From an uncultured Eubacteriales bacterium (GTDB taxonomy: Bacteria > Bacillota > Clostridia > Oscillospirales > Oscillospiraceae): a DNA stretch of 31,273 bases. Location of the stretch: assembly GCA_900320765.1 (NCBI GenBank), contig ONTN01000001.1, forward strand, positions 1 through 31,273, read 5' to 3'. Positions within the stretch are counted from its first letter, which is position 1, and each line of letters opens with the position of its first letter. The notes beneath the pieces are model-generated. The model did not search any database, was not told the origin of the DNA, and was given only the letters and a program-made list of their open reading frames with translations. Both the position numbers and the translations under genes were made by a program. Below, one piece after another: positions 1 through 31,273 of this stretch.

Positions 1-3000
1 AGGAGTGCCGCCGAAGGATATGTGATCCGGCTACGTGATGATGAAGTCCAGATGAACATCACGCTGCTCGAAAAGCTGCGTCAGGACTTCGCATTGGAAA
101 TCCGCGGTTTGGATCCTTTACCCACGGATAACAAGGGAGTAGATACCCGCCGTGTCTTTGCGACGGTGCGTCACGCAATCATCAATCAAAAGCGCTGGGA
201 TGTACTGGAGTCCTCTTGCCTTGGTATCTTTTCCTTCTCGCAGTTTGTCATGTGGAATGATATCCACAACCGTGCCGATGATCTTGCCAGGAGCAAAGTC
301 GTCCGCAGCTTGATGGAAGGTCGTTTGACCTGGCAAGCCGAGGATATGAGTGTGGATGGGCAGGTACCGGAAGATGAAGTCCTTCTTCCTATTCCGGCGG
401 ATGCGTCACAGCTCTTTGCTATTGAATCTGCGGCAGAAGGAAAGAGCTTTGTCCTTCATGGGCCTCCGGGAACCGGCAAATCTCAGACAATCACGGCTCT
501 GATCGCAAATGTTCTCGCAGAGGGCAAAACCGTTTTGTTTGTGGCAGAAAAGATGGCTGCACTGGAGGTCGTTCAGAAGCGTCTCTCGGCAATTGGCCTG
601 GCACCGTTCTGCCTCGAACTTCATTCCAATAAAGCCAAGAAGAAAGACGTTTTGGAACAGTTACGACAAGCGTCCGAAGTCACCAAGTACCGTTCTTCCG
701 GCGAATATGCTGCATCGGTGAGCCGTATCAAAGCCCTTCGGGAAGACTTGAATAAGTATGCAACTGCGCTTCACCGCCAGCAGAAGTGTGGTAAAACGCT
801 TTTCCAGCTCATTAACGAGTATCAGGCATACGAAACCGCCCCTGAAATTAGCAGCTTTAATGTGGGGTTTATTACTGGCATCACCGATGAAAAGCTGTAT
901 GCTCTCGATATGCTGGTTGATGGCCTGGCTTCCGCAGGAAGAGCAATCGGTCATCCACGCAATCATCCCCTGTCAGCTGTCCACTGTACGGCCTATTCGC
1001 AGCAGCTGAGGAGAACTGCGGTTGACAAGGCAAATGACTACAGGGTCTCCCTGGATGATTTGAAAGAGGAGATCACGGCCTTTTCGAATACTTTGAAAAG
1101 GCAGCCTGCAATATCGTTTGATGAGATTGGGGCGCTTTCGTACGCAGCACAGTGTTTAGCGCTGTTTTCTACATATCCTAATGCATGGGTAAAGGCCTCT
1201 GATCCCATAGAGTATCTTGACCGTGTAAGGTTGTTGGCCGAGCACAAGCTCAATGTGGCTGCGTACAAAACTCGGCTGATGGCACACTGGACGGATGCAA
1301 TTCTGGATATGGATGGCCGAGCTCTGTTCAATGAATTCAACCAGGTGTCAGTCAAATGGTTCTTTGGCAAGCTTCGCGGCATGAAGCAACTCCGCCAGCA
1401 ACTATCTCCCGCATCAAAAGCAGATGTGAGTGATGATGCGCTTGGTCAGGATCTCGCGGATCTCGTCGCATATCAGCAAGAAAATGCCAAGGCAGATGCG
1501 CTGTTTTCAGAAATCGGCAGAGAACTCAATGATCTTGACAAGGGCGAGAACACAGACTGGAATGAAGTGGCCAAGCTTGCTGAGGAGGCCAGAAATACTG
1601 TAAAGAGATCTCGCTTTATCAGCGAGGATGATTCTCTGCGCACAGAATTTGGAACAAATCAGAGAGCTATTGAAAGTGCGAAGAGTTTTCTTAACGTCTG
1701 GAACGTAATGCTCCAGAAAAAGAGCGTATTTTATGGATTATTGGATCTGCAAACAAAAGAGGATAACGAATGGATCGACACTGAAAAGAATCTCTGCAAT
1801 CGGATTTCGTGCAACGCAGATCAGTTGAGGGAATGGGTACTGTGGAACAAGGCGTCTTCCGAGGCTTTGATTGCGGGGTTAGACCCTGTAGTAATATCAT
1901 ACATTTCCGGCCTGGATCACGAATCCGTTATTCCGGCATACAAGAAGGCTGTTTATAAGGGGCTGGCTATAGACGCCATCGAGTCTGATGACGCGCTGAA
2001 CCTGTTCTCCGGGAATGACTTTAACGTGAAGATCGCGCAGTTCCGGAAAATCGACAGTGAGCTGACTGAGCTTTCCAAGAGCGAGATCTACTGCCGTCTT
2101 GCAGCTAAAGTTCCAAATTTCACTACGGCGTCAGTAGGAAGCTCTGAAACTGGTATCTTGCAGAGAGCGATCCGGAGCGGTGGACGCGGCATCAGCATCC
2201 GTAAACTGTTTGAGCAGATTCCGAATCTGCTTCCCAAGCTCTGTCCGTGCATGCTGATGAGCCCAATCTCTGTGGCGCAGTACCTGGATCCGAACAGGAA
2301 GCCTTTCGATCTTGTCGTGTTCGATGAGGCGTCTCAGTTGCCCACAAGTAAAGCTGTCGGCGCGCTCGCGCGTGGCGAGAATGCCATAATTGTCGGCGAC
2401 CCCAAGCAGATGCCGCCTACATCGTTCTTTGCTTCCAGCACAACGGACGATGATCATCTGGACGAAGAAGACATGGAAAGCATCCTTGACGATTGCCTCG
2501 CTCTGAATATGCCACAGACCCACTTGCTTTGGCACTACCGTAGCAGGCATGAAAGCTTAATTGCCTTCAGCAACAGCCAATTCTATGACAACAAGCTGTA
2601 CACGTTTCCCTCTGTCAACGACAGAGAATCTCACGTGAGGCTTGTTCATGTAGACGGCGTCTTTGAGCGCGGCGGCAAGAGAACCAACCGAGCGGAAGCT
2701 GAGGCGGTTGTCGCAGAGCTGAAGCGCCGCTGCCATGATCCTGCCTGCTCTGAAAAGAGTGTCGGTGTTGTTACCTTCAACATCTCTCAGCAAAATCTAA
2801 TTGATGACCTACTGACTGACGCCTGCAAGGACGATCCTCAGCTTGAAGAGTGGGCGTACAATTCCAAGGAACCGCTGTTCATTAAGAATCTTGAAAACGT
2901 ACAGGGTGATGAGCGAGACATCATTCTCTTCTCCATTGGCTATGGGCCAGACAGAGAAGGAAAGATCTCTATGAACTTTGGCCCACTTAATCGCGAAGGC

Positions 3001-4296
3001 GGATGGCGTCGCCTTAACGTCGCTGTTTCCCGTGCCCGTTATGAGATGATCGTATTTGCCACGCTTACGCCAGATCAGATCAATCTCTCCCGTACAAGTG
3101 CTGCGGGCGTTGCTGCTCTCAAAGAGTTTATGGAGTATGCCGCAAGCAATCATATGGCAGAGACGGAAAGCAGTGTTTCTACCAATGTGAAGAGCACAAG
3201 CGGAATTGCTGACGCTATTTGCACCGCACTCAAGGAACAAGGGTATGAAACAGACCGCGCTATCGGTGAATCTGCCTACAAGATTGACATTGGTGTTGTT
3301 GATCCAGCCAATCCCGAAAGGTATTTGCTTGGTATTCTGCTGGATGGCAGAGGCTATGAAGCGGCCAAGACGACGAGAGACCGCGAGCTTGCGCAAATCA
3401 ATGTCTTGCAGGGGCTTGGATGGCGCATCACCAGGGTATGGACAATGGACTGGTGGGACAACAGCGAAAAAGAGATTGTGCGTATCCTGCGAGAAATCCA
3501 TGAGGCGGAAGAAGCAGCGAGTGAGTCTCTATCCCCGGAGGAATTCTCTGCGGTGGTTGATCAATCTCCCAAGAAAAACATGCCGGAGATATCCCGTAGT
3601 AAAGACGATGGCAGTAATACGCCGCCTCAGGCGAAGACCATAAAGGCCACCCCTGCGCAGAAGACAGACGATGGCGTGGTTTTAAAAGGCGTCGTTCAGA
3701 ATGTGGCTGTTGAAAAGAAACCCGTAACAGTTTACAGAGCCGCGCAGCTTCCTGGAAGCTACATGTCACCGGATGACTTTATTACGCCAACATATAGACA
3801 TCGTAATGATGTTGCCCAAAGGGTCATGACGGTCTTGGACATTGAAGGGCCAATCAGTGAGCCGCTTCTGACTAGACGCGTTGTGCAGAGCTATTCTATC
3901 GCTCGTGCTGGAAGTCGAATTCAGCAGTTCATGAGCAGTATTTACAAATCGATGAACATGAACTTCACGACGCAAGGCGGAGACAGGTTCTTCTGGAAGC
4001 CCACGCAGAATCCGCATACCTACACCGAATTTCGCGCCAATGGCGAGGGAGACAGCAAACGAGATGCGAAGGAGATTCCTGTTCAGGAGGCAGCCAATGC
4101 TGTTTGCCGAGCCCTGGAAGACCAATTTAGCCTCCCTCAAGAGGATCTGATTCGTGCTGCCGCAAATCTTATGGGGATCAGCAGAATCGGCACAGCAGTA
4201 AATGCCCTCTTCATGGGCGGGATTGTCTGGGCAGAAAGCGAAAGAAGAATTAGCAAATCCAGTAATGGGAACTGGATGCTGCAAGAGGATCTGTGA
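1..4296 (+). CDS. Hhe-like large superfamily-1 helicase (DUF4011 / AAA_11-AAA_12 / Vsr-like MTES_1575 / DUF3320 architecture), 5'-partial
   Basis: The frame is open from base 1 (RSAAEGYVIRLRDD...). Motifs: Walker A GPPGTGKS, VVFDEASQ, GDPKQMPP, WHYRSRHESLIAFSN, NLENVQGDERD, RRLNVAVSRAR. These are followed by a Vsr-like segment (KIDIGVVDP...LLGILLDG...GLGWRITRVWTMDWW) and a C-terminal DUF3320-like segment (VLDIEGPISEPLLTRRV). Confidence 0.85.
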   Translation, partial: RSAAEGYVIRLRDDEVQMNITLLEKLRQDFALEIRGLDPLPTDNKGVDTRRVFATVRHAIINQKRWDVLESSCLGIFSFSQFVMWNDIHNRADDLARSKVVRSLMEGRLTWQAEDMSVDGQVPEDEVLLPIPADASQLFAIESAAEGKSFVLHGPPGTGKSQTITALIANVLAEGKTVLFVAEKMAALEVVQKRLSAIGLAPFCLELHSNKAKKKDVLEQLRQASEVTKYRSSGEYAASVSRIKALREDLNKYATALHRQQKCGKTLFQLINEYQAYETAPEISSFNVGFITGITDEKLYALDMLVDGLASAGRAIGHPRNHPLSAVHCTAYSQQLRRTAVDKANDYRVSLDDLKEEITAFSNTLKRQPAISFDEIGALSYAAQCLALFSTYPNAWVKASDPIEYLDRVRLLAEHKLNVAAYKTRLMAHWTDAILDMDGRALFNEFNQVSVKWFFGKLRGMKQLRQQLSPASKADVSDDALGQDLADLVAYQQENAKADALFSEIGRELNDLDKGENTDWNEVAKLAEEARNTVKRSRFISEDDSLRTEFGTNQRAIESAKSFLNVWNVMLQKKSVFYGLLDLQTKEDNEWIDTEKNLCNRISCNADQLREWVLWNKASSEALIAGLDPVVISYISGLDHESVIPAYKKAVYKGLAIDAIESDDALNLFSGNDFNVKIAQFRKIDSELTELSKSEIYCRLAAKVPNFTTASVGSSETGILQRAIRSGGRGISIRKLFEQIPNLLPKLCPCMLMSPISVAQYLDPNRKPFDLVVFDEASQLPTSKAVGALARGENAIIVGDPKQMPPTSFFASSTTDDDHLDEEDMESILDDCLALNMPQTHLLWHYRSRHESLIAFSNSQFYDNKLYTFPSVNDRESHVRLVHVDGVFERGGKRTNRAEAEAVVAELKRRCHDPACSEKSVGVVTFNISQQNLIDDLLTDACKDDPQLEEWAYNSKEPLFIKNLENVQGDERDIILFSIGYGPDREGKISMNFGPLNREGGWRRLNVAVSRARYEMIVFATLTPDQINLSRTSAAGVAALKEFMEYAASNHMAETESSVSTNVKSTSGIADAICTALKEQGYETDRAIGESAYKIDIGVVDPANPERYLLGILLDGRGYEAAKTTRDRELAQINVLQGLGWRITRVWTMDWWDNSEKEIVRILREIHEAEEAASESLSPEEFSAVVDQSPKKNMPEISRSKDDGSNTPPQAKTIKATPAQKTDDGVVLKGVVQNVAVEKKPVTVYRAAQLPGSYMSPDDFITPTYRHRNDVAQRVMTVLDIEGPISEPLLTRRVVQSYSIARAGSRIQQFMSSIYKSMNMNFTTQGGDRFFWKPTQNPHTYTEFRANGEGDSKRDAKEIPVQEAANAVCRALEDQFSLPQEDLIRAAANLMGISRIGTAVNALFMGGIVWAESERRISKSSNGNWMLQEDL

Positions 4297-4350
4297 TAAG
4301 ACAAGATAGCTAACGCTTTATGCTTTCATCTTCAAATCATTCCTTTTTGC

Positions 4351-4379
4351 TTGACAATCGCACAAATGTTCTGTAAAAT
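4351..4379 (+). promoter_or_regulatory. Sigma-A promoter with a LexA (SOS)-like box in the spacer
   Basis: TTGACA (4351-4356), a 17-bp spacer, then TAAAAT (4374-4379). GCAC-AAAT-GTTC (4360-4371) is one mismatch from the Firmicutes GAAC-N4-GTTC box. Confidence 0.65.
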
Positions 4380-4567
4380 AACTTATACTCCATTTTTGGG
4401 AGCACACAACTGAATATGCGAGAAGCAATGATTATGCGTGGCTCATGCCACGGGTTGCGGCGCGCCTGAGCTGCCGCTAACGCTTCGGCTGCTACCAAAC
4501 GCCGACGCTGTCCGCCTGTTTTCAGCCTGTTGACAGGACGGTGTACAAACAGGCTTCGACTTGTCAC

Positions 4568-4647
4568 AAAGCCGATTTACATGACTTCTTGCTTTGAAAG
4601 GATATTTATATCCTTTCGGCAGGGGGCTCATGTAAATCGGCTTTTTT
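4568..4647 (+). terminator. Long nested stem-loop ending in a T tract (terminator-like)
   Basis: Perfect 17-bp inverted repeat AAAGCCGATTTACATGA (4568-4584) / TCATGTAAATCGGCTTT (4628-4644), enclosing a second hairpin GAAAGGATA-ttta-TATCCTTTC (4596-4617). T's continue to 4647. Confidence 0.55.
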
Positions 4648-4969
4648 CTATTTGCCAGAAAAAAGCGAAAAAAGTTTCTGGCATTTTCCCGAAAAAGTTC
4701 CAAGAGGGATAGTAGAGGGAACTGCCTCAAAGGAAAACTGAATGACCGTCCGAACAGGATATGACCGTGCCATGACTCCCCTCCGAAAAATGGGGTCCCC
4801 GCAAAATCGAAGATTTTGAGGGGAGAGGAGGCGCAGCGGAATGAGCGAGACCTGCCGTTTACGGCGGGGCGAGTGATATGAAGCTTGTGTCGACGAAGCG
4901 CAGCGACGCTCCGGTGAGACTCCGGGGCAGGAACGATGTTCGGAGAGAACGGCGAAAGAGATCGGCTGC

Positions 4970-5090
4970 GGGCAGGGATACCCCTGTCCACAGTAGTAGC
5001 GAGCATCGGATTTTGCCCCCGAAATCCAGATCCACAGCCTCCCGGTCTGTGGACCTTCTCAGGGCGTGTCGCCCTATGACCCTGCAAAGA
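4970..5090 (+). other. Candidate oriT region
   Basis: Cluster of short inverted repeats directly upstream of mobC: CAGGG/CCCTG, GGATTT/AAATCC, TCCACAG/CTGTGGA and AGGGCG/CGCCCT. This is the usual oriT position for MOBP modules. The nic site was not identified. Confidence 0.4.
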
Positions 5091-5121
5091 ACAAGTATTT
5101 TAACTCAAAGAGATGATGATT

Positions 5122-5406
5122 ATGAAAAATGAAACGGTCCGTATTCGTGTACGGCTGACCGAAGAAGAGAAAGAAAAGCTGGAACGGGACGCCGCCCTGT
5201 GTGGCCTCTCACAGGCTGAATATGTCCGCCAAGTCTGTAAAGGTAAGAAGCCAAAGCCGCAGCCCGGCCCTGACTTTTGGGGTCTGTTGGAGGAGCTGTA
5301 CCACCTCCACGGCAGCCTGCAAAAATGTGTGCACTTCCTGCCCGAAGCCGCAGCAGAGTGCCACCGGATCGAGACGCTGATTCTCACCCTCATGGAGGTG
5401 GCGTAA
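5122..5406 (+). CDS. mobC: Relaxosome accessory protein MobC (ribbon-helix-helix)
   Basis: N-terminal RHH pattern RIRVRLTEEEKEKLERDAALCGLSQAEYVR. Its stop overlaps the relaxase start (TAATG). Start 5122 was preferred over 5113 because of the GAGATGA RBS-like spacing. Confidence 0.8.
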   Translation: MKNETVRIRVRLTEEEKEKLERDAALCGLSQAEYVRQVCKGKKPKPQPGPDFWGLLEELYHLHGSLQKCVHFLPEAAAECHRIETLILTLMEVA

Positions 5407-6757
5407 TGGCAACGACAAAGCTATGGCACATCAAGGGCCGACTGAAAGACCTCCTGGCCTATGTGGAGAACCCGGAAAAGGCCATGGCGGAGAAGCCGGA
5501 CCTCCAGCCTCTGTGGGACGTGCTCTCCTACGTGCAGCGTCCCGCCGCCACCAAACAGGGCGAATATGTCACCGCTGTCAACTGCCTCAAAGAAATCGCC
5601 CTTCAGCAGATGATCCAGACCAAGAAACGCTTCGGCAAGGAGGATAAGTATATCGCCTGGCACGGGTATCAGAGCTTCAAGCCCGGCGAGGTGACGCCGG
5701 AGCTCTGCCATGAGATCGGGGTGAGGCTGGCAAAGGAGATGTGGGGTGACCGCTTCCAGATCATCGTGACCACACACCTGGATAAGGGCCACCTGCACAA
5801 CCACTTCTGTTTCAATTCCGTGTCCTTCCGGGACGGTGGCAAATACAACTACTCCAAGGCGGAGCAGCAGCGGCTGCGGGAGCGCTCCGACAGCCTGTGC
5901 CGGGAATACAGCCTCTCGGTGATAAAGAATCCGCATAAGGCTCCGTCCCGACAGGTCTGGCTGGATGAAAAGGCCGGGAAGCCAACCCGCTACAATGTCT
6001 ACCGGGAGGACATACACGAGGCGATCATCTACAGCAGAAATCCTCGACTCATGGAAGCATACCTCCGGCGCAAGGGATATATCACCGACTTCACCGGGAA
6101 GCACTGGAAGGTGCGCCTGCCGCAGTATGAGCACTTCACCCGGCTGGACACGCTGGATGAGCGGTGGACGCCGCAGGAGATCTCCCGATATATGGGTGGT
6201 GCAGCCTCCTTCGGGAGCAGACCCGCACGGATCGATTATCCGAGGCAGATGCCGCAGGAGCTGCACGACTGGTTCAAGCCCTTTGTGCGGACGAGCCATA
6301 TCTACCGGCAGTATCTCCACTACTGTTATCTGCTGGGAATTCTGCCCAGGAATACGGATTACAAACCCACCAGTCCGTATCTAAAGGAGGATCTGAAAAA
6401 GCTGGACACCTTCACCGAGCAGGTGCGGTATATGGGTAAATACCGCATTGAGACGCTGGCGGACCTGTATGCCGACAGGAAGCAGCTTATAACGGAATTG
6501 GCGATGCTGACCGATCGGCGGCGAAAACTGCAAAACAAGATCCGCAGAGCGACGCCGGAGGCAAAGATCACCCTGCGGAAGGAAAAAGCCGATGTTACCG
6601 CCCGGATCACCGAGCTGCGGAAACGGCTGAAGTTGAACGAGGGGATCGAGGAGCGATCCCTCCAAATGAAAGAAAAGACCGATCTGCTCTATGCCAACGA
6701 ATACCGGGCCCAAGAGGAGCAACAGAGAAAGAAATACGGAAGGGAGCGTGACGCAAG

Positions 6758-6761
<4 letters not shown>
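5406..6761 (+). CDS. Relaxase/mobilization nuclease (MOBP family)
   Basis: MATTKLWHIKG...YVENPEK N-terminus, AWHGYQSFKPGEVTPELCHEIG, His-triad motif THLDKGHLHNHF and a coiled-coil C-terminus. The true start is the ATG at 5406, coupled to the mobC stop. Confidence 0.92.
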
Positions 6762-8790
<2,029 letters not shown>

Positions 8791-8831
8791 ATACCACATC
8801 AAATAGTATTCAATTCAGATACAAGAGCCGC

Positions 8832-8865
8832 CTTGGGGCACCTTCCTTACGGAGGGTGCCCCAAG
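8832..8865. repeat. Strong GC-rich hairpin
   Basis: CTTGGGGCACC / GGTGCCCCAAG perfect arms, an inner TTCC/GGAG pairing and a TTAC loop. Confidence 0.75.
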
Positions 8866-8889
8866 TGGGTCAGCTTTTTTGGTGCTCCA

Positions 8890-8978
8890 GCTGGGACTCC
8901 TCGCCTGCGGGCGAGCCGGGGCGCGGCTCTGACGTGCCACCGGCACGTCATTCACTCCCGCGCCCTTCGAGTCCCAGC
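8890..8978. other. Four-stem palindromic element closed by an inverted copy of the tRNA T-arm (possible ncRNA or miniature repeat element)
   Basis: Closing stem GCTGGGACTC (8890-8899) / GAGTCCCAGC (8969-8978). Internal stems: CTCGCC/GGCGAG, GGGCGCGG/CCGCGCCC and TGACGTGCC/GGCACGTCA with an ACC loop. Confidence 0.6.
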
Positions 8979-8989
8979 GTCTAAGGTGT

Positions 8990-9025
8990 AAAAAAGCTGA
9001 CCCACTTTTGTGGGTCAGCTTTTTT
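8990..9025 (-). terminator. Intrinsic (bidirectional) terminator of the tRNA operon
   Basis: Perfect 16-bp inverted repeat AAAAAAGCTGACCCAC-tttt-GTGGGTCAGCTTTTTT immediately after the tRNA-Lys CCA. Confidence 0.85.
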
Positions 9026-9100
9026 GGTGCTCCAGCTGGGACTCGAACCCAGGACACCCGCCTTAAAAGGGCGGTGCTCTACCTGCTGAGCTACTGGGGC
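9025..9100 (-). tRNA. tRNA-Lys (anticodon UUU)
   Basis: Cloverleaf on the minus strand: anticodon arm CCGCC-CTTTTAA-GGCGG, T arm CTGGG-TTCGAGT-CCCAG, encoded CCA. There is one C3:A70 acceptor mismatch. Confidence 0.93.
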
Positions 9101-9103
9101 TTA

Positions 9104-9178
9104 TGGCAGGGATGGCGGGATTCGAACCCACGGATGCAGGAGTCAAAGTCCTGTGCCTTACCGCTTGGCGACATCCCT
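9104..9178 (-). tRNA. tRNA-Gln (UUG)
   Basis: AGGGATGTCGCCAAGCGGTAAGGC...CAGGA-CTTTGAC-TCCTG...GGTTCGAATCC...CATCCCTGCCA. Confidence 0.95.
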
Positions 9179-9200
9179 ATATCCCAAAGATTTTTAATAT

Positions 9201-9232
9201 CATTGACGCCGCCGAATAAGGCGGCGTCAATG
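9201..9232. repeat. Perfect 13-bp hairpin between tRNA-His and tRNA-Gln
   Basis: CATTGACGCCGCC-gaataa-GGCGGCGTCAATG. Confidence 0.8.
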
Positions 9233-9234
9233 AA

Positions 9235-9312
<78 letters not shown>

Positions 9313-9381
9313 ATTTTCAAATTGAAAGAAGAGGAGCGTTTTAACGCATTGAGCGCCTTGAAAGCCCCTCTCCCCTGACGC

Positions 9382-9458
9382 TGGCACGCCAAGAGGGATT
9401 CGAACCCCCGGCCTACTGCTTAGAAGGCAGTTGCTCTATCCTGCTGAGCTATTGGCGC
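9382..9458 (-). tRNA. tRNA-Arg (UCU)
   Basis: GCGCCAATAGCTCAG...ACTGC-CTTCTAA-GCAGT...GGTTCGAATCC...TTGGCGTGCCA. Confidence 0.95.
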
Positions 9459-9483
9459 TCGTAAGCCGTGGCTTTGCGGCCTG

Positions 9484-9558
9484 TGGAGCGGGTGATGGGA
9501 ATCGAACCCACGTCCCCAGCTTGGAAGGCTGGTGCACTAGCCGTTGTGCTACACCCGC
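9484..9558 (-). tRNA. tRNA-Gly (UCC)
   Basis: GCGGGTGTAG...CCAGC-CTTCCAA-GCTGG...GGTTCGATTCC...CACCCGCTCCA. Confidence 0.95.
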
Positions 9559-9587
9559 ATAAAGGCCGCTCTGGCCTCAGCTAAAGA

Positions 9588-9616
9588 ATAATATCATAAA
9601 TATTCCCTGCTGTCAA
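9588..9616 (-). promoter_or_regulatory. Sigma-A promoter of the tRNA operon
   Basis: On the minus strand: TTGACA (9616-9611), 17 bp, then TATTAT (9593-9588) with an extended TGn. Confidence 0.8.
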
Positions 9617-9657
9617 CAACTATTTTTCGCCTTTTCTCTTATCGGGAAGGGCGCGGC

Positions 9658-10764
9658 TCACATCTCAACAGCCTTCTCAACGTCCTCCTTCGTGACCCCG
9701 ATAAGGTCCTCCTTCGTCGGCTCCTCGAGCTGGGCCACGCGATCGGAGTGGACGGAGACCACGTTTTCAAAAATATTGCGCACGGTGCGTCCGTTCCCGA
9801 AGTTCTCGTCCCTCGTCTCATAGAGGTCGTTCAGGTAGCTCTTAAGATACGTCTCGGCTTCCTCGTCGAGCTCGTATTTATTCTTATTGCAGCGGAGTTC
9901 GAATATCCTGTAAAGCTCCTCGCCGTTGTAATCCTCGAAAACGAAGTATCTGTTGAAGCGGCTCTCGAGGCCGGGGTTGGAGCTGATGAATTTCTCCATA
10001 AGCTCCTCGTAGCCCGCGACAATCACGACGAGGTCGTCGCGGTGATCCTCCATTGCCTTAAGTATCGTCTCAACGGCCTCGTGGCCGAAGTCGTTCGCCC
10101 CCTCCTGGCTTATGAGGGAATACGCCTCGTCGATGAATAGCACTCCGCCCATCGCCTTTTTGATGACCTCGTCGGTCTTTATAGCCGTCTGACCGACGAA
10201 GCCGGCTACGAGCTGGCTTCTGTCCACCTCGACGAGCTGACCCTTTGAAAGGACGCCTATCGCGTAATAAAGCTGAGCGACAAGGCGGGCGACAGTTGTC
10301 TTGCCCGTTCCGGGGTTTCCCATAAAGACTAAGTGAAGGCTCATATTCGGAGTGGGCAGGCCCTGCTCCTCGCGGAGCTTGCGGACCTTGGCGAGGTTAA
10401 TGAGGCTTCGCACGTTCTGCTTTATCTTATCAAGGCCGACAAGGCTGTCGAGCTCTGCTAAAAGCTCGTCTAAATTCGGCCTCTCCGGCTCCTCCTCCGC
10501 CTTCGTCTTGGGCGCGTTGGGGCTGAGGGCGTCGGTCTCTCCCATCTCGCGGAGGAGCTTCTTCGCGGCCTCGTCCGCCTCGTCCATGCTGCTTTTGAGC
10601 CCGTCGAGGTCGGTTTTGGGTGTGGTAATGCCCGCTCCGCCCGCTATGGTATCCAGCATATCGTTAAGATGCTTGAGACTGTCGATATAGCTTCCGGCGG
10701 GCTTGAGCCCGTAGGAATTGAAGTCTACGTTCATTCCGTAATCTTTTTTCTTTTTATCTGCCAT
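9658..10764 (-). CDS. SpoVK/CbbX-family AAA+ ATPase with an N-terminal extension
   Basis: ELDSLVGLDKIK, HLVFMGNPGTGKTTVAR, LVAGFVGQTA, Walker B GGVLFIDEAYSL, SNPGLESRF and FGNGRTVRN. Confidence 0.88.
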   Translation of the reverse strand: MADKKKKDYGMNVDFNSYGLKPAGSYIDSLKHLNDMLDTIAGGAGITTPKTDLDGLKSSMDEADEAAKKLLREMGETDALSPNAPKTKAEEEPERPNLDELLAELDSLVGLDKIKQNVRSLINLAKVRKLREEQGLPTPNMSLHLVFMGNPGTGKTTVARLVAQLYYAIGVLSKGQLVEVDRSQLVAGFVGQTAIKTDEVIKKAMGGVLFIDEAYSLISQEGANDFGHEAVETILKAMEDHRDDLVVIVAGYEELMEKFISSNPGLESRFNRYFVFEDYNGEELYRIFELRCNKNKYELDEEAETYLKSYLNDLYETRDENFGNGRTVRNIFENVVSVHSDRVAQLEEPTKEDLIGVTKEDVEKAVEM

Positions 10765-10796
10765 TTCCCATCACCCGCCGAAGAAATAGTTTTTGA

Positions 10797-12191
10797 TTAA
10801 AACTCCGCGTTTCCAACCGTGCGCGGATGGAGCTCCACGTCGCGGATATTCGTTACGCCCGTGAGGTACATAACCATGCGCTCGAAGCCGAGGCCGAAGC
10901 CCGCGTGGCGGCAGGAGCCGTAACGGCGGAGATCGAGGTACCACCAGTAGTCATCCTTATTGAGCCCGAGCTCATCCATTCTGCGCTCGAGGACTTCAAT
11001 CCTCTCCTCGCGCTGGCTGCCGCCGATAATCTCGCCTATGCCGGGCACGAGGCAGTCGGACGCGGCGACGGTCTTCCCATCGTCGTTGAGGCGCATATAG
11101 AAGGCCTTTATATCCTTCGGATAGTCGGTCACGAACACGGGGCGCTTGAACACGGTCTCCGCGAGATATCTCTCGTGCTCGGTCTGGATATCGCTGCCCC
11201 ACTCTACGGGGTAGTCGAATTTATCGTTGTTCTTCTTAAGAAGCTCGATGGCGTCGGTATAGGAGATGCGGCCGAACTCGCTGGACGCGACGTTTATAAG
11301 CCTATCCTTGAGTCCCTTGTCCACGAAGCTGTTGAAGAAGTCCATCTCCATCGGGCAATGCTCCAATACGTAGTTGATGATATACTTGAGCATAGCCTCC
11401 ATGCACTCGAGGTCGTCGTCAAGGTCTGCAAAGGCCATCTCGGGCTCGATCATCCAGAACTCGGCGGCGTGGCGCTGGGTGTTGGAATTCTCGGCGCGGA
11501 AGGTCGGGCCGAAGGTGTAGACATCGCCGAAGGCGAGAGCGAAGTTCTCGGCGTTGAGCTGACCGGAGACCGTGAGGTTCGTGGCCTTTCCGAAGAAATC
11601 CTTGGAGTAGTCTATGCTGCCGTCCTCATTCCGCGGGGGATCGGCGGGGTCAATGGTGGTGACGCGGAACATCTCGCCTGCGCCTTCCGCGTCCGACCCG
11701 GTGATTATCGGGGTGTGGATATACACGAAGCCCCTATCGCGGAAGAACTCGTGGATGGCCTGAGCCGCCGCCGCGCGGACGCGGAAGGTGGCGGAGAAGA
11801 GATTCGTTCTCGGGCGGAGATGCTGTATCGTGCGCAGAAACTCAACGCTGTGGCGCTTCGGCTGAAGGGGATAGTTCGGACTCGATACGCCCTCCACCTC
11901 GATCTTTTTCGCCTTCAGCTCGAAGGGCTGCTTTGCCCCGGGGGTCAGCACAAGTATTCCCGTGACGATGAGGGCGGCGCCGACGTTCTGACGGGCGATC
12001 TCATCGTAGTTCTCAAGGGTCTCCCTCTCGAAAACCACCTGCACGGGCTTGAAGGCGCTGCCGTCGTTCAGCTCGATAAAGCCGAAGCTCTTCTGATCGC
12101 GGATATTGCGAGCCCAGCCCATAACGGTGATCTCTTGATCGGCAAACTGCGCCGGATCCTCGTAAAGCTTGATTATTTTGGTCCTTTTCAT
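10797..12191 (-). CDS. asnS: Asparagine--tRNA ligase
   Basis: OB-fold N-terminus ([21 protein letters not shown]), [49 protein letters not shown] and [10 protein letters not shown]. Confidence 0.97.
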
Positions 12192-12211
12192 TATGCCATC
12201 ATCCTTTTCGG

Positions 12212-12952
12212 TTAATTTCTCACCAATATTTCCTCACGGATAGCTCCGTATCCCTCGGAATAATTTACGAGGTCGGAGCTCTTTACTATTCTGCCAATCG
12301 CTATCGAGACCTTTCCGCTCTCGACCATATAGACGAGCTTACCGGCCTCGACCGCGCGAAGCTCAGCGTTTACTCCCAGCTTCTCGCAGATGAGCCGGGC
12401 GAGGGTTATCTCCGTTCCGTAAAGCTCTCCGTCCTCGCCGGTATACGCATATGGATACAGGTCCGGGCAAACCGCCACGGTAAGGTATATATCGCCGGTG
12501 AGCTCAACGTCTTCGGCGTCCTCAAGCCTGTCGATACGGCCGGACTTCTTAAGCTCCGAAAGAGCGGAATTGACGTTTTTAAGAAGCGTCTCGTTCTCCT
12601 GTGAGACCGCGATATAAAACTCGCCCTCGTAAAGCGGCTCGGAAAGCTTTTTCGCGCCCCCGTAGCTGAGGAGAGTGCCCGTGTCGACCGCGTCGCAGAC
12701 GACGGCGTCGATGCGCCCCTTCTTGAGCTCATCCATCAGCTCAGCTCCCGATTGGCAGCGGCGGACGGACACGTTCTTCATATTATCAAGAAATCCCTCG
12801 GCGGCGGTGTCGGAAAGCACACCGACCGTTCTGCCCGACAGATCCTCCGGGGCGTAGACCTTATTCGGTACGCTTGAACCCGAGCAGGCGCTCAAAAGCG
12901 CCGAGATTATTAAAAGAGCGGCAATGGCTCTGAGTTTAAAAAGCATCTTCAT
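12212..12952 (-). CDS. Polar amino-acid ABC transporter substrate-binding lipoprotein (family 3), circularly permuted
   Basis: Lipobox LLSAC. The [10 protein letters not shown]...GRIDAVVCD...ELKKSG half precedes the [14 protein letters not shown]...[14 protein letters not shown] half. The start may be 12946. Confidence 0.8.
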
Positions 12953-12990
12953 ATATGTAAAACCTGCTGACTGAAAAATGACAGATATAT

Positions 12991-13019
12991 ATTTTATTAT
13001 AAATCGCCGTTTTTATCAA
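12991..13019 (-). promoter_or_regulatory. Sigma-A promoter of the SBP-asnS-AAA ATPase unit
   Basis: On the minus strand: TTGATA (13019-13014), 17 bp, then TAAAAT (12996-12991). Confidence 0.6.
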
Positions 13020-13034
13020 CAGGTTTTTTTAATT

Positions 13035-15035
13035 TTACAGGTTCAATTTGCTTTTCAGCGCCGAAATTGCCTCATCGCAGGCGGATTTCGACTCCGCCTC
13101 CGCCGTTATTCGGAGTTCGCCCTCGTTTCTTCCGGGGATAACTCTAAGCTTTGCCCCCAGCTCGGATAGCAGGAGGCCGGGCTCCGATTCCTCGGCGGCC
13201 TCGACAGAGAAGCGTTCGCTTATCTCGCGCATAAGCCCGGCTCGAGGCCTCCCGGTTATGAGCTGAACGTCCTCTCTGTGGTAATCGGGAAGCTCGTCAA
13301 TAAGCTCGGCAAGGGTCTTGCCCTCCCGCCTCATTCTGAGGACTGTTACGGCGGCCGCTCCGGCGGCGTCTGCCTCACGCCCGGCGATCATGGCAAGGTG
13401 GGCGCTGTCAGCCCTTCTTCCCTTTTCGTCCACGCAGGAGAGCTCAAAGCCGCCCTCCGCGGCGGTAAAGTCCGGTATTCCCGCAGATCTGTCGGTCACT
13501 CTGCAGCCGGAAAGGGCGAGCACCTTTTTGAGCGTTCTGTTCTCCTCCCCCGCTCCGCTGACGGATACCTTAAGGTCGAAGAAGTCGCAGGCTCTCGGCC
13601 TGACGCTCTCGGAAAGGTACTGCCTCTCAGTTCCCCTGACGATGGCGGGAAAGCCTGTTTTTCCGCCTTCGCTCGCCTCACGCTTTCCCCTGACGGCGGC
13701 CGCCACCTCCCGCTCGAGCCTGTCGGAGGCCGGGCTCCCGCTCTGAGAGAAGAAGCTGAGCTCAAGTGAGCCTGCGCTCTCCCGCACAAAAACGGATGCT
13801 GCGAAGTCAAGCCTTTCCGCCGTCCGTCTCAGAGACGCCTCAAAGGGATCGTCCGTTACGAAGGCCGCTCCGCCGCTCTCCCGCGCCCCTGCCGATACCG
13901 CGTCGGCGCAGGCGAAGGCGGCGTTGCCGCCGCAGCTTCCTATCCCCGTTCTGCCCATTGCCCCGAGGGCACGGCCTATTCTAAGGCATACCTCGGCGTC
14001 TATCTCAGAGGGATACTTGCCCCTCATCCTGCCGCGCTCGTAAAATTCCGGAACGCTTTTTATGAAAGAGCCGCGGTCGTCCGTCACGATCTCTCCGGCC
14101 CTGACCCTCGTTCTCGCGCTTATCCTGACGTTCTCAGCGAGGACGGCCCCGTCGCCGATAACGGCGTCTTCTCCGACTACCGTCCCGCTTTTTAAAACGG
14201 CTCCCGCGCCGATCCTCGCCCCGGGCATAACGACGGCCTTATCGAGCCTCGCTCCCGGTCCGATCTTTGCTCCGAAGGTAACGCTTCCGGGATATCTCTC
14301 CTCGGGCTCCGCGCCCTCAAGGCTGAGCTTTCCCGAGACGACGTCCATACAGCATTGGCGGTACGCCTCGGGAGAGCCGATATCGCGCCAGTATCCCTCC
14401 ATCGGAAGGCCGCGCATATCGAGCCCCGCAGCGAGTAAGACCGGAAACAGCTCCTTGCCGAAGTCGTAGCTCTCCCCGTCCGGTATCATATCCACCGCCT
14501 CTTTGGAGAGAACGTAGATACCGGTGTTGACCCGGTCGGTAACGACCCTGTCCCAGGAGGGCTTTTCCCTGAAGCCCCTTATTCTTCCGTTCTCCCCGAG
14601 CACCACCGTTCCGTACTCCGTAGGCTCGTTATGCTCGTATAGTGCGAGGGTCGCCGCGGCTCCGCTCTCCGAGTGGAAGCGAATAAGCTTTGTAAGGTCA
14701 AGGTCCCAGACCGCGTCGCCGCTCATAATAAGGACTGGCTCGTCCCCGTAAAAGCCCCGCAGCGCCCTCACTCCGCCGGCCGTGCCGAGCGGTTCTTTTT
14801 CCGTGAGGTACTCTATCGTGGCTCCGAATCGCTCGCCGGCGCCGAAATAGTCCTTTATCATATCCGGAAGATAGCGCAGAGTCATTGAAAGCTCGGTTAT
14901 ACCGAGCTTAACGAGCTTTTTTACCGTATATTCAAGCACCGGCTTGGAGTAGATCTCCGTCATCGGCTTCGGTCGCCGGTCGGTTATAGGGCGAAGGCGG
15001 GTGCCCTCGCCGCCTGCCATTATTATCGCTTTCAT
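13035..15035 (-). CDS. Sugar-phosphate nucleotidyltransferase (mannose-1-P guanylyltransferase-like) with hexapeptide repeats and a degenerate phosphomannomutase-like C-terminal region
   Basis: MKAIIMAGGEGTRLRP...PKP, EPLGTAGGV, SGDA, FREKP, NTGIY, YWRDIGS and a left-handed beta-helix repeat. The C-terminus is mutase-like but lacks SHNP and DGDxDR motifs. Confidence 0.85.
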   Translation of the reverse strand: MKAIIMAGGEGTRLRPITDRRPKPMTEIYSKPVLEYTVKKLVKLGITELSMTLRYLPDMIKDYFGAGERFGATIEYLTEKEPLGTAGGVRALRGFYGDEPVLIMSGDAVWDLDLTKLIRFHSESGAAATLALYEHNEPTEYGTVVLGENGRIRGFREKPSWDRVVTDRVNTGIYVLSKEAVDMIPDGESYDFGKELFPVLLAAGLDMRGLPMEGYWRDIGSPEAYRQCCMDVVSGKLSLEGAEPEERYPGSVTFGAKIGPGARLDKAVVMPGARIGAGAVLKSGTVVGEDAVIGDGAVLAENVRISARTRVRAGEIVTDDRGSFIKSVPEFYERGRMRGKYPSEIDAEVCLRIGRALGAMGRTGIGSCGGNAAFACADAVSAGARESGGAAFVTDDPFEASLRRTAERLDFAASVFVRESAGSLELSFFSQSGSPASDRLEREVAAAVRGKREASEGGKTGFPAIVRGTERQYLSESVRPRACDFFDLKVSVSGAGEENRTLKKVLALSGCRVTDRSAGIPDFTAAEGGFELSCVDEKGRRADSAHLAMIAGREADAAGAAAVTVLRMRREGKTLAELIDELPDYHREDVQLITGRPRAGLMREISERFSVEAAEESEPGLLLSELGAKLRVIPGRNEGELRITAEAESKSACDEAISALKSKLNL

Positions 15036-15104
15036 ACTTCTTCTCCGAAATGAATGATTCCGGAGCTATTTTTTGCGGAAACAGTTTTTTTATTAAAGAA
15101 CGTA

Positions 15105-15133
15105 TTGAGAAAAACGTGGAAAAATGCTATAAT
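15105..15133 (+). promoter_or_regulatory. Sigma-A promoter of the gdpP operon
   Basis: TTGAGA (15105-15110), 17 bp, then TATAAT (15128-15133) with an extended TGn. Confidence 0.75.
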
Positions 15134-15182
15134 AATTAAAATCTGATATTATTGCCTTATGCAAAGCGAAGGGGTGTATGAT

Positions 15183-17210
15183 TTGAACCGTCTTATTAAA
15201 CAGGTTTTCGGAACTTCGACCAGGCTTTTCTTCCTTGTTCTTATACTATTTGCAGTTGCGACCTTCTTTTTCGGTCAGTACACTCTTGAGCTTGCGGCGA
15301 TCGAGCTCGGCGCCGCCGTTCTGCTTTACGTCTACTCCCGAATAGCAGGACGCCGCCGCGGCAAGGAGATGGTGCAGTATATAGAGTCCGTCACGAGCAA
15401 CATCGACTCTGCGACGAAGAATACTCTCACGAACTTCCCGCTTCCGATGGCGATATTCACTCTTAATCAGAACGAGCTCATCTACGCGAACGACAGCTTC
15501 CTTGCCATCGCAGGCGAAAAGGAGCACTCCTTCTCCCTCAGCGTGAATGATATCCTGCCGGGCTTTTCCACCCGCTGGCTTATGGAGGGAAAGAACGAGC
15601 ATCCCGGCCTCGTCAGCCTCGGAGATATGCGTTTCCGCGTCTTCGGTTCGCTTATTCGCGGAAGTGAGGCGCCCGGCGTAAAAAATTATGTCGCCACGAC
15701 CTACTGGGTCGACGAGACAGCGTACGCCGAGCTCTCCGACGAGTTCGAGCACACCCGCATGGTCTTCTCCACGATAATGCTCGATAACTACGACGAGATA
15801 CTGAACGGCCTTGCCGAGAAGGATAAATCCCAGCTCATCGCTGCGATAGACGAGATCATAGTCAACTGGACCTCGAAATATAACGGCTACCTTACCCGCT
15901 CGGACAGAGACAGGTACATCTTCATCTGCGAATCCCGCTATCTTGACGAGATAATCGCCTCTAAATTCGAGCTTCTCGATCTCGTCCGCGCGCTTATAAG
16001 CCCGAAGGGTATGCATCCGACCCTCTCGATCGGCATCGGCAAGGACGGAAAGGATATCGGCGAGAGCTGCCACTTCTCCGCCCTCGCGCTTGAGATGAGC
16101 CTTTCGAGAGGCGGCGACCAGGCGGTCATAAAGAATAAATACACCTTTGAGTTCTTCGGCGGCAAAACGAGCCAGGCCGAAAAGCGCACCAAGGTCAAGT
16201 CGAGAGTTATGGCCTCGAGCCTCTCGGAGCTTATGCGCGACGCTACGAAGGTCTTTATCATGGGGCATAAGCACTCCGACCTCGACGCAATCGGCTCGGC
16301 CATCGGCCTGTGCTGCGCGGCAAGAGTGATGGGCAAAAAGCCGAAGGTCGTAGTCGATTACCAGAGCTCAATGGCAAAGGAGCTTATTGACAAGGTCAAG
16401 GTTCTCCCGGAATATCAAGACGTTTTCATCAGTCCGCAGGACGCCATACTCGCCGTTGACGGCGGCAGCCTTCTGATAGTCGTCGATACGAACAGGCCGG
16501 AGCAGGTCGAGAGCGAAAACCTCCTCCTCAGCGTAAACCGCGTGGCCGTTATCGACCACCACAGGCGTGCGGCAACCTACATTCAGAACGCCGCTCTCTC
16601 CCTCCACGAGCCTTACGCCTCTTCCGCCTGCGAGCTTGTGACCGAGCTATTGCAGTATATGGTCGAGCAGTCGGATATCCTGCGCTGCGAGGCAGAGGCT
16701 CTTATGAGCGGAATCGTGCTCGATACGAAGAACTTTACACTTCGCACCGGCGGCAGGACCTTCGACGCGGCCGCCTTCCTGAGAAGAGCCGGAGCTGACA
16801 CGAGCGACGTAAAGCGACTCCTGCAGTCGGATATCCAGACCGCCAAGGCGAGATACGCCATCGTGCAGAAGGCTAAGCTTTACAAGGCCGGGATAGCGAT
16901 AGCCGCTCCGGAATCCGCGGAAAACCGCGTTATCGCCGCCCAGGCGGCGGACGAGCTTCTGAATATCGCCGGAATAAACGCAAGCTTTGTCGTCTTCCCC
17001 TCGGAAACCTCGATAGACATCTCAGCCCGAAGCATCGGCGATATAAACGTTCAGGTCATACTTGAAAAGCTCGGCGGCGGTGGGAACAAGAATCAGGCCG
17101 GGGCCCAGATAAAAGAAAAGACCCAGAAGGACGTCGTGCGCGACCTCGTTACTGCAATCGACGCCTATCTGGAGGATAACTCCATTCAGGAGCCCGAACA
17201 GGATAAATAA
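15183..17210 (+). CDS. gdpP: Cyclic-di-AMP phosphodiesterase GdpP (TM-PAS-degenerate GGDEF-DHH/DHHA1)
   Basis: Two N-terminal TM helices, [40 protein letters not shown] and SARS...LGGGG. It lies upstream of rplI-dnaB. TTG at 15183 has an RBS; the ORF track start of 15159 is the alternative. Confidence 0.92.
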
Positions 17211-17233
17211 TCATACGGAAAGGAAATATAAAA

Positions 17234-17680
17234 ATGAAAGTCATACTTCAGCAGGACGTTAAGGATCACGGCAAGAAGGGCGCAATAGTAAACGTTTCTG
17301 ACGGATACGCGAGAAACTACCTCTTCCCCCGCGGGCTCGCGATAGCCGCTACGGCCGATAATCTCAACACAATCAAGCAGCAGGAGAAGCAGAAGGCCCG
17401 CCAGATGGAGCTTGAGAAGGCGGAAGCGAACGAAACAAAGACCCGCCTTGAGGGCGTTCTCGTAAAGATCCCCGCCTCCGCCGGGAAAAACGGCAAGCTC
17501 TTCGGCTCGATAACCACGAAGGAGATATCCGAAGAGCTCAAGCGCCAGCACGGAATATCCATCGACTCAAAGCGCATAATCCTCGCGGACCCGATCAAGA
17601 CCTTCGGCTCCTACGAGGTAAAGGCCAAGCTCGGCTATGAGATCAGCGGAACGATAAACGTTCTTATTTCGGAGAAATAA
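17234..17680 (+). CDS. rplI: 50S ribosomal protein L9
   Basis: [29 protein letters not shown] and GKLFGSIT. Confidence 0.98.
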
Positions 17681-17716
17681 CAATCCCGCTCAGGAAACGA
17701 AAAGGATGTGAATCAA

Positions 17717-19063
17717 ATGCCGAATGAAGAGCTGGCCTTCCGGCAGATGCCGCACTCCGTAGAGGCGGAGCAGGCCGTTCTCGGCTCAATCCTCATCGAC
17801 CCGCGCTGCGTTGCCGACGTTATCGGAGTACTCAGAGCGGACGAGTTCTACGTTGAGGCGAATAAAAACATATTCGAGACCGTGTTCTCGATGTTCAATT
17901 ATTCCCAGAAGATCGACGCCGTCACCGTGCTGAACGAGCTTCGCAGCAGGGGCTACGCGAACGAGGGCAGCCGCGACTATCTTATGCGGCTGATGGAGAT
18001 AACCCCTACCGCGGCAAACGTGATGGAGTACGCCGCGATAATCAAGGACAAGGCTCTTCTCCGCAGCGTGGCAGACGCCGGCTCGGAGATAAGCGCCCTT
18101 GCGCTTGAGGCGGGCGGCGACGGGCAGACCGTTCTTGACTCCGCCGAGCAGAAGGTTTACGCCATCCGTCAAGGCAGGACGGTAGGCGGGCTCGAGCCGG
18201 TCAAGAAAGTGCTCGTAGACGTATATACGAAGCTCAACGAGGCCGCGAAAAGTGGGGCGAGGATACCGGGCATGAGCACCGGCCTTCCCGACGTGGACAC
18301 GGCGATAATGGGACTTAATAACTCCGACCTTATCATAATCGCCTCCCGCCCCGGTATGGGAAAGACGACGATAGCCCTGAATATGGCGCTGCACGTCGCC
18401 AAGACGAGCGGCAAGACCGTCGCCGTCTTCTCTCTCGAGATGAGCCGCGAGCAGCTCTGCACGAGGCTTCTGGCGAGTGAGAGCTTTGTCGATCTCAAAA
18501 AGCTTCAGACCGGGCAGCTAAGCGAGGAGGAGTGGCGAAAGATCGCTGCTGCGACCGCCTCGATCGGGGCTACCGATATGCGGTTTGACGATAATCCTAC
18601 GGTCTCCGTCGCTGATATGAACGCGGCCTGCCGCCGCGTGCCGAATCTCGGCCTCGTCGTGATAGACTACCTTCAGCTAATGCAGTCTGCGGGCGGCAGA
18701 TCGGGATATACGAACGAGAGCCGCACCCAGGCCGTCAGCGATATCAGCCGTATGCTCAAGATAATGGCAAAGGAGCTGAACGTACCCGTGATCTGCCTTT
18801 CACAGCTCAACCGCGCGAACGAGGGCCGTCAGAACAAGCGCCCGATGCTCTCCGACCTGCGCGAGTCGGGAGCTATTGAGCAGGACGCCGATATAATTCT
18901 CGGCCTTTACCGCGACGATTACTACAACAACGAGACGGAGACGCCGAACGTAGCCGAGTGCATCATTCTTAAAAACAGGCGCGGCGAGACCGGAACGGTC
19001 GAGCTTCGCTTTCTGCCGGAATACTCCGCGTTCTCCTCGATAGACAGAAGGCACGAGGAATGA
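17717..19063 (+). CDS. dnaB: Replicative DNA helicase
   Basis: PHSVEAEQAVLG, ASRPGMGKT, FSLEMS, VIDYLQLM, LSQLNR, RPMLSDLRESGAIEQDAD and KNRRGETG. No intein. The start is 17717 (ATG) or 17708 (GTG). Confidence 0.97.
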   Translation: MPNEELAFRQMPHSVEAEQAVLGSILIDPRCVADVIGVLRADEFYVEANKNIFETVFSMFNYSQKIDAVTVLNELRSRGYANEGSRDYLMRLMEITPTAANVMEYAAIIKDKALLRSVADAGSEISALALEAGGDGQTVLDSAEQKVYAIRQGRTVGGLEPVKKVLVDVYTKLNEAAKSGARIPGMSTGLPDVDTAIMGLNNSDLIIIASRPGMGKTTIALNMALHVAKTSGKTVAVFSLEMSREQLCTRLLASESFVDLKKLQTGQLSEEEWRKIAAATASIGATDMRFDDNPTVSVADMNAACRRVPNLGLVVIDYLQLMQSAGGRSGYTNESRTQAVSDISRMLKIMAKELNVPVICLSQLNRANEGRQNKRPMLSDLRESGAIEQDADIILGLYRDDYYNNETETPNVAECIILKNRRGETGTVELRFLPEYSAFSSIDRRHEE

Positions 19064-20394
19064 CGGTTTTCTCATCCGGCGTGCTATCCGCCATCCGCGA
19101 ATTCAATATGATACAGCCCGGCGACCGGGTGCTCGTATGCCTCTCGGGCGGGGCAGACAGCGTCTGCCTCCTCTCGGTGCTCTCTGAGCTTAGCGACAAG
19201 CTCGGCATTGAGCTATTCGCCGCTCATTATAACCACAGGCTGCGCGGGTCTGAGTCCGACGGAGACGAGGAGTTTTGCTTAAGCCTCTGCCGCGGGCTCG
19301 GCATTCCCCTTTATATCGGCTCGGGCGATGTGCGCTCTGAGGCAGAAAGGCTGTCGCAGGGAATCGAAGAATGTGCCCGAGATATGCGCTACGCCTTTTT
19401 TTACGAGACCGCCGCAGCCCTCGGAGGCGCCAAAATAGCAACAGCGCATAACGCCGAGGATAATCTCGAGACCGTGCTAATGCGTGTAGCGAGAGGCACG
19501 GGGCTGAAGGGGCTTTGCGGCATACCGCCGGTGCGCGGGGATATAATAAGGCCGCTTCTCTACACAAAGCGCGCTGATATTGAGGCTTACCTCAGGGTGA
19601 ACGGCATACCGCACCGGGAGGACAGCTCAAACGGGACTGACGACTACTTCAGAAACACGATAAGGCACAGGGCGATCCCCGCTCTGAGGGCGTCGTCCGC
19701 CGATCCCGCCGCCTCAGCGGCGAATATGACGAGGCTTCTCCGGGAGGACGAGAGCTTTCTCGATTCGCTGAGTGAGAAATATTTAGCTGAGCACCCGACC
19801 CTCTCCGCCTCGGAGCTTTCCTCTCAGCCCTTCTCCCTATCCTCGAGGGTCATAAGAAAGGCCGCGGGCTCCGAGCTCAGTTTCGCGCACGTTGAGGCCG
19901 TGCTCGAGCTTCTGAAAAGCCCCGACCCGTCCGCAAGTCTCGACCTTCCGGGGCTTACGGTCAGGCGAGAATACGACAGGCTCATATTCGGGCAGGCGGA
20001 GAGCGTCGCCTTCGAGCCCTTTGCGATCTCGCCGGGCGAAGAGCGTGAGATACCCGAGGCGGGTCTCAAAGCTCGAGCCGAGCTCATTGAGAGCGCAGGG
20101 GAAATTCACAAATCTTTTACGGATTTGGTATTCAAAAGCGAATGTGTTTGTGGTAATATGCTCATTAGACCCAGAAAAACGGGTGATTTTATCCGGCTTT
20201 CCTCAGGATCAGGGCAAAAAAGTCTCAAAAAGCTCTTTATTGACCGAAAAATTCCCGCTCATCTCCGCGCCTCCGTGCCCGTCATATGCGACGACGCCGG
20301 CGTTCTCGGAGTTTACGGGATCGGAACGGACGTCCGCTCCCGGGTGGAAAAAGGCGACAGAGTAATAAAAATCTCATTTGAGGATATAAAATAG
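19060..20394 (+). CDS. tilS: tRNA(Ile)-lysidine synthetase
   Basis: PP-loop CLSGGADSV, HYNHRLRG, ARDMRY, TAHNAEDNLET and IIRPLL, plus a TilS C-terminal domain. It overlaps the dnaB stop (ATGA). Confidence 0.96.
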   Translation: MTVFSSGVLSAIREFNMIQPGDRVLVCLSGGADSVCLLSVLSELSDKLGIELFAAHYNHRLRGSESDGDEEFCLSLCRGLGIPLYIGSGDVRSEAERLSQGIEECARDMRYAFFYETAAALGGAKIATAHNAEDNLETVLMRVARGTGLKGLCGIPPVRGDIIRPLLYTKRADIEAYLRVNGIPHREDSSNGTDDYFRNTIRHRAIPALRASSADPAASAANMTRLLREDESFLDSLSEKYLAEHPTLSASELSSQPFSLSSRVIRKAAGSELSFAHVEAVLELLKSPDPSASLDLPGLTVRREYDRLIFGQAESVAFEPFAISPGEEREIPEAGLKARAELIESAGEIHKSFTDLVFKSECVCGNMLIRPRKTGDFIRLSSGSGQKSLKKLFIDRKIPAHLRASVPVICDDAGVLGVYGIGTDVRSRVEKGDRVIKISFEDIK

Positions 20395-20410
20395 CCGAGG
20401 AGACTCAGAT

Positions 20411-20950
20411 ATGATTGAAAACGATATTGAGCGAATTTTTTTCTCTGAGGAAGAGATAAGAGAGAGAGTTAAGGCTCTCGGCGCGGAGATAACCCGCGAC
20501 TATATGGACAAAAAGCCGATGATGGTAGGAGTGCTCAAGGGCTCCTTCGTATTTATGGCCGACCTCGTCCGCGCGGTGAACACATATTGCGACATAGATT
20601 TTATGGCTGTCTCGTCATACGGGAACGGGACGAGCACGACGGGCGCCGTCAGCATCCGAAAGGATCTGAGCCACGATATTGCCGGAAGGCACGTAATAAT
20701 CATCGAGGATATTCTCGATTCCGGAGTTACCCTCTCCTATCTCAAGGGGTATCTTATGAACAGGCAGCCGGCCTCGATATCCATCTGCACTCTCCTCGAT
20801 AAGCCGAGCCGCCGCAAGTCCGACATCAAGGCCGACTACGTCGGCTTCCTCTGTCCCGACGCCTTCATCGTTGGGTACGGCCTCGACTACGCCGAGGATT
20901 ACCGCAATCTCCCGTATATCGGCGTTCTGAAGCCCGAGATTTACGAATAA
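20411..20950 (+). CDS. hpt: Hypoxanthine phosphoribosyltransferase
   Basis: VGVLKGSFVFMADL, PRPP-binding IIEDILDSGVTL and FIVGYGLDY. Confidence 0.97.
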   Translation: MIENDIERIFFSEEEIRERVKALGAEITRDYMDKKPMMVGVLKGSFVFMADLVRAVNTYCDIDFMAVSSYGNGTSTTGAVSIRKDLSHDIAGRHVIIIEDILDSGVTLSYLKGYLMNRQPASISICTLLDKPSRRKSDIKADYVGFLCPDAFIVGYGLDYAEDYRNLPYIGVLKPEIYE

Positions 20951-20995
20951 ACGAAAAAGCTCCCGCATTTGCGGAAGTGAAAAGGAAGTGAGCTC

Positions 20996-22985
<1,990 letters not shown>

Positions 22986-22987
<2 letters not shown>

Positions 22988-23023
22988 ATAACGGACGCCG
23001 TTTTTGAACGGCGTCCGTTATTC
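22986..23023. terminator. Long hairpin between the convergent ftsH and kinase genes
   Basis: Perfect 17-bp inverted repeat GAATAACGGACGCCGTT-tttg-AACGGCGTCCGTTATTC. Confidence 0.7.
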
Positions 23024-23024
23024 G

Positions 23025-24101
23025 TTATGCTTCGCATATATATGCCTTTGCACTTAGCACGTCGGCAAGCTCTGTCAGAACGAAGTCGAGCTCGAGGCCT
23101 GAGCTCACCTCCGGAGAGGATAGCGAGTAATCCTCCCTCAGCTCCTTCATGAGAACGGTGACTTTCGTTCCGCCGCCCTCTCTCTTTTCAACGGCAACTC
23201 CGCCGCCGTGTATTATTGCGGCTCTGTGAACCAGATAAAGCCCGAGGCCGAGCCCCGTGCCGTCGTCGCTTATTTCGCGCAGGGTGTCGAGCGGACGGAA
23301 CAGCCTCGCCGCCTTCTCGGGCGCGATACCGCAGCCTGTGTCCGCGACCTCCATTATAAGCGTGTTCCTCGCCTTTCGGAGGGTTATCGTTATTTTGCCG
23401 CCCCCGTCAATGCTTTTTATGCTGTTTGATATTAGGTTTAAAACGATTCTGTCTATCTCCTGCCTGTATCCGGTAAACATAATGCTGTCAGTCTCCGCCT
23501 CGACGTTTATCAAAATGCCTTTTTCGCCGGCAAGGTAAGCCGCCGCGGACGCTATCTCGCAGCATCTCTCCCGCACGTCGAAGGAGACGGGCGGATAAGC
23601 TGGCGTCTCGTCCTCCGGCTCAAGGAAGGCGGAAATATGCTCCACCACCCTTAGCATCCCGTGCCAGGCGTGGCTGAGAGAGGCGGCGTATCTGATAAGT
23701 GCGATGTCTCCGACCTCCGCCGCTCTTTTATTGATGCTCTCCTCCGCGAGGGCTGATGTTGCGAGAGCCGTGCGCAGCTCCTTCTCCGCGGCGCGGGCGA
23801 GGCCAAGTCTCTCCCCGTCAGTCTCTTTTCTCTCCGGGTGTAGGATGAAGGCTCGAAGCCCGCTCACAAGGGATACCGAGGCGGCGCAGCTATCCCTGCC
23901 GATCTCCGCCGTGCCGACGCCTTCGCTTATCCCGAGGCGGATTAACGCGCTGTCAAAAAGCTTATTTACCGGAATATTGATGTGATCGCCGCGGAAATAG
24001 TCCTTCGCGGCGGGATTCTCGTAGCATATCGCCCCGTCCTTCTTTATTACTATTACGGGCTCGGACAGGTGATCGAAGAAAGAAAACGATCTTGAGGCCA
24101 T
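23025..24101 (-). CDS. Orphan PAS-containing sensor histidine kinase-like protein with a degenerate H-box
   Basis: PAS-like N-terminus (LSEPVIVIKKDGAICYENPAA). HATPase boxes: LNLISNSIK, VADTGCGI, LFRP and GTGLGLGL. The H-box reads AEKELRTAL. ATG 24101 has an RBS (GGGGAG). Confidence 0.85.
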   Translation of the reverse strand: MASRSFSFFDHLSEPVIVIKKDGAICYENPAAKDYFRGDHINIPVNKLFDSALIRLGISEGVGTAEIGRDSCAASVSLVSGLRAFILHPERKETDGERLGLARAAEKELRTALATSALAEESINKRAAEVGDIALIRYAASLSHAWHGMLRVVEHISAFLEPEDETPAYPPVSFDVRERCCEIASAAAYLAGEKGILINVEAETDSIMFTGYRQEIDRIVLNLISNSIKSIDGGGKITITLRKARNTLIMEVADTGCGIAPEKAARLFRPLDTLREISDDGTGLGLGLYLVHRAAIIHGGGVAVEKREGGGTKVTVLMKELREDYSLSSPEVSSGLELDFVLTELADVLSAKAYICEA

Positions 24102-24361
24102 TGTCGCCACTCCCCCTGATTTGGTTTATATGATATCTTATGCTCCCGACGGGGCATTTATAGGTCAAAAGCGATGCGTACCGTATATATAGTACCAAAT
24201 TGCGCTCCACATTTCAACGCTTTTCGCCCTTCGCGGCAAAAAACAGAAAAAATTCACAAAAAGCACTTTATTTTTCAGATAAAATGCGCTATAATCCATA
24301 ATTAGAAGGGCGCTATTATGCGCAGCTGCAAACACCAATTTATATTATTTTGGAGGGCTAA

Positions 24362-25381
<1,020 letters not shown>

Positions 25382-25400
25382 TTCAGTTTCTGTCCTTTTT

Positions 25401-25438
25401 ACAGCCCTGTCCTATTAGACAGGGCTGTTTCTTTTTTC
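25401..25438 (+). terminator. Intrinsic terminator of gap
   Basis: ACAGCCCTGTC-ctatta-GACAGGGCTGT followed by TTCTTTTTT. Confidence 0.85.
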
Positions 25439-25445
25439 AAATAAT

Positions 25446-25474
25446 AACGATCCGGCGACCTGCGCCGGATCGTT
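25446..25474 (-). terminator. Hairpin terminating the convergent DUF4428-like gene
   Basis: AACGATCCGGCG-acctg-CGCCGGATCGTT, 20 bp past the stop at 25495, with a weak U tract. Confidence 0.55.
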
Positions 25475-25494
25475 GCCTGAATTGTGTAAACAGT

Positions 25495-26292
25495 TTACGC
25501 GTTAACCGCGCCTCCGCAGTATTCGCAGCAGCCGGAGGCGTCCGGGAAGGTGGTGGCTCCGCACCAGGGGCAGGTTACCGCCTTCTTCGGGGCGGTCTGA
25601 GCTATCACTTCGTCGCGGACGGCCTGTCTTGCCTGGGTGAGGGCTTCCTTTATCTCATTTCCCATCTGGACGTACTCGTTATAGTCGTTCACGCCCATGC
25701 CCAAACCGGGGAAATTGATTCCACGCTGCTTGAAGTTCCAGTTCGTCGAGCCGCCGGTCATCGGGCGCTCGCCGGTGTTGACTCTTGAGGGGTTGAGCTT
25801 GAAGCGCATATCGTCAAAATACGGGTGATTGACGCGTATAGTGATATAGAAATCGTAGGAATACTCATAGCGCGGGGGATTGTAGCTCACGGAGTTGCCG
25901 TTAGCGTCCTTGCGCTTTATTTCGTCCCTGTCCTCCTCGATATCGAGGTCGCAGCCCGTGACCTGGGAATAATCTAAAACGTCCGGGTTTGCCGATGCGA
26001 GGTTAGATGCAGAGGTGACCATAAACTTTCTCGCATCCTCGTCGAGGTACACCTTATAGTTTTTGCCGAGGCTGCGGGTGGTGTGGAAGGCGGAGACAGC
26101 CGCCTTGTTCTCCTCGCGGTATGCGAGCTGACCCTTGATGTCCTCGAGGGTGCTGTGCCTGCGCTCAGAAAACCAGGGTGAGAGCTTTGCCGCGCAGTCC
26201 TTGCAAAGGTTACCGTCCTCAAGCTTCCTGTTGCCGAAGAGCCCGATCTTGCCGCCGCAGACGCCGCAGAATTTCTTATCAAAAAGTCCCAT
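25495..26292 (-). CDS. DUF4428-like protein with N- and C-terminal zinc-ribbon motifs
   Basis: N-terminal CGVCGGKIGLFGNRKLEDGNLCKDC and C-terminal CPWCGA...CCEYCG. Good RBS. Confidence 0.75.
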   Translation of the reverse strand: MGLFDKKFCGVCGGKIGLFGNRKLEDGNLCKDCAAKLSPWFSERRHSTLEDIKGQLAYREENKAAVSAFHTTRSLGKNYKVYLDEDARKFMVTSASNLASANPDVLDYSQVTGCDLDIEEDRDEIKRKDANGNSVSYNPPRYEYSYDFYITIRVNHPYFDDMRFKLNPSRVNTGERPMTGGSTNWNFKQRGINFPGLGMGVNDYNEYVQMGNEIKEALTQARQAVRDEVIAQTAPKKAVTCPWCGATTFPDASGCCEYCGGAVNA

Positions 26293-26309
26293 TTCTAATT
26301 CTCCCTTCT

Positions 26310-27956
26310 TTATCCTTGTTCTTCAAAGAGCTCCGTGCCCTTAAATCTTACAAGATGGAACGTATATTTGCCCTCGCCGCCGGGGAGAACGTAGCTCAGT
26401 GCCCCGTCGCCGTTGTTCGCCTGATTGAGAGTCAGAAGCTGCTCTCCGTCAAGCTGAACGTAAGACGCAAGATAGTCGCCGAGATTGACCGTCATCCAGT
26501 CCGGAAGGATCTCAAAAACGCTCTCGTCGTCAGCCCAGCCGCGCTCAGTTATGCAGAGAAGGTCGGGCGCCTCGTTCTCGTCGGCATTCAGCCGGTCGTA
26601 ATCGAGGACGAGGGGTATAACAGCGTCCTCGGTGATTATCTCCATCGTTCTGTAGTCGACGAATCTGACTGCGGCCAGCGCCTCGCCGGTCTCATCGTCG
26701 CAGAGCGCCCACATTCCGTCCTCAAGGAAGGAGACAAGCTCGCGCTCATTCGTGGGATAAGCGCCTATCCCCTCTCCCGCAAGGTCGTGGCCGGTCACGT
26801 AAGCCGGGGCGTCCGCGGGGATATGGAGAGCTCCGCTCTCGCCGAACCAGTATTCTCCGGCAAAAGCGCCGCAGGCGGCGAAGACGCGCAGAGTGGGATA
26901 CCAGGGGTTATTCACCAGAATGGCGACGCTCTCGCCCTTATTCAGCACCCCGGAGGTAAGGTTCTTATTCGGAAGATTGAAGCCGTAGACCGTGGCGAGG
27001 AAATATTCGGTGCTGTTTTCCCATTCGGCTCTGTCAAATCTGTAGACGACTCCGTCCTCCTCGGCGGTGAGAATTGCCCAGCAGATGCCGGACGGCTCCT
27101 CGGAGTCCAAAAACTCCGTCTCGTAGATATCGACGGGCAGGGCGGCCTCTGCCTCCTCCCTCGTTTGGGCGAACGTGATATTGAGAAGGGTCATCGGCGC
27201 GGGCTCTTCGGCGGGCAGATTGGATATATAGCGCCACTCGCCGTTTCTGATGACTGCCGTCATAACATACGGTTTCTCAGCAAAGTGATGCTCGATATCG
27301 TAGCCCTGATAGTAGAGCGTATATGTATCGCCGGAGACGTACCCATCGGTAAATTCGACAGGGAAAAGATTCGTATCTCCGTGCTGGAAAAGGTAGATTC
27401 CGCTGTCATAGTTGCAGTACCAGCTAAGCTTATTCCTCGCGTACTCATATGGCACTCCGGTCTTCTGAAGCACGAACTTCTGAAGGGCGTTTTCGGCAAT
27501 GGCCGTAACGTCGGTGTATATCTCTCCCTCGTACATCTCGAAGAACGAAAGCACGTCCTCCGGCACCTCTGGAAGGGCTATGCCGGCTCCGTTGTACATA
27601 ACCTCGTCCCAGTCGATCTCCTCCGGGCGGTCGTAGGTGCAGACGAAGAAGCCGCCTTCCGAATAATCCAAGCTCTCGTTGAGGCTCTTTAGCTCCTCGG
27701 CCGTGAGCTGTCTTGCCTCGGCGGGCGCCGGCAGGGGCTCAGGCTCGGGTTCCGGCTCGGGGGTGGGCTCAGGCTCGGGCTCCGGTTCCGGCTCGGGGAT
27801 AGGCTCCGGTTCTGGCTCGGGGTCCTTTGTCGGCTTTGTATCCTTGTCGGTTTTAGGTTCCGGCTCGGGATCTGAGGACTTCACCTCGGCGGCGCAGGCA
27901 GCGAGGCTCAGCACCATTAAAGCCGCAAGAAGAAGCGCCAAAAATCTCTTTTTCAT
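26310..27956 (-). CDS. Uncharacterised acidic lipoprotein with a Pro-Glu repeat linker
   Basis: Signal peptide with lipobox SLAAC, a (PE)n linker and an acidic body. RBS AAAGGAG. Confidence 0.85.
27735..27822 (-). repeat. Degenerate hexanucleotide coding repeat (Pro-Glu)n
   Basis: Encodes [29 protein letters not shown] with varied synonymous codons. Confidence 0.8.
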
Positions 27957-28039
27957 AATCGGCTCCTTTCAGGCTTTTTATATACATAAAATAGCACATT
28001 ACCCGCCTTTTTGCAAGCGGATAGTATGCCTTATATGAG

Positions 28040-28067
28040 AAAAGAGCCCGCGATCGCGGGCTCTTTT
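28040..28067. terminator. Bidirectional intrinsic terminator after the SLH gene
   Basis: AAAAGAGCCCGCG-at-CGCGGGCTCTTTT. Confidence 0.85.
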
Positions 28068-28074
28068 GAACGTA

Positions 28075-30784
28075 TTATTTAAGCTCAGTCCAGGTCTCGG
28101 CTTCTCCGTCTTTCTCAAAACCGTGGCCGTTTGCGGCTTCCATAATGCCGTAGTAGTTCCAATGGCTCGTCTCCACGTCGCCGAAGCTTCTCAGTTCGGC
28201 TGCGTGGCCGTCTATAAACGCCTTGTCAGGCGTTCTGTCCAGCACTCTGTTCAGCACGGCGGCGACTTCCGTCCTCTTTATTTTTTCCTCCGGCTTGAAG
28301 CTGCCGTCGGGGTATCCGTCGATCCATCCTAACGTGTATGCCTTTGCTATATCGGCGTATGCCCAGCTATCCTTGGCAACGTCGGTAAAGCTTACCTCCC
28401 CTTCCTCCGCGTCAAAGAATCTCGTGCAGATAGAGACGAACTCGGCTCTTGAAATTTTTTCTTCCGGGCGGAAGCTTCCGTCGGGATAGCCCTTTATTAT
28501 GCCGTGAGACGCAAGAGTCGTAACAGCGTCGTAGTACCACCTGCCCTCTTCGACGTCAGAGAGGGCTATCTCCGTCTTGCCCGGCATCTTATTCTTCAGT
28601 AGATTATATATCACCTGTGCCGCCTCGGCTCTTGTGAGCGCGTCAAGAGGCCTGAAGCTGCCCTTATACCCCTTGAGGTATGCGATGTGCTCATCGCGGA
28701 TAAGCTCCGGACGTACTTGAGATGCTGGCGGATCAGTCTTCTGAGGTGCCGGAGGCTCTGACGTCCAAACTGCCGTGTAAACAGCATCCTCAGTCACGGT
28801 CTCGCTGAGTTCAGGCGTCCAGCCCGCAAATACGGCTCCGCTCTTCGTTGGATCTTCAATATGGGGCGTTTCAGAGCCGAGAGCGCATTTTATCTCAGCA
28901 AGCACAGTGTCACCATCCGTATAGGTTACGGTTCTGCACTCTCTGACGATATAGCAGGTATCTCCGTCGTACTCGGGTATGATATTATCTATCTCAACGG
29001 CTATATACCCATCGGCGACGAATTCGCTCGGGTCGAAGCTAAAGGTGCCGCCCTTTACGACGCATTCGTTCTCCTCGTGAGCGGAAAGTCCCTCTCCGTT
29101 CTCTCCGGCATAGGTCAGGACCGGGTTTCCGGAGATAACGACCTTTGCCGGTATTCTTCTTCCGTTATCGTAGGACGGATACTGTGCGGAGATAAGAGCT
29201 CCGCTGCCCTCGAACACTATTCTGCCCTCGCCCGTTATCTCAAGTTCGCCCTCATGTACAAGGAAGGGACCCTCATTAATATTCCAGGGTGGAGCGGAGG
29301 TCTTGAGCTCCTGACCGCCGAGGTCGAGGAATATTTTTCTGCCCTCAAGCCAAAGCGACCACGTCGTTCTGCCCTCATAACCCTTGAGGAGCCTTACGGT
29401 ATTTCCCGCCTTGATGCTGTAAAAAACGCTGCCCAGCTCGGAATACTCGCTATTGCTTCTGAATTTGAAGCCCGTCTCAACTTCCTCCGCAAAGAAGTCT
29501 CTGTCGTCGCCGTAAAAATAGAGCTGGTCGCTGGAGTACATCTCCTTCGGCTCTATGTCAAAGCTGCCCCAGACAACGCCGTCTGACTCCTCGAGGTCAA
29601 GGACTATGCCCTCTCTCCAGCCGCCGAAATGGGTATAGAGCAAGAACGCGTTATCAGTAACGGATTCCACCATTCCCTCCGGGAGCTTGACTCTGCCGCT
29701 CATGGGCATCTTAAGGTGCGTTTCGGTATGGCTCTGCCTTCCATTATTAAGCTCCGCGCCGTTTACATAGGCGGTAGAGCTCTCATTAACGGAAAGGTTT
29801 ATAACGAATTCTCTGTTTGTCGCGTAGTCATCGTATCTATAGTAGCTGCCGCTCTCTTCGACTCTGTAATAAACGTCTATATAGATCACAGCCTCAGCCG
29901 GGGCGTTCCCGTTCTCCGTGTCGACAAGCTTGTCATCGACTACGGCGTATCTGCCGCTTGCCATTACAGCAAGAGTGGAAAGGTTTCTGATCTCCATGTA
30001 CCCATTGCCGGAAGTATAAGCGTCCATGCCGATGGCTTCGAGGTCAGACTTGTTCATTTCAAAGTAGCTTTGAGTGCTGTTATCGTAAACTGTATCAAGG
30101 ACCCGGAATTCCTCCCTAAGCCCCTCGATGTCCTTGAGCTCAAGGACAGGATAGAAGGTTATGTGTTCGCTGGGAACACTGCGTGCAGCTGAATCGCTTG
30201 GGAAATGCTCGGCAAAGATACACCGATAATAATACTCTTCCTTCGTCATAGTAAGGAGGAGTAAAGCGCTCCATATACTTCTCAGCGCTCCAGCCCTTAA
30301 ACTCGAAGATATCCTCATTCGGATTCCCCTCCGGAGCAGTAATGCCGCTTCCGGATCTCTCCGCTTCAAATGAAGTATAGGTAGACGTGGGGTATCCGTT
30401 TTCCATTATGTACCGCACGAACTCGACTTTTAGCTTATCGAGCCGGCAAACCCCGTAAAGCACGGTCTCCCCGTCCGGGAAGTCGTCGGCATTTATTGTA
30501 TCGCCCTCGTAATACTCGGGCGTTTTTGCACCGCGCTCGGTGCTCCAGCCAATGAACGTATAGTCATTGTTATAGTAATAATAAGGTCCGTCTGTCGGAA
30601 CGCCCGGAAGAGTCGCAGTCTCTCCGCTCTTCAGATAGATAGTCGGAAAACTGCCGTGATAGGCCTCCACATCCTGAAAGCGGATGATCTTTTCCGCGTC
30701 GCTCTCGTCCGCAGCCGCAGCGCCCAAAGGCAGGATACCGACGCAGAGCACAATCGCAAGAGCAAGAGCTATAATTTTTCTCAT
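28075..30784 (-). pseudogene. SLH-domain cell-surface protein (signal peptide, InlB-B/Listeria-Bacteroides-like repeats, 3 SLH domains), frameshifted by a ~70-bp insertion
   Basis: The N-terminal part starts at 30784 (RBS AAGGGGG; MRKIIALALAIVLCVG...AAAA) in one frame. The C-terminal part (...FAGWTPE...YTAVW, GYPDGSFRPEEKISRAEF, GYPDGSFKPEEKIKRTEV) is in another frame. Removing 30171-30240 gives one 879-aa ORF. Confidence 0.85.
30171..30240 (-). other. Inserted fragment encoding an asparagine synthetase B-like C-terminal peptide
   Basis: Translates as (TK)EEYYYRCIFAEHFPSDSAARSVP(SE), closely resembling the AsnB C-terminal motif KEEYYYRSIFxEHFPSxSAAxSVP as recalled. Its excision restores the host frame. 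Confidence 0.7.
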
Positions 30785-30903
30785 AATAAATCCCCCTTGT
30801 GTTTCTATTCTGAATATATCATGGTTTTGTTGCTTCGGCACTTACTTTTTCTCCTTTTTTATACTAATACAATAACACAATTACGCCCGTGTTGCCAGAA
30901 CGA

Positions 30904-30935
30904 TTAAGGCGCGAAGCCATTGCTTCGCGCCTTAA
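30904..30935 (-). terminator. Hairpin terminator after the last ORF
   Basis: TTAAGGCGCGAAGC-catt-GCTTCGCGCCTTAA, 13 bp past the stop. Confidence 0.7.
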
Positions 30936-30948
30936 CTCTTTGTTTTGT

Positions 30949-31273
30949 TTACTGCTTCTCGTAGACGTACTTGTAGGTCCACATATCCTCGGGATCGCCG
31001 TTGAAAATCTCAAGCTCGCCATCCTTGAGGGTGCCGGTGTACTCGATTTTGATGCCGAGGAAGGTCTCGGTCATGGTGAAATCTTCACCGTCGAGCGTCC
31101 AGGTTACGTTAAGCTCGAGGTCATCGCGCTTATGTACGCCCTTGCCGTTTGCCTTGAAGGTGAAAGAGACCTCCACGAGATCCTCTGCGTTTGCCGTCTG
31201 TTCGAACGAGGTCATAAGGCCCTGATAATAGACGCCCTTGTACTTGTTTGCAACGACGGACATGCCGGCGCCG
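30949..31273 (-). CDS. C-terminal part of a hypothetical (probably envelope) beta-rich protein containing a phage tail-tube-like segment; probably 5'-truncated by the window edge
   Basis: The frame is open to the window end (GAGMSVV...) and no RBS is visible before ATG 31263. The C-terminal NVTWTLDGEDFTMTETFLGIKIEYTGTLKDGEL resembles clostridial beta-barrel lipoprotein domains. Confidence 0.65.
   Translation of the reverse strand, partial: GAGMSVVANKYKGVYYQGLMTSFEQTANAEDLVEVSFTFKANGKGVHKRDDLELNVTWTLDGEDFTMTETFLGIKIEYTGTLKDGELEIFNGDPEDMWTYKYVYEKQ

Follow-up and report, generated by a model that had tools for sequence, protein, structure and literature searches.

Two kinds of described system come close to a bacterial gene that carries a short piece of another organism's coding sequence. 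In SPDIR, a form of short-patch illegitimate recombination, a mutation arises in genomic DNA when a short heterologous patch replaces native sequence, with microhomology found at both crossovers. Such events have been demonstrated in Acinetobacter baylyi, where they occurred under selection at ~1e-13 to 1e-10 per locus, with patches of 3 to ~100 bp and documented extragenomic donors (bioRxiv 10.1101/2023.11.22.568220). The second kind comprises inter-genome chimeras and scaffold misjoins from short-read metagenome assembly of the IDBA-UD type. The locus described here shares with SPDIR a short, heterologous and extragenomic patch (65 for 52 nt), a long microhomology at one end and the lack of mobile-element hallmarks, whereas it differs in showing no microhomology at the second crossover, in being known from a deposited sequence alone and in its setting, as SPDIR is known from laboratory Acinetobacter baylyi and not from wild rumen bacteria. 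The resemblance to assembly chimeras extends to a foreign piece that is identical to a contig of a co-resident organism, to junctions that are located at contig ends or coverage holes and are not reproduced by other assemblers, to one junction placed at a 21-mer common to both partners, in line with k = 20-21, and to a scaffold containing N-runs of estimated size. Unlike in such chimeras, the junction to the foreign asparagine synthetase (asnB) piece shares 13 nt, which is less than any k and would require a chimeric read or an overlap-free merge. On balance, we consider the patch to be quite probably an artefact of building the scaffolds of a metagenome-assembled genome (MAG), in which a contig corresponding to a small host island and carrying foreign tips was joined to its neighbor without an overlap check.

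The window, which is the whole stretch of 31,273 nt that was analysed, constitutes contig C82 of a 1.6-Mb MAG consisting of 201 contigs with a completeness of 89%. Its source is likely the sequencing run ERR2027893, because contigs of this run are 100% identical to the flanks of the window. Near its end, the window contains a surface-protein gene on the minus strand that is split into two open reading frames, located at 30140-30841 for the N-terminal and at 28075-30369 for the C-terminal part. The region is organized as follows:

28075-30165, minus strand: C-terminal part of the surface-protein gene, 696 codons and stop, native sequence
30165/30166, no strand: blunt junction with zero bases in common, where the host contig ends in two assemblies made independently of each other from the same run
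30166-30230, minus strand: asnB-only piece of 65 nt that is not host gene, in place of 52 native nt
30231-30243, minus strand: 13-nt word AAGGAAGAGTATT present both in the host gene and in the donor asnB, the homology-driven N-terminal junction
30231-30841, minus strand: N-terminal part of the surface-protein gene with a GTG at 30841 and an ATG (MRKII) at 30784, native sequence
30231-31157, no strand: host island of 927 nt, identical to contig L030, where the sequence is native past both ends while it is foreign in the window
31137-31157, minus strand: 21-nt word TCAAGGCAAACGGCAAGGGCG found in a host lipoprotein gene as well as in a phage major-tail gene, the second chimeric junction
31158-31248, minus strand: fragment of a phage major-tail gene at the contig end, replacing the 5' part of a native 130-aa lipoprotein gene
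31249-31273, minus strand: last 25 nt of the contig, matching neither host nor phage contigs

The C-terminal part encodes three SLH domains and a Flg_new (Listeria-Bacteroides) repeat as identified by Pfam. Over 28075-30165, it shows 0 mismatches to two contigs from the same run (L026 and L027) and 97% identity to the intact orthologue P0122. An alignment to an intact orthologue with 97% nucleotide identity (L010) reveals that 65 nt stand in for 52 nt, which amounts to a substitution with a net gain of 13 nt and thus shifts the frame of the gene. The C-terminal frame between the two open reading frames reads TKEEYYYRCIFAEHFPSDSAARSVPSE, while the 52 displaced nucleotides, which are present in every orthologue covering the site, encode (R)VFTFDELMEIRESQETWKS. 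Across the site the native protein, with a length of 898 aa from MRKII or 917 aa from the upstream GTG, reads PPYYDEGRVFTFDELMEIRESQETWKSHITF, and the intact orthologues P0122 (898 aa, 97% identical) and P0123 (897 aa, 78%) both read PPYYDEGRVFTFDELMEIRESQETWKSHITFYPVL. The original prediction, made from the window's letters, had proposed that an asnB fragment of 70 or 76 nt was inserted into a gene for an SLH surface protein. Foreign letters and a frameshift are indeed present, but the change is a substitution. Since none of the orthologues carries the piece and all contain a different, native segment of 20 codons, the term insertion describes the wrong anatomy. Similarly, the proposed removal of 70 bp does restore the frame, but the resulting 879-aa protein does not correspond to the native gene.

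The two borders of the patch differ in character. On the N-terminal side, AAGGAAGAGTATT is the sole word of at least 9 nt that donor and host have in common within ~300 nt, and a random blunt joint would show 13 matching bases with a probability of ~1.5e-8. On the other side, host and donor share no base at 30165/30166. The microhomology that had been claimed for both borders thus holds at 30231-30243 and not at 30165/30166, and the flanking CGAA repeat that had been part of this claim turned out to be incidental. Neither inverted nor direct repeats nor a target-site duplication were found around 30166-30230, confirming the initial reading with respect to terminal inverted repeats. The insertion of a transposon or MITE was rejected for lack of terminal inverted repeats and of a target-site duplication, and the piece itself derives from the coding sequence of asnB.

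The segment 30166-30230 is a Prevotella-type asnB fragment and foreign to this genome. The proposed relationship of its peptide to the C-terminus of Bacteroidales-type AsnB is borne out at the level of protein and nucleotide sequence. In a search of solved structures, the four best matches are all asparagine synthetases aligned at the equivalent C-terminal position, with residues 491-516 in case of E. coli AsnB. A region-restricted protein search with 40 residues returned 3924 proteins with a best E-value of 2e-8. All 120 proteins listed out of these 3924 contain asparagine-synthase Pfam domains and span ~467-595 aa, most of them 554 aa; peptide identity among the listed proteins is 93-100% and the named matches belong to Prevotella sp. 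tc2-28 and Bacteroidales. The 26 codons of the piece are identical to residues ~500-525 of AsnB proteins of 554 aa (P0002, P0003, P0016 and P0119). Compared to these enzymes of Prevotella and Bacteroidales, the piece encompasses only 65-78 nt without catalytic domain, start or stop and is not a gene.

At the nucleotide level, the asnB of a Bacteroidaceae MAG from roe-deer rumen (L020) matches 71 of 72 nt over 30166-30237, and a separate asnB contig of 202 nt assembled from ERR2027893 at a depth of 3.4 matches 30166-30243 in 78 of 78 positions with 0 mismatches. The flanks of the latter translate to ERFPINPPQN and ASVACSTAIA and are thus asnB on both sides. The exact donor 72-mer was not found in GTDB species genomes. 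A search with a degenerate pattern identified 15 loci, 14 of which are labelled as MAGs or isolates of rumen or Prevotella/Bacteroidales origin, with the loci other than L020 matching 50-60 of the 72 nt. The asnB that belongs to the genome itself, located on contig C172, differs at the C-terminus (TKESLLYRELFEKYYPGQ), which identifies the piece as foreign to this genome, and no second copy of the piece is found in the MAG, an absence that at 89% completeness is not absolute. On these two grounds, an intragenomic donor was ruled out.

Three other assemblies of ERR2027893, reached by exact protein look-ups, all lack the patch; two of them break at 30165, while one is intact. The ENA scaffold STEW18-1_SAMEA104153965 scaffold_7322 (L026) starts exactly at 30165 with the sequence CACATAACC, and the Logan contig L027 contains the two letters GC, corresponding to the native continuation, followed by CACATAACC from 30165. 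The third, contig k127_536033 of ENA ERZ930536 (L048, 58 kb), harbors both the intact 917-aa gene and the intact 130-aa lipoprotein gene and, over 28001-31273, differs from the window only at 30252, in the asnB piece and in the last 116 nt. On the opposite side of the patch, the Logan contig L030 (1111 nt) equals 30231-31157 of the window and then continues with native sequence both ways, for 24 nt on the patch side and for 160 nt in the lipoprotein gene. The junctions are located where contigs end in assemblies made independently from the same reads (30165, 30165+2 and the island contig L030), and the asnB piece is identical to a contig of another organism in the sample. Among Logan contigs of ERR2027893 (X1) over 29700-30700, none crosses either asnB junction, where it has to be considered that Logan contigs drop rare variants. 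The host is thinly covered in this run, with a word depth of ~6, and no other foreign block was detected over the 11 kb of the window that were compared.

The asnB piece is not the only foreign sequence next to the island. Foreign sequence bounds the 927-nt island on both sides, in each case over less than the length of a 150-nt read. At the contig end, the last 116 nt (31158-31273) are unlike the native 130-aa lipoprotein gene of L010, L030 and L048. The phage piece matches phrog_238 (E = 5e-10) and P0188 (PF06199), latter at 100% identity, and 112 nt (31137-31248, including the shared 21-mer) are identical in six phage contigs, which stem from further runs and samples, belonging either to the same Stewart study or to a related one. 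This donor came from the protein search, while DNA searches of IMG/VR and INPHARED returned nothing. At the lipoprotein end, the native stub measures 160 nt, as against 116 nt for the phage tip that was kept. The original prediction had offered an assembly chimera as its alternative, and this alternative is favored by the absence of the piece from any orthologue or same-run assembly, by the blunt junction at a contig end and by the second tip.

Several features of the deposited genome are informative with respect to how such a patch might have been generated. The MAG looks like a set of IDBA-UD scaffolds: it contains 13 N-runs of 5-101 nt each, and its contig ends overlap each other by 19, 59 and 99 nt, corresponding to k-1 for k = 20, 60 and 100. 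In the study behind ERR2027893 (PRJEB21624), single samples were assembled with idba_ud --pre_correction (PMC5830445). The 100% identity of the flanks, together with the N-runs, the overlaps of k-1 and these methods, leads us to infer that the MAG is an IDBA-UD assembly of ERR2027893. At one N-run, the flanking sequences truly overlap by 9 nt, which suggests that the scaffolder positions contigs by estimated distance and leaves overlaps unchecked, and at C183 the size of the gap is misjudged by ~16 nt. In the path-assembly code of IDBA, a non-positive gap estimate would lead to a merge without overlap check.

A scaffold join could have proceeded in the following way. Thin coverage would have caused the assembly to break on both sides of the ~1-kb island, whose contig would then have gained foreign tips of less than one 150-nt read at both ends: a piece of Prevotella asnB via the 13-nt word and a piece of the phage tail gene via the 21-nt word. 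True host mate pairs would have allowed the scaffolder to set the island beside the main contig, and with a gap estimate of zero or below, both contigs would have been butted against each other without overlap check and with the asnB tip trimmed. The 13-nt junction itself was probably provided by one or few chimeric reads with a single switch that were accepted by a permissive assembler. A join of this kind accounts for the collinear return of the piece to the same gene, for the fact that one junction is blunt and located on a contig end, and for the replacement of 52 by 65 nt, since the error of 13 nt is within the noise of insert sizes. Against this reading stands the 13-nt overlap, which is below any assembler k and thus requires a physical chimeric read or an unnamed algorithmic step. 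Moreover, the clipping of tips by length does not predict that the phage tip would be kept over the longer native stub. Two other artefacts were rejected: a plain de Bruijn chimera at the asnB junctions, where only 13 and 0 nt are shared, and a switch in base calling within a polyclonal cluster, which would have kept the register, whereas here 65 nt replace 52 nt.

A scan of other samples did not recover the patch. In a search of the run index, the locus is present in many rumen runs. In three of these (X2, X3 and X4), one Logan contig each spans the site with the native 52 nt, and contigs L040, L041 and L045 equally contain native sequence at the site of the patch. In the cluster of proteins at 90% identity, the native peptide is present in all members whose sequence was read at this position; P0200, a product of 660 aa and the only member from a contig of 31273 nt, is presumably the window's own deposited gene call. 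Of 6 words sampled from 30138-30260, at most 4 were present in any indexed run, a number that would be expected from asnB alone if the two missing words span the junctions. Both junctions are absent from JGI metagenome contigs in two scans, exact look-ups of the broken products of 214, 233 and 724 aa found no match, and the cluster look-up of the 764-aa reading frame retrieved no independent record of the junctions.

The strongest competitor of the scaffold join is a genuine microindel of the SPDIR kind that would have been present in a minority of cells in the rumen of that cow, with a permissive assembler taking the minority path. Single-stranded DNA from asnB of a co-resident Prevotella would have annealed with its 3' end at the 13-nt microhomology, converting 52 into 65 nt and knocking out the gene. 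Much of the anatomy would be in line with such an event. In the deposited sequence, the patch replaces native sequence and its size is in the range reported for SPDIR, which includes extragenomic donors; the 13-nt microhomology is far beyond chance, and a donor with 78/78 identity is contained in the same sample. Standard de Bruijn steps would generate neither a 13-nt nor a blunt junction without a read, and one of the assemblies stops exactly at the junction, as would be the case at a branch point. Conversely, the second junction at 30165/30166 lacks microhomology, and the Logan contigs of the same run do not branch at either junction but run on into native sequence, by 2 and 24 nt, so that at most one read could support the patch. 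In searches covering assemblies and indexed words, the three other assemblies of the same run show no such mutation in genomic DNA, the 58-kb contig obtained from the same reads is intact, and none of the other samples contains the patch. Finally, a clearly chimeric second tip at a distance of 927 nt in the same low-coverage island would have to be a coincidence. Taken together, we regard this event as unlikely. The initial proposal of a microhomology-mediated capture that switches off a surface antigen is less well supported than the assembly reading, the piece being missing from the orthologues and from the other assemblies of the run.

It is also conceivable that a single chimeric molecule containing both junctions was formed in vitro during preparation of the library, by template switching in PCR or by ligation in the TruSeq procedure, and was adopted at the coverage hole. 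Amplified libraries commonly contain chimeras that arise from a single switch at a microhomology, the length of the piece is below that of one read, and the junction words are missing from the indexed runs. Such a molecule would have required a return to the gene it had left, at a point 52 nt further downstream and without any 3' homology, which is extremely unlikely in a metagenome, whereas the scaffold join results in collinearity without a second switch, and we thus consider this scenario very improbable. A fixed and genuine pseudogenizing insertion in the chromosome of this strain, the primary reading of the original prediction, for which only the deposited sequence itself is the evidence, is scarcely credible, as host contigs from the same run with 100% identical flanks are native at both borders and one of them spans the intact gene.

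If the patch originates from a scaffold join, its consequences concern data quality. Two foreign snippets in the last 1.1 kb of this contig in the genome of the species produce a spurious pseudogene and a spurious fusion gene, and scaffolds of this kind would mislead scans for horizontal transfer, for pseudogenes and for the capture of gene fragments. The organism almost certainly has an intact surface protein of 898/917 aa, and the patch is therefore most likely without biological importance. With reads in support of both junctions, the locus would instead represent a rare natural case in which DNA of another phylum was incorporated through short-patch illegitimate recombination. If due to SPDIR, it would be a very recent natural case between phyla, involving a Firmicute-type SLH gene and a Prevotella donor, of a process that has so far been described mainly in laboratory Acinetobacter.

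Local variation was observed in the intact 58-kb contig L048, where four changes (A>C, T>A, T>G and G>T) are all transversions. A diversity-generating retroelement was rejected as their cause, since the changes are not adenine-specific, and the four transversions look more like the product of error-laden reads at low depth.

The end of the contig (window 31137-31273) is a chimera of phage and host sequence. Within this segment, 112 nt are identical to the major-tail gene of a rumen phage (record P0188, PF06199) and are followed by the terminal 25 nt of the contig, which correspond to neither host nor phage sequence, with a 21-mer common to the phage gene and a host lipoprotein gene serving as joining point. 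In its native form, the 130-aa lipoprotein gene is intact in the orthologous locus L010 and in two contigs of run ERR2027893, L030 and L048.

At the site where the asnB piece interrupts the surface-protein gene of the window, L048 (ERZ930536 k127_536033) is intact and carries a cluster of four base changes within about 40 nt (A>C, T>A, T>G and G>T, all of them transversions), resulting in the sequence PPSYDEGREVTFDELIEIR:

Equivalent to window 30213-30252, transversion cluster of L048 at the patch site

No such transversions were found elsewhere over the 3 kb compared. The cluster looks like the product of a coverage hole that was bridged by error-laden reads, and it may alternatively represent a real minor allele.

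The metagenome-assembled genome itself (G000) consists of scaffolds containing N-runs of estimated length, at C183 1704-1710 and 12 other places. Since both flanks of the 7-N run at C183 1704-1710 carry AGAACAGTA, the contigs truly overlap at this position despite the Ns placed between them. The genome contains its own asparagine synthetase genes:

C172:1-1071, asparagine synthetase gene, truncated by the start of the contig
C96:1868-2656, asparagine synthetase gene

The C-terminus encoded on C172 is clearly unlike the inserted asnB piece.

In the linker preceding the SLH domains of the surface protein, a block of about 50 nt (window 28557-28606) reads NLLKNKMPGKTEIALSDV, whereas most orthologues contain NLLADKTPGEKDASFSDV. 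Contigs of the same run share this variant, as do P0192 and P0199 among other records, so that the block is genuinely allelic. Compared to the contigs L040 and L041, the 548-aa protein encoded next to it shows variation in the length and sequence of its Pro-Glu repeat (window 27755-27836).

Between the GAPDH and DUF4428 genes, many related contigs contain a group of three genes (HTH_26, DUF6036 and DUF5780):

About 6138-9103, three-gene block in L038, L039, L042-L044, L046 and L047

They are absent from this interval in the window, L040, L041 and L045, and the block is a small variable island within the species.

Follow-up and report, generated by a model that had tools for sequence, protein, structure and literature searches.

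Tail tube proteins of the TP901-1 family (TIGR02126/PF06199) represent one of the described systems with which the locus analysed here can be compared. The likeness consists of a 37-aa segment that shows complete identity to P0168, a member of this family, in the C-terminal strands, whereas the window (that is, the whole stretch of DNA that was analysed, 31,273 nt in length) holds just 37 of the 183 residues of that protein, and has neither the N-terminus of the tube domain nor a tail module. The small lipocalin-like lipoproteins of Clostridia, to which the real gene at this position belongs, are typified by a signal peptide, a lipobox Cys and an eight-strand barrel, whereas in the open reading frame (ORF) found in the window neither a signal peptide nor a lipobox is encoded, and the barrel is without its first two strands. 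A third comparison concerns RpiB/LacAB isomerases (PF02502), as the conserved GAGMSVVANKYKG stretch found in such enzymes of other rumen Clostridia is matched by the last 45 nt of the window, presumed start codon included; unlike in a true isomerase gene, only 14 codons are present, and their source is another genome.

Finally, the locus resembles the chimeric contig ends that arise in short-read de Bruijn-graph assembly (Lui et al.) in its parent-identical segments, in shared strings of approximately k length, in its position at a contig end and in the lack of independent support. It differs from the usual contig-end chimera in that two successive joins unite three genes within 116 nt, with both joins being in frame, such that the product looks like a designed fusion.

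The contig end and its reading frame

The window corresponds to the entire contig C82 of a metagenome-assembled genome (MAG; 201 contigs, 1.6 Mb, 89% complete). A minus-strand ORF (30949..31272) with its stop codon at 30949 remains open to the contig end, and encompasses 104 aa if initiated from the ATG at 31263, upstream of which 10 nt are visible that include no Shine-Dalgarno-like sequence. In a previous sequence-only reading of this DNA, the peptide NKYKGVYYQGLMTSFEQTANAEDLVEVSFTFKANGKG, encoded at 31248-31138, was proposed to represent a segment of a phage major tail protein that had been fused in frame within a host-type gene, and that was bounded by two pairs of short direct repeats, i.e. 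GCAAAC (31251-31246 and 31152-31147) and AAGGGCGT (31239-31232 and 31143-31136). The segment and both repeat pairs were indeed found to be present at these positions, and the borders of the segment as determined here lie within a few bases of those proposed. The 8-mer AAGGGCGT occurs four times in the window as compared with 0.96 expected copies, a count that was reached in 4 of 100 shuffles, and the repeat pair alone is only weakly beyond chance. Both repeats fall within the zones in which the source genes of the ORF overlap, these being 31137-31157 (21 nt) and 31229-31248 (20 nt).

Sequence comparison showed that the terminal region of C82 (31158-31273) was assembled from three unrelated genes, the parents being a lipoprotein, a phage tail and an isomerase gene. 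These last 116 nt are, with high confidence, considered to represent an inter-genome assembly chimera rather than a biological gene fusion. The features on which this interpretation is based are as follows.

30949..31157, minus strand: genuine 3' part of the gene for a lipocalin-like lipoprotein of 130 aa (codon ~62 to codon 130, with the stop codon; identity to protein P0123 and locus L007)
31137..31157, minus strand: junction 1, an exact 21-nt string common to the lipoprotein and phage tail genes (encodes (F/L)KANGKG in both)
31137..31248, minus strand: 112 nt derived from the gene for a TP901-1-family major tail protein of a siphovirus (corresponding to codons 120-156 in P0168, 183 aa)
31229..31248, minus strand: junction 2, an exact 20-nt string common to the tail and RpiB/LacAB isomerase genes (encodes NKYKGV(Y) in both)
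31229..31273, minus strand: 45 nt from the interior of a gene for an RpiB/LacAB sugar-phosphate isomerase, as found in other rumen Clostridia (44/45 nt identical to locus L023)
30905..30945, minus strand: G+C-rich inverted repeat straight after the lipoprotein stop codon (read from the sequence; self-complementary match at 30904-30935)

The lipoprotein gene and its chromosomal context

An exhaustive phmmer search using the ORF as a query returned two classes of matches, namely lipoproteins and true tail proteins. The first class comprises ~125-aa proteins with a signal peptide, a lipobox and a conserved domain, which match the ORF from residue ~34-40 to its end at 55-75% identity, while members of the second class, representing major tail proteins of 170-200 aa, match ORF residues 7-47 only. 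Both exact parents (P0123 and P0168) were found in a protein collection clustered at 90%, and their matches on the ORF overlap in KANGKG only. Residues 63-130 of P0123 (130 aa, 38 contigs) are 100% identical to ORF residues 40-107, in agreement with the earlier assertion that the sequence downstream of the segment does not continue as a tail protein. The possibility that the ~125-aa homologues, when aligned over ORF residues 4-107, contain the same segment was rejected because P0123 is 100% identical from residue 40 onward only; a loose YKGxY...FSLxL..GKG pattern is all that these homologues have in common with the tail segment.

At the nucleotide level, positions 30400-31157 of the window are identical to locus L007 (758/758 nt), which diverges beyond 31157. 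In five independent ENA assemblies, the gene encoding P0123 was shown to be located in the order cytochrome c552 – ResB – CcsA – lipoprotein – SLH protein – 548-aa protein, and the gene order at its 3' side is the same as that in the window. Furthermore, in another genome of the same genus (G003), an ordinary lipoprotein gene without a tail-like part is found directly after the genes for ResB and CcsA. Within this genus, the lipoprotein gene directly follows those for ResB and CcsA, which specify system II cytochrome c biogenesis (L007:478-4393; L005, which is G003:C147), and in L007 it is also located after a gene for an NrfA-like cytochrome c552; a member of another family (G027) displays a different context. 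This ResB/CcsA neighbourhood may reflect a functional link for the lipoprotein family.

P0123 possesses a signal peptide and a lipobox Cys, with C24 being nearly invariant in 61 relatives, and its mature domain was predicted, with high confidence, to form an eight-strand β-barrel (pLDDT ~96; strands at 35-44, 58-62 and 67-129). The contig departs from this gene at codon ~62, and the window ORF, which retains residues 63-130 of the true protein, contains no signal peptide, no lipobox and no complete barrel, the first two barrel strands being absent. Structural neighbours of the lipoprotein in the AlphaFold DB are mostly named 'Lipocalin-like domain-containing protein', with DUF5640 among the names, while PDB matches to FABP/calycin folds are weak (TM about 0.4-0.5, rmsd 5-6 Å). 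The predicted fold is that of a calycin/lipocalin-like barrel, with the weak PDB matches permitting no closer assignment. No Pfam family was matched by the 130-aa lipoprotein, which is conserved in many Clostridia. Based on these alignments, positions 30949..31157 are the sole portion of the ORF that is real in this genome, and the inverted repeat at 30905..30945 probably functions as the intrinsic terminator for the true lipoprotein gene.

The MAG itself includes a contig, C25, that covers cytochrome c552 and ResB with 100% identity to L007 1-814 and 871-2981, and that terminates there, leaving ~1.2 kb to the position from which C82 is genuine. Judged from this collinearity, C25 is the true upstream neighbour of C82. 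An exact k-mer overlap between the end of C82 and other contigs of the MAG was not found. Alignment of C25 (G000 C25:6643-9567) with L007:1-2981 showed that C25 is without 56 nt (L007 815-870) in the cytochrome c552-like gene, this being either a frameshifting deletion or a further assembly discrepancy that affects one of the two sequences.

The phage tail and isomerase pieces

The tail-like part of the ORF was compared with profiles of major tail proteins. The phrog_238 profile ('major tail protein') matches ORF residues 8-47 (E 5e-10), while TIGR02126, representing the TP901-1 family, is matched with E 0.0024 and 18.1 bits against a cut-off of 37, across profile positions 98-135 of 135 only, and Pfam Phage_tail_2 (PF06199) with E 0.038 and 14.5 bits against a cut-off of 23.8. 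For each of these three profiles, the window ORF scores under the curated cut-off because it holds the C-terminal strands only. ORF residues 9-45 are identical to residues 120-156 of P0168 (37/37), and this 183-aa protein, the cluster of which comprises 44 member sequences, attains 74.9 bits over positions 2-135 of TIGR02126 and E 4e-13 for PF06199. The resemblance to tail-tube proteins, noted without database searches in the sequence-only reading, is thus substantiated by both the phrog_238 match and the identity to P0168. The other part of that reading, i.e. a host-type gene surrounding a foreign segment, likewise agrees with the homologues, which are without the segment.

The corresponding DNA (31137-31248) is identical over 112/112 nt to loci L012, L013 and L014, all of which depart from the window sequence at either end of the piece. 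The locus encoding P0168 displays a standard siphovirus tail module, consisting of a head-tail connector, the major tail protein, a TAC_12 chaperone, a tape measure and a Dit protein, and the real tail gene carries its own, different C-terminus. When the 9-kb phage locus L012 was compared with the MAG, the match was confined to the 112-nt piece, and a profile search of the whole MAG yielded no Phage_tail_2 matches besides the tip. The genes of the window downstream of the tip encode a surface protein with a signal peptide and SLH domains and other host functions, and none is a phage gene. Together with the sequence of C25, these phage-locus comparisons indicate that the organism has the normal locus, and that the bin is without a trace of the phage beyond the tip. 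By the same sequence comparisons, the 112-nt tail piece is foreign to this genome. It stems from an uncultured siphovirus of the rumen, the tail module of which is conserved in at least four assemblies (L012-L015). A blastn search with the tail piece against GenBank phages returned no match, and the donor phage is known from rumen metagenome contigs only.

C-terminal decoration of tail tube proteins, for example by Ig-like extensions, is known in general, and the ORF might in principle represent the 3' end of a decorated phage major tail protein that is cut by the contig end and carries a C-terminal lipocalin-like domain. The tail-like part does correspond to the last tube strands (TIGR02126 positions 98-135 of 135) and is followed by another domain. 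However, the 62-aa remainder constitutes part of a lipocalin-like barrel only, the real tail gene has a different C-terminus and a normal tail module, and, as five assemblies show, the DNA that follows the tail piece is collinear with the host chromosome and without phage genes. The DNA upstream of the tail piece corresponds to an isomerase gene rather than to a tail gene and, with the host chromosome downstream, refutes this interpretation, to which virtually no probability is assigned.

The isomerase origin of the outermost part (31229-31273) was apparent from several comparisons. The isomerase-type peptide encoded here (24 residues) hits Pfam LacAB_rpiB with E 3e-4. A codon-degenerate scan detected the peptide in eight MAGs from rumen or gut that represent other Clostridia, where it is always located inside an ORF of ~158 aa, and the tested example of these ORFs, L023, the DNA of which matches the last 45 nt of the window at 44 positions, was assigned to PF02502 with E 1e-43. 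Logan contigs from four studies cover 31229-31273 at high depth with 1-4 differences and then continue as ...KGVYAVACEG, diverging from the window before 31229-31232. The apparent ATG at 31263 corresponds to the internal Met of ...CGTGAGMSVVANKYKG..., which represents the conserved GAGMSVVANK stretch. The Logan, MAG and Pfam matches of 31229-31273 thus identify the supposed start codon as an isomerase-internal Met. Among 40 relatives, the isomerase 42-mer was found, with up to three mismatches allowed, in the window only, and the isomerase locus had no match anywhere in the MAG. In one Christensenellales MAG (L024:5746-5807), the RpiB/LacAB frame is open for ~96 codons upstream across an Ala/Gly/Pro/Thr-rich stretch, which is probably an open frame and not a real extension.

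These findings also bear on the reading in which the ATG at 31263 starts a stand-alone cytoplasmic protein of 104 aa. An ATG-initiated ORF of this length is present, but the 10 nt upstream of it contain no ribosome-binding sequence, the frame continues without interruption as far as the contig end, and no other record of the product was found. As the ATG is an internal Met of the isomerase GAGMSVVANK motif, such a protein is refuted by the isomerase origin of 31229-31273, and is regarded as having a negligible chance of being real.

Joins between the pieces and support across them

When the true genes for the lipoprotein (L007) and the tail protein (L012) were compared, the longest exact string in common was found to be 21 nt in length and to correspond to 31137-31157 of the window; it is located at position 185 of the lipoprotein gene and position 449 of the tail gene, and is unique in the window even with three mismatches allowed. 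The longest exact string common to the tail gene and the L023 isomerase gene is 20 nt, and corresponds to 31229-31248. Alignment of the five independent ENA assemblies with the window starts at ~26935, shows 96.6-99.1% identity and ends at 31157 in every case, past which these assemblies run into the normal 5' end of the lipoprotein gene, CcsA and ResB.

Logan contigs of four ruminant-gut studies were aligned to positions 30400-31273 of the window. In each of the four runs, a contig identical to the window departs from it at 31157 with the same continuation, one of these contigs being 16.5 kb in length with zero differences. On the minus strand, the continuation reads ...DEFSLEL followed by KANGKGVHK, which is the sequence of the normal lipoprotein. 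Positions 31180-31209 were uncovered in three of the four runs. In run X4, a 151-nt contig (X4 record 15) holds 31137-31248 between flanks that are unlike those of the window, and all three parents are present in this run on separate contigs. No Logan contig of the four studies bridges 31157/31158 or 31248/31249 in the form seen in the window, with the qualification that Logan drops rare variants.

In a run index queried with the tip alone, no run contained all sampled 31-mers, the best being X4 with 10 of 11. The maximum shares of 0.75 for a 424-nt query and 0.91 for the tip fit missing junction words, but are based on too few sampled words to serve as evidence by themselves. An exact search of JGI metagenome contigs found neither the window junction nor the true lipoprotein junction and thus does not discriminate between the two forms. 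No assembly other than that of the window was found to encode the chimeric product. The support across both borders, a check of which had been proposed in the sequence-only reading, is therefore lacking, as every independent assembly and Logan contig set departs at 31157.

Three parents, the exact breakpoints between them and the passage of independent assemblies through the site in parental form were thus shown. The segments of the tip are identical to separate parents that continue differently beyond the breakpoints, at which exact strings of 21 nt and 20 nt, approximately the length of the smallest k, are common to the parents, the k values being assumed. The initial k is 20 for the assembler IDBA-UD and 21 for both MEGAHIT and SPAdes.

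In the proposed mechanism, the chromosome carries an ordinary gene for a 130-aa lipocalin-like lipoprotein downstream of ResB and CcsA. The assembler would have left this gene via the 21-nt string that is coincidentally common to a phage major tail gene, and would then have tracked the phage gene for 91 further nt. The next exit would have been via the 20-nt string common to the tail gene and the RpiB/LacAB gene of another rumen bacterium, with the contig ending 25 nt later. Both joins would have been made by a de Bruijn graph with a k of about 20-21.

Two observations count against a chimera. Both joins keep the reading frame, which at face value is as in a selected fusion, and the 20-nt overlap requires either that k is at most 20 or that a local isomerase variant has one or more additional bases in common with the phage gene. 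The in-frame joins and the length of the chance matches are explained by the shared strings encoding the same peptides (KANGKG and NKYKGV) in the same G+C-rich preferred codons.

The alternative that deserves most consideration is a real, rare recombinant allele, in which fragments of the tail and isomerase genes were captured into the lipoprotein gene via illegitimate recombination at short homologies of 20-21 nt, with the assembler following the minor variant. The position of the in-frame joins at microhomologies is in line with such an allele, as are the absence of the segment from homologues and the genuine tail similarity, and rare variants may escape Logan contigs. However, it requires that fragments of two donors were captured one after the other, both without any divergence from the donor sequences seen in other samples, and these captures would have to stop exactly at the contig end. 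Neither junction was seen in any assembly or run examined, the upstream region on the MAG's own C25 is normal, and another foreign patch is present 1 kb away on C82. In addition, the signal peptide and lipobox would be lost from the product, as would strands one and two of the eight-strand barrel. A recombinant allele is for these reasons deemed very improbable, and marginally less credence still is given to its specific form, a low-abundance rumen recombinant with an in-frame capture of the tail and isomerase fragments into a surface-lipoprotein gene by 20-21-nt microhomology. If true, such a recombinant, combined with the nearby patch (30166-30230), would point to a fragment-capture process that acts on envelope genes, a process for which the present results give no support.

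In comparison with these alternatives, an assembly chimera of three parents remains the preferred explanation, and a biological in-frame fusion between phage and host, as had been suggested from the sequence, is without support. What had been viewed as a segment within a gene is, in the deposited sequence, part of a chimeric contig-end tip, with the sequence upstream of the segment, including the ATG, belonging to an isomerase gene. The phage-host fusion gene is not a real feature. As no phage-host fusion protein exists here, the value of the locus is that of a quality warning, as an in-frame ORF with a phage tail match of E 5e-10 could be misreported as a prophage remnant, a horizontal transfer or a domain fusion. 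Perfect identity to several parents, overlaps of 20-21 nt and a position at a contig end together form a signature to screen for, and C82 should be trimmed at 31157.

A further irregularity was observed at ~30166-30230 of the window, where ~65 nt could not be aligned to L007 or L009, the flanks being near-identical to these loci. This block looks like a second assembly patch on C82, the last 1.1 kb of which thus contain no fewer than two short patches of foreign sequence. The patch is located inside the SLH surface-protein gene, and splits what is a single 917-aa gene in L007 into two overlapping minus-strand ORFs (30140-30841 and 28075-30369).
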